Positions 1 to 64,000 of a stretch of DNA of 64,000 nt are shown piece after piece. Position 1 is the stretch's first letter; every line of letters begins with the position of its first letter. Source of the stretch: Candidatus Latescibacterota bacterium (GTDB taxonomy: Bacteria; Latescibacterota; UBA2968; UBA8231); contig OZ241362.1 in the NCBI GenBank assembly GCA_965200315.1, positions 1,856,001 through 1,920,000 of the forward strand, in the 5' to 3' direction. The translations under genes were made by a program, and so were the position numbers. The notes under the pieces were generated by a model. It was not told where the DNA came from, ran no database searches, and was given only the letters and a program-made list of their open reading frames with translations.

Positions 1-2169
1 CAGGACTTCGCCAGCGATGAAAAGCTCTTTTCGCTGATTGGGACAAAAGCGGGTGGCGATCTTGTTGGAGTCGTTGCAGACTGCGCGGCGCACGACGAGG
101 TCCGCTGGGTACTCAAACCCGCGATTGCTCAGACTGCGATAGGGATCCACGCTCGCGTACACCTCCTTCATAAACTCCGCCCACAAAGGCAGGGCCGCCG
201 CAGAGCCGGCCTGTCTCGGCCAGAGGCGCAGGCTGGGATCGTCCATCCCGACCCAAACTCCCACTACCAGATGAGGCGTAAAGCCGATGAACCACGCATC
301 CGTGTAATCGTTGGTCGTGCCAGTTTTGCCGGCCGCTTGGGGCCGGAAGTCGTATGTCGTGCGGATGCGTCGTCCGGTGCCGCCGACTTCGTCGACAACC
401 GAGCGCAGCATGTCCGAGACAATCACGGCCACGGCCGGCCGCAGCACCTCCTGCTTATGGCCGCTTTCTCGCGTAAAAAAGACGTCGCCATCCTTGCGCT
501 CCAAGCGACTGATGGCCATTGGCTCGACGTGGATACCCTTGTTGGGGAAGACCGCGTATGCCGCCACCAAGTCGAGGAGTAGCACCTCACTGGTGCCGAC
601 GCCGATGGAAGGGATGGCTTGGATGGGCGTGGATATGCCCATGTTGCGGGCATAACTGCGAACTAGGGGCGGGCCGAGCTCGTCGGCCAGCTTAATGGCG
701 ATGAGGTTGCGCGACTGTTTCAGCCCTTCGCGCAGCGTCATCGGCCCCTTGAACTTCTTGTCGTAGTTCTCGGGGTCCCAAAACTCCCTACGCCCGTGGT
801 CCCACAGCGTGAAGGCATTGTCGTCGAGCACATCTACCGCAAAGCGATTGTTGTCGATGGCGGCCGTGAACACGAAGGGCTTGAACGCGGACCCAGGCTG
901 CCGCTTGGCTTGGGTGGCGCGATTGAATTTGCTGAGGCTGAAGTCGCGGCCCCCAATCATGGCCAAGATGTGGCCGGTAGCCGGATCCATAGCCACTAAG
1001 GCGGCTTGGACTACGGCCGAGTCGCGCACACTCCGGGCCGCGCCCACGGCCGCTAGGTACTGATCCACCTTTTTCTGCACCTTGCTTATTTCAGTATCAA
1101 AGTGCTTTTCGGCTATCTGCTGCAAGCGCGAGTCAATCGTAGTGTGGACCACAAAGCCCTCGCGATAGATTGCCATGCCAAACTCGCTCTGGATCTGCTG
1201 GCGGACATGCTCGACAAAGTACGGGGCTATGCCATAGGTCTCCTCGCGGCTACCCCTGCGGGCGACGATGGGTTCGTTGCGCAGGGAATCGCGCTCAGCG
1301 GGCGTGATCGCACCGTTGTCGGCCATGCTGGCCAGCACTAGATTGCGGTGCTTGCGGGCGCGTTCGGGGTGCCTCAAGGGGCTATGACTATTGGGCCGCG
1401 GCAGCAGCCCGACGAGCAAGGCATTCTCTTCGAGCGCGAGCTGATCGACTTCTCGGTCAAAGTACAAGCGCGCCGCCGACTTAATCCCGTAGGCACCGTG
1501 ACCGAAATAGACTGTGTTGAGGTACATAGTCATTATCTCGGGCTTGGTGTACAGGCGCTCAATTAAAACAGCGGTGATCTGTTCGCGGATCTTGCGCACG
1601 TACGTGGCCGCCACATCGGCAAAGGAAGCACTGCCGCGCTGAGTACCAACTTCGGCGAATACACTGCGGGCGAGCTGCTGGGTAAGCGTGCTGGCCCCTT
1701 GGCCGACGAGACGCCGGTCTTTAAGGTTGGCCAGCAGTGCCCCGGGAATGCGGTAGATATCAATGCCCCAATGCGAGAAGAAGCGCCGGTCTTCAGCCGC
1801 GATGAGGGCGGCCCGCACGGATTCGGGGATTTCCTCATAAGTGAGGATTTCGCGGTTTTCCTCGAGGAAGTCCTGCAAGTGGCGGCCGTCGGCCGAATAC
1901 ACGTTGGTAACCCGTTTGGGCCGGAAGCTCCAATCGTCGATGTCGGGCAAGTTGTCGTTAAAGATCAGATAGCCACCTACGCCGACAACGGCGTACAAGG
2001 CGAGGAAGCAAGTGGTGTAGAGCAGCAGCCTCTTGAGCATTGAGAGGCTAAAGGCCCCTTTTACTCCTTCTACTACCCTGTCCAGAAGCCCTTTATTCAC
2101 ATTGCTCAATAAGAGGCTGGGTACGCGTTTCGCTCCTTCTACTACCCTGCCCAGAAGCTCTTTATTCAT
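1..2169 (-). CDS. mrcA: Class A penicillin-binding protein (PBP1A family; transglycosylase + transpeptidase); 3' end runs off the window
   Basis: Manual translation: TM anchor LLLYTTCFLALYAVVGVGGYLIF, GT51 motifs AEDRRFFSHWGID and GQGASTLTQQLAR, transpeptidase RQPGSAFKPF (SxxK). ATG at 2169 overlaps the upstream stop; alternative ATG at 2040. Confidence 0.92.
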   Translation of the reverse strand, partial: MNKELLGRVVEGAKRVPSLLLSNVNKGLLDRVVEGVKGAFSLSMLKRLLLYTTCFLALYAVVGVGGYLIFNDNLPDIDDWSFRPKRVTNVYSADGRHLQDFLEENREILTYEEIPESVRAALIAAEDRRFFSHWGIDIYRIPGALLANLKDRRLVGQGASTLTQQLARSVFAEVGTQRGSASFADVAATYVRKIREQITAVLIERLYTKPEIMTMYLNTVYFGHGAYGIKSAARLYFDREVDQLALEENALLVGLLPRPNSHSPLRHPERARKHRNLVLASMADNGAITPAERDSLRNEPIVARRGSREETYGIAPYFVEHVRQQIQSEFGMAIYREGFVVHTTIDSRLQQIAEKHFDTEISKVQKKVDQYLAAVGAARSVRDSAVVQAALVAMDPATGHILAMIGGRDFSLSKFNRATQAKRQPGSAFKPFVFTAAIDNNRFAVDVLDDNAFTLWDHGRREFWDPENYDKKFKGPMTLREGLKQSRNLIAIKLADELGPPLVRSYARNMGISTPIQAIPSIGVGTSEVLLLDLVAAYAVFPNKGIHVEPMAISRLERKDGDVFFTRESGHKQEVLRPAVAVIVSDMLRSVVDEVGGTGRRIRTTYDFRPQAAGKTGTTNDYTDAWFIGFTPHLVVGVWVGMDDPSLRLWPRQAGSAAALPLWAEFMKEVYASVDPYRSLSNRGFEYPADLVVRRAVCNDSNKIATRFCPNQRKELFIAGEVL
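2064..2169. repeat. In-frame 69-bp-period duplication (37-bp core at 2064-2100 and 2133-2169) at the PBP N-terminus
   Basis: ctccttctactaccctg(t/c)ccagaagc(c/t)ctttattca occurs twice; encodes MNKELLGRVVEG and VNKGLLDRVVEG. Confidence 0.85.
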
Positions 2170-5100
2170 AGTAGCCCTTGACCCAGCGCGTGTTGTATTC
2201 CTGCAAGTATTCTAGGTGCTCACTAGTTTGCGGATAGTGCTCGCTCGCTGGGTACGGGTAGCCGGACATGCTGTGAAAGGGCAGCGGCCCGACCGTTAGC
2301 GAGTGCGCCGAGTGCAAGTCCATGTCCTTGCCAAAGCCATCGGCGTACAGCAAGAACGAGCGCACGAGACCAGCCGGCGGCGGCGGCAAGGCGGCGAATT
2401 CAACGGTCAGCTCATCTCCGTGGAACATGATGACAAAGCGGTCGTCGATGGCTTCGACCAGCTCCTCGACCGGACCGAAGCGGGTGAAGGCTCCGGCGTG
2501 GGTGCCCCAAGGTGCTTCTAACGCCAATTGATCGTAGTGGTAGCGAAAGGCAAAAGTGCCCTTGATGGATGTATGGGCCGGGTAGCCGCGCCAGTGGAGG
2601 TCGCTCTGCGCCGGTTGCAAGCGATGGACTGTAAGAGGAATGTCCGCAGCGTCGCCCACCAGCAATTGATCCCAGTAGAGCGCGGTGTTGGTCTCGATCC
2701 GCAGCCGGTAGTCGTCGGACGGGAACAGGCCCGCCAAGTCGAAAAGCGCGTGTTTGGGCAGGCCCGCCGGGGAACCCATATCCGCGCTGATTTCGATCCA
2801 CCCCCCCTCGCTATCAGCTACCGACAGGCGCGGCGGATACAGCGACAAGCCGCGCTGCGCGGCGCTCCAGTTTGAGGTCGAATGCGCGTAATCGACCCAC
2901 CCGTAGCCAAGCAAGACCGGATGGGCGAATTCGGACAGGTCGCCCAAGTCGAGCTCTAGCGCATAGTCTTCGGCATAGCCGTGTATATCGAGCTGGTCAA
3001 AGCCGTCGTACCACTCGTCGTCGATCTCCTGCAGCGTAGCCAACACGTCCAGCCCTCGGTGATCTTTGGCGGCTACCGGCGGGCGCAGATTGCGCAGAGG
3101 GTAGAGTTTGAACTCTGGGTAAGGAGGCTGGGAAAGCAGGCGCTCGTTGGGATACACGTCGAATTCGGGCGGATGATCAACGGCCACTAGTTCGAGGGCA
3201 TCGACGTAAATGATTTCCTCTAGCTGATTAGCCAATTGCAAGACATAGTGGCCGTCTTTGGGGGCCAGCGGCCCCAAGCGGACGTACTCGTCGGTGTCGG
3301 GCTGGTAGTACTGACCCGGGGCGGTCAAGTAGCCAATAATGGCTCCCCCGAGAATGTCGGTGACAAAGCGATAACGCTCGCCGTCCCAAGCGTAGAGAAT
3401 GGGGCACGAGGTCCCCTTGCGGTCGAGTTCGGTCAGCTCCAGCCGCTGGCCAGCCCCGGTGGCCAACTCGGTCTGGCGCACGCCGCCGGGCCAGAGGATA
3501 CGGATGAATTCGACCGAGTCGCTCTGCGCCAAGCCGAAGTGGAGCACACCCGCGTATCCCTCGCTGCGGATCTCGCGTTTCTGGAGGCGGTGGGTGGTTT
3601 TCACCTCCACCTTGGCCCCCACACCATCGCGGTTGCTGTTGAGCCCTTGGGTGGCGATCTCGATCCAGTGCCCCCCCTCGCTTTGGTTGTGCAGCACCCG
3701 GCCACCCGCCCAAATATCCACGCGGCCGTCGCCGTTGAAATCGGCCACGAGCACCGCCCCACCCGGCTCGTCGATAGGGGGTTGCGGCTGGAACTGGCCG
3801 CCGCCGTACGCGAGCGGTTGCAGCCGCTCGTCCTCGCAGGCGAGCAGGTCCAAGTCGCCGTCGTTGTCGAAGTCGGCGGGAAGCAACGCCCGCCCGCCGG
3901 ACGCCGCCGACGTCGCGGCCGGAACGAAGGCGCGGCCGGCTTGGTTGATATGCGTTTCGACGGCACCGCTAGCCGCGATAGCCAAATCCATATAGCCGTC
4001 TTGGTTGAAGTCCTCAACGGCCAAGCCCGCGCCCTGCACTGCGCCCAAGCCCAAGGCGGCGGCGATTTCCGAGAACGTGCCGTCGCGATTGTTGGTTTGC
4101 ACTTGCAGGCCCGCGGCCGAGAGGAGGACTACATCCACGTCGCGGTCGTTGTCGAGGTCCGAAAAGACCGCGCGGTCGGCCGGCCCGGCGGTCAAGCTGC
4201 CCGCGGCGAAACGGGCCTCTCCGTCGTTGGCCAGCAGCGCAACGTGCGGGCCGAGCACCAGCAGATCGAGGTCGCCGTCGTGGTCGGCATCGCCCAGCGC
4301 GACACCAGTCGAGGCCACAGACAGGTCTTCTCCGGCACCCCATTCGCCGTTAGCCGCTCGGTAGAGGCGAGTTCCGCCCGCTCCGCTGAGGACCAAGTCG
4401 GCGGTCCCGTCGTTGTCGAGGTCGCCGGCAATCGCACTAGTTGCCCCAAAGCCGTCGGGGAGCGTCGGAGCAGTGAGCACTTCCGCCGTACCGCCAGCGT
4501 ACAGGTGCAAGCCCTCGGCCTTTCGGCTGAGCTCAAGTCGAAGCCCGGCCAAGACATCCGCCTGACCATCGGCGTCAAAGTCTCCCAAAGCGGCAAAACG
4601 CACCGGGCCGGTCGCCGGACCAGTCGCCGCGAATGCCAAAGGCCCGGCCACATCGTCCTGACTCGGATCGCCGCCACCGGCGTCGGCGACAGCCTCGGCG
4701 TATTTGCCCTGCCCCTGATAGGACGAAGAAACGCCTTGGTGGCCGGCTTGGCTGAGTTGGTTGAACCGCTCTAGGGTGCTTTTCCACTCCTCCTCGCGCC
4801 CAAGCCGCCGGTAGAGATTGGCCAGTCCATAGTAAGCCGACACGTTGTAGGGATCGAGGCGCATGGCCTCCTTGAAGTCGGCGATGGCGGCCTCACTCTC
4901 GTTTAGCTTGGCCCGCATCTGCCCCATGTAGTAGCGCACGTGGGGGTCGTCGCGGTCAACGGCCGCGACCTTTTGCAGGGCCGCGAGCGCCTTGTCGTGC
5001 TCCCGGCCTTGGGCATTGTAGATCAGGCCCAGCGCGTAATTGGCGTGGAGGAGGTCGGGGTTGATGGCGAGGGCGGTTTGCAAGGCCGTGGCAGCACTGT

Positions 5101-5368
5101 CGTACTTGCCGAGGGCGTAGTACGCAATGCCGAGATTGGCCCGCGCACTAGCGTAATCCGGGACCACGGCGAGGGCGCGAGCAAACTCCTCCCGACCGCG
5201 CGTATAGTTGTGCTGATCCATATAGACCACGCCCTGATTGTTGTGCCAGCGTGCCTTGGGGGGCCAAGCCGGCGACTCCTCGGGCGGCCTCTGTTCACAG
5301 GCCACTCCCAAGAGGGCCGCAGCAAGAGGTAGCAGAGCTTGGCGCACCTTGACGCTTATTCGGGGCAT
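2162..5368 (-). CDS. Putative lipoprotein with TPR repeats, FG-GAP/VCBS repeats and ASPIC/UnbV domain (CRTAC1-like)
   Basis: Lipobox-like LLGVAC, TPR helices, repeated DxDxDGxxD motifs, NRDGVGAKVEV...LHFGL...IRILWPGG, C-terminal SCPILYAWDG domain. The ORF-track start at 5608 overlaps the tRNA, so the start was moved to about 5368. Confidence 0.85.
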   Translation of the reverse strand: MPRISVKVRQALLPLAAALLGVACEQRPPEESPAWPPKARWHNNQGVVYMDQHNYTRGREEFARALAVVPDYASARANLGIAYYALGKYDSAATALQTALAINPDLLHANYALGLIYNAQGREHDKALAALQKVAAVDRDDPHVRYYMGQMRAKLNESEAAIADFKEAMRLDPYNVSAYYGLANLYRRLGREEEWKSTLERFNQLSQAGHQGVSSSYQGQGKYAEAVADAGGGDPSQDDVAGPLAFAATGPATGPVRFAALGDFDADGQADVLAGLRLELSRKAEGLHLYAGGTAEVLTAPTLPDGFGATSAIAGDLDNDGTADLVLSGAGGTRLYRAANGEWGAGEDLSVASTGVALGDADHDGDLDLLVLGPHVALLANDGEARFAAGSLTAGPADRAVFSDLDNDRDVDVVLLSAAGLQVQTNNRDGTFSEIAAALGLGAVQGAGLAVEDFNQDGYMDLAIAASGAVETHINQAGRAFVPAATSAASGGRALLPADFDNDGDLDLLACEDERLQPLAYGGGQFQPQPPIDEPGGAVLVADFNGDGRVDIWAGGRVLHNQSEGGHWIEIATQGLNSNRDGVGAKVEVKTTHRLQKREIRSEGYAGVLHFGLAQSDSVEFIRILWPGGVRQTELATGAGQRLELTELDRKGTSCPILYAWDGERYRFVTDILGGAIIGYLTAPGQYYQPDTDEYVRLGPLAPKDGHYVLQLANQLEEIIYVDALELVAVDHPPEFDVYPNERLLSQPPYPEFKLYPLRNLRPPVAAKDHRGLDVLATLQEIDDEWYDGFDQLDIHGYAEDYALELDLGDLSEFAHPVLLGYGWVDYAHSTSNWSAAQRGLSLYPPRLSVADSEGGWIEISADMGSPAGLPKHALFDLAGLFPSDDYRLRIETNTALYWDQLLVGDAADIPLTVHRLQPAQSDLHWRGYPAHTSIKGTFAFRYHYDQLALEAPWGTHAGAFTRFGPVEELVEAIDDRFVIMFHGDELTVEFAALPPPPAGLVRSFLLYADGFGKDMDLHSAHSLTVGPLPFHSMSGYPYPASEHYPQTSEHLEYLQEYNTRWVKGYYE

Positions 5369-5377
5369 GGTTATATT
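5349..5377 (+). promoter_or_regulatory. Sigma70-type promoter for tRNA-Gly
   Basis: TTGACG-N17-TATATT about 27 nt upstream of the tRNA. Confidence 0.65.
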
Positions 5378-5404
5378 TTTCCTCTCATATTGATGAATTT
5401 TCGA

Positions 5405-5480
5405 GCGAGAGTAGCTCAGTTGGTAGAGCTCCACGTTGCCAACGTGGTTGTCGCGGGTTCGAGTCCCGTCTCTCGCTCCA
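5405..5480 (+). tRNA. tRNA-Gly (GCC)
   Basis: Acceptor GCGAGAG/CTCTCGC, D-arm AGCTCAGTTGGTAGAGC, anticodon arm CCACG-TTGCCAA-CGTGG, T-loop GGTTCGAGTCC, encoded CCA. Confidence 0.97.
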
Positions 5481-5576
5481 TTTTTTTGCCTCAACTTCCA
5501 TTTCAATATACTTAAAACCCCCATTGAGAAAAGCTGGCCCAGTCTTGCGTCGGGTCGAATTGCGGGGAATCTACGC

Positions 5577-6722
5577 TCAATTTCCAGAGGAATCCGCCGA
5601 GCCGGCAAAGCGCGGGCCGAGACGGAACAAATCGCCCAGTGGGTTTTGGCGGTCCTCTAAGGCGTCGGCTATAACGGGTCCAATGGAGCCGCCGAACTTA
5701 AAGCCGTGGCCGCTGCCACAGCCAGCGATGAGAATCCCCCGCGCCGCCGGGGCCCAGTCGATGACAAAGTGGTCGTCGGGCGTATTGGTGTACAGACAGG
5801 CGCGGCCCCCCACCAGTCGGGCCTCTTCCAGAGCGGGCAGGCGCTGGGCGACAAAGGCGCGGGCCTGGTCGAAGAAGCCGGGGCTGGGTTGGCGATCAGC
5901 CTCGGGCTCAGCGCACTCCACTTTGCTGTCCTCGGCGATTTTGACGTACCCTTCGCGCAGCAGCGGGAAGCCGTACCAAGCCGCCTCGGGACTCAGCACC
6001 GTCCACACGGGAAATACCTTCTGGGCGAACTCCTCGGGCTTGGCCGGGGCCAAGAAGGCCATTTGCTGGCGCGTTATGCGCAGATGGTCCCTTAACGTGG
6101 GAAAAAGGCGCACCACCCAAGCACCAGCGGCGACCACGACGCGGTCGAATAGAGGCCGCTCGGCCTCTGTGGTTAGGCGGATCCCCCGGTCGGTCTCGGC
6201 TAGGTCCTGCACTGGGGTGTGGGAGCGGATAGCAACGCCTCGCTCCCGGGCCAAATCGGCCAGATCGGCCACGGCCTGACCGCTGCGCAAATAGCCGGAC
6301 CAAGAATCGTAAAAGAGCGTGTCGTCGTCCTGCACGGTAAATTGGGGAAAGCACTGGCGCACCTGAGTCGGGCTCAGCACTTCGACCGGCTTTCCCCGCT
6401 GGCGCAGCGTCTTTAGGCCGCGGCGGGCTGGGCTGTCGGCGGGCAAATCGCCCCAGATATTGAGCTTGCCGGTCTGGTAGTAGATAGCTCGGCTGAGCTG
6501 ATCGTGCCATTGGCGCCACTGATGAGCGGCCCGCTCGACCAGCTCTTGGTAGGTCTCCTCGGGGTAGCTGGTGCGGCGGATGACTTTGGACACATCGGTC
6601 GAGGAAGCATCTGGACAGGGGATGGGGCCGCGTTCAAAGAGGGAGACCTGATGGCCCCGCCGATTGAGTTCCAAAGCCGCCGCCAAGCCGAAAATCCCCG
6701 CCCCCACAATGCCGACGCGCAT
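5577..6722 (-). CDS. FAD-dependent oxidoreductase, sarcosine oxidase/SolA (DAO) family
   Basis: IVGAGIFG dinucleotide-binding motif, CLYTNTPDDHFVID, GSGHGFKF. Confidence 0.88.
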   Translation of the reverse strand: MRVGIVGAGIFGLAAALELNRRGHQVSLFERGPIPCPDASSTDVSKVIRRTSYPEETYQELVERAAHQWRQWHDQLSRAIYYQTGKLNIWGDLPADSPARRGLKTLRQRGKPVEVLSPTQVRQCFPQFTVQDDDTLFYDSWSGYLRSGQAVADLADLARERGVAIRSHTPVQDLAETDRGIRLTTEAERPLFDRVVVAAGAWVVRLFPTLRDHLRITRQQMAFLAPAKPEEFAQKVFPVWTVLSPEAAWYGFPLLREGYVKIAEDSKVECAEPEADRQPSPGFFDQARAFVAQRLPALEEARLVGGRACLYTNTPDDHFVIDWAPAARGILIAGCGSGHGFKFGGSIGPVIADALEDRQNPLGDLFRLGPRFAGSADSSGN

Positions 6723-6733
6723 GGCTGCCAAAA

Positions 6734-9133
6734 TTAGAGCTTCTCAGCGCGCCGCTCGCGAACTTGCAAAAGGGCCGGCAGCAGGGTGACGGACGTGATA
6801 AAACAGGACCCCAAGCCCACCAGCGAGAGTACGCCAATCGACGTGAGCGCCGGGTGAATGGCCGGCACCAACCCCGAAAAGCCGACCATCGTCGTCAGCG
6901 ACGTAGCCAACAGCGCGACCCCGGTCGTGCGCAACACCAGCCGTAGCGAGCCGCGGCCGACTTCTTGGTAGCGGTGAAAGATGTGGACGCTGTTGTCAAT
7001 GCCCATGCCGATAATCGTCGGAAAGGCGACCATGTTGTAGAGGTTGAGCTTGATGTCAAACGCATGCATGAAGCCCACGACCCATATCAAGGCGTTCAAA
7101 AGCGGCGTGAGCACCAGCAAGGTTTCGACGAAACTCCGCAGGTCAATGAGCAGGACCACCGCGACGACCGCGAGCGTGAGGATCACGGCGAGGGAGCTAT
7201 CCTCGAGCATGACCTTGAGCATTTCGGCGACGATGATGTGCGAGCTAGAGGCTATGTAGGCCTTGCCCGTCGGCGTTTCAATACGGCTGATTTCCTCGGC
7301 AAAGCGGATGGCGTCTTTTCCATCCTTGAGCTCGACTGCGGCGTTGATCGCCACGAAGTTGAGGATGTTGCCCGCCTTGTCCTTGAACGCGTTGGTCAAG
7401 TCCGCCGGCAGGTCGTAGAGCGTTAGCTTTTTCACGTCTAGGTACGGGCGCAGCGAGTCCAGTTTAGCTCGCTCGCTCTCGCTGAAGAGTCCCTCTTCCC
7501 GGTCGAGCGAGGTGCGCATGTCGGCGATGAGCGCCAGCTTGGCGTCTTGGTCTTGCGGCAGCGCAGAGTACACGCTCTTGACGCTGAGGACGGTAGTGGA
7601 ATCGCCGTGGGCAGCCTTGATGCCCTCGACCGTGCGAACCACCTCCATAGCCTCGTCGTAGCTTTCGGTCAGGACAATGGCCGGCGAGCGGCCTTCCTTC
7701 AGGCTCTGAGGCAGGCTGCCCTTGTTGATGTTGGGCGGCGGCGCGGGCTTGAGCTTGCTGAAGTCGTATTCAAATTCCAAATCGCCGAGGTAGTACAGCG
7801 AGTACCCGGTGATCACGGTGCCTATCAGCAGGGAGGCCCAAGGCTTTGGGTAGCGACCAGTGCGCCACAGGACGCTTCGCTTGCGGATCGGAATGACCAA
7901 TCGCAGGCGCTCGGCGAGGACGATGAAGGCCGGGCATATAGCAACCATGGCCACCAGCGAGAAGAGGATGCCGGTGCCCACGATAAAGCCGAACTCCGAG
8001 AAGCCCTTAAAATCCGTCAACAGCAGCGAATAGAAGGCGATCGAGGTAGTAAGCGCCGTCGTAGTCAGGGCCTTGCCCGTGTGCCGGACGGTCACGGTCA
8101 GGGCCTGTTCGATATCCATTCCTCGGCGTCGAGCCTCGCGGTAGCGGGCGAAGATGTGAATGCCAAAGTCGATGCCCAGCCCAAAGAGGATGGCGAAAAG
8201 CCCCACGGTGATCATGTTGAGGCTACCGATGGCCAAGTAGGTGACGCCAAAAGTCCAAGTTAGGCTCATCAGCAGCGGCAAGGTGATGAAGAGCGAGCCA
8301 ATTACTTGGCGGAAGAGCAAGGTGATGAGCAGGAGCACGCCGACGATACTGTACAAGGCCGTTGATTTGAGGTCTCGGATAATGATCGTGAATTGGTTGG
8401 CGCTGTTTTGAAAACTGCCCTTGTACACGCATTCAATGCTGGGATGGAAGCGCTCCGGGCCGATGGCGGCAATGGTCTGGTTGAGATGGTCGATTAGAGC
8501 ATGTGAAAATGAAACATCCGTGGTAAGCCCGGCCGGATAAAGCCGGAGGATAAAGCCGTTGCCCTCTCGCGTGAGGACGTACTGGCGGTATTGCGCTGCG
8601 ACCGCGGCGGCCGCTCCGTCCTGCTGGTACTTGGCCTCGATATCCGAAAAATCGAGTACCTGCTCTTCCTCGTCGTCAAAGGCAAAGTAGAGCGGCGACT
8701 GCTTGAGCTTTTGCAGTTCTATGTGCTCGTCGAGGCGGCGGTTGACTTCTCGCAGGTCCTCTAAGTCCATGTAGAGCAGCCGGTTTTTTTCGAGCAGATC
8801 CTTTTTGCTGTCGAGGCGGCTCACCGAGCTGATCAGCGGGCTGTGTTCGAGCGAATCGGCCAAGACCTGCATGAAGGAGGCGGCCGCGTCCAAGTCGTCG
8901 CTGGTGATGACGACCATCAGTGGGCCGATGCCGCCGATGCGGGCCTTGATGCGGTTGAGTTCCCTGACGCTGACGTAATCATTGGACAGGAGATCGGCGA
9001 AGTCGGTCTTGATGTTTTGGGCCAGCTTGGCGGCGAAAAATCCGGCAAATACCGACAGTATAGTGGCCAGCGCAATTATGCCGATGTAGTGGTGGTAAAT
9101 GTAGCGGACCAAGCGCTGGTGGCTTATGGGCAT
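6734..9133 (-). CDS. MMPL/RND-family inner-membrane transporter (HpnN-like)
   Basis: Two TM bundles with GLGIDFGIH and GMGIDNSVH motifs, two large periplasmic loops. Confidence 0.88.
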   Translation of the reverse strand: MPISHQRLVRYIYHHYIGIIALATILSVFAGFFAAKLAQNIKTDFADLLSNDYVSVRELNRIKARIGGIGPLMVVITSDDLDAAASFMQVLADSLEHSPLISSVSRLDSKKDLLEKNRLLYMDLEDLREVNRRLDEHIELQKLKQSPLYFAFDDEEEQVLDFSDIEAKYQQDGAAAAVAAQYRQYVLTREGNGFILRLYPAGLTTDVSFSHALIDHLNQTIAAIGPERFHPSIECVYKGSFQNSANQFTIIIRDLKSTALYSIVGVLLLITLLFRQVIGSLFITLPLLMSLTWTFGVTYLAIGSLNMITVGLFAILFGLGIDFGIHIFARYREARRRGMDIEQALTVTVRHTGKALTTTALTTSIAFYSLLLTDFKGFSEFGFIVGTGILFSLVAMVAICPAFIVLAERLRLVIPIRKRSVLWRTGRYPKPWASLLIGTVITGYSLYYLGDLEFEYDFSKLKPAPPPNINKGSLPQSLKEGRSPAIVLTESYDEAMEVVRTVEGIKAAHGDSTTVLSVKSVYSALPQDQDAKLALIADMRTSLDREEGLFSESERAKLDSLRPYLDVKKLTLYDLPADLTNAFKDKAGNILNFVAINAAVELKDGKDAIRFAEEISRIETPTGKAYIASSSHIIVAEMLKVMLEDSSLAVILTLAVVAVVLLIDLRSFVETLLVLTPLLNALIWVVGFMHAFDIKLNLYNMVAFPTIIGMGIDNSVHIFHRYQEVGRGSLRLVLRTTGVALLATSLTTMVGFSGLVPAIHPALTSIGVLSLVGLGSCFITSVTLLPALLQVRERRAEKL

Positions 9134-9142
9134 GGCAGAGAG

Positions 9143-9757
9143 TTAATCCCGCTTTGCACCGCCTGAAGGCGGCGAGAGGCGGGCCAGTTGCTTTTCGAGC
9201 TGAATGATGAGCTTCTCGTAGCCATTTTTTTCGATGTAGCGGGCATAGCGCCGCCTGTTGCCCTCGGCCGTGCTGACGCCGTCGATGCCCAAGTCGTATA
9301 TCCGCCACACACCCTCCACCCGATGGAGCTTGTACTCGATCTCTATTTCCTCATCTCGCACCGGTGCCAGCGCTTGGACGACAGCCGCGTCTCCTTGCAC
9401 CGCGGCCGACTCGTAGCGGATCTCGCCCTCTCGGTAGTAGCGGGAGAAGCTGTCGAAATTCTGCTCGCGGATGATACTGCTGAAGGTTTCGGCGAAGTGG
9501 TCGCGCTCAGCCGGGGAGCGGCCTTCCCAGTGATCTCCCAAGGCGAGACGGCTCAATTCCCGGAAGTCAAAGGCCGCGTTGATGTGCTTTTTAAGGTCTT
9601 CCTGCACGGCCGGGGACAGCGAGTCGGCCGGTGCCTCAGCGAGGATGGCTTGCACTGCGGCGGCGTGGCTTTTGAGGAAGGCAATGGGATCGTCGGTAGC
9701 AGGGGCAACAGCCGCGACGGCGAGGACGCCACACACACCGCACCATATCGTTTTCAT
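9143..9757 (-). CDS. MlaC/Ttg2D (HpnM-like) periplasmic lipid-binding protein
   Basis: FDFRELSRLALGDHW, WRIYDLGIDGVS...RRRY; N-terminal signal peptide. Confidence 0.85.
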   Translation of the reverse strand: MKTIWCGVCGVLAVAAVAPATDDPIAFLKSHAAAVQAILAEAPADSLSPAVQEDLKKHINAAFDFRELSRLALGDHWEGRSPAERDHFAETFSSIIREQNFDSFSRYYREGEIRYESAAVQGDAAVVQALAPVRDEEIEIEYKLHRVEGVWRIYDLGIDGVSTAEGNRRRYARYIEKNGYEKLIIQLEKQLARLSPPSGGAKRD

Positions 9758-11031
9758 TGTGAATTCTCCTCTTTGTACGCGCCGTTGGGGGCGGGGAGTC
9801 CACCGCAGTAGCTGACGACGCGCCCGCCGTCAAAAGCCTCGCGCGTCCACACGCGCAGATCAGCGTAGTACGCCTCCGCGTACGAACGAGTCGAATTGGC
9901 GTCTGTGAGCAGCGCCAAGCCGATGGTGCGCTTGGCCGGCCGGCCGCCGAGCTTTTCCCGATGGTGCTTTTCCAAGTCAACCACCTCAAAGGTCCACTTG
10001 TCTAAGTTGGTCGTCCCGCTTTCGACGACGAAAAACCAAGGCCGGAATATCTTGTTGCGCCGGCCCACCGTGCCTTCGGGCAAGCTCGTGCTCCACACGT
10101 ATTTGAGCTGTTTGGGAACCCCCATCCAATTCTTGGAGAATATAACGTACAAACCAGCCGCGCTGTCGTTGGCGTCGTCGAGAAACTCGTTACCCCCCCG
10201 CGGCAAGGCCGCGGCGCGCCAGCACCAAGTCATAATCGGGTACTGGCGAGGATTCCAGTGGACGAATTTCCCCATGATGATCGAATGGCTCGAATCGCGC
10301 GCCGCCATGTAGCTCCGGGGACGACCCTCTACTCGGTAGAGCACGGGCTTGTGCCGATCCTTTTTCTTCCATGGCCCCCACTCCAAGGGCTGCGCTCCAT
10401 CCCAAGTAGCAGCAAAGTCCTCAAGGACGACAAACTCGCGCTCAGCGAGCTGAGCCTCCATCACCGGCGGCGAATGACCACCGTCAATCAGTGCCTGGTA
10501 GCGACGCCTGTAGTGGCTGGAGACGGACCTGCCGTCGATCTTCAGCTCGGCGATTTTCCAAGTTCCGTCTGAGAGAATCAAGTCGGCCTCCACGCTGTAC
10601 AAGTGCGTAGCCGATAACGCGCTAAGCTGCGCCCGGCCCCGCTGGCCATTCACTTCGAGGCTATCCAAGCGCAAGCCGCGCAAGTCCTCAGCAGCAAGCT
10701 GGGCTGCCAAGTCCACGCTGAGGCGGTGCTGATAGGCCCTAGCTAGTCGGTTGCGATAGTGCTCGACGAGGTGTGTAAAGCACGGAGCGGCTAGCAGGTC
10801 TTGGTAGTCGTCCAACGACTTTTCGAGATAGTCGCCAAAGGTCGCCGCCGCAAATTCGTCCACAGCCAAGTGCTTGCTGACTAAGCGGTCGGTCCCGTCG
10901 GCGCGCTCGCCGTCGGGAGCCTCCAACAGCACGTTCAACCGCGCTACGGCCTCCGTCGCCCAAGCCGCGTCGGCCCAGCCTCCGCCCGGGCTGGCCAAAG
11001 CCAACAGCAAGACTGCGTTAAGGAGTCGCAT
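9754..11031 (-). CDS. Fusion of an MlaC-like N-terminal domain and a DUF3047-like C-terminal domain
   Basis: N half WKIAELKIDGRSV...YRRRY; C half YPIMTWCWR...P.GGNE...DSAAGLYVIF...LKYVWS...LLTDANST...AEAYYAD. Confidence 0.7.
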   Translation of the reverse strand: MRLLNAVLLLALASPGGGWADAAWATEAVARLNVLLEAPDGERADGTDRLVSKHLAVDEFAAATFGDYLEKSLDDYQDLLAAPCFTHLVEHYRNRLARAYQHRLSVDLAAQLAAEDLRGLRLDSLEVNGQRGRAQLSALSATHLYSVEADLILSDGTWKIAELKIDGRSVSSHYRRRYQALIDGGHSPPVMEAQLAEREFVVLEDFAATWDGAQPLEWGPWKKKDRHKPVLYRVEGRPRSYMAARDSSHSIIMGKFVHWNPRQYPIMTWCWRAAALPRGGNEFLDDANDSAAGLYVIFSKNWMGVPKQLKYVWSTSLPEGTVGRRNKIFRPWFFVVESGTTNLDKWTFEVVDLEKHHREKLGGRPAKRTIGLALLTDANSTRSYAEAYYADLRVWTREAFDGGRVVSYCGGLPAPNGAYKEENSQ

Positions 11032-12382
11032 CGCGCGGGATCAGTTTGAGACCGCCCGTGGCTTTTTCGAGACGGGCGACGCTGAGGTTGAAGTCGTACA
11101 GGGCTTGGCCGTAGGCTTGTTCGCGGCGGGCCCAAGTCTCAAAGGCGGTGATCAATTCGCCGATGGTCTGCGGGTCGAACTCAAAATCGTCGCGGGCTTC
11201 CCGCAACCACTGCCGGGCCAATTGCCGGCTCTGGCGCGCGTCTTGCAAATCGCGGTCGGCGCGGCGATAGTCCAAATAGGCGCGGTGGACATCTAAACGG
11301 ATCCCTTCCTGCACACCCGCTACGCGCACTTCGAGCGCACGGTATTCAGCGTGTGCCCTATCTACATCTGCTGCCAACAAATGCCATTCCAACGATTGCC
11401 GCACTCCGAGGAAGACGCCGCCGTTGAAAAAGTTGAATTCATCTTTGACGAATGGGTTCCGCTGGTCGGTGCGCCCAGGAGCCATAGCGTAGCGCAAGCC
11501 GCCGCCGACAAACACTTGGGGCTGGTACGCAGCGCGGGCGGCTTGGGTGAGGGCCTGTTTAGCGGCGAGGCCCGCCTGTAGCTTGCGCCATTCCGGTCGC
11601 AGGTCGAGGGCTCGTGCGACCAATTCGTCTAAGGGCGGGACTAAAGCTGCCACCGGCGAGAGCCGCTCGGCCCGGAGCAGGAGCGGCGCATGGCTAGGCA
11701 AGCCCGTGCGCCAAGCGAGTGCCGCCCGCGCCAAGGCCAATTGGTCACCAACCTCGCGCTGCTGCACGGCCAAGTCGAGCTGGGCCAGCCGCAACTTGTA
11801 GCGGTCGGAGGACGAGCGCGCGGGGTCGTCTTCCAACTCTTCGGCCCTGCTAGCCAACTCATCGCTTACGCGCTGCGCCAAGGAGTGTAGATCTTGGGCT
11901 AGCAGCAGTCCGTAGTACAGCTCCTCGACGGCAAAGGCCACGTCCAACCGAGTCTGCGACAGCTCGGACTGCTCCACATCGACCCCTCGGGTGGCGGCCG
12001 CGGCTAAGTGGCGGGCGAGACTAAAAGGATAGAGCGGCTGCACAAATTGCAACTCAGCGCGCACAAAAGGCCCCAAGGATGGGATACCCGTGGTATCAGA
12101 GGGCGGATTGAACACGCTGCCCATAGCGTCTGGGACTAGGCCACTTTCGCTGTCGATGCGCAGGCGAGGAAGAATTTTGGCGGCCGCGGCTTGGCGGCGA
12201 CGGGCCGCGGCCGACTCGACCTTCCAGCGGCCGCTCGCAACGTCGCCATCGTGCTCCCAAGCGCGGTCGATAAGCTCAGTCAGCGTCCAGTGCTTGTCGG
12301 GCATTTCGGCGCGGGCCGGGAGGGTGGGCAAGCACATGGCAAGGCCCCAAACCCCTAGCCATAAGGGGATGTAAATTTGCAT
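11018..12382 (-). CDS. TolC-family outer-membrane efflux protein
   Basis: Signal peptide, helical OEP repeats, ALDLRPEW, C-terminal ALYDFNLSVARLEKATG. Confidence 0.85.
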   Translation of the reverse strand: MQIYIPLWLGVWGLAMCLPTLPARAEMPDKHWTLTELIDRAWEHDGDVASGRWKVESAAARRRQAAAAKILPRLRIDSESGLVPDAMGSVFNPPSDTTGIPSLGPFVRAELQFVQPLYPFSLARHLAAAATRGVDVEQSELSQTRLDVAFAVEELYYGLLLAQDLHSLAQRVSDELASRAEELEDDPARSSSDRYKLRLAQLDLAVQQREVGDQLALARAALAWRTGLPSHAPLLLRAERLSPVAALVPPLDELVARALDLRPEWRKLQAGLAAKQALTQAARAAYQPQVFVGGGLRYAMAPGRTDQRNPFVKDEFNFFNGGVFLGVRQSLEWHLLAADVDRAHAEYRALEVRVAGVQEGIRLDVHRAYLDYRRADRDLQDARQSRQLARQWLREARDDFEFDPQTIGELITAFETWARREQAYGQALYDFNLSVARLEKATGGLKLIPRDATP

Positions 12383-12600
12383 GCCAGTGGGAGGTCTCAG
12401 CGGCGGAAGAGGCGGAATTAGCGGTGGTAGCGCGAGTCCGTCATTATTTTTATAACTTGTTAAAAATAGTTAAGTTAATATACAGACTGTGCTATTTAAC
12501 GTCAATGCTCCAGCCTGTCTGTTGCTTGGATCATGCAACACCCGACTACTATGTTTCATGCACCTATGTTTTGCTTAAAACGCACGAATAAGCGGGCGCA

Positions 12601-15360
12601 ATGCAGCCGACTTTAGTCGTCCGGGAAGCCTGCGAACACAACCTGCGCACCGTCTCCTTGGAGCTGCCCCACGAATCCCTCGTGGCCGTCAGCGGTCCGT
12701 CCGGGTCGGGCAAGACCTCCCTCGTATTGGACACGATTTACGCCGAGGCGCGTCGGCGCTTCTTAGCGGCGCTGGACCAAGGAGGCGGCTGGCGCACATT
12801 GCGCGTACCTAAGGCCCGCCACATCGACGGCCTAGCCCCCGCCCTCGCGCTAGCCGGAGGAACTGGCCGCCAGAGTCCCCGAGCCACAGTGGCGACCCTG
12901 TCCGGTCTGTACGATCTATTGCGCCTGCTCTTTGCCCGCGTCGGTCGGCCCGGCTGTCTCCACTGCGGAGGGCAGGTTCAGACGCATCGCTTTGAGGAAG
13001 CAAACGAAGCGGCTGCGAGCATGCCAGATGGCACTCGTCTGATGATTCTCGCACCGCGCCGGCGGCAGGAAGACGAGCCGCCCGAGCAAGTTCTCGCTGC
13101 GATTGATCGCGCCGGCTACCGCCATGTGCGCCTCGACGGACGAGACCTGCTGCTGGAGGACGTCGCGCCCAAACGCGTCGCCCGCGCCCAGCACCTGTCC
13201 GTGGTCGTCGATCGCCTCATCGTCAAAAAAGGCATCGCGCGCCGCTTGCAAGGGTCGCTGCAAGCGGCCTTGCAAGCGGGCGACGGCCAAGTGGTGCTTT
13301 CCACCCCAGACGCAGGCAGCGACCTAATTTTTGCCGTGCGTCCGGCGTGCTCGGCCTGTGGCACACCCTTCCCACCACTAGAACCCGCGCTGTTTTCCTT
13401 TAATAGCGCGGCCGGGGCCTGCGCGGCGTGCCGGGGCCTCGGGGTGCAGAGCGGCTTGAGCAGCGAGCAGGTCTTCGCCGGTGGGCAGGCGACGCTCGAA
13501 AGAGCCTTGGGTCCCCTGTGGCACGACTTTGGGCACGGCGATTTGCGCGACCGCCTGCAAGCCTTCTGCCGGCGGCACCAAGTCGATCCCGAACAGCCCG
13601 TGGGCGACTGGCCAAGACAAGTGGCCAAACGGCTGTGGCATGGAGAGGCCCGGCGAGGCCGGTTTATTGGTCTAGCGCGTTGGCTAGAGCGCGTCAGCGC
13701 CAAAGCCGAAGGCGAGGAATTGGCCTATCTCGAAGAACGCCTCGACGATGCGCCGTGTCCTAGCTGTGCCGGAGCGCGCTTGCGGCCCGAATCCCTCGCA
13801 GTAGAATTGGGCGGAGCCTCGATTGCCGCGGTCGGTGAATGCGCAGTTGTCGCGGCGACCGAGTGGCTCGAAAACCTCGATTTCCCCGCTGCTATAGCTC
13901 CCGTCGGAGAGGCCATCCGCGGCCAAATCAGCCGCCAGCTGAACCTGTTGCAAGAGTTAGGACTGGAGTATCTACAGCTGAACCGCCGCGCCGACACCCT
14001 GTCGAGCGGGGAGTTTCAGCGGCTGCGCCTCGGATCCGCCCTGTCGTCGGGCACCACGCAGATGCTCTACGTGCTCGACGAACCGAGTGCCGGTTTGCAC
14101 GCGCACGACGCCGCTCAGCTCCTAGATGCGCTCAGAGCACTGCGCGATGCTGGGAACTCCGTGCTCCTAATCGAACACGACGCCGCGATCTTGCGCGGGG
14201 CCGACTGGCTGGTCGATATGGGGCCGGGCGCGGGGACCGCCGGCGGACAGGTCGTGGCCGAGGGTACGCCAAGCGAGGTAGCAGCAGCCGAGTCTTTGAC
14301 CGGACGCTATCTTCGCGGCTCGCTGCAATTGCCACGCACTCGGGCGCGCCAGCCACAGGGCTGGTTGGTACTATCCGGTGCCCGCGGCCACAACTTGCGC
14401 CAACTCGACGTGAAGTGGCCGTTGGGAACTTTGACCTGCGTGACCGGGGTTTCCGGGTCGGGCAAAAGCTCGCTGGTCAGCCACACCCTGCATCCGCTCT
14501 TGGCGGCTAAACTGCACGGCGCTCAGCGGCGACCCCTGCCCTATAGTGCTTGCACTGGAATCGAGCAGGTGGCACGCGTCGTCGCGGTTGATCAGCGGCC
14601 CATCGGCCGCAGCGCGCACTCGAATGCGGCGACCTACACGGGGTTGCTAGCGCCGATTCGCCGCCTGTTTGCCGACCTGCCCGAAGCTCGCCTGCGGGGC
14701 TACCGAGCCGGACACTTCAGCTTCAACGCCCCGGAGGGAGCCTGCGATCGGTGCAAGGGCCGGGGGGTACACAGCACACGCCGGGGCGCCTTCGACGATC
14801 TCGAAGTCGTCTGCCCCGCTTGCAGCGGACGGCGCTACCGCGCCGAGGTCTTGGACGTGCGCTTCCGCCAGCACCATATCGCCGAAGTGCTGGAGCTGAG
14901 CGTGGCCGCGGCGAGCGAACTTTTTACGACGGTGCCCCAAGTCGCGCAGCGGTTAGCAACCCTCGCGGAAGTGGGCTTGGGTTATTTGCACCTCGGCCAA
15001 CCAGCGACCAGTTTTTCCGGCGGCGAGGCCCAGCGGGTTAAGCTGGCCGCTGAACTGGGCCGCTCGCGTCAAGACCACGCGCTCTACATCCTCGACGAGC
15101 CGACTGCGGGACTGCACTTGGAGGATGTGCGCTTGCTGCTCGCGCTCTTGCAGCGCTTAGTTGACGAGGGCAATACCGTAGTGGTAGTTGAACATCACAT
15201 CGAATTTATCGCGGCAGCCGACTGGGTCATTGACTTGGGGCCAGAAGGCGGCCAAGCTGGCGGGGCAATCACAGCTTGTGGACGACCCGAGGAAGTGGCT
15301 GGCACGGCCGGCTCCCACACGGGCGCGTACTTGCAGAAGCTGTTTGCCGCGCAAGGCTGA
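12601..15360 (+). CDS. uvrA: UvrA-family excinuclease ABC subunit A (divergent)
   Basis: EHNL, GPSGSGKT, FSFNS..GAC, LSSGEFQR, YVLDEPS.GLH, GVSGSGKSS, FSGGEAQRVKLA, DEPTAGLH, IDLGPEGG. Confidence 0.92.
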   Translation: MQPTLVVREACEHNLRTVSLELPHESLVAVSGPSGSGKTSLVLDTIYAEARRRFLAALDQGGGWRTLRVPKARHIDGLAPALALAGGTGRQSPRATVATLSGLYDLLRLLFARVGRPGCLHCGGQVQTHRFEEANEAAASMPDGTRLMILAPRRRQEDEPPEQVLAAIDRAGYRHVRLDGRDLLLEDVAPKRVARAQHLSVVVDRLIVKKGIARRLQGSLQAALQAGDGQVVLSTPDAGSDLIFAVRPACSACGTPFPPLEPALFSFNSAAGACAACRGLGVQSGLSSEQVFAGGQATLERALGPLWHDFGHGDLRDRLQAFCRRHQVDPEQPVGDWPRQVAKRLWHGEARRGRFIGLARWLERVSAKAEGEELAYLEERLDDAPCPSCAGARLRPESLAVELGGASIAAVGECAVVAATEWLENLDFPAAIAPVGEAIRGQISRQLNLLQELGLEYLQLNRRADTLSSGEFQRLRLGSALSSGTTQMLYVLDEPSAGLHAHDAAQLLDALRALRDAGNSVLLIEHDAAILRGADWLVDMGPGAGTAGGQVVAEGTPSEVAAAESLTGRYLRGSLQLPRTRARQPQGWLVLSGARGHNLRQLDVKWPLGTLTCVTGVSGSGKSSLVSHTLHPLLAAKLHGAQRRPLPYSACTGIEQVARVVAVDQRPIGRSAHSNAATYTGLLAPIRRLFADLPEARLRGYRAGHFSFNAPEGACDRCKGRGVHSTRRGAFDDLEVVCPACSGRRYRAEVLDVRFRQHHIAEVLELSVAAASELFTTVPQVAQRLATLAEVGLGYLHLGQPATSFSGGEAQRVKLAAELGRSRQDHALYILDEPTAGLHLEDVRLLLALLQRLVDEGNTVVVVEHHIEFIAAADWVIDLGPEGGQAGGAITACGRPEEVAGTAGSHTGAYLQKLFAAQG

Positions 15361-15380
15361 GCGGTTGCGGAGTCTTTCTT

Positions 15381-16547
15381 TTGGATATTCAAAAAATACA
15401 AGCCTATATGCAGCAGGAGAGGATCGGCGCTTGGTTGGTGTACGATTTTCGCGGCAGCAATCCGGTCTTGTGGCAGCTCTTGGGCCAGCGGCGGCAAACG
15501 ACCCGGCGCGTCTTTCTCATCGTGCCGGCGGCGGGCGCACCGCGCTTGCTCGGCTCGGCGGTCGAGCCGGCGGCCCTCGCCGGGCTAGGCGTGGAGATCG
15601 CTCATTACGCTAGCTGGCAACAGCTACATACCCTGTTGCGCGATGCAGTGGGCGGGCTGTCGCCGGTGGCGATGGAATACTGGCCCGGCGGGGGGCTGCC
15701 CGCGGCGTCTTGGGTCGATGGCGGCACCTTAGAGTTGGTGCGCTCCCTCGGCCCCGCGGTGGTGTCTTCGGCCGATCTGTGCCAAGTCGCCTTGGCCACC
15801 TGGAGCGCGGACGCACTCGCCTCGCACCGCGACGCCTGTCGCCAAGTGGCCCAAGTCAAGGACGCGGCCTTTGAATACATACGCCGTCGCCTCAGCACTG
15901 GCCTCACTGAATTCGACGTCCAAGCATTCATCGTGACCGAACTAGAGAGGCGCGGCCTCGACATCGGGCATCCGCCGATCGTCGGCGTCAATCGCAACAG
16001 CGGCAATCCCCACTACGAGCCGCGCGCGGACACGGCCGCCCCCATTGAGCCGGGTGCTTGGATTCTCATCGACCTGTGGGCGCGCCACCCCGGGGAGCAG
16101 CACGTGTTTGGCGACATGACTTGGGTCGCCTTTGCCGGTCCGCGCATGCCAGCGGCCCACGCTGCGGTATTTGCCGCGGTGCGTACAGCGCGCGATCAAG
16201 TGCTGGCGCGGCTCGACGCTGCGTGGTGCGCTGGCGAAGTGCTGCAAGGCTGGCAACTCGACCGCGTGGCGCGCCAAGTCATGACAAAGCGCGGCTTGGG
16301 CGAGCAATTCGTCCACCGCACCGGGCACAGCCTCGGCCCGGGGCCGAGCATCCACGCACTAGGCGTGAACCTCGACGACCTAGAGACCCACGACGCGCGG
16401 TCGATTCTGCCGGGCACGGGCTTTTCCGTGGAGCCAGGTGCGTATCTGCCGGAGTTTGGAGTACGGCTCGAAGTCAATGTGTACGTGGATCCAGAAACTG
16501 GACCGGAAGTTACGACCCCCATCCAAAACGACGTCGTCTTACTTTGA
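15381..16547 (+). CDS. M24 family metallopeptidase (Xaa-Pro aminopeptidase-like)
   Basis: WLVYDFRGSNP, PHYEP, LIDLWA, GDMTW, HRTGHSLG, FSVEPGAY, GVRLE; TTG start after GGAG. Confidence 0.88.
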   Translation: MDIQKIQAYMQQERIGAWLVYDFRGSNPVLWQLLGQRRQTTRRVFLIVPAAGAPRLLGSAVEPAALAGLGVEIAHYASWQQLHTLLRDAVGGLSPVAMEYWPGGGLPAASWVDGGTLELVRSLGPAVVSSADLCQVALATWSADALASHRDACRQVAQVKDAAFEYIRRRLSTGLTEFDVQAFIVTELERRGLDIGHPPIVGVNRNSGNPHYEPRADTAAPIEPGAWILIDLWARHPGEQHVFGDMTWVAFAGPRMPAAHAAVFAAVRTARDQVLARLDAAWCAGEVLQGWQLDRVARQVMTKRGLGEQFVHRTGHSLGPGPSIHALGVNLDDLETHDARSILPGTGFSVEPGAYLPEFGVRLEVNVYVDPETGPEVTTPIQNDVVLL

Positions 16548-17206
16548 GCCTCGCAATCGTCCTCGTCAGCGGTGGGCTCGACTCCTGCGTCACCGCCGCC
16601 ATTGCCGCTCGCCGCGGCCCCTTGGCCTTTCTCCACTTGCGCTATCGCCAGCGCACCGAGGAACGCGAATTCGCGGCGTTTGCCGCCCTCGCGGATCATT
16701 TCCAAGTGGAGACTCGCCTCGTGGTGGACGTCGATTACATGCGCCAAATCGGCGGCTCCAGCTTAGTCGATGCGACCCAGCCCATCCCCGAAAACGAGAC
16801 CGGCCTGCCCACAACCTATGTCCCCTTCCGCAACGCCAACTTGCTCGGCGTGGCCGTGGCTTGGGCCGAGGTCATTGGCGCAACCGACATCTACATCGGT
16901 GCTCACGAAGCAGAGAGCCACTACCCGGACTGCCGACGAGAATTTTTCGCCGCGTACGAGCGCATGGTCGCCGCTGGGACCAGCCCGCAAACCCACATCC
17001 ACATCCAGACCCCGCTCATAGGCTGGGACAAAGCCGCCATCGTCCGCTGCGGCCTAGCGCTTGCCGCCCCCCTGCACCTGACTTGGTCCTGCTATCAGTG
17101 CGAAGACCTCGCCTGTGGCCACTGCGAGAGTTGCCGCATGCGCTTGGCGGGCTTTCGCCGGGCCGGTGCCCACGACCCCTTACCCTACGCTAGTTTTAGT
17201 GAATAG
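16544..17206 (+). CDS. queC: 7-cyano-7-deazaguanine synthase
   Basis: SGGLDS, TYVPFRN, YPDCR, TWSCY...CGHCESC; TTG overlaps the upstream TGA. Confidence 0.95.
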   Translation: MSLAIVLVSGGLDSCVTAAIAARRGPLAFLHLRYRQRTEEREFAAFAALADHFQVETRLVVDVDYMRQIGGSSLVDATQPIPENETGLPTTYVPFRNANLLGVAVAWAEVIGATDIYIGAHEAESHYPDCRREFFAAYERMVAAGTSPQTHIHIQTPLIGWDKAAIVRCGLALAAPLHLTWSCYQCEDLACGHCESCRMRLAGFRRAGAHDPLPYASFSE

Positions 17207-17224
17207 AACGGAAGGAGGAATTGG

Positions 17225-18253
17225 ATGGCCAGACGCCGGCCATACACAAAAGTAGTAAAAGAGAAACAGGTTCGCGCCGAGCATGTCCGCGGTATGGGTG
17301 ACATCGTCTTCAAGGGTTTCCAGTGTCTGAATAGTGTCTGTCGAGAATTTATCTTTGTCCGCCAAGACGAGCTCGGCGGCGACTTTGAACTCGTCTGTCC
17401 GAGTTGTAAGCTAGCTATGCGCTCAGGCGACGAGGCTCAGTTTTACGAGTACAAACTGATAGACCAGAGAGACGACTCTATCATCGAAAAAGGCGCGTTT
17501 ACCATTCTACACGACGACTACATCGAGGAAGCACAAAAATACAAATACTGCATCATATGCAATACGATTAAACCACTCACTTTGTTTGACCGCCACAAAT
17601 CTCGCAAGTCGAGGCGTCAGGGCGAATGCAGATTGTGCAAAGCGGTTTACAACTCGATCAAGAACAAAACCCGGTTGACAGATCAACACCGTGAAGCAGC
17701 GCAAAAACGACGAATGTACCTAGATCTGTCTGCAAGTACCAAGATCAATAGCGAGAAAATTTATGAGCGGCTTAACTATCGCTGTTTCAAGTGCCAAAAA
17801 GATCTGAGAAAAGCCGATGCCAAAGAACGGCCTCTCGACCACACATTGCCCATTGTCTATTTATGGCCTATAACAACTGAAAATGCGACACTGCTGTGTC
17901 GGAAACACAATAGCGAGAAATCGAGCCAATGGCCCTCGACCTATTACTCGGACGACGAACTGAAGAGACTATCAATCCTGACAGGTATCTCGTACAATAT
18001 ACTCGCTGGTCCAGCCCATTATAATCCTACAGCAATCGAACACCTCAAGACTACTGAGCAAGTCGATTGCCTGCTGACCAAGTACTCAACTTATATGCCG
18101 GAAATAATCAAGCTACGCAATCGGATTCTGGAGAGCGAAGGCTTTGACTTTTTCGATTATTCCAAAGACATTTCGCCCGATTGGATTTCCCGTGCCAATA
18201 AAGAATACCAGCAAGAGAAAGCTAGTACAAAATCAAATACTGATGAGACGTAA
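17225..18253 (+). CDS. HNH endonuclease with multiple CxxC zinc-binding motifs (putative restriction endonuclease)
   Basis: CPSC, CIIC, CRLC, RCFKC...LDHTLP...ENATLLCRKHNSEK; lower GC; convergent with a methyltransferase. Confidence 0.75.
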   Translation: MARRRPYTKVVKEKQVRAEHVRGMGDIVFKGFQCLNSVCREFIFVRQDELGGDFELVCPSCKLAMRSGDEAQFYEYKLIDQRDDSIIEKGAFTILHDDYIEEAQKYKYCIICNTIKPLTLFDRHKSRKSRRQGECRLCKAVYNSIKNKTRLTDQHREAAQKRRMYLDLSASTKINSEKIYERLNYRCFKCQKDLRKADAKERPLDHTLPIVYLWPITTENATLLCRKHNSEKSSQWPSTYYSDDELKRLSILTGISYNILAGPAHYNPTAIEHLKTTEQVDCLLTKYSTYMPEIIKLRNRILESEGFDFFDYSKDISPDWISRANKEYQQEKASTKSNTDET

Positions 18254-20918
18254 CCGTCCCCTTGTCCCGGATGCCATGCGATTCGCAGTGGGCGACGCTC
18301 TCGTCGAAAAAATCCGCTGAGCGAAACCATCGCTTGCCGAGCTTACATAAGTGAGCGGCCATATCGCATTTAATGCTTTTGCCCAAGTGCAAAACAAAGA
18401 CGCCATTTGCCTTAAGCCGCTCCCTTGCCTGTTGCAAAATAGGAATATATACGTCAAAACTCTGTTTTTGTCGTTCGTCTACAAAAATAGCTGGACAGGT
18501 GGCAAAGTCGTGCACCGACCAACCGGCAAACCATAAGCGCAACCAGTTGGCGAGGTAAAAGCGGGTGCTGTCGAAGAAAGGCGGCGACGTAACCACAGCA
18601 TCTAGCTGGTCAACCTCCTGCGGCCACCAACCTGCCGCATCTTGGAAGAATATCTTGCCGGGTCGAAAGGTGGCGGGCAAATCTTCGTTTAAACTTCGCT
18701 GCACCTTTGCACACAGGCGGTCAACTAGCCCTCGGTACTCATAGGGACCGGTCGGTTTGTAGGGCGTCAGCGGATGCGAGCGGCGACTGAGAGCGTAAGG
18801 GCGATTGCCATGCAAAATGTGCAGCAATGCGGCAAATACAAAATGCTCATCAGATGTGCATGGCGGCTGGGCTTGGAAGTAGCGACGGGCCAAAATGATT
18901 TCGCGCAAGGTCTGCGCTTCGTAATAGTCGGCAATTTTGCCATTGAATCCAAGCTGCTTGACTTCGGCAATTTCCCGTTCGGTGACCACGCTACCGGCAA
19001 TAAAACGTTGTACTGTTTCTATAACTATCGCACAACCCTGTTCACTGGGGTGTTGTAGCTTCGCGCTGGCAATGGCAAATGCTGCCGGGCTAATCTCAAA
19101 ACCGTAGGCTGACTTGCCGGCTAATGCTGCTTCAAATGGGATGGTGCCAACACCTGCAAAAGGATCCAATACACGCCCTCCGGCCGGAACGAATGTCCGC
19201 ACCAAATGATGGGCAATAGCCGGTTTCAGCTTTCCCGGATATGAGCACAGAGAGTGCCAAGCATGCCCCCAGTTGCGTTTTGTAAAGGGTGCTTGCTGGT
19301 GTGGCAGGTTTTGCTTGCAGCGATCCCATTCGGTACGCCAAACTGGAGTCCCTTCTCTTGCTCTTGTATTGTAGTTCCTTAGCCGCGAATGGTAGTTAAA
19401 AACAAGCAGGGATTGTTTTAACAGCATCCCGCCTCTCGATTTGCGTCGTCTCAGCGTCACATCATCCGTTTGTACAAAGCCCAAGTCTTGCAAACACGCG
19501 GACAACAACTGATCGACGGGGACGTGGATGCCGGCGTAACACGAGTCGCCAATATCGATCGCCACTGTCGCTTCTAGGGTTAAATGCGAGCGAATCGCCT
19601 GAAAAACACCGGTCATCTCGCTAAAATAACAGGCGATCATGCGGGGAATGCGAGCGTCGTAGCCATCTCGGGCGAGCAGCGCAACAATGTTTTCCACGTC
19701 TGGGTGCGACGAAACCGGGGCTTTTGCAACGGTGACATCGTTGATTCCAGCCGTCAAAGAAGCTGCACGAAATCTCGCAAGATCCTCCTTTTCCTTTAAG
19801 CAACGCAAGAACCATAGCTCTATCTTTGTATTGCGAAAGTAATTCGTTCCGTTCACATAAGGCGGGCTAGTTATGACAGTATCGATACCGAGCGGCGGTA
19901 TTTCATCTAATGAGCGGGCATTTTCACAGATTAGTAGCGGCTCCATTTGTAGGCCGTTCACATCCTCGCGAATATCATACGCGATGTGGTCGATATTCTG
20001 GCAAATACCTTCGACGAGTGGAACTGTTTGCCGCGCAAGTTCCTCGGGTGTCTTATAACGCAAATCACCCGCTCGTTTCATCTGAGATGCAGGGACGAGT
20101 GCCGCTAAAATCGCAACCGTAATTAAATCCGCTAACATCTGATCCGCAAAGGCAACTTCATCGACCCACGATCTCGCACACAAAACTTGTTCATAAATCG
20201 GATCCGCAAAAAATAGACTATCGCCAAAGACTTGGGAGTATGCTTGCTGCAATGCGTGATTTCGCGGGAATTTTTCCAAATGCGTCAGCGAGTCCTTTGC
20301 CTGTACGAGTGCAGATGCCAAAGCTAACCGCTGCGTCGATTTCAATCGCCGGACCCGTATTTTAGTCATGCTGATAAACTGCAAGACCGGATTTACCTCA
20401 CAAAAGTAGGCTGTTTTGTCGAGTTCAGCGGCGGTGAAAAACGTGGTTCCCGTTCCAGCAAAGGGATCGAGAATCACTTGGGCATTCGGAGCGTATTTTT
20501 GCAAAATAGATGCTACAAATTGCGTCGAATATCCCTCTAAGTACGGATACCAGCGAGCAAACGGTTCTCGGCGTCCGCCCCTGAAAGTCACAGTCACAGG
20601 ATCGAATAATTTGGCGTCGGCATCCATGATGGGCAGCGAGAGTTGGACGGCGCGTTCTCGCACTAGATGTATCGATTGCTTTAACTGGCGCAAGCAATAT
20701 GTGTTTAACGGCAGGTCACTCGTTTCCGCTTTCGCCACGAGTTCTCGATAATCCCCTCCCAACAACTGACGCAATTCCGCACTGGAAAGATCTTTGACAC
20801 ATTCGTATAATTCCTGAGTCTTCTTGCCAAATGCCAAGGTCAACGACCGTTCCTTTGAGGTGGGGGCCGGGAGATTGGGAAAGTAAACGGCCTTGTATTT
20901 TTGGCTCATGGATTTCAT
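18222..20918 (-). CDS. Double-domain (fused) amino-DNA methyltransferase, probably m4C
   Basis: Two motif sets: LDPFAGTGTT...VITSPPY and LDPFAGVGT...VVTSPPF. Confidence 0.88.
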   Translation of the reverse strand: MKSMSQKYKAVYFPNLPAPTSKERSLTLAFGKKTQELYECVKDLSSAELRQLLGGDYRELVAKAETSDLPLNTYCLRQLKQSIHLVRERAVQLSLPIMDADAKLFDPVTVTFRGGRREPFARWYPYLEGYSTQFVASILQKYAPNAQVILDPFAGTGTTFFTAAELDKTAYFCEVNPVLQFISMTKIRVRRLKSTQRLALASALVQAKDSLTHLEKFPRNHALQQAYSQVFGDSLFFADPIYEQVLCARSWVDEVAFADQMLADLITVAILAALVPASQMKRAGDLRYKTPEELARQTVPLVEGICQNIDHIAYDIREDVNGLQMEPLLICENARSLDEIPPLGIDTVITSPPYVNGTNYFRNTKIELWFLRCLKEKEDLARFRAASLTAGINDVTVAKAPVSSHPDVENIVALLARDGYDARIPRMIACYFSEMTGVFQAIRSHLTLEATVAIDIGDSCYAGIHVPVDQLLSACLQDLGFVQTDDVTLRRRKSRGGMLLKQSLLVFNYHSRLRNYNTRAREGTPVWRTEWDRCKQNLPHQQAPFTKRNWGHAWHSLCSYPGKLKPAIAHHLVRTFVPAGGRVLDPFAGVGTIPFEAALAGKSAYGFEISPAAFAIASAKLQHPSEQGCAIVIETVQRFIAGSVVTEREIAEVKQLGFNGKIADYYEAQTLREIILARRYFQAQPPCTSDEHFVFAALLHILHGNRPYALSRRSHPLTPYKPTGPYEYRGLVDRLCAKVQRSLNEDLPATFRPGKIFFQDAAGWWPQEVDQLDAVVTSPPFFDSTRFYLANWLRLWFAGWSVHDFATCPAIFVDERQKQSFDVYIPILQQARERLKANGVFVLHLGKSIKCDMAAHLCKLGKRWFRSADFFDESVAHCESHGIRDKGTVTSHQYLILY

Positions 20919-20948
20919 CCTCCTTATTGTTTGAATTGTTTGAAGTAT

Positions 20949-20977
20949 AGACTATCATATTATGGTAGCTTTGTCAA
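20949..20977 (-). promoter_or_regulatory. Sigma70 promoter of the methyltransferase with a palindrome in the spacer
   Basis: Minus strand TTGACA-N17-TAGTCT with a TG extension; imperfect inverted repeat CTATCATA-T-TATGGTAG at 20952-20968. Confidence 0.6.
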
Positions 20978-21146
20978 GAAATCAACAAAGTTAGGTACAG
21001 AATCCAAGCCCCATGCCCAACAACGCTTCCCCGGCCACTGGTGCGAGTGATCAGCGTAGGGGTCGGTGCGGACTGGCCACCGGCCACCGACCACTGTTGG
21101 AACTGGATTCCCATATTCACTCATCACTCACTCAAGGAGCTAACCC

Positions 21147-22730
21147 ATGCTAATCGGCTACGTCAGCGATGAACGCTACATCGCCCTGCACGACGTGCAG
21201 TTTGAGCTTACCAGCGAAAACCTGCACGTCGCAACCCGCTCGCGGGCCACCGGCGAGGTCTTTGCCGACATCCCCCCCGGCCCCTACACCGTAACCCTGC
21301 AAAAAGATGGCTTCGGCCCCAAGCGCGGGCAGGTCAACATCCACCCCGAGCGGCCGCACCACTTCCGCTTACTCGCGCATCAGTTGCTCGGCTACGCCTG
21401 GCCCAAGTGGGTCAAAGCCGGCGAGCAATCCGAGTTCCGAGTCCACTCACTCGAAGCCTACCGCCTCGATTTGTGGCGCTACGGCTGGAAAAAAGAGCAC
21501 ATCTGCCCGCTGGGCTGGTTTGACGAGCACGGACCGCGCGCCACCATGCAGATTACCCCGGACGGCGACTACACCCAGACCGGGGTGATGTGGAACAAGT
21601 TTGGCTACACCAGCCCCTCGCACAAACAGTTCGCCACCGCGCCGGAGCGGTCTGGCCTCTACTACTTCCACGCCAAGGGCGAGTCCGGTGCGTTCTTCTC
21701 CTTTCCTTGGATCGTCGCCCCAGCCGCCCCCAGCGCGGACATCGCAGTCCTCGCCGCCAACATCAACTGGAATGCGTACAACAACTTCGGCGGGCGCTCC
21801 AACTACATTCACCCCGACTGCTTTCCGCCCACGCCGACGATCAATGCCCGCTTGGAACTCAAGCGCTACACCGACCCCGAACATCTCAACTACGACGCCG
21901 AGGACTACGCTGCCCTCTCCTTCGACCGGCCCGAACCGCTCAACCACATTCCCGCGGACGTCGAAATCACCGACCCTATCGCGGGACGCGCGGCCTGCCA
22001 TGTCGCCCCAGCCGAGTGGCGCTTCCTCGGCTGGCTAGAGCGCGAGAGCTTGGCCTACGACCTGTACGCCGAGACCCAATTGCACTTTGACCAGCTCGAC
22101 CTCGATCAGTACAAAGTCCTCATCACCACCACCCATCCCGAGTACTGGTCGCGCAAGATGTACTACGACGTCAAGGCGTGGGTGCGCGAACGCGGCGGCA
22201 AATTCATGTACTTGGGGGGCAACGGCCTCAACTGCGAGGTGGAGATGATCGACGAGCAGACCATGAAGGTCCAAAACGGCGATGTGCGTGTGCAGCGAGC
22301 CAAAGGCCACGAAAGCCGCTTTCACCAGTACAACGAGTCTGAGGCCAACCTGCTTGGCGTGGTCTTTACCCATCCGGGCATTATGACGGCCGCACCGTAC
22401 CAAGTTCTCGCCGCCGACCACTGGATTTTTGCCAACACAGGCGTCAAAAATGGCGATACCTTCGGCGAAGCCAGTCTACACGAGCGGATACCCGGCGGAG
22501 CCTCCGGCCACGAGACCGACAAAACCTCGCCCTTTTCGCCCCCCGGCACCGAAATCGTCGCGCGCGGCCTCAACCCCGACCAAGGCGGCGCGGAAATCGT
22601 CCACTACGAAACGGCCAGCGGCGGCGCGGTTTTTTCCGTCGGCTCCATCACCTATCCGGCCTCGATTCTCGTGGACGAGACCGTTTCGCGCATTACCGCA
22701 AACGTCATCGAGCGCTTTGTCGCGGCATAG
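21147..22730 (+). CDS. N,N-dimethylformamidase beta-subunit-like protein with an N-terminal carboxypeptidase-regulatory-like domain
   Basis: WNAYNNFGGRSNY, SFDRP, THPEYWS, YLGGNG, GHETD, GGAVFSVGSITY. Confidence 0.75.
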   Translation: MLIGYVSDERYIALHDVQFELTSENLHVATRSRATGEVFADIPPGPYTVTLQKDGFGPKRGQVNIHPERPHHFRLLAHQLLGYAWPKWVKAGEQSEFRVHSLEAYRLDLWRYGWKKEHICPLGWFDEHGPRATMQITPDGDYTQTGVMWNKFGYTSPSHKQFATAPERSGLYYFHAKGESGAFFSFPWIVAPAAPSADIAVLAANINWNAYNNFGGRSNYIHPDCFPPTPTINARLELKRYTDPEHLNYDAEDYAALSFDRPEPLNHIPADVEITDPIAGRAACHVAPAEWRFLGWLERESLAYDLYAETQLHFDQLDLDQYKVLITTTHPEYWSRKMYYDVKAWVRERGGKFMYLGGNGLNCEVEMIDEQTMKVQNGDVRVQRAKGHESRFHQYNESEANLLGVVFTHPGIMTAAPYQVLAADHWIFANTGVKNGDTFGEASLHERIPGGASGHETDKTSPFSPPGTEIVARGLNPDQGGAEIVHYETASGGAVFSVGSITYPASILVDETVSRITANVIERFVAA

Positions 22731-22812
22731 CCAAAGCACCCGTTTGGCCTTATTCATTCAAGTAGGGGCACCGACCGGAATTGTGCTACACAGAAACTGT
22801 GAGGCTGCGACT

Positions 22813-23142
22813 ATGAAAAACATCACCGTATCTATCGACGAACAGACCCACCGGCTCGCCCGCATCCGGGCGGCAGAGTTGGACACCTCGGTATCGGCCC
22901 TCGTGCGAGACTACCTGAGACATCTGGCGGCGGAGCCGGATGCGGAGGGCGCAGCCGCCGAGTCTAGCGAAACCATCTATCAGCGTCGGTGCAGGCTGCT
23001 GAGGGAAGTGCTCGCGGACTTCGATGGGCAGGGTATTGGGTTGCGGATGTCCGACAACCTACCCAGAGAGGCGTTGTACGACCGCGGCGCGGCAAGGGCC
23101 GAGGCTGTCGCCGAGCGCGAGCGGCAGCGCAGCATCTCCTAA
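22813..23142 (+). CDS. Ribbon-helix-helix antitoxin (VapB-like)
   Basis: MKNITVSIDEQTHRLARIRAAELDTSVSALVRDYL...LPREALYDR, directly upstream of a PIN gene. Confidence 0.8.
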   Translation: MKNITVSIDEQTHRLARIRAAELDTSVSALVRDYLRHLAAEPDAEGAAAESSETIYQRRCRLLREVLADFDGQGIGLRMSDNLPREALYDRGAARAEAVAERERQRSIS

Positions 23143-23159
23143 GCACTCAGAACCTCGCC

Positions 23160-23574
23160 ATGCGATTCGTAGATACCAATGTCCTGCTGTACGCCGTAAG
23201 CGAAGTCCCGGAGGAGGCCGACAAGCAGGCACGGGCGCGGGAAGTCCTGACAGAACCCGACCTCGCCGCGTCCGTTCAGGTGCTGCAGGAGTTCTATCAC
23301 CAAGCCACCCGGCCAACACGGAGCCGCAGTCTTTCTGGCCATAGAGCATTGCAATTCCTAGAGCCGATTCTGCTGTTACGGATTCAGACCATGACGATGG
23401 ACGTTTTTCTCGAGGCCGTGGCCATCAGCCAACGCTTTCGGCTGTCTTAATTGGGACGGCGCGATCCTTGCCGCAGCACGGGCCCTCGGCTGCGACGCGA
23501 TCTATTCTGAGGACCTCAGTTCGGAACAGGACTACGATGGCCTCCGGGTCATAAACCCGTTCGCAGATCGGTAG
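23160..23574 (+). pseudogene. PIN-domain (VapC) toxin with a +1 frameshift near 23449
   Basis: FVDTNVLLYA...QVLQEFY; removing one A from tcttaattgg restores SYWDGAILAAA...IYSEDL...VINPF. Confidence 0.85.
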
Positions 23575-23582
23575 GCTTCACA

Positions 23583-23770
23583 GTGCCCACCGACACCTCC
23601 GAACAGGGCCTCGAACGCCTCATCTGCACAGCCGGAAACACAGGGGCGCTTCAAGTAGAACTTTTCAAGCTAAAAAACAACCTCACCAACTCACCAATCA
23701 GACAGTGGCCGACGCGGTCCAGCAGTATCAACGCGACCGCAACCCGCACGAGAAACTGTTCGAGTTGGCC
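23583..23770 (+). pseudogene. Remnant of a type I restriction subunit HsdR N-terminus
   Basis: MPTDTSEQGLERLIC, then KLKNNLT and, in another frame, QTVADAVQQYQRDRNPHEKLFE. Confidence 0.7.
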
Positions 23771-23995
23771 TGCGAGCAGGCGAGTGCGCCTTGAGTGCCG
23801 GCGCGGTTTTTTCCGTCGGCTCCATCACCTATCCGGCTTCAGTTCTCGTGGACGAGACCGTCTCGCACGTTACGATGTTTTAATCGGCAACCGGCCGGTC
23901 GCCCCTACATTACAGGAATTCCAATGACGACATAGCCAAAGCACCCGTTTGGCCTTATTTTATGAGTGCTTTAGGCTGTTAGGAGACGAAATTTC

Positions 23996-24349
23996 ATGGC
24001 TACCGAGCCGAGCAAAAACCTAGTGGTTTTTGCCAATCCCCATCCGGATCGCGACTACACAATCGAGCTTTCGTGTCCGGAATTCACTTCGATATGTCCC
24101 GTAACCGGACAACCCGATTTCGGCACCATCCACATCCGCTACGTGCCCGATCAACAGTGTATTGAGCTCAAATCGCTCAAGCTCTACCTGTGGTCCTTTC
24201 GCCAAGAAGGCGCTTACTACGAAGCGGTCACCAACACCATTCTCAACGATTTGGTGGCCGCCTGCGCGCCGCGACGCATGACTGTGGTGGGAGAATTCAA
24301 TGTGCGCGGAGGCATTTCCGCCATCGTGACGGCCGAATTTGCCGCATAG
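23996..24349 (+). CDS. queF: NADPH-dependent preQ0 reductase
   Basis: [30 protein letters not shown]. Confidence 0.95.
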
Positions 24350-24393
24350 CCCTAAGGCCCGGGGCATATCAATTTATCGAATGGAGACTTACA

Positions 24394-25215
24394 ATGGAAG
24401 AAGTACGCCAAGACGCTGCTGAGACGACAGGAGAAGAAGGATCGGAGGAAAGTAGCGGCCGGCAGGATAGGGCTTGGTTTCCCTACATCACTAAGGTGCA
24501 GTTCGAGCGGTTTCTCTCGCGGCTAGAGACCAAAATTCCCGACCAAATCGACCGCGACTACGTGCGCCCTATTATTCGCACCCCGTCGATGATTCACCGC
24601 TTTTTGCGCGGTATTGAATCCATGCACCTGACCGACCGCGACCAAAAGCCCACGGACCTGCTGCTGCGAATCATCCCCAAGGAGACGCGCAGATTCGCGT
24701 TAGCCGACGTGGTCCGCGACCTGTATAAAGATCTGCTGCCGGAGTGGGAACAAAGCAACGGCAACATGAGTGACGACGCGATTGTCGATTACTTCCGCAG
24801 TCGCACCGGCATGGGGCGCGATTCGGCCAACAAGATGAAGATGTTTTTCAAGTACCTCGTCACCGAAGCCGACTTTGGCACTCCCCCCGATCCGCAAAAG
24901 GAAGCGGCGACGGCTGAACCCGCCCAAGACGAACGCCCGGCATCCCCCGAACCCCCACCCCAAGGGGATCGCAGCACCCGCGAACCCGCCCCCAAGGAGC
25001 GTTCCGGGCGCGACGGACGCACCAAGCGCGGCAGTGCCGAGCGACAAGAGCGACAAGAGCGGCAAGAACGCCCCCTGACCGAGACGCAGCGAGCCTATCT
25101 AGACACCCTCCAGTCCATGGTCCAAGTCAAAATTGACGGCGACTGGGATGAAGACATGATCCGCCTCGTCTTCGACCGCCTAGAGAGGCTCTTCGATCGT
25201 CTGCGGCGAGCCTGA
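24394..25215 (+). CDS. Hypothetical protein (possibly DUF5343-like N-terminus, low-complexity linker)
   Basis: GGAG RBS; FPYITKVQFERFL...; Pro/Glu/Arg-rich linker with (ERQ)n repeat. Confidence 0.6.
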   Translation: MEEVRQDAAETTGEEGSEESSGRQDRAWFPYITKVQFERFLSRLETKIPDQIDRDYVRPIIRTPSMIHRFLRGIESMHLTDRDQKPTDLLLRIIPKETRRFALADVVRDLYKDLLPEWEQSNGNMSDDAIVDYFRSRTGMGRDSANKMKMFFKYLVTEADFGTPPDPQKEAATAEPAQDERPASPEPPPQGDRSTREPAPKERSGRDGRTKRGSAERQERQERQERPLTETQRAYLDTLQSMVQVKIDGDWDEDMIRLVFDRLERLFDRLRRA

Positions 25216-25236
25216 ACCCAAACGCTAAAACATCCT

Positions 25237-26376
25237 ATGAACAACTACAGAGTTGCGATTATCGGCCTCGGCGGCATGGGCGGGCACCATGCGGAGGCAG
25301 TGCGATTAGAGGCAAACTGCGAACTAGTCGCCGGAGCGGAAATCGACTCCGAGCGGGCGGCGGCATGGGGAGAGCGCTTTGGAGTCAAAGCCCTCTACGG
25401 CGACTACGAGAAGATGCTCGATGAGCAACAACCCGACATTGTCATCGTCCCAACGCAAGCACCCATGCACCACCAGCCGACGATTGCCGCGGCCCAGCGC
25501 GGCATCCACGTCTTCTGCGAAAAACCGATTGCCCTGAACCTCATCGAAGCCGACGAGATGGTCGCAACCTGCGACCAGCACGGCGTCAAGTTTGCCATTA
25601 ACCACATCAAGCGCGCCAGCCCTTACAATCGCCATGCCCTCGCGCTGATCGACCAAGGTGCAATCGGCCAAGTGGTCTTGTTGCAGGCAACCGACAAAGG
25701 AGGTCGCAAGGCCGGCAACTCGCTGATGGAGATGGGGACCCATCTCTACGATTGGGTGCGTCTGTTCGGCGGCGATGTCGAGTGGACGCACGCGCACCTC
25801 GTGCAGATGGATGGACGCGAGTCAACCGTTGACGACATCAAACACACCCAAGAGGTACACCCGAAAGACCGCGATGCGGGGATTGTCCTCGGCGAGCGCG
25901 GACACGCCTCGTTTCGCTTTGCCAACGGCATTCATGCGGACGTGCAGTTCCTCGCTCAGCCGCAGACCAACGACAACGGCTATGGCATTGACATTATCGG
26001 CACTGAAGGACGCATCGCCGTGCGGGAGAGCGTGGGCACGACGATGTTTATCCACAAAGGACAACACAAGACGCCGGCCGAGGCGTGGGAACCCGTGCAT
26101 CTGCCAGCCGAAGACCTCGACGAGCACGGCAATCCGCGCGACAGGGCATCCACGAGATTGCTCTTGCAGCGCCTCATTCTACGCGACCTCATCGCCGCCA
26201 TTGAGGAAGACCGGGATCCGTTTGCCAGCGGCCGGGACGGTCGGGATTGTCTCGAAATGATTCAGGCGACGTGGGAATCACAACGATGCAAGGCGCGGGT
26301 GTACATGCCGCTAACGCCACGCGAACACCCGCTTGAGCGGTGGCGGAGAGAAGCGCACACCGGCGAGATCAATTAA
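25237..26376 (+). CDS. Gfo/Idh/MocA oxidoreductase
   Basis: IIGLGGMG, HVFCEKPIA, MGTHLYD. Confidence 0.9.
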   Translation: MNNYRVAIIGLGGMGGHHAEAVRLEANCELVAGAEIDSERAAAWGERFGVKALYGDYEKMLDEQQPDIVIVPTQAPMHHQPTIAAAQRGIHVFCEKPIALNLIEADEMVATCDQHGVKFAINHIKRASPYNRHALALIDQGAIGQVVLLQATDKGGRKAGNSLMEMGTHLYDWVRLFGGDVEWTHAHLVQMDGRESTVDDIKHTQEVHPKDRDAGIVLGERGHASFRFANGIHADVQFLAQPQTNDNGYGIDIIGTEGRIAVRESVGTTMFIHKGQHKTPAEAWEPVHLPAEDLDEHGNPRDRASTRLLLQRLILRDLIAAIEEDRDPFASGRDGRDCLEMIQATWESQRCKARVYMPLTPREHPLERWRREAHTGEIN

Positions 26377-26505
26377 AGCGCAGTTCCCAAACACTATCGA
26401 GATCGTCGCAAAACGCGCGGCGAATTTCTCGCTTATTGACTGATGTTACTCAGCAGCTTCAGAAGTAGTCTGCCCATTGGGAGCTGTCTCGTGCGTGGAA
26501 CCACT

Positions 26506-26628
26506 GGCTTCGACAGGCTTGGCCATCGGCGGCGTGCCTTGATCGGTTTGCAAGCATCCCCTCTCTGAGCGCGAAAGCGCACAGGCAGACTCAGCCATCA
26601 TCAGCGTGCCCTGAGCTTGTCGAAGGGC
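26506..26628. repeat. REP-like palindromic elements in a convergent intergenic region
   Basis: ggcttcgacaggct and gccctgagcttgtcgaagggc are near reverse complements; the second has gccct/agggc arms. Confidence 0.55.
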
Positions 26629-26730
26629 ACGGCTCCATGAGAGCGGACCGCGTAACATCGCTTATGTAAGTACGGGATGTGGAGCAACTTGGCGATTGAG
26701 CACCGCTACCAAACGCGCCATCGCCGCGAA

Positions 26731-27693
26731 CTATTCCCCAAAGCGGGCCATCGCCGCGAACTTGTCCAGCCGCTGGGCCACTAGTGCCTCTGGAGTGAGT
26801 CGCCTGAGCTCGGCTAAGGCATCTTGCACGTGGCGTTTGAGCATAGCGGCAGCGGCATCCCAGTCGTGGTGGGCACCGCCCAATGGTTCGGGCACGATGT
26901 GGTCAATAATCCCCTGCTGCTTCAGGTCTTTAGCCGTGAGCTTGAGGGCCTCGGCGGCTTCCTCTCTGCGCTCGCGCACCTTGAACAAGATCGTCGAGCA
27001 GCTCTCCGGCACAATCACCGAATAACAGGCGTACTCCAGCATCAGGATCCGGTCGCCGACCGTGATGCCAATGGCACCGCCGCTAAAGGCTTGGCCGATG
27101 ATGGCCACGACGATAGGCACCGGCAGATGCGACATTTCGTAGAGGTTGCGGGCGATGGCCTCGGCTTGGCCCCGCTCCTCAGCCTCGATCCCGGGATAGG
27201 CACCCGAGGTATCGACCAAGGTCAAAATCGGCAATTTGAACTTGGCCGCCATCTGCATCAGGCGGCGAGCCTTGCGATACCCTTCTGGATGCGGCATGCC
27301 GAAGTTGCGCTTTTGCCGCTCTTCGAGGTTGCGTCCACTCTGAATGCCGATGACCATGACTGATTCGTCGTTCAGCCGCGCTGGCCCGCCGATGACGGAG
27401 GGGTCGTCGGCAAAAAGGCGATCGCCGTGTAACTCGGTAAAATCTGCGAGCATCCGCTCGACGTAATCGAGCGCGTACGGGCGGTTCGGGTGCCGCGCGA
27501 TCTGCACCCGCTGCCAAGGGCTGAGATTGGCGTAGATTTCTCTGCGCTTCTTCGCGGCCTGCGCTTCGAGTTTGCGCACGCCCTCATCCAAATTCAAGCC
27601 ATTGGTCTCGGCTTGTTTTTTTAGCTCGTCGATTTGCTTTTGTAGCTCGACGAGCTCGCGTTCAAAATCGAGGTAAAATCCACTGTCATTCAC
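26731..27693 (-). CDS. accA: Acetyl-CoA carboxylase carboxyltransferase alpha subunit
   Basis: WQRVQIARHPNRP, LHGDR, NFGMPHPEGYRKA, GAYPGIEAEERGQ, IVPEPLGGAH. Confidence 0.96.
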   Translation of the reverse strand: MNDSGFYLDFERELVELQKQIDELKKQAETNGLNLDEGVRKLEAQAAKKRREIYANLSPWQRVQIARHPNRPYALDYVERMLADFTELHGDRLFADDPSVIGGPARLNDESVMVIGIQSGRNLEERQKRNFGMPHPEGYRKARRLMQMAAKFKLPILTLVDTSGAYPGIEAEERGQAEAIARNLYEMSHLPVPIVVAIIGQAFSGGAIGITVGDRILMLEYACYSVIVPESCSTILFKVRERREEAAEALKLTAKDLKQQGIIDHIVPEPLGGAHHDWDAAAAMLKRHVQDALAELRRLTPEALVAQRLDKFAAMARFGE

Positions 27694-27716
27694 CGGACAA
27701 AACCTCCTATGTTAAA

Positions 27717-28910
27717 TTAGGAATTAGGAATCCCTAATTCACCCAGCGCGGCCTCAACTCGGTCCAGCGCCTTTTCAATCAGGTCCAACGACGTGGCGTA
27801 GGAGAGGCGGATGTGCTCGTAGGTGCCAAACCCAGCGCCGGGCACACAGGCCACCTTGGCCTCTTCAAGCAAGTACTCGCACAATGCCACTGAGTCGCGG
27901 ACTTGGCTGCCGTAGTAAGCGGCCACGTCGGGATAGGCATAAAAGGCCCCCGACGGCAACGTGCATTCTACTCCTTCTATGGAGTTGAGGCGCTCGACCA
28001 TATAGCACCGCCGCGCATCAAAGGCTTGACGCATTTCCTCGATCGACTCCTGCGGGCCGTTGAGTGCCTCGACAGCCGCTTTCTGCGCCATCGACGAGGG
28101 GTGAGACACCTCTTGGCTTTGCACCTTGTTCATTCCGGCGATGATCGCTGCGCTGGCCCCTGTGTAGCCGATGCGCCAGCCGGTCATCGAATAGGCCTTG
28201 GACACCCCGTTGACCACAATGCTGAATTCCTTGGCCTCCGGGCTACAAGCTGCAATCGAGTGGTGTTCGACTCCGTCGTAGATCAGCTTCTCGTAGATTT
28301 CGTCGCTGAGCACATAGACTCCGTGCTCCACGGCCACGGCCGCCAAGCTCTCCAGCTCCTCGCGGGTGTACACCGCGCCGCTGGGATTGGATGGCGAGCA
28401 CAAAAAGAGCATCCGCGTGCGGGGGGTGATGGCGGCGCAAAACTCGTCTGCGGTGAGCTTGAGGCCGTTGGCCGCTTGGGTCTCGACGATCACCGGCTCG
28501 CCGCCCACCAGCCGCGGCTGCTCCCGATACGTCACCCAATAGGGAGTGGGGATAATGACCTCGTCGCCGGGGTTGACCAGCGCTGCCACCGCCAAAAAGA
28601 GCGAGTGCTTGGCACCGTTGTTGACGATCACTTCGTCGGTTGTGTAAACCAAGCCGTTGTCGCGCTCGAACTTGCGGCAGATCGCCTCCTTGAGCTCGAT
28701 GATCCCCGACCCCGGCGTGGTGTACTTGGTAAAGCCCTCGGCAATGGCGCGGATGCCAGCGTCTTTGACGTTTTGCGGCGTATCGAAATCCGGCTCGCCT
28801 GCCGACAGGGAAACCACGTCGATACCGGCGCGCTGCATGGCTGCGGCCCGCGCCGAAATCTGCATGGTGACCGACGGCTGGACGCGCTGTACGTTATGCG
28901 AAAGTGGCAT
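27717..28910 (-). CDS. PLP-dependent class I/II (aspartate) aminotransferase
   Basis: GEPDFDTP, SPSNPSG, SDEIY, SKAYSMTGWRIG. Confidence 0.92.
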   Translation of the reverse strand: MPLSHNVQRVQPSVTMQISARAAAMQRAGIDVVSLSAGEPDFDTPQNVKDAGIRAIAEGFTKYTTPGSGIIELKEAICRKFERDNGLVYTTDEVIVNNGAKHSLFLAVAALVNPGDEVIIPTPYWVTYREQPRLVGGEPVIVETQAANGLKLTADEFCAAITPRTRMLFLCSPSNPSGAVYTREELESLAAVAVEHGVYVLSDEIYEKLIYDGVEHHSIAACSPEAKEFSIVVNGVSKAYSMTGWRIGYTGASAAIIAGMNKVQSQEVSHPSSMAQKAAVEALNGPQESIEEMRQAFDARRCYMVERLNSIEGVECTLPSGAFYAYPDVAAYYGSQVRDSVALCEYLLEEAKVACVPGAGFGTYEHIRLSYATSLDLIEKALDRVEAALGELGIPNS

Positions 28911-28916
28911 AGTTCC

Positions 28917-30145
28917 TCAGGTCGTGTATTCGGCGTTTAGGCGCACGTACTCATATGTCAGATCGCAGGTGAAAATCTCAGCCGCGGCCTTGCCCATCGC
29001 CAAGTCGATGTCAATGGCCATTTCCTCGGCCTGCATGGCCGCGCTCAGCTTATCCCCGTCAAAATCGAGACCAGCACCGTTGCCGTAGATGTCGGTGCCG
29101 CACAGCGACACGCACGCGGTCTCGGGGTCGAACTCGACGCCGGCGTACCCCATCGCGCACAGGATGCGCCCCCAGTTGGGGGCGTTGCCAAACGCCGCGG
29201 TCTTTACCAAGCTCGAATTGGCCACCGCGATGCCGACTTGCCTCGCCTCGGCTTCGGTGGCGGCCCCGCGCACCGCTATGGTGATCAGCTTGGACGAACC
29301 CTCGGCGTCGCGCGCAATGGCCTGGGCCATCTGCCGGCATACATACTCAATGCCCTCATAGAGGCGTTCCAAGTCGCGGGAGGTTAGCTTCCCCGCAGAG
29401 CCATTCGCCATCAGGATCACCGTGTCGCTCGTACTCATGTCGCCGTCAACCGTAATGCAGTTGAACGTGCGCTGGATGGCTTGCGACAGCAGTTCCTGCA
29501 ATGGTCCGCTAGGCACGGCCGCGTCTGTGGTCACCACCGCTAGCATCGTCGCCATGTTGGGGGCGATCATGGCCGCTCCTTTGGCCATTGCCCCAACTAC
29601 GGCGCGGCCCGCTTCCAGCTCGACCTCGACAGCGCAGCTTTTCGGCACGGTGTCCGTGGTCATAATAGCCTCGGCGGCCGCAGCGCCTTCTTCGGACAAC
29701 GCTGCGACGATCCGCGGGATGCCCGCTTCGATCTTGGCAATCGGCAACGGTACGCCGATCAAGCCGGTGGAGCAGACCAGCACTTCTTCGGTTTGCAGAC
29801 CCAACTCGCTCGCGGTCAGGGCACACATCCGCCGGGCGTGGTCTAAACCGACGTCGCCGTTGCAGACATTGGATAATTCTCATTGTACTCAGTCCGTTGC
29901 CGCTGTTGATCTTTGCCGCTGTTGAGAATCACGGCCCGCGCCTTGCCATCGGCGAGGTGCTCGCGGTCGATGGCAATCGGCGCACCCTGCACCTTGTTGG
30001 TGGTGTATACCGCGGCTGCATGCGCCGGTCGCGTCGAATACACCAGCGCCAAATCCTTAGCACCCGACTCCTTGACACCCGTCTGGATACCGGCTGCCCG
30101 GTACCCGCTCGGCGCAGTAACCCCGCCGCCCTCGATAATTCTCAT
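28917..30145 (-). pseudogene. argJ: Ornithine acetyltransferase ArgJ broken by a 38-nt templated insertion near 29872-29912
   Basis: N part GGVTAPSGY...KDLAL...VILNSG; C part STGLIG, IMTTDT, MIAPNMATML, DGDMSTSD, WGRIL, CDLTYEYVRLNAEYTT; removing 38 nt gives 1191 nt in one frame. Confidence 0.9.
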
Positions 30146-30150
30146 TGTAC

Positions 30151-31746
30151 TCAGTCCGTTCCGGTCGCGCCGACCGCTAGCTCGGCTAGCGCGTCCTGCA
30201 TCAATTTGTAGTGCAAGCTATCGGCCAGCGCGATCCAACTCGCCTCAATCACATTCTCCGAAACCCCTACCGTACCCCACACATCCTTGCCGTCCGAAGA
30301 CTCAATCAACACCCGCACCTTGGCTGCAGTCCCGTCGCTGCTCGACAATACCCGCACCTTGTAGTCCTCCAAATGCACCTGCTTGAGCGCGGGGAATTCC
30401 TGCTCCAGTGCCTTGCGCAACGCTTGGTCGAGCGCGTTGACCGGGCCATCGCCGCCCGCAACCGTGTGGTACTCCGCAGCACCGATGGCGACCTTGACAA
30501 TGGCCTCGGCTTCTTCGGCGTGCGCCCCGGTCTTGCGGTTGATGGTGCGGAAGTTGATCAGCGTGAATAAGTCCTCGTACGTGCCTTGGACCCGCCGCGC
30601 CAGCAGCTCGAACGACCCCTCTGCCGCCTCGAACTGATAACCCTCGTGCTCCAACTGCTTGACCCGCTCCAAGACCCGCCCCACCAGCGGATCTCGCTTC
30701 TCTATGTCGGGCAAAAAACGCTGGAGCTTGCTGACGATCGTCGCGCCGCCCGCTTGGTCCGAGACCAAGAACCGCCGCTCATTGCCGGTGGCTATGGGAT
30801 CGATGTGTTCGTAGCAGCGCGGGTCCTTGATCATGGCGTCGATGTGAACGCCCCCCTTATGGGCGAACGCGCTCTCGCCGACATAGGGCTGGCGGTGGTC
30901 GTGATAGACGTTGGCGATCTCGCTCAGGAAGCGAGAGAAGTCCATTAGGTCCGCAAGGTTATCTCGGCCCACTGTCTGGTAGCCCATCTTCAGTTCCAAG
31001 TTAGGCAGGATGGCGCACAAGTTGGCGTTGCCGCAGCGCTCGCCATAGCCGTTGAAGGTGCCTTGCACTTGCACTGCTCCCCGCTCCACGGCGACGAGCG
31101 TGTTAGCCACGCCCACGCCGGCATCGTTGTGCGTGTGGATGCCAAAGGGAAGCGCAATCCGCTCGGCAACCTCTTCGACGATCTGGCCCATCTCGCTGGT
31201 CAGGGTCCCGCCGTTGGTGTCGCAGAGTACCAAAATCCGCGCCCCACCGCGTTCGGCAGCCAACAGGGTCTCAATCGCGTAATCAGCGTCGGCCTTGTAG
31301 CCGTCGAAAAAGTGCTCGGCGTCGTAGAGCACTTCACGACCGTGCGCGACCAGATAGGCGACCGAGTCCTCAATCAGCCGCAGATTTTCTTCTAAAGTTG
31401 TCTTGAGCGCCTCGACGACATGCAAGGTCCAGCTCTTGCCAAAGATGCAAACGCTGTTGGTCTCGGCCCTCAGAAGCGTGTTCAGGGTCGCGTCTTCCTC
31501 TGGGGCCACATCGGCCCGGCGCGTACTGCCAAAGGCGGTCACTCGCGCCTGCAGACCTAGCTTCTTCACTTCCCGAAAGAACGCCAGGTCCTTGGGGTTG
31601 GTGGGGTTGGGCCAGCCTCCTTCGATGTAATCGACTCCCAGCGCGTCGAGCCGCCGCGCGATCAGCAGCTTGTCCTCTAGCGAATAGGAAATGCCCTCGG
31701 CTTGGGCGCCGTCCCGCAGGGTAGAGTCATAGACTTCGATGCGCAT
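30151..31746 (-). CDS. cimA: Citramalate synthase
   Basis: YDSTLRDGAQAEG, YDAEHFFDG, LCDTNGG, HTHND, AFAHKGGVH, GYQFEAAEGSFELL, WGTVGVSENVIEAS. Confidence 0.93.
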   Translation of the reverse strand: MRIEVYDSTLRDGAQAEGISYSLEDKLLIARRLDALGVDYIEGGWPNPTNPKDLAFFREVKKLGLQARVTAFGSTRRADVAPEEDATLNTLLRAETNSVCIFGKSWTLHVVEALKTTLEENLRLIEDSVAYLVAHGREVLYDAEHFFDGYKADADYAIETLLAAERGGARILVLCDTNGGTLTSEMGQIVEEVAERIALPFGIHTHNDAGVGVANTLVAVERGAVQVQGTFNGYGERCGNANLCAILPNLELKMGYQTVGRDNLADLMDFSRFLSEIANVYHDHRQPYVGESAFAHKGGVHIDAMIKDPRCYEHIDPIATGNERRFLVSDQAGGATIVSKLQRFLPDIEKRDPLVGRVLERVKQLEHEGYQFEAAEGSFELLARRVQGTYEDLFTLINFRTINRKTGAHAEEAEAIVKVAIGAAEYHTVAGGDGPVNALDQALRKALEQEFPALKQVHLEDYKVRVLSSSDGTAAKVRVLIESSDGKDVWGTVGVSENVIEASWIALADSLHYKLMQDALAELAVGATGTD

Positions 31747-31767
31747 GGTATCGCTTCCTTCCAGCGC

Positions 31768-32826
31768 CTAGGCGTCGGCCACGGCTTGGGCCACTAGGTC
31801 GCCTACTTCTGCCGTCGAATACCCCATTCTTCCCGCGCCCATATCGTCGAGCTTGCCCAGCGTCGAGACGATAGCACCCTCCAAAATGTTGGCCCCCTCG
31901 TGCTCGCCGAGCGTATCGAGCATGAGCTGACAAGCACCGATGGCGGCCATTGGGTTGATGATATTCTGGCCGGTGTACTTGGGGGCCGAGCCGCCGATCG
32001 GCTCGAACATCGACACCCCTTCGGGGTTGATATTGCCGCCGGCAGCAATGCCCATTCCGCCTTGGATCATCGCGCCCAAATCCGTGATGATGTCCCCGAA
32101 CATGTTGTCGGTGACCACCACGTCGAACCACTCGGGGTTTTTGACCATCCACATGCAGATGGCATCGACGTGGGCGTAGTCGCGCTTGATGGACGGATAG
32201 TCGGCCGCGCCGATTTCGTCAAACGCCCGCTCCCACAGGTCGAAGGCATAGGTCAGCACATTGGTCTTGCCACACAGCGTCAAGGTGTTGTCTTTGTTGC
32301 GCCGCTGAGTGTATTCAAAGGCGTAGCGCAGGCAGCGCTCGACGCCTTTGCGGGTGTTGATCGACTCCTGCACTGCGATCTCGTCGGGTGTACCCTTTTT
32401 GAGGAAGCCGCCGGCGCCGGCGTACAGCCCCTCGGTGTTTTCGCGCACCACCACGAAGTCGATATCCTCCGGCCCCTTGTCCTTGATCGGCGTCGGCACA
32501 TTGGGGTAGAGCTTGACCGGGCGGAGATTGATGTACTGATCCAACTCAAAGCGCAGCCTCAGTAGAATGCCCTTTTCGAGGATACCCGGCTTCACGTCCG
32601 GGTGGCCGATGGCCCCCAAGTAAATGGCATCAAACTGCCTAAAGTCCTCGGACGCTGAGTCGGGCAAGACTTCGCCGGTGCGCAGATAGCGGTCGCCACC
32701 GAAGTCGAACTCGGCGGTCTCGTATTTGAATCCCTGCTTGGCAGCCACCGCGTCGAGTGCTTTTAGCCCCTCAACCACGACTTCAGGCCCCGTTCCGTCT
32801 CCGGGTAGTACGGCGATTTTGTGCAA
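31768..32826 (-). CDS. leuB: 3-isopropylmalate dehydrogenase
   Basis: [38 protein letters not shown]; leu operon context. Confidence 0.93.
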
Positions 32827-32859
32827 TTATTTATCTCCCGTGTTTGAGGATAATTCGCC

Positions 32860-33774
32860 TTATTCAGTTAAACCTAATAGGCGTTCGAGTTCGCCGATTA
32901 TTGCAAGTGCAGACTGAGCCTTCTGAGAAGGGATGTCTGTTGCTTGTCGAACTCGCTGCTGCAACCGTTCCAAGGCGGTACGTGCTCGGTCATCGGTCGT
33001 GCTTTCTTGAAAAGTCTTCAAGAACTCCCTCCAATAAACCGCCTTTATACCGCACAATTGTACATCATCGAGTTTATTTTTATATGTGTCCATCATCCCC
33101 GTGCGGGCCAAGCGGCCAAAGTTGCTACCGCCATCCGAAACAGGTTTGTCGAGGATCTGATCCGACTTGCTTGGATATGGCTCCACTCCGGCAGGAATAT
33201 CGATGTCCGTAGAAAGGCGGGTTTCCCGGACTCGTTGCCAGTGGTGATTGCGATATTCCGCAGCGTATTTTGCTGATTCGACAAATGGCTCAAACAGAAT
33301 CGGAGACCCGTTGGTGATGTTTCCCAAAACCCAAGGAACCACGACAATCAAATCTTGTTCAGCACAGGCCGCGGCGGTAGTTTGAAATCTCAAACTGGGC
33401 TCGGTTTCTTTGGCCAACAAATACCAGCCTTTAAGTTCAATACCCAATAGAGTCTCGCTGTTTGATGCTTGGCGCAAAAGAACATCGGGGAATGTTTGTG
33501 CTTGGCGTACAAAACTATACAGGGCATACTTTTCGCCCGGGTCCCACGTATTCCTCATTAGGTTCAATGTGAGTACAACTTGCTCTTCAATCGTCGCTCC
33601 GAGTACGGTATTTAGAGTATGTAGATCGGTAGCCATGACGCCGGAAATATGGGTTTCTGTACGGAAGTGGAGCGGCAGACCCGAGATAGCTTCGCGGACA
33701 TCTTTGTAAAGTTGAAAATGTTCCCAGTCGTCGGGCAATTTCCTTGTTGGGGTGCCCTGACTTCTCTCACTCAT
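32860..33774 (-). CDS. Putative PD-(D/E)xK restriction endonuclease
   Basis: QTFPDVLL...LGIELKGWY; ATGA overlap with the upstream methyltransferase; lower GC. Confidence 0.6.
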   Translation of the reverse strand: MSERSQGTPTRKLPDDWEHFQLYKDVREAISGLPLHFRTETHISGVMATDLHTLNTVLGATIEEQVVLTLNLMRNTWDPGEKYALYSFVRQAQTFPDVLLRQASNSETLLGIELKGWYLLAKETEPSLRFQTTAAACAEQDLIVVVPWVLGNITNGSPILFEPFVESAKYAAEYRNHHWQRVRETRLSTDIDIPAGVEPYPSKSDQILDKPVSDGGSNFGRLARTGMMDTYKNKLDDVQLCGIKAVYWREFLKTFQESTTDDRARTALERLQQRVRQATDIPSQKAQSALAIIGELERLLGLTE

Positions 33775-34820
33775 GAGGCGGCCAATCTCTCCACGGCGGC
33801 ACGGTAAAATTCGGGAATTATCTCCGCAGCATAGTACTCGCGGTCAAATTGATAAGCCACTACTGCTCCTGGACATAGACCACCAAACGGTTCCCAGATA
33901 ACGTCGCCTTTATCCGTCGAAGCTCGAATGATCAAGTCTATGAACTTCAATGGCTTCTGGCTACCGTGCAAGCTGCGGAATTTATACTTCATTTTACTGC
34001 GCACTCCCCGAATCCGCTCAGAACCACTGACCTGTGGTTCGCGCCAAACATTCGTGATGCCTATGTTGCATTTGAATTTTGCCCGTAGTTTGGCCCAATG
34101 ATGACCGGGGATAGGGTCTCTACCGTCTGCACTGAAATACGGGCACCCTTTGGGGTCGCCGTGTTCGTTTGCGTACTTGACCAATTTCACGAAGGTTTCA
34201 ACTGGCGGATAGTACCAAAGATGGTCAGCAGTAAGGTACTTTCGGGTTGCGGCATTAATCACTCCACACGCTTCATTAGCCAATCGCAAAGGTAAACCCG
34301 TGCGCTTCCATTCGCGCCGAAGCCATTCCTGCATAGTCAATGACACCCCACCCACTTGGAAGCGGGCCGCCTTGACGTAATGCACACATACCTCCGTTAC
34401 CACCGGGAATTTGCGCAGCGTGTGTGTATTGGCGTTTCCAGCAATGTGCCCGAGGCCCTTGTCCCAAACATTGCAACACCGATACTCCCAGCCGTGCGCC
34501 ACGAGGATCGGATGCACCGTCGCCCAGCCCACTTCCGTATTCCAAAACCACAAGGTGGTCGCCGGGGTAGCCCGCTCACTCCACGTCTTAACGTGTGGCT
34601 CGTACCACTCAGCCAAGGAACTCTCGGTATGGCTGTCACCGGGAAAACCGCTGACTCCATACGGGCCATCGGAAATAATGCAAGTCGGCGTTGGCCAGTC
34701 GGCATAGTGGTTTTCGGCGCGGTCAAAGTGAATAGATGCCAATCCGTGCGTGTACTGCTGACCGGCGACAGGTTCTGGTTGGCCGCGTTGCTCGGTTGGG
34801 AACAAGTGAGCCTGTGTCAT
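33771..34820 (-). CDS. Beta-class N4/N6 DNA methyltransferase with atypical motifs
   Basis: IISDGPY (motif IV), HGSQKPL, VIWEPFGG (motif I), AAEI. Confidence 0.82.
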   Translation of the reverse strand: MTQAHLFPTEQRGQPEPVAGQQYTHGLASIHFDRAENHYADWPTPTCIISDGPYGVSGFPGDSHTESSLAEWYEPHVKTWSERATPATTLWFWNTEVGWATVHPILVAHGWEYRCCNVWDKGLGHIAGNANTHTLRKFPVVTEVCVHYVKAARFQVGGVSLTMQEWLRREWKRTGLPLRLANEACGVINAATRKYLTADHLWYYPPVETFVKLVKYANEHGDPKGCPYFSADGRDPIPGHHWAKLRAKFKCNIGITNVWREPQVSGSERIRGVRSKMKYKFRSLHGSQKPLKFIDLIIRASTDKGDVIWEPFGGLCPGAVVAYQFDREYYAAEIIPEFYRAAVERLAAS

Positions 34821-34832
34821 CTTGCGCTGCCC

Positions 34833-35438
34833 TTAGTGGCCAGCGGCAAAGGCTCGAGTGTAAGGCAAGCGAGCAGCGGTCTGGCCGATCTGGTCGCCGG
34901 CGTCCAAAAGCTGACCCAGCGAGTCCCAGCTCCCCTTGAGAAATTGCTCGCGCGGGCCATCGGCAATATCGGCTGCAACTTGGCGGCCGGCCCAGCTCAC
35001 CCGCCGAGCTTCGAGGTCAATGGCCACCTCCTGCGCCGGATCGCTCTCGACCGCGTCCATCAAAGTCTGCATGTCCTCGGCCGCCACCCGCACACAAGGC
35101 AATCCCATGGCGATGCAGTTGCCAAAGAAAATCTCGGCAAAGGACTCGGCGACAAATCCCTGAATCCCCCAGCGCATTAGGGCTTGGGGGGCGTGTTCGC
35201 GCGAGGACCCGCAGCCAAAATTGGCATTAGCCAACAGGATCGATGCCCCTTGGAAACGCGCTTGGTCAAAGGGATGGTCGCCAGCCGTGCGATCATCTTC
35301 AAAGGCGTGGGCACCCAGATGCTCAAAGGTCACCGTCCGCAAAAAGCGGGCCGGAATGATGCGGTCGGTATCAATATCGGCCCCGCGCACGACCACGCCG
35401 CGGCCAGTTATCGTCTGAATCACACTCGAATTTCCCAT
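34833..35438 (-). CDS. leuD: 3-isopropylmalate dehydratase small subunit
   Basis: IDTDRIIPARFL, NFGCGSSREHAPQAL, SFAEIFFGN. Confidence 0.96.
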   Translation of the reverse strand: MGNSSVIQTITGRGVVVRGADIDTDRIIPARFLRTVTFEHLGAHAFEDDRTAGDHPFDQARFQGASILLANANFGCGSSREHAPQALMRWGIQGFVAESFAEIFFGNCIAMGLPCVRVAAEDMQTLMDAVESDPAQEVAIDLEARRVSWAGRQVAADIADGPREQFLKGSWDSLGQLLDAGDQIGQTAARLPYTRAFAAGH

Positions 35439-35451
35439 GGTGTCTCCTCCT

Positions 35452-36849
35452 CTACCCCACCAATTCCCGCACATCTGCCACCTCGCCGGCCACCGCCGCC
35501 GCCGCGACCATCGCCGGACTCATCAGCAGGGTGCGGCCGGTGGGGCTGCCCTGCCGGCCCTTGAAGTTGCGGTTGGACGACGAGGCGCACAGCTCGCGGC
35601 CCTCGAGTTTGTCGGGATTCATCGCCAAGCACATGGAGCAACCCGCTCCCCGCCACTGGAACCCAGCCTCCGCAAAGATCTCGTGCAAGCCCTCGGCCTC
35701 GGCTGCGGCCCGCACCTGCTGAGACCCAGGCACCACGAGGGCGCGGACGCTGGGGGCTACCTTGTGCCCGCGAGCTACTCGGGCGGCCTCGCGCAAATCC
35801 GAGAGCCGACCGTTGGTGCAGGAGCCGATAAACGCCACATCTACTTTGGTGCCGGCGATCCTTTGCCCCGGCGCAAAGTCCATGTACTCAAAGGCTTCTC
35901 GGACAGTGGATCGCTCGGCGTCGGCAAAAGCGTCTAGGTCGGGCAGGGCTTGGTCGATACCGACTGATTGGCCTGGCGTGATGCCCCACGTCACGGTCGG
36001 GCCGATCGCACGACCGTCTATTTGGACTAAGTCGTCGTATTCGGCGTCGGCATCTGAGGCCATGGACTCCCACCACTCGACCGCCTGCTCAAAGTTGCGC
36101 GGCGCGTGAGGCCGCCCGTTGAGATAGTTGTAAGTCGTCTGATCGGGATTGACGTAGCCGACCCGGGCCCCGCCCTCAATCGACATATTGCACACCGTCA
36201 TCCGCTCTTCGATGGACATGGCCTCAATGACTGAGCCGCCGTACTCATAGCCGTAGCCAACACCGCCATTGACCCCGAGCTGGCCGATGATGTGCAAGAT
36301 GACGTCCTTGGCATACACCCCCTCGCTCAGCGCACCGCGGATCTCGATCCGCCGCACCTTGAGCGGGTCCATGGCCAAGCACTGAGTGGCGAGCACATCG
36401 CGGACTTGGCTGGTGCCAATGCCAAAGGCCACCGCGCCAAAGGCTCCGTGCGTCGAAGTGTGGCTGTCGCCGCAGGCAATGGTCATGCCTGGCTGGGTCA
36501 GCCCCAACTCTGGGCCGATGACGTGGACTACCCCTTGGCGCTGATCGTCGATGTTGAACAGCGGGATCTCGAATTCGGCGGCATTCTGCTCGATCGCGTC
36601 CATCATCTCCTCGGCCAAGTCATCGACAAAAGGCCGCTGCACCAAGTCCGTAGGCACGATGTGATCCACAGTGGCAAAGGTGCGCTTGGGGAAGCGGACC
36701 ATAAGGCCGCGCTCCCGCAGCATCTCAAAAGCCTGAGGGCTGGTCACCTCGTGGACCAGATGCAGGCCAACGAACAACTGCGTCTGCCCAGAGGGCAACT
36801 CGCGCACGGTGTGCGCATCCCAAACCTTGTGCAACAGGGTCTTGCCCAT
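35452..36849 (-). CDS. leuC: 3-isopropylmalate dehydratase large subunit
   Basis: [48 protein letters not shown]. Confidence 0.97.
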
Positions 36850-36862
36850 CTCCAAATCTCCT

Positions 36863-38398
36863 CTACACGGTCTGATGCTGTTCTTTAATGGTCTTGGCGA
36901 CTAGGCGGTTCAGCGCATCCACATAAGCCCTCGCACTCGCCTCAATGACGTCCGTTGAAACCCCCCGGCCGCGCGCCTTCTCTCCGTTATCCGACAAATG
37001 CACTGTTACCTCGCCCAGCGCTTGGCTGCCGGAGGTAATGGCGCGGATGGCGTAGTCGTCGAGCCGGGCCTCGGTGCCGCAAGCCAAGCCAATGGCCGCA
37101 TAAGCCGCATCGACCGGGCCATCGCCCCACGACGACTGCTGGACCGTTTCGTCGCCAATGCGCATCCGCACCGTGGCCGAAGGCACCGTACCGGTGCCGC
37201 TGACCGAATGCAAGTACTGGAGCTCGTAGTAGGCAGTCGTTTCGTCCGAGTCGCCGACGATCTCAATTAAGTCCTCGTCGAAGACCTCCTTCTTCTTGTC
37301 GGCCAACTCGACGAAGTCTTCGTACACCTTGTCCAGTTCCTCTTTGTTCAACTCGTAGCCCAAGACCTCCAGCCGGTGGCGCAGTGCAGCGCGTCCCGAG
37401 CGCGCCGTCAGCACGATCTCGGTATCGTCCAGCCCGACGTCTTTCGGCTCCATGATCTCAAAAGTGTCGCGCTGCTTGAGCACTCCGTCTTGGTGGATGC
37501 CCGAGCTGTGAGCGAAGGCGTTGGCACCGACGATCGCCTTGTTGGGCTGGACCGCGATCCCCATCAAGCGGCTGACCAGCCGGCTAGTGGGTACGATCTC
37601 CTCGGTTTCTACCTCGGTGTCAAAGCCGAAGTAGTCCTGGCGCGTCTTCAGCGCCATGACGATCTCTTCTAGCGAGGCATTGCCGGCTCGCTCGCCCAAA
37701 CCGTTGATCGTGCATTCGGCTTGGCGTGCGCCGTTCTTGATGGCGGAGAGCGTGTTGATTACCGCCATCCCCAGATCGTCGTGGCAGTGGACGCTGATAA
37801 TGGCACCGCCACTGTTGGGCACCTTGGCGATAATCTGCGCGATTAGGGCTCCAAACTCTTCGGGCACGGCATAACCCACGGTGTCGGGGATGTTGATCGT
37901 CGTGGCCCCCGCCGCGATGGTTGCCGCGATAACTTCGTTGAGGTAGTTGGGCTCGGTGCGAGCGGCGTCCATAGGTGAAAACTCGACATCGTCGCAGTAC
38001 GACTTGGCCTGCTCCACCGCGGCCACCGCCATTTTCAGCACCTCTTCCCGGCCCTTGCGCAACTGGCCCGCGAGGTGAATATCTGATGTGCCAATGAAGG
38101 TGTGGATCCGCGGCCGGGGCGCGTCCCGCAGCGCCTCACCTGCCCGGTCAATGTCCAAGGGCACGGCGCGGGACAGCCCGCAGATCACCGGCCCGGCAAC
38201 TTCCTGCCCAATGCGACGCACGGCCTCAAAGTCCTCGTTGGAAGAAACCGGAAAGCCGGCCTCGATAATATCGACCTTCAACCGCGCCAACTGGTGGGCG
38301 ACTTCGAGCTTTTCCTTGACTGTCAGCGAGGCACCGGGCGTTTGCTCGGCATCCCGCAGCGTGGTGTCGAAAATATATACGCGATTTGCATCAGCCAT
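36863..38398 (-). CDS. leuA: 2-isopropylmalate synthase
   Basis: [47 protein letters not shown]. Confidence 0.95.
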
Positions 38399-38559
38399 GA
38401 TGTGTTCTTTCCTAGGCTGGCCGGATGAAGTGGTACAAGCGGCAGACGGTCCCCTCCAGCCGTGCAGAGACCGCCTACCGACCAAAGGTCGGGGTCGGAA
38501 CTCAACTCGCTAAGTAGGGGTTCCATCGCGCTCACCTCCTCTCAAGGTTTTCCTATCTG

Positions 38560-39552
38560 TTATTTGTCGTCCAGCCAGCTCATCATCGCACGCAGCCGGG
38601 TGCCGACGGTCTCGATCAGGTGCTCGGAATCGCGGCGCTTGATCGCATTGTACACCGGGCGGCCCACTTGGTTTTCGGCCAGCCATTCCCGCGCAAAGTG
38701 GCCGTTCTGCACGTCGGCGAGAATCTGCTTCATCTCCGCTCGCGTCTGCTCGCTTATCACCCGGCGGCCGCGCGTCAGGTCGCCAAACTCCGCGGTATCT
38801 GAAATCGACGAGCGCATGTTGGCAATGCCGCCCTCGTAGATCAGATCGACGATCAGCTTGACCTCGTGCAGGCACTCGAAATAAGCGACCTCGGGCTGGT
38901 AGCCAGCCTCGACGAGCGTGTCAAACCCCGCACGGATTAGCTCGGTCAAGCCGCCGCACAGCACCACCTGCTCGCCGAATAAGTCGGTCTCGGTCTCCTC
39001 GCGGAAAGTCGTCTCAATAACTCCGGCCCGGCCGCAGCCAATCCCCTTCGCGTATGCCAAGCCGACCTCGTGCGCCCGGCCAGTGGCGTCTTGGTACACG
39101 GCCAACAGGCCCGGCACACCACCCCCTTGCTGGTACACGCGGCGCACCAAATGCCCCGGCCCTTTGGGCGCAACCATGAACACATCGACATCGGTCGGCG
39201 GCACCACCTGCCCAAAGTGGATGTTAAACCCGTGGGCAAAGGCGAGGGCATTGCCCGCTTCGAGATTGGGGCGGATATCGGCTTCGTACACGGCCTTTTG
39301 GACTTCGTCGTTGATCAGGATCACCACGATATCGCCCCGCTTGCTGGCCTCGGCCACATCGGCGACCTCCAGCCCTTCGGCCTCGGCTTCAGCGCGCCGC
39401 TGGCTACCCGCACGCAGGCCCACCACCACCTTGACGCCGCTCTCCGCCAGGTTGAGCGAATGCGCGTGGCCCTGACTGCCATAGCCGATGACGGCCACGG
39501 TTTTGTCCGCGAGCAGCTCGAGGTTGGCGTCGTTGTCGTAGAACATTTGCAT
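38560..39552 (-). CDS. ilvC: Ketol-acid reductoisomerase
   Basis: [39 protein letters not shown]. Confidence 0.97.
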
Positions 39553-39673
39553 GAAAATTCTCCTTCACTGAGGGCGTTGAGATTGTTTTATAGACATAGT
39601 TAGCTGACAGCCGGCTCGTTGCAGCGGCTTCGTCCGTTAATTGGGCTGTTAAACGTGGAACGAGGAGCGAAGC

Positions 39674-39787
39674 CTACTTGACCAGTCGGCTGATAATAGG
39701 TAGGTCGAGGAGGAGAAGTCGGAGGCGCACCCACACTGGCGTCGAGCGGACAATACGCGGGTACTGGAACGGTGCGCTCATTGGCAT
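39674..39787 (-). promoter_or_regulatory. Branched-chain amino acid leader peptide (attenuator) upstream of ilvC
   Basis: 37-aa ORF MPMSAPFQYPRIVRSTPVWVRLRLLLLDLPIISRLVK with a Leu/Ile/Val cluster, between the promoter and ilvC. Confidence 0.75.
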
Positions 39788-39835
39788 TAAACCTAAGTAA
39801 TCCAAGAAGTTAGCTTGCAATACGATAAAGGGCTC

Positions 39836-39864
39836 AATATATGGCGTCCCAGAGGGAATGTCAA
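39836..39864 (-). promoter_or_regulatory. Sigma70 promoter of the ilvC-leu operon
   Basis: Minus strand TTGACA-N17-TATATT. Confidence 0.7.
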
Positions 39865-39934
39865 GCTATATGGCGCAATCGCCCATCCTGCCCCAATTTA
39901 CCTTGCATGTTGAATCCCAACCGCGAAATCTCTT

Positions 39935-40918
39935 GTGGCCGACACCTTTGAAATCCGCCTCGTCGCCGACGACACTGCTTGGGATGCCTTTGTCCGCCAA
40001 GCCGTCGGCGGCACGGTATTTTCCACCAGCGCGTGGCTGCGCTGTGCTGCGGCCGCCACCGGCGGTCAAGCCCTCCGCCTCGGCTGCCACCGCAACGGCC
40101 GCCTCGTCGCCGGCATCAGCGGCTTGGCTCGCCGCCGCATGGGTCTCTACCGCCTCGAAACCCCAGAGCTAACGCCCTACACCGGCCTGCTCCTCGCCCC
40201 GGTCACCGGCAAAGGACCGGCCAAAGCCGAAGCAGCCCAACATCGCGCTTGCACGCACCTGATGGACCATCTCGCCAAGCACTACGCCCGCGTCTCCCTA
40301 GTCCACGCGCCGATCATCACCGATGTGCGTCCCTTCACTTGGCAGGGCTGGAACGCGCACCTGCGCTATACCTATCGGCTGCCGCTCGGCGACAGCAACG
40401 CACTCTGGGAGCGAATCGAGCGCCGCACGCGCACCGCCATTCGCAAGGCTGAAAAACTTGGCTATAAACTGCGGCCCACCTGCGATGTCGCGCTGTTTCG
40501 GCGGCAGTACGAATCCATCTACGCCAACCAAGGCGACGGCCCCCCGGTTGCCGCCGCCTTGGCCGAGCGCTTTGTCGGTGCCGCTTTAGAGGCTGGCCTA
40601 GCCCAAGCGTACGAAATTACCTCCCCGGATGGGCCAGCCGCGATCGTCGTTTTTGTCGAGGGCTTCGACACCACCTATGCCTGGGCCGCAGGAGCCGACC
40701 CCGCTTACAACCACACGGGTGCCATCTCGCTGTTGTACTGGCAGTACTGCACCACGACCGCCCACCAGTACTTCGACTTTGTCGGCGCTAACATGCCGAA
40801 CATCGCCTTTTTTAAGCGCGGCTTTGGCTGCGACCTCGTGCCGTACTACGCAGTGGTGGGCTACAAGAGCCGCTGGGTCAAGCGCGCTTTTGGCGTACGC
40901 CAAGCCCTGCGCGGCTGA
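39935..40918 (+). CDS. GNAT/FemAB-like acyltransferase
   Basis: WDAFV...GTVF...WL, TPYTG, RTAIRKAEK, FDFVGANMPNIAFFKRGFG. Confidence 0.8.
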   Translation: MADTFEIRLVADDTAWDAFVRQAVGGTVFSTSAWLRCAAAATGGQALRLGCHRNGRLVAGISGLARRRMGLYRLETPELTPYTGLLLAPVTGKGPAKAEAAQHRACTHLMDHLAKHYARVSLVHAPIITDVRPFTWQGWNAHLRYTYRLPLGDSNALWERIERRTRTAIRKAEKLGYKLRPTCDVALFRRQYESIYANQGDGPPVAAALAERFVGAALEAGLAQAYEITSPDGPAAIVVFVEGFDTTYAWAAGADPAYNHTGAISLLYWQYCTTTAHQYFDFVGANMPNIAFFKRGFGCDLVPYYAVVGYKSRWVKRAFGVRQALRG

Positions 40919-40924
40919 CCGCTC

Positions 40925-42895
40925 TCAATAGTGCAACTGCGTCACCGACTTAGATATTAACGCAATGGCCACCGCCGACATGCCCACCAAGCCCATCCCA
41001 CACGCATACCCAGCCAACAACACCGGCGCGTATTGCCGCCACTTTTGCGCCCCAAAGCGCGGCTCCAACCAATAGCGAGCCAGCAGAGCACCGGCCATCT
41101 CCGGGATCAGCAAATGCGGCAGGCCCCCAAGGCCGCGCACAAACCCGTACACCAGCGAAATCGGCCACCCCAACCACGACGTCACCCCCAATAGCCCCCC
41201 GGCCATCACAAAACTCCCCGCGATCCACCACCCCTTAATCGCCTGATCAAACAGCGTCTCTCCGCCCAACGTCGCCGAGTACCACAAGCACTGGCGCAGC
41301 GCGATCAGATGCCAATACGTCTGCGCGTATTGGAAGGTTGGCGAGGGAATGGGCTCCATCTGCCAGACCAACGACCAAAACACAAAGCCGCACACCAAGC
41401 TCAGCGGCAACAGCAACAACTCGGCCTTGAGGATCGATGAGAAGCGCGTCCCGGTCAGCTCCACTTCGCGGAAGAGCTGGGCGCGCCGGCCGTGGTCGGC
41501 GTATGGAATGGGCGCGAACCATATATCAATGCCTTTATAGCCGCTCAAGATAAAAGCCCCTTCGCGCAGCAGCGGAAAGCTGACCAACTGCCCGGTCAGC
41601 CCGGCCATACGCGCATTGACATACGAAATCACCGGCGTCAGCACAAAGCCAAAAAGCAGCAAAAAAATTAGCGGAAACTCGTCGTCGTCCAACAGCAACA
41701 CGCAGAGCCAAATCATGGCCAACGTCGATAGCGCGTACCCGCCAATCGCTATCCACAGCGGGAAGTCGCCCCGGCCGGCCGGCGCATCCCGCAACGGGCG
41801 AGGCCCGCCCTGACGGCGCACAGCCCGCACCGACAGCACGGCATGCACCAAGCCAATCGCGCCCACAGCCGCGCCCGCGCCAATGTACACGCTCATCCAC
41901 ACATCGATGTCGTTGGCGAAATTCGTCAGAATCGCGTCCATGCCCGGTCGCCAGTGCGTCAGCATACCAGCGTGGTAGAGAATCGGGCTGCCCAAGGCGT
42001 GGACCATGGCCGCGGTAAACGTGCCGACGACGATCCAAAACGGCAGCACCATCCCCAACAACACCAAGCCCAAGTCCGTGCCAAGGCCCAAGGGCGCGGC
42101 TGGCAAAACGTCCTCCGTAGTGCGCGTCAGGTCGATCCAAGGGATGGGCAGCAGGACGATGGGATCGCTGGCGATCAATCCGGTCAGCGCGGGCAACCCC
42201 ACGTACACCGCGCCGAACAGCAAACCAATCCCCATGCCGACCGAGAAAACCCGCCAGCGCCAGCTATCCCGCCCTTCGTCGCTCTCGGCCAGTGCCGTCG
42301 CCCCTTGCGCGGCGACCGGTGCCAACGGGAAGGGCAAGCGCTCCACATCGGACGTGACGCGGAAGAGGATGTAGCCGAGCGTGAACCACTCGACCCGCGA
42401 CAAAACCTGAGAGGCGACCAGCACGACCATTGGCGGGATCCACGCCCGGTGCAAAAAGCTGCGCCCCACCAGCGCGTCTGAACCGATCGGCGGCGCAACC
42501 CATTCCGGGATGTGCTCGGCAATGCCAAAGCCAGCCGCGGCCTGCGACTGCACGAGGTACTGGTTCCACATTAGCTGCCCAAACGGCCCCCCGGCCAGCA
42601 TGGTGCCGCCGATGACGCCGGCCAAGCCGCCGGCAATGTAGTAGATAAGGTAAATCTCTTGGCGCGTCAGCGCGGAAAAGGAGCGCCGTGCTAACTCGGA
42701 AAACAGGATGATGGTCACCCACTCGGCGGCCGCGCCGAGCGATGCGCCGGCAATCAGGCCCATGTAAATGGCCCCGGGCATCATGATAAAGCCGACGAAG
42801 AACGCCCCGGCCACAGTCCGCATGGTAAAGCCCTCGCGGAATCGCGTCGGGGGCTGCATCAGGTCGCGGTAGCTCGTTAGCTCGTTAGCCGTCAC
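40925..42895 (-). CDS. OPT-like multi-pass membrane protein (putative peptide transporter)
   Basis: Many TM segments, DVERLPFPLAPV motif; GTG start overlaps the upstream TGA. Confidence 0.7.
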   Translation of the reverse strand: MTANELTSYRDLMQPPTRFREGFTMRTVAGAFFVGFIMMPGAIYMGLIAGASLGAAAEWVTIILFSELARRSFSALTRQEIYLIYYIAGGLAGVIGGTMLAGGPFGQLMWNQYLVQSQAAAGFGIAEHIPEWVAPPIGSDALVGRSFLHRAWIPPMVVLVASQVLSRVEWFTLGYILFRVTSDVERLPFPLAPVAAQGATALAESDEGRDSWRWRVFSVGMGIGLLFGAVYVGLPALTGLIASDPIVLLPIPWIDLTRTTEDVLPAAPLGLGTDLGLVLLGMVLPFWIVVGTFTAAMVHALGSPILYHAGMLTHWRPGMDAILTNFANDIDVWMSVYIGAGAAVGAIGLVHAVLSVRAVRRQGGPRPLRDAPAGRGDFPLWIAIGGYALSTLAMIWLCVLLLDDDEFPLIFLLLFGFVLTPVISYVNARMAGLTGQLVSFPLLREGAFILSGYKGIDIWFAPIPYADHGRRAQLFREVELTGTRFSSILKAELLLLPLSLVCGFVFWSLVWQMEPIPSPTFQYAQTYWHLIALRQCLWYSATLGGETLFDQAIKGWWIAGSFVMAGGLLGVTSWLGWPISLVYGFVRGLGGLPHLLIPEMAGALLARYWLEPRFGAQKWRQYAPVLLAGYACGMGLVGMSAVAIALISKSVTQLHY

Positions 42896-44796
42896 GGCCG
42901 GTACCCGCCTCCCATCTCGCCCTGCCCCAGCGCGACCGCGGCCCACAACAGCCGCATTGCGATTTCGCCGCAAATCATTCCCAGGAAAAACGGCATGACC
43001 CGCCGATAGGTCTGTGCCCCGCCGTAGCGCACTGCCAGCCACTTGCACAACCAGCCGCACAACACCGCCCCCCACACCAGCCAGCCAAAACCCGTGCCAA
43101 ACACAAAGCCCATCGGATGCAAGGGCCAGCGGAGAAAGTGCTGGCGCATCAACGCCAAGAAATAGGTACAGCCCGCCCCAACCGCGTGAAATCCCAAGCG
43201 CACCCAGTCCGTGCCCCCAGCCACCGTGCCCGCGTCTTTGAACAAGTAGTTGTAGTAGCGGCCAATGCGCGCCTCAGACCGTGCGCCGCCCTGTTCCTGC
43301 AAGGCAAACAGCCCGTGCTCGTAGATCGTTTCCAATGAAAACACGTAGCCAGCCCCCAGCCCAACGGCCAACCCCAAAGCCATCCCCCAAATCAAGCGGC
43401 GCGGAGACACTCCGTGGATCTCGGCCAACTTCAGCCCCTCAAATTGCAGGGCGGGCCAGAGCCCAATCATCGTAAAGCCAAACACCGCCAAAAAACCAAA
43501 GCCCATGTAGGTCTCATCGGCAAAATGCCCAGCACCGGTTCCCAAGACCACGAAGAACAGGTAGCCCACAATCTGCGGCATCCCCACAATGGGCAACCCG
43601 CCGTCGATCCGCAGCCGCGCAAACGTCAACGCCAACAGCAACACCAGCACCAGCGCCGCAATGCCCATCAGCGGCGGTACCCCCAAAGCCGTAGTCCACG
43701 CCCACAGCACCAGCAGCCCGACCACCAGCCCCCACGTCGCCGGACTGCGCCAAGAGATCGCCGCCGCCAAGGCCCGCCGCGCCGACCACAGACTAAACAA
43801 CCCCAAAAAAAGCAAGCCGCCGCGCGCCTGCGTCATAAAAAAAGGAAAGTGACTGGGCCAATCTAGCCACGGCGATCCGTGCCCAGGGATGAAGTCGCCG
43901 CGATATTCCGAGCGCCCGAGGAAATGGGCCACCAGCAATTGTACGCGGGTGAGCAGATAGAAAAACCACGTGCTGAACGACACTTCCACGGGTGCCAGAA
44001 ACGCCGCGCCCACCAACAGGGGGACAAACTCAAAGTGGAACGGAGATTCAAAAGGGGCCATGGCTTTCCACGGATCGTCGAGGAGGAAATGCGCCATGTT
44101 CAAGCTCGTGGTGATCTCGGGCACTCGCGGCATGTAGTGGTGCCAGCCATTGATCCCCAACAGCACACCCGGCACCAACGCACCCCACCAAAACAGCCGC
44201 TGGCCAAACAGGTCTCCGGCAATGAGGGCGCGGGGTACTTCCAACAGCGGAAATCCCAAGCGCTCGGTCTCCAGCCAGCGCTGCCGCAAAAGCCACACCA
44301 AGCAAAAGCAGGTGAGAAAGAACGCGCCGAAAAACGCAGTCCACATGGCCAATGGCCACAGCCACGCCCCCCAAGGCACGGCCGCGCCACCTTCAAACGC
44401 CCCGATGGCCGGTGCCTCATTCGGGCCGCCCGGCACCAGCCAATCCGGGACGACTTTTAGGAAGCGATAATAGGGGCCGGTCGGTTGGGCAAAGCCTCCG
44501 TAGAAACCCGTCACTAAACCCGGCAGAAAGCGGTGCATCAGGCCAGAAGCAGTCGCCGACACCCCGATGACTAACGAGGCGTAAAGTACCGCGCGATCCC
44601 CCGGGCCGAGCAAGCGGCGCATTAAGGTAACGGCTGCCAAAGCCCCTATTGGCACGGCGAAAAAGACCTGCGCCCCCGGCATACTCCCGGCCCCGGCCAA
44701 ATACGGGCCGTTGTACAGCAACTCGACGCGCTGGAGCAACCACCCGCTCGCAACCGTAATGCCGACGATGAGCGCGGCTAAGCGCAGTGCGGCCAT
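42892..44796 (-). CDS. DUF6785/DUF6784-like multi-pass membrane protein
   Basis: PWGAWLWP, QRWLETERLGFPL, WPLHPMGF, FFLGMICGE. Confidence 0.7.
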   Translation of the reverse strand: MAALRLAALIVGITVASGWLLQRVELLYNGPYLAGAGSMPGAQVFFAVPIGALAAVTLMRRLLGPGDRAVLYASLVIGVSATASGLMHRFLPGLVTGFYGGFAQPTGPYYRFLKVVPDWLVPGGPNEAPAIGAFEGGAAVPWGAWLWPLAMWTAFFGAFFLTCFCLVWLLRQRWLETERLGFPLLEVPRALIAGDLFGQRLFWWGALVPGVLLGINGWHHYMPRVPEITTSLNMAHFLLDDPWKAMAPFESPFHFEFVPLLVGAAFLAPVEVSFSTWFFYLLTRVQLLVAHFLGRSEYRGDFIPGHGSPWLDWPSHFPFFMTQARGGLLFLGLFSLWSARRALAAAISWRSPATWGLVVGLLVLWAWTTALGVPPLMGIAALVLVLLLALTFARLRIDGGLPIVGMPQIVGYLFFVVLGTGAGHFADETYMGFGFLAVFGFTMIGLWPALQFEGLKLAEIHGVSPRRLIWGMALGLAVGLGAGYVFSLETIYEHGLFALQEQGGARSEARIGRYYNYLFKDAGTVAGGTDWVRLGFHAVGAGCTYFLALMRQHFLRWPLHPMGFVFGTGFGWLVWGAVLCGWLCKWLAVRYGGAQTYRRVMPFFLGMICGEIAMRLLWAAVALGQGEMGGGYRP

Positions 44797-44855
44797 CTCG
44801 TAAATCTTTCTACCATTCCTTGCGTTGTCCTAGTAGCCACTTTAGAGCATCTCAT

Positions 44856-46038
44856 ATTGACTTAGAGGGCTTGGTATTCTACCCATAAGAAACCACGCCA
44901 GAAAGCCTCACTAGGGCTTTAGGGCTGTCCTCAAGATCGGCTTACTTGACCTTTGCGAAAAGAGGCCATTGTGCATTGGGCGACCTAACTGATGCTGAGG
45001 GCAACGCGGTACGAGGGTGAATTCGCAGTACGCAAAATATCCCAAAAGTAGGAGAATCCCATGAGCGTGAAATCCGTTTATATGATGACCGATTTGGAAG
45101 GCGTGGCCGGTGTCGATGATTGGGACCCGAGGCACCGGGACGATGCGACAACGGCAAAAGGCGTGTACGACCGCGCCGAGATGCAGCGCTTGTTGACCGG
45201 AGAAGTCAATGCCGCGGCCGCAGGCTTATTGGCAGCAGGTGTCGAAGAAGTCATCATCAATGACGCGCATGGGGCCGGGCGCACGATTTTGTCCGAAGAA
45301 TTGATCTCAGGCGTAAAACTGGTCCAAGGCGTCGAGCGGCCGTGCTGGTTGCCGGGCTTATCGCCTAAATTTGACGCCTTGATCCAAGTGGGCATGCATG
45401 CAATGACCGGCACCCCCAACGGATGCCTCGCCCATTCGATGAGCCACAACATGGTCTATCGAGTCAATGATGTAGAAGTCGGCGAGATGGAAATGGCGGC
45501 GTATTTGTGTGGTCATCTAGGCATTCCTTGGGTCTTTACAGCGGGCGATCTGCACGCCTGTACCGAATCCGAGCGCTGGGTCCGCGGCATTGTCACAGCA
45601 CCTGTAAAAGAAGGGCTGGGAGAATTATGTGCCCTGCACATGGCACCAACAGACGCACGTGCCTTGATTAAGACGCGCGTACAAGAAGCCATCGCGGTCG
45701 CCAAAAACATCGAACCACTCGTTGCAAAACGTCCGGTGGTGATGGAGGTAATGCACCCCGACCCCAAGCGTCTTTCCGTGTCAGAAGGGGTTGAGCACGT
45801 AGATGACGTTACGATTCGCTGCAAAGGCACCTCCTTCTGGCAGGTGTTTCACAACATGGTCTATGGCCAGCCCGATTTTCCGGTTCCCGCGTAACAGACC
45901 GGGTGACGTTGGGTGCCAATTTCTTAATTTCGCTCGTACATGGCTCCGAGCATGGTGTTGTCCTCGGATGCCAGACCTTTGAGACTTTAGACTATCCCAA
46001 GAAGCTCTATCATTGACTTAGGGACTTGGTATTCTACC
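44856..46038. repeat. Imperfect 27-28-bp direct repeat flanking the M55 peptidase gene (44856-44883; 46012-46038)
   Basis: attgacttagagggcttggtattctacc vs attgacttagggacttggtattctacc. Confidence 0.8.
45061..45894 (+). CDS. M55 family D-aminopeptidase (DppA-like)
   Basis: TDLEGVAG, EVNAA, INDAHG, VGMHA, LAHS, AGD. Confidence 0.88.
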   Translation: MSVKSVYMMTDLEGVAGVDDWDPRHRDDATTAKGVYDRAEMQRLLTGEVNAAAAGLLAAGVEEVIINDAHGAGRTILSEELISGVKLVQGVERPCWLPGLSPKFDALIQVGMHAMTGTPNGCLAHSMSHNMVYRVNDVEVGEMEMAAYLCGHLGIPWVFTAGDLHACTESERWVRGIVTAPVKEGLGELCALHMAPTDARALIKTRVQEAIAVAKNIEPLVAKRPVVMEVMHPDPKRLSVSEGVEHVDDVTIRCKGTSFWQVFHNMVYGQPDFPVPA

Positions 46039-46131
46039 TTACATCAGACAAGGGAATCGAACAAATAATAAAGCGGCCTCATACTGATCTAAATTAAGAA
46101 TATTCTTCTTCCGAAGGGAGCGAAACACACC

Positions 46132-49100
46132 ATGAATCAAGACCTCGAAGCACTGATTGAAGAGCACGCCAAGATCATGGCCGACCAGATGGTGAAGGCC
46201 GCTGCATGGGCAGGATCGGAAGAAGACATTCGCCATGCCTGCAATACGCTTATCGACGAGTTCATCAAGAAAGCGGGGTTGACCGTCGAAGGTCGCCATG
46301 AATATGGCTTAGCGGGCGGGCGTATTGACTCGAAATACGGCGGCGTGGTCATCGAGTACAAAGATCCGAAGGGTGCCGGAAAAATTACAGAGGATAATAA
46401 CGCGCCGGGAGTCAAAGCCGTCGTCGAACAGCTCAAAAAGCGGTTCCGGGACTTTCAGGCAAAAGAGCACGTCGGTATGGAGCGTATCCTTGGCGTGGGC
46501 TGCGATAGGCGACACGATCATCTTTGTACGGAAGCGCGGGGCCAAGCTCGACGCCGAGGATCCGCAGCCGGTCACGCCGCATACGATCCAACGCCTGCTT
46601 CGAGTTATAGTCTCGCTAGGCGCACAAGGATGTTCCTTCACCCCTGAGAACCTAGCCGCCTATTTTGGTTCCGAAGGCCAGAGCGCACAAGGGGGTGTCC
46701 AGCGAATGTATGCCCTAATCCACGCAACCGATAGCCCCAAGGCTCAGACGTTTTTCCGCCAATGGCAGATTCTCTTTGGCGAAGTCTGTGGCTACGATAT
46801 TCATAGCCAAAGCCCCAAAATTGAGAAACTGGCCAAGCATTATTTTATATTCAACCCGGATCCAGCCGAACTCCTCTTCGCCGTCCACACGTATTATGCC
46901 CTATTAATGAAGATGCTGGCTGCTGAGATTGTTTCCTCCTTCTCGCCGTTGGGAACCTCAACTCTAAAGAAACTCGTTTCCGCGCCTACTTCGGCTAGCT
47001 TGAGGAGTGCATTGGAGAACCTCGAACAGGGCGGCATCTGGTCGCAACTCGGCATTCGCAACTTTCTCGAAGGCGATCTCTTCTCTTGGTATCTCGATGC
47101 TTGGAACGAAGATTGTGCGGACGCCGTCCGCACCATGACGCAGGCCCTCGACCAATTCGATCCGACCACTCTGAGCGTCGATCCCGCTGAGTCCCGTGAC
47201 TTGCTTAAGCAACTCTACCAACAACTCTTCCCCAAATCCGTCCGCCACGACCTTGGCGAATACTACACACCTGATTGGCTAGCCGAACTCGTGCTCGACG
47301 AACTCGGCTACGATGGCAACCCAGACAAGCGTTTGCTCGACCCTGCCTGTGGTTCGGGCACTTTTCTCATCATGGCACTGAATCGCGTCAAAACGTGGTA
47401 CGACGAACACCGCTACGAGTGCGGCTTTGGCGAAGACGAGCTTTTGCAGAAAATTTTGCGGAACATCATAGGCTTCGACCTAAATCCACTGGCCGTCATG
47501 GCGGCCCGCACCAACTACCTGATGGCCATCCGCGAGCTACGGCGTCATGCGGACAACATTGAATTACCCGTGTACCTGTGTGATTCGATCATGACGCCCT
47601 CAGAATACGGCGACGTTTTAATTGGAGGCTTGGGTAAGGTCCGGCAACTCAATACCAGTGCCGGTGATTTCAACATCCCTACGGAAGTCACGGAAAATCG
47701 CGAGTATATCGGCCGCTATGCTGATACGCTTGAGTTTTGCATCCGCAATGGGTACTCGCCCGAAGAGTTTCTCGACCGATGCAGGGCTGAAGCTCTCCCA
47801 GTGACAGAAGCCCTCCTCCATATAGCCCTCTATTCTTGTCTCCAGCAGCTCGACGCGGATAACAAAAACGGAGTCTGGGCGCGTATTATTAAAAATGCGT
47901 TCGCGCCTCTATTCATCGGCAAAGTGGACTATGTGGCTGGCAATCCGCCTTGGGTAAATTGGGAAAGTCTTCCTAGCGCCTATCGGGACGCCATGAAACC
48001 GCTCTGGCAGGAGTACAACCTTTTTACCCTGTCAGGAACGGCTGGTCGCTTAGGCGGAGGCAAGAAAGATATTTCCATGCTTTTCACATATACCTCAGTC
48101 GACAACTATCTGAAAAAGGACGGACGGCTCGGTTTTGTCATCACACAGAGTGTTTTCAAGACGCAGGGGGCGGGAGATGGTTTCAGACAACTCCGCTATA
48201 CGCAAGCTGAGACTAGCCAATCATGGTATCTAAAACCCCTTATGGTCCACGATCTGAGTGCCATACAGGTTTTTGAAGGTGCTACCAACCGCACTGCAGT
48301 CTTTATCTGCGAAAAGAAGAAGAAGCCCTTTCAGTATCCCGTGGAATATACAATATGGACCGGGGCGTCGCGTATTGCTCAAGATAAGACACTGGTAAAT
48401 GCCCATGCCGATACGACCCAACGCAGAATGGAAGCCATACCTATTATCGCTTCCAAAGGCTCATCCCCTTGGCTCACTGTGCCAAAGCAGGCACTTCCTG
48501 GCATTAAAAAAGTGATCGGAGTAAGCAATTACAAGGCACATGAAGGAGTGAACACGGGCGGCCTCAACGGATGTTTCTGGCTTCAAGTCTTAGAAAAGCG
48601 TCCGAATGGAGAGTTGGTAATCGAGAATCTGCACGACGTCGGTAAAATCGAGGTCAAACAGGTACAGGCCGTCATTGAGCCAGACCTTGTCTATCCTCTC
48701 CTGCGCGGTCAAGATGTCCACCGCTGGCAGGCCGATCCTTCGGCACACATTATTCTGGCCCAAGACCCTCAAACAAGAAAGGGTATTCCCGAGTCCGAAA
48801 TGAAGAGCCGCTGGCCGAAGACCTTCGCCTACTTAAAGCAGTTTGAAGGCGACCCCAATATATCCGAACGTGGTACGTTGCGGGGGAGGGCTACAAAAAC
48901 TGTACGCGGCCCTATTAAGAACGGTGCCCCTTTCTATTCTATGTTTGGAGTCGGATCTTACACAATGGCGGAATGGAAGGTTGTTTGGCCAGAAGTGGGG
49001 CACTCCGTCCGCGCAAGCGTGTCCGGCCCCTTAACAGTTAATAAGGTAAAACCCTCTTTGCCAGCTCATACAATCGTGGCTGTTTCTTGCAGTAGCGAAA

Positions 49101-49399
49101 GTGAGGCATATTTCATCGCCGGAATGCTCAATTCTTCACCTGCCTACGTAGCCGTTGCAGCTTATATTGTTCTACATCCATCTCCGCATATTATGAAGAA
49201 TATAGCTATCCCCCGGTTCAAAAAGGCAGATAACGACCATACACTACTAGCTGAACTCTCATACCAATGTCACGTTGCCACAAATAATGAGGGCCAACTT
49301 GCTGCATTAGAGGCTGATATTGACGAAGCAGCGGCCAAAATTTGGTGCATCACCGATACCGAACTGAAAGCAATCCAGAAAACCATGTCAGAGCTTTAG
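46132..49399 (+). CDS. Type IIG-like restriction endonuclease-methyltransferase fusion; +1 frameshift at about 46507
   Basis: GRIDSKYGGVVIEYK nuclease motif; LGEYYTPDW, LDPACGSGTF, VAGNPPW; removing A46507 gives GCDGDTIIF in one frame. Confidence 0.85.
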
Positions 49400-49424
49400 T
49401 AACTTCATCCGTAGAGGAGAACTC

Positions 49425-50014
49425 ATGGGTAATGACAGCAGCGATCCAATACTGTCTGAGCTAAAGACGGAAGCTGCCAAGCGAGCACGGAAGAGCTTTG
49501 AGCGTCAAGTTGAGGAACAGCAAAACAAAGAGCAGCAGATAGCCTTCAACATCCTAGTTTGGGGTATGGCACCCGACAGAGATGTGCCCATAGCCCAAAA
49601 ACGAAAAGACATTGGGAATCAGCTTATTGAAGACGGCCATAATGCTATGTTCAGCGAGGACCTAAGCCACCTCAAGATCCGGACCTTTCGGAAACGAGTA
49701 AGGAGTTTGCTCAGGCAAATGCTGCTGATTTCATTATCGTCCTTGTCGAAGGTTCGCCTAGTGCGCTGGCCGAAGTATGCGATTTCTGTGCTCGCCCAGC
49801 CTTGGCTACGAAGGTATATGTCATGGTGCCGGACGCCTACAAAACTAGCTATGTAGGCCAAGGGTCCCTGAAAGAATTGGACGAAGGATATGAGAGTGTT
49901 CATTGGTATCATCAAGGAGATGTCGAAGCCTGTAGCGTTTTGACCCAAGCCTGCAAGCGTGTAAGAGCACGGCGGAGCATGTCTTATCGTCCCCCACCAA
50001 GGAGGACGAACTGA
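49425..50014 (+). CDS. NDT-fold protein resembling retron Ec86/St85-type effectors; -1 frameshift at about 49674
   Basis: ILVWG...MFSEDL; adding one A continues KDPDLSETSKEFAQANAADFIIVLVEGSPSALAEVCDF...SYVGQGSLKEL to the stop overlapping the helicase ATG. Confidence 0.6.
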
Positions 50015-52972
50015 TGACTTACGAAGAAAAGATTGATTGGGAAGCAGCCTACGCGATGCAAGACAAGGAAACTATATTCCTCTTGTACACCGTGTCGGAG
50101 GGCCTCTGTCAGTATGTCAGCGACTTCTCTACGCATTTCAAGGGAGCGGTTGAAGAAAATGTTCAAAGGCTTATCACGGCTGGCTTTTTGGAGGAGTCCG
50201 ATGGACGCTTGGCCGTTACCGAAAGAGGACGTTTCGTATTGGGTGATTTTGCTAAAGCTGCCCAGAGAATAGAACTCAAAAACAAATCATGGGTGGTCAG
50301 CACAAGCCCTCTACACGCAGATAACGGCATCGGCGTAGTCCGGGAGATTCGTGGAGAACAAGTCAAGGTGGAGTTTCGTGCGAGAATTTTCTCAAAGCCT
50401 CCCTACTTGACCATATCCCGTACCCTCAATGCCAACGAACTTCGCGCAATCAAATCGCCGTCGGAACGGTTACAGGACGGCGAATTCGACGAACCGTGGT
50501 GTTTCGACCTGCGTACACGGGCAGCGGAATTGCTTATATACAACCGCGATGGACAATTAGGCGATGCGCGGACAGACTTGTTGCCGCATCAAATCAGCAT
50601 AGCACATAAGGTGGTTTCCAGCCCGCGGCGACGCTACTTGATCGCGGACGAAGTGGGGCTAGGCAAAACAGTCGAAGCCGGGATGATTCTCTATGCGTTG
50701 CGGCAGCGGGACCAGGCGCAACGGGTGTTGATCGTGCCGCCGGCGGGCCTGACGCTGCAATGGCAGGAAGAAATGGAGGACAAGTTCGGCCTGAAGTTCG
50801 CTGTGTACCGTGAGGATGTGGATGGACCACTAGCCTTTGACCAGATGAATTATCTGATTGCGTCGATGGATACGCTGAAGCTAGACCGTCCTCTGAAGGA
50901 TGGACGTCGTGAAGGTCATAAGACGCTATTACTTGGTTCCCGCGATTGGGATGTAGTTATATTCGACGAGGCGCATAAGCTCTCGGCGAAGACGTGGTCT
51001 CCGCAGAAGACAGATAGGACACAGAACTATCGTTTGGCGGAAGACCTAAAGGAACGCTGCCGAGCACTGATACTATTAACAGCGACGCCGCATCAGGGTG
51101 ATGAGTCAAAATTCCAAAATTTGGTATCTCTGTTACATCCCCACGTAACCTTCAAGGAATTTCTGATACGAGAGGATAAGAACAGATCAATACCCTTCAC
51201 AGACCTCATACTCCGAAACCGTAAGAGTAAAGTGACCGATGCAGAAGGCAACCTGATCTTCAAAGGCATGGATATTCATCCGGTACGCGTCGATCTTTTG
51301 GGCAACGGGGAAAAGCAGTTCCACGAGGCATTGGAATCCTACCTTCGAAAGGGCTATGGCTTCGCGGATCAAGACCCAAGCGACACGCAGCACAAAGCCA
51401 TTGGATTCGTCATGACGACATTCCAGAAATTGGCGGCGAGCAGTACACGGGCCATCAAGGACGCACTCAAAAAGCGCGTTGCGAACCTTCGGAATACTGC
51501 TAAAGAGAAGGAACCCGGAGACAAAACCGAATACGACACACGGTACGAAGGTGAATTCGAGGCACAGAAGACTGAACAATTTCGCCAAGTGTTCATTGAG
51601 AAGGAAGTTGAGATGCTGGAAGAGCTAATTGCTATGGACGTGCCCGGCGATGCCAAGCAGAACGAACTATCGGAGGTAATCGAGTCTGTAAGCAACGAAG
51701 ATTCAGACCAACTGGTGCTGGTATTTACAGAGTACTTGGCGACTCAAGACGTTCTCGTAGAATTCTTGGAGAGGGCTTATGGGGAAGGCTGCACCGCGAT
51801 AATTCGCGGTGGGATGTCGATGTGGAATAAAAAGAAAAGTATCGCTGAGTTCCGCGACAATCCGAAAGTACGTTTTCTAGTATCCACGGAAGCGGGTGGC
51901 GAAGGCATCAACCTCCAGTTCGCTCACGTGATGATTAACTATGACTTGCCCTGGAATCCATTCCGACTAGCTCAGCGGTACGGACGACTCTATCGCTACG
52001 GTCAGACTAAACGAGTGCAAGTCTTCAATTTCCAAAACGCGGGAACCATTGAGGATAAGGTTCGCAAGTATTCTGGAACAGAAGACACAGACCGCCGCCA
52101 CCCGGCTGTCAGACGTGACCGGAGAGTCTTCCAAAGAAATCGAAGAAGGATTGCTCGGTCTGTTCGACGAGCATCTAAATTATGAAAAAATTTATCGAGA
52201 GGGCTTGGCCAAGGGCAATATCAAGCCTTCGCAAGAGGAAATCGACAAAGCCGCCAAGAAGGCCGAAGAATCTTATAAGATCGCCTATGCTAGTCTGTTT
52301 AGCAAAGACATTGCCCCCTTCAATCCCGAACACTTTAAGCATGAAGTACAGAGTCCTCTCACTCTTGAAGACGTGAAAGCATTCGTCCTGAAGTTTGTCA
52401 ATCGAGAAGGTCGCAAAGTAATCGAATCCGACGACGGGACATTTGAGTTTCCCTTACCGGATAGCCTGAGCGAGGAAGAGGGGCTGGATCGACGCTACAA
52501 GAAGGTAACTTTCGGTAGAGCAACAGCCATCCGTAACTCTGAAGCAGAGTTTATGGCGATTGGGCACCCGTTCACGAACGCGGTACTAAAATATTGTGGA
52601 TCTGTTGACTTTGGTGGCTTAGCGTGTTCAAAAGTGGTCCGGCACTCATCATTGCCATCTGGCAATGGTACGCTCTTCAACTTCACTGTGAAGGTTTTAA
52701 AAGAGACCCAAGATGATGAGAGCATCTTCTTCAAATTCCTCCCTATATTTGTGTACGGTAATGGAACGGTTGGTTCAGAGGAGACTACGCAGGCAATCGT
52801 TTCGGCGTTAGCCGAGGCTAAGATGACGTCAAAAAAGGAAGCTTTGCCCCTTGAGGGTGCTGAGGCTCTATTCGAGAAAGCCAAAGACCAAGTGTTCACT
52901 CAATGCGCCCAGTACGATCCTTGGGATGATGATATATTCTGCCTGAATGCCCTTCGTGTCGAAGTGGTCTGA
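50014..52972 (+). CDS. SNF2-family helicase (RapA/DrmD-like) with N-terminal wHTH; +1 frameshift at about 52071
   Basis: LLPHQ, IADEVGLGKT, QWQEE, FDEAHK, LTATPHQG, VFTEY, STEAGGEGINLQ, NYDLPWNP, QRYGRLYRYGQ; C-terminal part continues in ORF 52049-52972. Confidence 0.88.
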
Positions 52973-53045
52973 CAACAATTGAGAATATTCCTCGAATCAA
53001 AAGTTTCAATGCCAAGTAGAACGCCAAACGACAAGCGTTTAGGGA

Positions 53046-53375
53046 ACGGCCTCCCAAGAAATCGGAATCCTCGCCCACGTCCGACGCACTGCTGCTCAAC
53101 GCGTACTTTTTTTTCCTCATGCAGTGCGCCAGATGGCACGACCAGACAGGACGATTGCGCCAAACGAGATTAGAACTGTTGTCATGCAAGGCGATCTAAT
53201 CGAGGATTACCCCGAGGACGCACGCGGCCATAGCTGCCTACTGCACGGCCAAGGAGTTGACCAACGAGACATCCACGTAGTCTGTGCGCCCAAAGAGGAT
53301 TTTCTCGCAGTAATCACAGCGCACCTTCCCACAGAGGATGAGTGGGAGCAAGACTTACGGACAAGGAGGTCATAA
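53046..53375 (+). CDS. DUF4258-family toxin-like protein; start codon appears to be ACG (possibly mutated)
   Basis: FFPHAVRQM...IEDYPEDARGHSCLL...IHVVCAP...VITAH.P...W. Confidence 0.7.
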   Translation, partial: TASQEIGILAHVRRTAAQRVLFFPHAVRQMARPDRTIAPNEIRTVVMQGDLIEDYPEDARGHSCLLHGQGVDQRDIHVVCAPKEDFLAVITAHLPTEDEWEQDLRTRRS

Positions 53376-53587
53376 TGAACTGCATCCACTGTCATGGGCA
53401 GATGAAGCGCTCAAAGGCCCCCTTCCACATTGACCGCCATGGCTATCACTTGGTGTTCGACACAGTTCCGGCGTGGGTCTGTGACCAATGCGGTGAGGCG
53501 TACTTTGAGGGGCGCGAGGTCAATGCAATTCAGAGTGCCATTAAGGGGCTTGACCAACAGGCCCAGCAGCTTGTTGCGGACGCTTGA
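53375..53587 (+). CDS. YgiT-type zinc-finger protein (MqsA-like N-terminal domain)
   Basis: MNCIHC...VPAWVCDQCGEAYF; AGGAGG RBS; coupled to DUF4258. Confidence 0.85.
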   Translation: MNCIHCHGQMKRSKAPFHIDRHGYHLVFDTVPAWVCDQCGEAYFEGREVNAIQSAIKGLDQQAQQLVADA

Positions 53588-53626
53588 GAGACTCATCAAG
53601 CCGCGTCAGGGTGACGAATCGAGATG

Positions 53627-56600
53627 TCATCCCCGCTCCCACTGCGGCAACTGCTCGGCATAGTAGCGGCGGCTGTCTGCGTCCAAGGTGCGCCAGATCA
53701 AAAACTGCTTGCGCACATCGTCCAAAAAGGTGCGCACCACCCGCTGCCAAGTCGCCAGATCGCCCGCCGCCAACGCCAAGTCAACGTGAATGTCGCAATA
53801 GTTCGGGTCCGGCCCCGGCTCTATCTCCATCGCGGTCTCTTGCACCACGCCTTGGTCAAACGGCGCCAACCACACCCGCGCCGCCACGCGCACCTGCTCC
53901 CCCACCTGCTCTACCTGCAGGGCTTCGACGTAAAATCCCGCCCCAATCGATTGCTCCTGATTAGCCGCCCACGATTCTGCTTGAAACGCCGCCATGCCGA
54001 GCGCTTCGCGCCGCGCCAGCGAGAAGGGCAGTTGTATGTGCAAATGCTCGCCTTTGACGACCGGCAGCTTCCAGCGCCGTTCAATCCCCGGCGTACAGAT
54101 CCGCCCGGCCATGCGTGCCGGATAGAGCGCCGACGCCACCACTAACAGCGCAATCGCACCAACGGTGAGCACGGCTCCTAGCGACGAGTAATTCAACTCC
54201 AAGCCGGGCAAAAAACCCCCTTGGGCCAAAAGCTGCGCCGCACCTTGCCCTAGCAAATAGCCAGCGACCGTACCGACCACACCCAAAGCCACCGCTTCCG
54301 CCATGAACAGCCCGCTCACGTGCCCGGGGGCTAAGCCGACCGCGTTAAAGGTGCCGATTTCTTGCGTCCGCTCGTACACCGCCCCAAGCATGGTGTTGAA
54401 CACGATCAACCCGGCAATAAGCAGCGGCACAATAAGCGACCCCCATCCCGACACCGACGCCACCCCCACCGAATTGACGAGCAAGCGCTGCCCGCCAAGG
54501 CCGGCGAACAGATTCAAGTCCAACGTCTCCGCCAGCTCTACCAGCGCACTGCGAGTCTCTTCAACGGTCCCAGCCAACCGGATTCCCACCGACGCCAGCC
54601 GCACCCCTTCCCACCGCATCAGCGCGGCAAACGGCAAAACCGGCGTGGCCGACGCGGGCAAATGGGCAAAGGGCCGCAACTTCCCCCCCTGTTCACGTCC
54701 TACTTCCGCTTCCGACGGCTGTTGCGCCTCTGGATCCAATGGGGTCAGGGGCTCGCCATTCAAATCGAGCCGGTCCAGCGCGTCGTCTGCGAGCAATCCA
54801 ACGACCCGAAACACCTCCCCAAAAACCCGCACCCGCTCCTGCCCCAAGCCCTCGGCACTGACCCCCAAAGAATCCGCCAACCCCACCGGCAACAGACAGG
54901 CGTCCTCCTCCCCGGGCCGCAACCACCGCCCGGCGATCACCTCCGGCCCGAGCAAATTCTCTTCCTGCGCCGCTAGCCCAACAAAGCCCCAAACCCCGGC
55001 CCCTCGCTCCTCCGCGTCATCCCGCTCGACTCGGTAGGACGACGCCAGCAATTTTACCGACAGCCACGCCCGCGGCGCGACCTGCTCGTCGCCAAACCAA
55101 TCGCGCAACAGATAGTAGCCCTCCATCTCCATAGCCTGCCAGCCCGGCATCCGCACCAACGCACCCTCGTACGCTGCGTCCGCGCCAATCGGAATCCAAT
55201 TGGTGTGTAGCGTAGCGCGGACCGAGGTGAAGGACAGCACGGAAAAGGTCAACAGCACCAGCGTCGCGCAAGTCAGCCCGGTGCGCCAAGGCCGCCGCCG
55301 CAAATGCGCCAACCCCACGGCGACCGACGTCAGCACCGCACCTGATCTCTGCATTGCGATCTGTCCGCGCCGATTGCCCAACGCCTGCAACTCCCGGTTC
55401 AACCGCGACATCCCCAAAAACGTGACCAAAATCCCCAGCACCAAGATGACGAAGCCGAGCAAGATGATCGCCGGCGATATCGACAACTCAAAGGCCGGAT
55501 GCACGTAGCGCAAGGCGACAAAGCCCACGAGAAAGAGCGCGAAATACCCGAATACCTGCCGCCGCAAATCGGCAAACCCAAACGCCAACCGCTCGGCAAA
55601 GTGGGCAAAGGGAATCAGCACGGCCAACAAAAAGAGCGCACCCTGCACCACTCCAGCTTGCGTCCGCTCCACGTCCCGATAGGCCGCTGCTGCTAGTGCC
55701 CAAGCGCGCCGCGCCCGATCGAAAAAATCCCGGTGCCGATGCTCGGCACGCCCTACCTCGGCTTCTGCCAGCAGCCCGGCCGACCGCTCGTGAAAAGCCG
55801 CCAGCCGCCCATTGCGCACGCCGTGGCTCTCTAGTCGGTCAATCCGCTCGCTATTGAGCACGTGCATATCGGCCGCCACCCGATACACCGTCTCCTCGAC
55901 GCGCCTCTTCCCATCAACCGCATAGCCCACCCCGCTCGGGGCGTCCTCCGTCCCATTGAGCAACAGCAGGCGTCGCCCCAATCCATAGCGGCCCGTCGCC
56001 ATCACCGCCTTGAACCGCTCACTAGGCCGAGTAAAAATCACAGCGACCGGCACCGTCCACGACCCCACCCGATTCACATAGCTGAACAACTCCATCTCCG
56101 GCGCCGTTAGCGGCAGGCAAGCCCCGTACACCACCGGCTCGGCTTCCAGCTCTGCGTCAATGACTTGCACCCGCTCCAAGGTCAACAAGTTGCGCGGATC
56201 AAAAATCCCAAACAGCGTCGTCCCCCGCAGCGGTGCGGTGACAATTTGCACCTCGTCCTCGGCACTATCCATCGTCACCGTCAGTGCCCGTCCCGGCAAC
56301 TTGCGCTCCCCATTGATCCCCCAGTCCGGCGCATCCGTCACCGCCCCAGTCTCCGCATCGAGCCGATACGCCTCCAACCGCACTGGCTTCGTGTAGATGA
56401 TACCCGATTCAACCCCGGGAATGGCAAACCGCCCCGAATCATCCGCCGCGGCCCAAAAATCTGGCCGCACCCCAGCCAACGTCGGCTGGCGCAACCGCAC
56501 CCGTACCAACGCCCCAGCCGTAGGCTGATCCGGCAGATAGCTGCGCGGCCCGTAGTGGACCACCTCCCCGCGAATGGTGCCAAACGCATCGTTGCCCCAA

Positions 56601-58111
56601 GCCCACGGCTCCAAATCTGGGTCGTCAATGAGCGCGGGCAGCACGGCCTGCAGCAGCGCAACTTGACCGGCCAACCAGTCAAAGCGCACCCCCTCGGGAT
56701 CATCGTCGGGCGCGTCGAAGCGAGCGCGGCTGTCGTTGACTGTGCAAAAGGCCAACGCCGGACACCCAGTGAGGGCCGCTACCGCCGCATCTAGCGGCAC
56801 CGTCAGCCCCATCCCCCCCAAGCCCTGGCGGGCAAAGTCCTGCTTCAGGCCATTGACCAGCACCCGCTTGCCCCCCAACGCGGAGTCTTCGTACGCCGTT
56901 ACCAGCTTTAGCAACCGCTCGGTGATCGGCGGCGGGAGCAAGGAGACGCGATACGGCTCTGTCGGCCTGAACGCCCCAAGCAACGGACTGTGCGACGACA
57001 GATCCAAGCCCACCAAAAAGCGCGTCTTTAGCGCACTGAGCCGCTGCAAAAGCGCGGTCTCCTTCACCTCGCCCTCCCGCTGCCCCGCAGCCGCCAGCAA
57101 CAACGGCGCAAAATGGCGCATCCCCGCCATGTTTTGGAAGTGGCCAGCTGTCCACAGCAACGCAACCGTGCGCTTGGGCGGCTGCGCGGCAAACTTCCGG
57201 GCCAATTCCAACAGCGCGGCCGCACTCGCCGCTTGCTCGGCCCCCGGCGCTAACCCGGGCACTGGCGACACTGCGTCGTAATGCGCGGCGAGGAAAACGA
57301 CCTCCTCCCCCAAGGTCGCGTCGCGCCCAGGAATCACGGCGACCAAGTTCTCAGCCGTCACCTCCCGCCACGTCATCCGCCCCCGCAAACGCACCTGCGC
57401 CTGCGACCTTGCCAACCCCCGCAAACGTTCCGCCACAGCTTTGCACACATAGAACCGCGGCAAGTCGGCCGGCACGTCGAGAAACTTTTGCTCAGCTTCC
57501 TTGCGATGTGCCCCAGCCGATTCCAAAAACACCACGGCCGCGGCCCCCAAGTGAAACGCATCTATCCAAGCCCGGCCCGAAACATAGTCTAACAGGACGA
57601 TCCGCCCAGCCACCGGCTGCCCTTCGAGTCGGCTGCCATCCCCGCCGTACACCAACGGCCCCTCAATGCCCTCGGCTGGCAGGGTCGGCGTCCGCACCAA
57701 ATTGGGCCAGACGCCGAACAGTTCGAGCCGCTCTCCGGCGCATTCGAGCCAAAATCCCTCGTCTATTGGCACCAACACCGGGAACTCGTGCCGGTAGATT
57801 TCTGCTATCCCCAAGCCCCCTAACTCGGCGACCAGCCACTCGCGGGCTGCGGCAGCCCCCGGATAGCCCGTCATCCGCGAGGACGGGGTAGACAGCGTCT
57901 CCACCGTGCGGCGCAGACGTACTTCCGCATCGGACTCGGCGGCAACCGCTGGGCTTGTAAGCAATGCCAACAGGAGCAGCAAAAGGAAAGCCCCTAAGCA
58001 CTGAGACCCAAAGGCTTGCCCAAGTGGCGCATTGTCGCCGCTATATCCTAAACAGTTAAGGGAATCGTCCAGTTCGGGGGAGGGGAGTCGCCAGTTTCTC
58101 GAGTAATTCAA
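53627..58111 (-). CDS. Large M28-peptidase-like / FtsX-MacB-type permease fusion (start uncertain)
   Basis: Signal-like LLLLLLALL; AAHYDA...PGAEQA; later RRPWRTGLT and VYERTQEIGTFNAVGLAPGHVSGLFMAEA (FtsX motif). Confidence 0.75.
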   Translation of the reverse strand: MNYSRNWRLPSPELDDSLNCLGYSGDNAPLGQAFGSQCLGAFLLLLLLALLTSPAVAAESDAEVRLRRTVETLSTPSSRMTGYPGAAAAREWLVAELGGLGIAEIYRHEFPVLVPIDEGFWLECAGERLELFGVWPNLVRTPTLPAEGIEGPLVYGGDGSRLEGQPVAGRIVLLDYVSGRAWIDAFHLGAAAVVFLESAGAHRKEAEQKFLDVPADLPRFYVCKAVAERLRGLARSQAQVRLRGRMTWREVTAENLVAVIPGRDATLGEEVVFLAAHYDAVSPVPGLAPGAEQAASAAALLELARKFAAQPPKRTVALLWTAGHFQNMAGMRHFAPLLLAAAGQREGEVKETALLQRLSALKTRFLVGLDLSSHSPLLGAFRPTEPYRVSLLPPPITERLLKLVTAYEDSALGGKRVLVNGLKQDFARQGLGGMGLTVPLDAAVAALTGCPALAFCTVNDSRARFDAPDDDPEGVRFDWLAGQVALLQAVLPALIDDPDLEPWAWGNDAFGTIRGEVVHYGPRSYLPDQPTAGALVRVRLRQPTLAGVRPDFWAAADDSGRFAIPGVESGIIYTKPVRLEAYRLDAETGAVTDAPDWGINGERKLPGRALTVTMDSAEDEVQIVTAPLRGTTLFGIFDPRNLLTLERVQVIDAELEAEPVVYGACLPLTAPEMELFSYVNRVGSWTVPVAVIFTRPSERFKAVMATGRYGLGRRLLLLNGTEDAPSGVGYAVDGKRRVEETVYRVAADMHVLNSERIDRLESHGVRNGRLAAFHERSAGLLAEAEVGRAEHRHRDFFDRARRAWALAAAAYRDVERTQAGVVQGALFLLAVLIPFAHFAERLAFGFADLRRQVFGYFALFLVGFVALRYVHPAFELSISPAIILLGFVILVLGILVTFLGMSRLNRELQALGNRRGQIAMQRSGAVLTSVAVGLAHLRRRPWRTGLTCATLVLLTFSVLSFTSVRATLHTNWIPIGADAAYEGALVRMPGWQAMEMEGYYLLRDWFGDEQVAPRAWLSVKLLASSYRVERDDAEERGAGVWGFVGLAAQEENLLGPEVIAGRWLRPGEEDACLLPVGLADSLGVSAEGLGQERVRVFGEVFRVVGLLADDALDRLDLNGEPLTPLDPEAQQPSEAEVGREQGGKLRPFAHLPASATPVLPFAALMRWEGVRLASVGIRLAGTVEETRSALVELAETLDLNLFAGLGGQRLLVNSVGVASVSGWGSLIVPLLIAGLIVFNTMLGAVYERTQEIGTFNAVGLAPGHVSGLFMAEAVALGVVGTVAGYLLGQGAAQLLAQGGFLPGLELNYSSLGAVLTVGAIALLVVASALYPARMAGRICTPGIERRWKLPVVKGEHLHIQLPFSLARREALGMAAFQAESWAANQEQSIGAGFYVEALQVEQVGEQVRVAARVWLAPFDQGVVQETAMEIEPGPDPNYCDIHVDLALAAGDLATWQRVVRTFLDDVRKQFLIWRTLDADSRRYYAEQLPQWERG

Positions 58112-58121
58112 GGTGGTCCGC

Positions 58122-60911
58122 TCACCGCAGTAGAGTGAGCTTGCGCGTTAGAACGCCTTCGGGGGTTACTAGTCGATACAGATAGACGCCGCTGGCCAGC
58201 GGGCGGCCCTCGCGGTCTCGACCCTCCCAATGGAAGCGGTAGTGGCCGGCCTGCTGCGGCCCTTGGTTCAAGACCGCTACCCGCTGCCCGGTCAACGAGA
58301 ATACTTCTAGACGCACTGCCCCCGGTTCTAACAAAAAATACGGAATGACAGTCTGGCTGTTGAACGGATTAGGCGCGTTCTGCTGTAACTGCGGCCCCTC
58401 GGCCATCGCCACCAATTTGGCACTCGCTGGCTCGACCTCAAAACGGACGATCTCGGTAAAATCCGCCAGTAGCTTATTTTGCGCCTTGTCCCACACCGTC
58501 ATTTCAGCAAGTCCCCATGTGCCGGGGATACTACCAACCGGCAAGATAATAGTTTGCTGGTAGGTCTGATAAATCGTCGGATCCCCGGAGAAATAGACAA
58601 AATGGACTTTGTCAAAGGAAGGACTATGATGTCTAAAAAAATGCTCTACGCCTTGGGGATCGCGTAAAAGCATATCCGTCGAGCTATATCCGCTGATATT
58701 ATCTTTGACTCTAAAGGTAATATCGACCCGTGTTTCGCCGTTTGGTGCGGCAGGATGGGTCGGCTCGGCCTCAATTGTAATTCGATTTATATCTAATACA
58801 GGCGGGGTAGTATCTGGATTTTTTGTTTGGATGTTAATAGAGGCCGGTGCCTCATCAATCCCCGGGTCGATGAAATATATACTCCGAAAGTTTAACGCAA
58901 TATCCTCCATAATAATATGGTTGAGTTTATAGATACCACTTGGAAAGTAATCCGGGATCACGAGTGCAACACTCGCTTCGCCGGTTTCTGGATCATAACC
59001 GGTTTCTGGATACCAATCTCCCCAAGCTTCTACGCGACGAGAATAGGTTTCTAAATCCCCATCGTTTAGCATTGCCAAGACCCTGTTTACACCATTCTCT
59101 TCAAGAAGCTGCCAACGAGCGGTCACAATTTGATATGGCCGTCCTCTTTCGGCGGCCTCTGACAAAGAGAGCCGCATCGAATTTTTGACATAAACCGGCG
59201 CTTCATCATCGGCGAGCGGATTATTGACATACAGCTTCCAACCAAAATCCGTTTGGGCTTCGTGCCGCTCATTGCCCTGAGCATCCCGAAGGGTAATTTG
59301 GTCGGGGCCCCAATAGCCATTTGCCGCATGTTTGGAAAGGGTATAATGCCCGCGCAAAATGTGCCCCGCATTAATACGCCTGCCATTGGAATCAATCGGG
59401 GCAAGCCAGACATCAAAGAAAGAACCATCCTTACTAAAAATTCGGAACCAAGACGCTTGCGCCGTGTCGAAGTCGCTTTCCCGGTGGAGTTCAAGCTCTA
59501 TCGTTAGCTCTTTGTCCTCCTTAGGCTCGCCCTCAACCTGTATGTCCACCCGAATGATCCGCCCCGGATACACCACATCGGGATACAGATTGTACACCTC
59601 AAACGTCAAGTCCGACCGGATCTGCGAGATATAGCGCGTACCGTGCATGATCCGGTTTTGGATAAACTCGTACTTTGCCGGCGAGCGCGAGCGCAGCTTG
59701 TCCGGGTTGACGATGTAGGACGCAATGCTCTCGGCCATATCCTCATTCGGGTTGTGCGCGCGGGCATAGGCCGAGACAAACTCGGTCTGCTTGGTGGTTG
59801 CCCAGTCGTCGGCCTCGTCTGGGACCGCATAGCCCGAAGAAAGTTCAACACAGTCCTGCTTAAACAGGGCAAACAGGACAAATAGCGAATCCTTCGCTTC
59901 TTCGCAGGCCGACGAGGCGTCTGCTTCAGCGTCTTGCGGGGCTCCCTCGGAGATTCTATACCAGCCGCCCAACTCGATCCAATCCTCTCTAAGTTGTTCA
60001 TCAAACAGGTGCTCCCACAAAAAGTGCGCCTTCTCATGCAGAATCAGGCGGTGGATGAACGCCGAACCCGCTTCCTTGAACGCCGCCTCCATAAACTCGA
60101 TGTAGCCCGACTGCGTCCACGCCACAGCCCCAGCGGCTGGATAAAGCGGATGCGGTGTGCCATCCAAACGACGCACCAGATAGTTCAAACCCGGCGTATG
60201 CCGCATGCCTTGTGGAAACTCCTCCAGCATCGACGCCAGTGCCATCAGCTCTTCGTTTTTGAAGGGCATAAACCGGCCCGCATCTTCCCCAGTCGTGTAT
60301 CGGGTCAACGTGCGATAGTCGGGAACATTTAGACTGACGGCGTAGCGTTCTTGCAAGATACGTTCAAGCGCGTCTCTATTCGCGCCATGATTCGTTACAA
60401 AACGAACTACAGCCCGATGAAGTCTTTTAGAGAAAAACCGGCCGCGCACACCCTCAATTTCGGCCAAAAGGGGTTCGGAGTATGTAAAAGCCTCCTGAGC
60501 AAGCGTGACGATGCGCTGGCCGTCTCGAATTTCCACCGCAATGTCATTTTGTATGTGGCGGTCACTCAACATCCACACCGAGGATGGCACAGTAGGCTCC
60601 TCGTCGTATGGATAATTCATCGCTTGCGGTATGGACTCAAACGTGCGCAGCAAACTATAGGCGTGATTGGCATTCCATTCAGTGCCAAGATGCACCGAAT
60701 ACTTCTCCCGCAATTGCAACGAAGCACTATGCGAGGCTACCTCGAACACCTCATCTAACAAGACCACTTGTACTGGTTCAATCAGACTGGCACTTTCAGC
60801 ACCCTGGGGTGTTTCGTCTATCTCCCAACGGTAGGTATAGGCCTCGCCTTGAGAAGCAATCCCTAAAAAAAGGATGACTGAAATCAGGGTAAAACGGGTA
60901 ATCTGCATCAT
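58122..60911 (-). CDS. Secreted putative zinc metallopeptidase with a C-terminal FlgD/T9SS-sorting-like domain
   Basis: Signal peptide, ILHEKAH...NPNEDMAES, C-terminal QNAPNPFNSQTVI...W.GRD..GRPLASGVYLYRL. Confidence 0.75.
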   Translation of the reverse strand: MMQITRFTLISVILFLGIASQGEAYTYRWEIDETPQGAESASLIEPVQVVLLDEVFEVASHSASLQLREKYSVHLGTEWNANHAYSLLRTFESIPQAMNYPYDEEPTVPSSVWMLSDRHIQNDIAVEIRDGQRIVTLAQEAFTYSEPLLAEIEGVRGRFFSKRLHRAVVRFVTNHGANRDALERILQERYAVSLNVPDYRTLTRYTTGEDAGRFMPFKNEELMALASMLEEFPQGMRHTPGLNYLVRRLDGTPHPLYPAAGAVAWTQSGYIEFMEAAFKEAGSAFIHRLILHEKAHFLWEHLFDEQLREDWIELGGWYRISEGAPQDAEADASSACEEAKDSLFVLFALFKQDCVELSSGYAVPDEADDWATTKQTEFVSAYARAHNPNEDMAESIASYIVNPDKLRSRSPAKYEFIQNRIMHGTRYISQIRSDLTFEVYNLYPDVVYPGRIIRVDIQVEGEPKEDKELTIELELHRESDFDTAQASWFRIFSKDGSFFDVWLAPIDSNGRRINAGHILRGHYTLSKHAANGYWGPDQITLRDAQGNERHEAQTDFGWKLYVNNPLADDEAPVYVKNSMRLSLSEAAERGRPYQIVTARWQLLEENGVNRVLAMLNDGDLETYSRRVEAWGDWYPETGYDPETGEASVALVIPDYFPSGIYKLNHIIMEDIALNFRSIYFIDPGIDEAPASINIQTKNPDTTPPVLDINRITIEAEPTHPAAPNGETRVDITFRVKDNISGYSSTDMLLRDPQGVEHFFRHHSPSFDKVHFVYFSGDPTIYQTYQQTIILPVGSIPGTWGLAEMTVWDKAQNKLLADFTEIVRFEVEPASAKLVAMAEGPQLQQNAPNPFNSQTVIPYFLLEPGAVRLEVFSLTGQRVAVLNQGPQQAGHYRFHWEGRDREGRPLASGVYLYRLVTPEGVLTRKLTLLR

Positions 60912-61031
60912 TTCCGAAATCTCCTAACTTAATGTGCTACACGATCAATGGCATCTAGTTGAACCGTTATTAGCGTTCCTGCAAATCTTCTGATTATTCA
61001 CACGTCTTGTAAAAACGCACCAGTAGCGGCC

Positions 61032-62468
61032 TCATCCCCACAGCTTGGGCAACTGCTCCCGCAGCGTGACAAACGAGAAATAGCCAAAGAAGGCACAGGC
61101 CCACAGCAAGGCCACAAAGCGCACCGGGTGCATGGCCAACGCCCCTTTGAGCACGCGATTGTTCTGCCACAAGAGCAATACCGAATACAGCAGCATGACT
61201 CCCGCGTTGAGCGAGGCACTCAAAACCAGCAACTGCACCGGCTTGTTGTAGTCCGAGAGCATAATCATCACGCCGAAGAGAATCTGCGCCCACAGCAGGA
61301 TGAAGTAGAGCCGGTTCCGCGTCCACTTGGCGTGTGTGCGCAGCCAGTTGGTCTTGATGATGTCCGTGGAGATGCGCGCGCAGGCGTCCAACAACCCCAG
61401 CTCGGTCGTCAGCAAAATGGCGATGCCCATCCAGTTGAACAGGTGTTTGAAAAAGCCGCCGTGCTCCTGCGCGATAAAGTCGCCCTCGATCCCGACAAAC
61501 CCCAAGCCCTGCTCCAACCCGGGGGCCTGTCTCGTAGTGGCATAGGAGATGAGCGACAACAGTATCAGCGACAGAACCGAGAGCGCGTAGAAGGTGATCA
61601 AATGTTCGCGATTGGCCGCCTGCCACCAGCCGCGCCAGCGCTGCATGTTCTCCGGCGTCTGCTCAAAGTGGTAGCCAATATCGCCGACGGCCTCTTCCAG
61701 CCCGGTCAGCGGACTGGTCAGCCGCCCCACGTACGCGCCCATGGCATAGCCTTTGTCGCGGACGAAATCGCTCTGCGCCAAGTTCATCGTCCCACCGGCA
61801 CCGGCAAAGGCCAAGGCACCCAAAAAGAGCGGTAGTTCCATCTCCTCCGGGATGTAGCCGATGTTGACGATGCCCTTGCACATATCCCACACGTGGCTAG
61901 GCTCTACTACCAAAAAGAAAATGACCAACAGCAGGACCAGCACCACTGCGATCAGCACCGTCTGGATGCGCTCCACAGTGCGGTACACCACCGGCCCCAA
62001 ACTCAGCGCCAACCCGACCACCAACAGACTCGCTATCGAATAGCCGACCCGCGTACCCTCGTCGCCGCCAAACTCCCACGTCAAGATGGTCGCCGCCCCA
62101 GACGCCCAGCCCGGCCACATCCACGGGACCACGTTGCACACCAGAAAAACCGCCGCCCAGCCCGACCATTGGCGGCAAAACCCAGTCACCGCGGTCTCGC
62201 CAGTAGCCAGAGTCCAGCGCTCGATTTCCATGTTGATGAAATACTGGGTCAGCACCCCCACCATGCAGGCCCAGAACACCGCGAAGCCGAACTTGTAGGT
62301 TATGTAGGGCCAGAGCACGAACTCGCCGCTGCCCAGCGAAAGCCCCAACAGCAGGATGCTCGGCCCGACCAGCTTGCGCCAGTGGGGCGGCTCGGGTAGA
62401 TCGCGGTACTGCCCTGCGGGCAGCCGATCACAGGGGATCACCCCATGCGGCACGGACTTAGGTGTCAT
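61032..62468 (-). CDS. Nramp-like (APC superfamily) membrane transporter
   Basis: GPSILLLGLSLGSGEFVLWP, EIERWTLATGE; about 11 TM segments; GGAGG RBS. Confidence 0.72.
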   Translation of the reverse strand: MTPKSVPHGVIPCDRLPAGQYRDLPEPPHWRKLVGPSILLLGLSLGSGEFVLWPYITYKFGFAVFWACMVGVLTQYFINMEIERWTLATGETAVTGFCRQWSGWAAVFLVCNVVPWMWPGWASGAATILTWEFGGDEGTRVGYSIASLLVVGLALSLGPVVYRTVERIQTVLIAVVLVLLLVIFFLVVEPSHVWDMCKGIVNIGYIPEEMELPLFLGALAFAGAGGTMNLAQSDFVRDKGYAMGAYVGRLTSPLTGLEEAVGDIGYHFEQTPENMQRWRGWWQAANREHLITFYALSVLSLILLSLISYATTRQAPGLEQGLGFVGIEGDFIAQEHGGFFKHLFNWMGIAILLTTELGLLDACARISTDIIKTNWLRTHAKWTRNRLYFILLWAQILFGVMIMLSDYNKPVQLLVLSASLNAGVMLLYSVLLLWQNNRVLKGALAMHPVRFVALLWACAFFGYFSFVTLREQLPKLWG

Positions 62469-62494
62469 ATCGTCCTCCTCTCCAAGTCTACGAG

Positions 62495-62535
62495 AAAAAA
62501 GCCCCCAAGGACCAGAGGCCCTGGAGGCTTTTTTT
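62495..62535. terminator. Probable bidirectional intrinsic terminator
   Basis: AAAAAA-gcccccaagg...cctggaggc-TTTTTTT. Confidence 0.6.
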
Positions 62536-62554
62536 AAGCAAACCCGCAACAGCC

Positions 62555-63577
62555 TCAGAAGCGGAACTGCAAGGAAAACTGATGCACACTATCGAGGATG
62601 CCAAACGAGGTGAAGGCGTAATCGACCGTGGCCATGCTCAAATCGAGGCCCAGCCCAGCCGTCAAGCCCTCTTCGCTGCGGCCAGCCGGGACGACCGCGC
62701 CGCTGACCTCATCGACTTTCTCGTCCTCTACGCCCTGATAGTTGTACTTGTAGCCAGAGCGGAGGCTGAGCATGTCGAAAAGCTCCACCTCGGCCGCCGC
62801 GTACACGAGCTGCTCGGCGTCTTGCGGCTTGGTGGCATCGGCCAGCAGAGTAACCTTCATGCCGCTGTCTGGAGCGTCGAGGATGGCGGCGGCCACGCCA
62901 ATGCTGAATATCAGCGGCAGCGGCGCACCGATGTCGTAGAACGTCAGATCGCTGCCCAGATTGTTGATCCGCGCACCGATGGTGTACGTGGAATTGACTC
63001 GGTAGAGCGCACCGAAATCAGCCGCATACGCGGTGGCACTGACGCCATCGATGGTCTGGTTCACGATCTTGCCAGTCACCCCTAAGTTGAGTCGGTTGGT
63101 GATGTTGCGCGCCCACGTCGCGCCCACGGCCAAATCTCGGTAGCTATACGTATCCGAGGTCTCGGTGTCGTTGGGATCGAACGTTCCCGCGTCGAGCACG
63201 AACTGCGGCACCACGTCGCGGTCGGCGGCAATGTCGCTCAGCCCGAGCGTCACTATGCCAATGCCCAAGGTGCCCATGTCGCCCATATCGCGCGCGAACC
63301 CAATGGCGTCGTGCGATAAATCCGCGATCCACGAGTTGTGCGACAGCAGCACTTGGCTTTCGCCGCCGCTCACAGCCGCGCCGGCTGGGTTCCAGAATAG
63401 CTGGTGGACATCGCCAGCCATGGTCGTATAGGCCGAACCGAGCGCGACCGGCCTCGCTCCCACGCCAACCTTGAGAAACGCGGCACCCGTCAGGCCAGAC
63501 TTGCGCACATCGGCGACCCCGGGTTGCGCCAACGAGAGGGCCAACCCTAGCACTGCAATGAGTTTTAACATTTTCAT
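62555..63577 (-). CDS. PorV/PorQ-family outer-membrane beta-barrel
   Basis: FLKVGVGARPVALGSAY...LFWNPAG; C-terminal DYAF...H.FSLQFRF. Confidence 0.8.
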   Translation of the reverse strand: MKMLKLIAVLGLALSLAQPGVADVRKSGLTGAAFLKVGVGARPVALGSAYTTMAGDVHQLFWNPAGAAVSGGESQVLLSHNSWIADLSHDAIGFARDMGDMGTLGIGIVTLGLSDIAADRDVVPQFVLDAGTFDPNDTETSDTYSYRDLAVGATWARNITNRLNLGVTGKIVNQTIDGVSATAYAADFGALYRVNSTYTIGARINNLGSDLTFYDIGAPLPLIFSIGVAAAILDAPDSGMKVTLLADATKPQDAEQLVYAAAEVELFDMLSLRSGYKYNYQGVEDEKVDEVSGAVVPAGRSEEGLTAGLGLDLSMATVDYAFTSFGILDSVHQFSLQFRF

Positions 63578-63599
63578 TTTCAAGTCTCTCCTGTTCGAT

Positions 63600-64000
63600 T
63601 CAGCGCAAAATGGCGAAGTGCCCGGTCTGCGCTCCACCTGGGTACTCGGCCACGTAAATGTACAGCCCGCTGGCTACCTCAATGCCGTCCTTGGAAAACA
63701 TGTCCCAAAACAACGTGCCGTCGAACGGGTTGGTACTGTCGAAGTTGAGCACGTCGATGACCTGCCCAGCCACGTCGAAGATGGTGAGCTTGGTGCCGGT
63801 CGGCAGGTTGATGAAGAGCATCTTGTGCTCGGTGCCCGTGTCGTGTAGCGCACCCTTCTTATAGGGGTTCGGCACCACGCGGATGGCGAGGTCGCCGCTT
63901 ACAAGCTCACCGGCATCGGCCAGCGGTGCCTTGAGAATAAACGGCGCGCCAATGTCCTTTTGGCTCTCCAAACTGCCGGGGAAAAACGAACTAGCGGTCG
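63600..64000 (-). CDS. C-terminal part of a secreted protein with a T9SS-type C-terminal domain (5' end outside the window)
   Basis: IRVVPNPY...FINLP...TIFDVAG...WD...G..VASGLYIY...GHFAILR. Confidence 0.75.
   Translation of the reverse strand, partial: TASSFFPGSLESQKDIGAPFILKAPLADAGELVSGDLAIRVVPNPYKKGALHDTGTEHKMLFINLPTGTKLTIFDVAGQVIDVLNFDSTNPFDGTLFWDMFSKDGIEVASGLYIYVAEYPGGAQTGHFAILR

Follow-up and report, generated by a model that had tools for sequence, protein, structure and literature searches.

The window, that is, the whole stretch of 64,000 nucleotides analyzed here from a Candidatus Latescibacterota genome, contains an island whose content, bounded by comparison with same-genus genomes, is limited to a methylase gene, an NDT-like gene, a helicase gene and a small gene pair, all on the forward strand. 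The methylase gene (46132..49399) is a type IIG restriction-modification gene with an N-terminal nuclease and an N6-adenine methylase. PADLOC REase_MTase_IIG matches it with 980 bits over positions 118-1098 of 1100, the N-terminal piece corresponding to positions 13-120, and the Pfam domains N6_Mtase and Eco57I are present. A +1 frameshift lies between 46508 and 46629; when both frames are read, the match extends over nearly the whole model, in agreement with the single polypeptide of nuclease, N6-adenine methylase and specificity regions that defines type IIG enzymes. The enzyme is intact, with 1083-1139 aa, in L005, L008, L009, L010 and L011. The helicase gene (50014..52972) encodes an SNF2-family protein resembling BrxHI and DrmD, with 339 bits for PADLOC BrxHI, 267 bits for PADLOC DrmD and 303 bits for NCBIfam DrmD (NF038317, cut-off 610). 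A +1 frameshift interrupts it near 52065, the tblastn match of P0002 changing frame at 52058-52071, and intact relatives vary from 975 to 1000 aa. At the island edge (53124..53587), the gene of a DUF4258 protein (53124-53375; Pfam 62.5 bits) overlaps an MqsA-like zinc-finger gene (53342-53587), and the two are likely a toxin-antitoxin pair; the matches to MqsA_antitoxin and Mut7-C are weak (E 0.003). In the syntenic relative L005, we found no ORF of at least 110 aa between the helicase and a conserved permease, the products of the window pair having 83 and 81 aa.

The methylase, NDT-like and helicase genes have one frameshift each, all confirmed in independent runs. Assembly errors were ruled out, since contigs from another study's runs are identical across both sites. 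The original prediction made no mention of these frameshifts. A deletion variant of about 6.0 kb coexists in some reads and contigs. Its left junction (46096..46115, forward strand) is joined directly to 52149, where runs X8, X9 and X11 show loose ends, and the same 20 letters are found at 46096 of the window. The module is dead in the window, with three genes frameshifted and a deletion in part of the population.

Between the methylase and the helicase lies the NDT-like gene (49425..50014, forward strand), a homologue of the RcaT/STM3845 N-domain according to NF038232, NDT_II-A, hhalign and structure. Its reading frame switches at 49673 in the window, and the C-terminal piece is matched by NCBIfam NF038232 (E 6e-9) and PADLOC NDT_II-A (E 7e-8). 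Intact relatives have 197-198 aa, and both profiles match all five intact members analyzed, NF038232 with E-values from 4e-4 to 6e-9. The NF038232 scores of 20-36 bits stay under the cut-off of 100 because the alignment covers the N-domain only. Pfam PF28093, named STM3845 in the atlas, is annotated (precomputed) on 47 of 65 NDT-like homologues, the homologue search having covered proteins of 63-202 aa. With hhalign, the NDT-like protein matches retron effectors at 95.3% (E 2e-8). For the structure model (pLDDT 78.8), Foldseek ranks 1-3 are all chains of the Retron-Eco1 effector (7xjg_J, 8qbl_E and 8qbk_E; E 1e-6 to 7e-5), and VIA gives Z 13.3, 12.5 and 12.4 for this effector and 11.3 for the next entry; DNPH1, nucleoside 2'-deoxyribosyltransferases and CMP N-glycosidase are further matches (Z 8.7-9.7). 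The VIA alignments comprise 144-146 residues and place model residues 38-188 onto effector residues 27-192 only, and therefore the gene stops where the effector's own winged helix would begin. Mapping the catalytic residues to Ec86 through hhalign, we found E118 (Ec86 E106) in 60 of 60 aligned sequences, E78 (Ec86 E65) in 59 of 60 and S112 (Ec86 S100) in 49 of 60, with alanine in the other 11; the roles of the catalytic glutamate E106 and of the conserved E65 and S100 in Ec86 are as given in bioRxiv 10.1101/2023.08.16.553469. The protein is genuinely related to the effectors of type II-A retrons (RcaT/STM3845) and is reduced to the catalytic N-domain.

As originally predicted, the helicase follows the NDT-like gene directly, the TGA stop of the latter sharing one base with the helicase ATG, and it opens with a winged helix (wHTH). 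The wHTH module comprises helicase residues 1 to about 85 (50014..50268, forward strand), at the start of the ORF 50014..52185 (...ETIFLLYTVSEGLCQYVSDFSTHFKGAVEENVQRLITAGFLEESDGRLAVTERGRFVLGDF). Pfam HemN_C matches residues ~18-68 (26.2 bits, cut-off 24, E 8e-6), and the AF2 model shows three helices and a beta hairpin wing with core pLDDT of 81-90 (H18-28, H35-41, H46-55, E59-62, E65-68, H70-91). MarR-type entries head the structural matches of this model among the best 50 VIA entries (Z 8.9-10.4), with MarR-family winged helices at the top. The retron III-A winged-helix profile WH_III-A matches the window's copy weakly (E 0.004-0.015 in two scans). Copies in five MAGs of other lineages have 55-65% identity with that of the window, and no relatives were found in JGI metagenome contigs or viral contigs with the wHTH alignment scan. 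We found 37 remote relatives on unrelated proteins (HsdR, a sigma-54 activator, a kinase, a response regulator and others), and none of the 32 scanned has an NDT domain. A 90-aa wHTH query retrieved 35 longer proteins. Other wHTH-bearing proteins are decayed helicase remnants (P0046-P0049 and P0051-P0053), a FRG/TPR fusion (P0045) and a 360-aa unknown protein (P0050), the C-terminal part of which had no usable match in the atlas search. The island wHTH shares the fold with MarR, HemN_C and the retron III-A winged helix, with weak profile matches, but it is a distinct and tightly conserved family that always adjoins an NDT-like gene.

The original prediction went further, seeing in this winged helix a likeness to that of the Ec86 effector. 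The effector C-terminus is indeed a wHTH (bioRxiv 10.1101/2023.08.16.553469, Fig. S6 legend). The letters of the pattern given for it are mostly present, but matching them takes four indels. The likeness itself is at chance level and nothing beyond the generic fold was recovered. BLASTP between the helicase wHTH and the retron effector wHTH region gave no alignment, and Smith-Waterman comparison with six retron effector C-terminal parts gave z from -0.7 to +1.0 against shuffles, none of the six being significant. With hhalign, the probability for the retron effector C-terminal domain was 0.3% and 0.2%, whereas the NDT half is picked up at 95% by this retron alignment. A PDB profile search with the wHTH (E<=10) brought up only noise (Syncytin-2 with E 0.11, ribosomal S19e with E ~2) and no retron effector. 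No retron effector chain appears for the wHTH model among the best 50 Foldseek matches or the best 50 VIA entries, which is an absence from these lists and not a measured dissimilarity. PADLOC NDT_II-A matched none of 10 wHTH modules at E<=10; WH_III-A and other profiles gave weak matches, that of WH_III-A in 2 of the 10. In these alignments to effector C-terminal domains, the wHTH is no closer to them than to generic winged helices, which is the first half of what the original prediction named as its refutation. The missing signal is weak evidence, since conservation among the retron C-terminal domains is itself poor, and the wHTH may share descent with that of the retron effectors.

The association of the two genes is strict. 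Wherever the NDT-like gene was usable (15 of 15 loci), the next ORF opens with the wHTH, and in 12 of these loci there is an overlap of 1-14 nt between its start and the NDT stop. Among 80 helicase-relative loci, five combine the wHTH with an NDT-like gene upstream, and the remaining 75 have neither. In all six divergent metagenome loci and all three same-genus loci, the wHTH lies 3' of the NDT-like gene. The short-form helicases (P0040-P0044) have no wHTH, and in the short-form loci L010 and L011 the helicase follows the methylase with neither NDT-like gene nor wHTH. The pair is also found alone, with no methylase or helicase (G142 and G140), and one NDT remnant with 49 residues matched (G056) has no wHTH beside it. 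Divergence of the two proteins is correlated (r 0.87, 36 pairs), which is not independent evidence because adjacent genes are co-inherited anyway. A single ORF with NDT, wHTH and helicase, proposed as a check of the split, was not found in any locus examined, nor was an NDT-wHTH fusion, and none of the 35 longer proteins has an NDT domain in precomputed Pfam annotation.

An SNF2 ATPase as the specific recipient of the wHTH, as originally envisaged, does not agree with the variety of bodies found behind it, which include an SNF2 helicase, a type I HsdR, a 355-aa unknown protein and a 1567-aa acyl-enzyme. A restriction-modification context is present in the window, in L005-L009, in L096 and in L094; in L096, hsdS and the wHTH-HsdR gene flank the NDT-like gene. 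The 1567-aa body belongs to L093 and is an acyl-reductase/ligase, and bodies such as this one do not fit a simple scenario in which a restriction motor is guarded.

Several known systems resemble parts of this arrangement. With the retron type II-A effectors (RcaT of Ec86/Retron-Eco1 and of St85/Retron-Sen2), it shares the NDT-like catalytic domain and the DNA order of NDT followed by a winged helix, but in those effectors both are in one polypeptide and here the wHTH is on the next protein. Those retrons also have an RT and msDNA, whereas no RVT_1 (PF00078) match was obtained at E<=1e-3 in the 5.36-Mb genome (94.7% complete), a search that as a control gave matches in 3 of 14 genomes. The island has no RT-sized ORF, and an Rfam scan of 44000-55000 (E<=1) for msr-msd ncRNA returned only a chance snoRNA, the Rfam coverage of retron ncRNAs being limited. 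For type II-A2 retrons, Mestre et al. 2020 (PMC7736814) describe the same C-terminal wHTH as detached from the effector and joined to the RT encoded downstream. Going by that description, the rearrangement is the one originally proposed for our locus, the recipient being a retron RT there and an SNF2 helicase, HsdR or another body here. The helicase core best fits the models of DISARM DrmD and of BREX BrxHI and BrxHII in PADLOC. It is, however, below the DrmD cut-off, PglZ, BrxC, DrmA and DrmB are all missing from the island, and its constant partner is the type IIG restriction-methylase, the wHTH being an add-on. In the EcoprrI type I restriction locus, the gene of an abortive-infection effector, the PrrC anticodon nuclease, lies between hsdS and hsdR, and the nuclease is restrained by the restriction complex. 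The placement of the NDT-like gene in L096 may be analogous, although the enzyme families differ. In full-text literature searches on such gene associations, on PF28093 and on RcaT homologues outside retrons, we found no description of the NDT-like/wHTH-X module.

We suggest, with a probability of about 0.5, that the wHTH belongs to a conserved two-gene module as the counterpart of an RcaT-family NDT-like enzyme, in which the order of a retron effector is kept without a retron. The first gene would provide a 197-aa enzyme of the retron type II-A effector family, with the catalytic N-domain only. The second, usually beginning on the stop codon of the first, would provide the wHTH followed by a variable body, and the two together would reproduce the NDT-then-wHTH order with no RT or msDNA. 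By its relationship to the effectors of Retron-Eco1 and Retron-Sen2, the NDT-like protein is probably an N-glycosidase toxin directed at NAD+ or nucleotides. The wHTH could be the handle by which the downstream protein binds and holds or regulates this toxin, replacing the binding of msDNA, and phage attack that disturbs the partner, such as by stalling or inhibiting a restriction motor, might then release a second-line abortive response. The split of a retron-type effector, which was the core of the original prediction, is consistent with the gene order and with the published precedent: the NDT-like gene ends at the domain boundary, the wHTH comes next, the pairing is strict and type II-A2 offers a parallel. 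Its weak part is the wHTH similarity, the homology of the two winged-helix halves being putative. A broader reading is more tentative and, in our opinion, rather doubtful, namely that the NDT-like gene and wHTH-X represent a new retron-independent family of abortive infection, in which the wHTH docks the RcaT-type NADase or N-glycosidase on swappable sensors or motors (SNF2 helicases of type IIG systems, type I HsdR and others) that replace the RT-msDNA in keeping the toxin silent, type II-A, type II-A2 and this module being variants that arose by fission and fusion from one ancestral NDT-wHTH unit.

The two genes could also be a functional pair in which the wHTH is an unrelated winged helix of MarR/HemN_C type recruited independently. 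The retron-like layout would then be a convergence, which is conceivable given that winged helices are frequent partners of nucleotide-targeting effectors, for instance in the PRTase and WH protein of retron III-A. We regard this as a serious candidate, though clearly short of even odds: every test of similarity between the wHTH and the retron II-A C-terminal domain was at chance, the weak matches are best for HemN_C and for the WH protein of retron III-A, and the remote relatives are on many unrelated proteins. However, the NDT-like ORF stops exactly at the effector domain boundary with the wHTH starting on its stop codon, the type II-A2 retrons, as described in PMC7736814, show that such a fission occurs, and the poor mutual conservation of the retron C-terminal domains lowers the value of a missing signal.

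A wHTH that only helps the downstream protein to bind DNA, or that represses its own operon in the manner of antitoxin N-domains, without touching the NDT-like protein directly, would explain the co-occurrence as a single moving cassette. The MarR-like fold (Z 10.4) and the relatives at the N-termini of regulators agree with this, as do the several bodies that act on DNA (SNF2 helicase and HsdR). This seems unlikely to us, since the pairing is strict in 15 of 15 loci across otherwise unlike bodies, including non-DNA enzymes (L093), and the short-form members of this helicase family function without the wHTH. More improbable still is that the NDT-like protein is a helper and not a toxin, that is, a DNPH1- or glycosylase-like N-glycosidase of deoxyribonucleotides or DNA that assists restriction systems against modified phage DNA or nucleotides and is positioned on DNA by the wHTH. 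The structural matches to DNPH1, nucleoside 2'-deoxyribosyltransferases and CMP N-glycosidase and the restriction-modification context of several loci would suit such a role, but retron effectors are the nearest relatives by both sequence and structure, well above DNPH1 and NDT, and the pair is also found alone or with non-restriction bodies.

According to the current understanding, the retron type II-A effectors (RcaT) are toxins restrained by binding to the retron msDNA. The window's island is a decaying copy, which makes the practical message more modest, and the small size and modular build of the module, together with intact copies in related genomes (e.g., L005, L105 and L106), make it directly testable. 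If the two-gene module is as we suggest, it would represent the RcaT enzyme family working without any retron, with its usual winged-helix half transferred to other proteins, motor subunits of restriction systems among them. It would be a natural experiment on the control of RcaT-type toxins and would link restriction-modification to a second-line, toxin-based response.

The first ~85 residues of the SNF2 helicase ORF (50014..52185, +), which starts with the sequence cited in the original prediction, form the winged helix-turn-helix (wHTH; 50014-50268) that had been proposed there. HemN_C, a Pfam winged-helix family, matches residues 38-75 with 26.2 bits (cut-off of 24), and an AlphaFold2 model based on six orthologues (core pLDDT of 81-90) contains helices at 18-28, 35-41 and 46-55, followed by a beta hairpin (59-68) and another, long helix (70-91). 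In structural comparison it matches MarR-family winged helices best (Z 10.4 to 8.9, 77-90 residues aligned). Beyond the wHTH, the protein is a helicase of the SNF2 family, nearest to the helicase models of BREX BrxHI and DISARM DrmD.

The gene just upstream (49425..50014, +) is NDT-like, as predicted, and its intact homologues (65 proteins of 197-198 aa) belong with the retron type II-A effectors (RcaT, STM3845/St85 family). NF038232 (NCBIfam) and PADLOC NDT_II-A match all five tested members, at profile positions ~11-166 of 272-279 and, for NF038232, with 20-36 bits, below the cut-off of 100, and the precomputed Pfam PF28093, named STM3845, is found on 47 of the 65. A 60-sequence profile compared by hhalign with six retron effectors gave 95.3% (E 2e-8). 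The AlphaFold2 model (pLDDT 78.8) has the Retron-Eco1 effector in its first three PDB places with either program, Foldseek (E 1e-6 to 7e-5) or VIA-align (Z 13.3, 12.5 and 12.4; next entry 11.3), and equivalents of the Ec86 catalytic E106, as well as E65 and S100, are conserved. The Eco1 effector reportedly hydrolyses NAD+, in agreement with the PDB titles. Since the model alignment is confined to effector residues 27-192, the NDT-like protein ends where the wHTH domain of the effector starts. No reverse transcriptase (RT) was found in the genome, so the module is not a retron.

The NDT-like gene and the wHTH form an inseparable pair. Of 80 loci with helicase relatives, the wHTH occurs in 5, with an NDT-like gene upstream in exactly those 5 and neither in the remaining 75. 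Close helicases of a short form (897-902 aa) lack residues 1 to ~90, and their loci, devoid of NDT, have the methylase followed by the helicase (L011) or the methylase, a PIN protein and the helicase (L010). In 6 of 6 divergent metagenome loci (38-53% identity), the next ORF after the NDT-like gene opens with the same wHTH, which also follows it in three same-genus genomes. This order is observed in 15 out of 15 loci, window included; in 12 of these the two genes overlap by 1-14 nt at the NDT stop and the next start codon. The sole exception to the pairing is a 49-residue NDT remnant in genome G056 with no wHTH nearby. The NDT-like gene and the gene for wHTH plus a variable body (wHTH-X) constitute a conserved two-gene module.

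At this locus the wHTH is joined to an SNF2 ATPase, but the predicted fusion is not specific to SNF2, since many bodies carry the wHTH. The body is an SNF2 helicase in 6 loci, a protein of 353-360 aa from an unknown family in 3, and in one locus each a type I HsdR (L096), a 1299-aa protein with a weak HAD match (L091) and a 1567-aa NAD_binding_4/AMP-binding/PP-binding/acyltransferase protein (L093); in the other 3 it is cut by contig ends. L096 (2-8161) is an hsdM-hsdS-NDT-wHTH.HsdR operon, in the order hsdM, a 442-aa unknown protein, hsdS, NDT-like gene, wHTH-HsdR (1209 aa) and a YgjP-like metallopeptidase. The NDT-like gene occupies there the place of prrC in the EcoprrI locus, and with a restriction motor as X the arrangement recalls PrrC, by analogy only. 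In L093 (1138-5841), fatty-acyl reductase (NAD_binding_4) and phosphopantetheine domains are among those fused to the wHTH. The same wHTH (63-70% identity) is present on an FRG and TPR protein of 435 aa, P0045, matching the PADLOC candidate PDC-S15, while P0046-P0049 and P0051-P0053 are short, with the wHTH ahead of a degenerate stretch that resembles a helicase, and look like decayed copies.

The module lies in an island (46.1-53.6 kb) with ~50% G+C vs ~63% in the flanks, which contains a type IIG restriction-methylase (46132..49399, +; PADLOC REase_MTase_IIG, 980 bits), the small NDT-like gene upstream of the helicase, the helicase from 50014 and, at the right edge, a DUF4258 protein and an overlapping zinc-finger MqsA-like protein (53124-53587), probably a toxin-antitoxin pair. 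Methylase, NDT-like gene and helicase have exactly one frameshift each, between 46508 and 46629, at ~49673 and at ~52065, respectively (intact helicase relatives have 975-1000 aa). Contigs from the runs X8 and X9, of another study, and X2 match 49400-52178 without differences or gaps, a region spanning the last two frameshifts, with the methylase site outside it. These two are therefore real mutations, and assembly error is ruled out as their source. Loose ends at 52149 in X8, X9 and X11, with a depth of 8-9 vs 17-23 for the full form, continue as the sequence of 46096-46115; a variant with a deletion of ~6.0 kb thus coexists at about a third of the depth, and has lost the methylase, the NDT-like gene and the greater part of the helicase. 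The island is decaying in this organism, and the window's copy of the module is inactivated.

The syntenic relative L005 (genome G145) has intact copies of all three genes and shares the flanking genes; its helicase and permease are separated by no ORF of at least 110 aa, a size above that of the DUF4258 and MqsA-like genes (83 and 81 aa). In same-genus genomes the site is flanked by a 277-aa gene and a 634-aa membrane protein on one side and a 1468-1565-aa permease-like gene on the other. It is a hotspot of integration or variation. Differing islands are found there in L105 (G142), L106 (G140), L107 (G123) and L005, compared with 44.8-53.6 kb of the window: NDT with wHTH-355aa only, without methylase or helicase (G142 and G140), broken methylase and NDT with wHTH-360aa, and the intact three-gene form. 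In L107 (4368-8460) the methylase is broken into parts of 703 and 420 aa and the NDT-like gene, with a TGA, into two, so inactivation of the module recurs.

The special likeness of the helicase wHTH to that of Ec86 did not rise above chance. Against the Ec86 effector of E. coli BL21(DE3) and five St85-family effectors from plasmids, BLASTP gave no alignment in the region and Smith-Waterman scores with the six C-terminal parts were no higher than shuffled (z -0.7 to +1.0; 0/6 significant). The match of helix 3 and wing meant in the original prediction comes out as the top local alignment, with a score equal to the shuffle mean. By hhalign, the wHTH reached 0.3% (6-sequence profile) and 0.2% (44-sequence profile), although the same alignment of retron effectors does detect the NDT half. 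No retron effector appeared in a profile search of PDB sequences at E<=10, and none of 10 wHTH modules matched PADLOC NDT_II-A at E<=10; weak matches were to a retron III-A WH protein, CARF-associated wHTHs, JetA and MkoB. As every direct test was negative, the resemblance is the generic one of two winged helices. These results do not disprove common descent, since retron effector C-terminal domains are poorly conserved even within their own group.

Independent recruitment of an unrelated wHTH is thus a serious alternative, though not the favored explanation. Searching 1.84 billion representative sequences with a profile gave 37 matches; the NDT domain is absent from all 32 scanned, and the wHTH relatives sit on HsdR, a sigma-54 activator, ECF-sigma-like proteins, a response regulator, a kinase and tandem-wHTH proteins. 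For a split NDT-wHTH effector speak the strict co-occurrence, the NDT-then-wHTH order shared with II-A effectors, in which the two genes meet where the domains of the single effector do, and a precedent: according to Mestre et al. 2020 (PMC7736814), the wHTH of type II-A2 retrons is detached from the effector and joined to the RT downstream, whereas here it would have gone onto SNF2 helicase, HsdR or other bodies. Homology of the wHTH halves lends this reading no support. It is rather unlikely that the wHTH is plainly DNA-binding or autoregulatory: MotA, HxlR, MarR, LysR, DtxR and PadR types rank first for its model among the matches listed (Foldseek, VIA), but the L093 body is at odds with a DNA-centred role. 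A nucleotide-processing helper role for the NDT-like enzyme seems quite improbable beside its kinship with the retron effectors.

According to two preprints, the Ec86 effector is a toxin held inactive in the RT-msDNA complex (bioRxiv 10.1101/2023.08.16.553469), and RcaT of Sen2 is sequestered via RcaT-msDNA contact, with mention of an NAD+ site (bioRxiv 10.64898/2026.10.13.758329). By analogy with this restraint, the wHTH of the module may be the handle by which the downstream protein would hold or regulate the NDT-like enzyme, and the module, with its putative binding, toxicity and defence role, would be a retron-free abortive-infection unit. Full-text literature searches returned no description of an NDT-like plus wHTH-X module.
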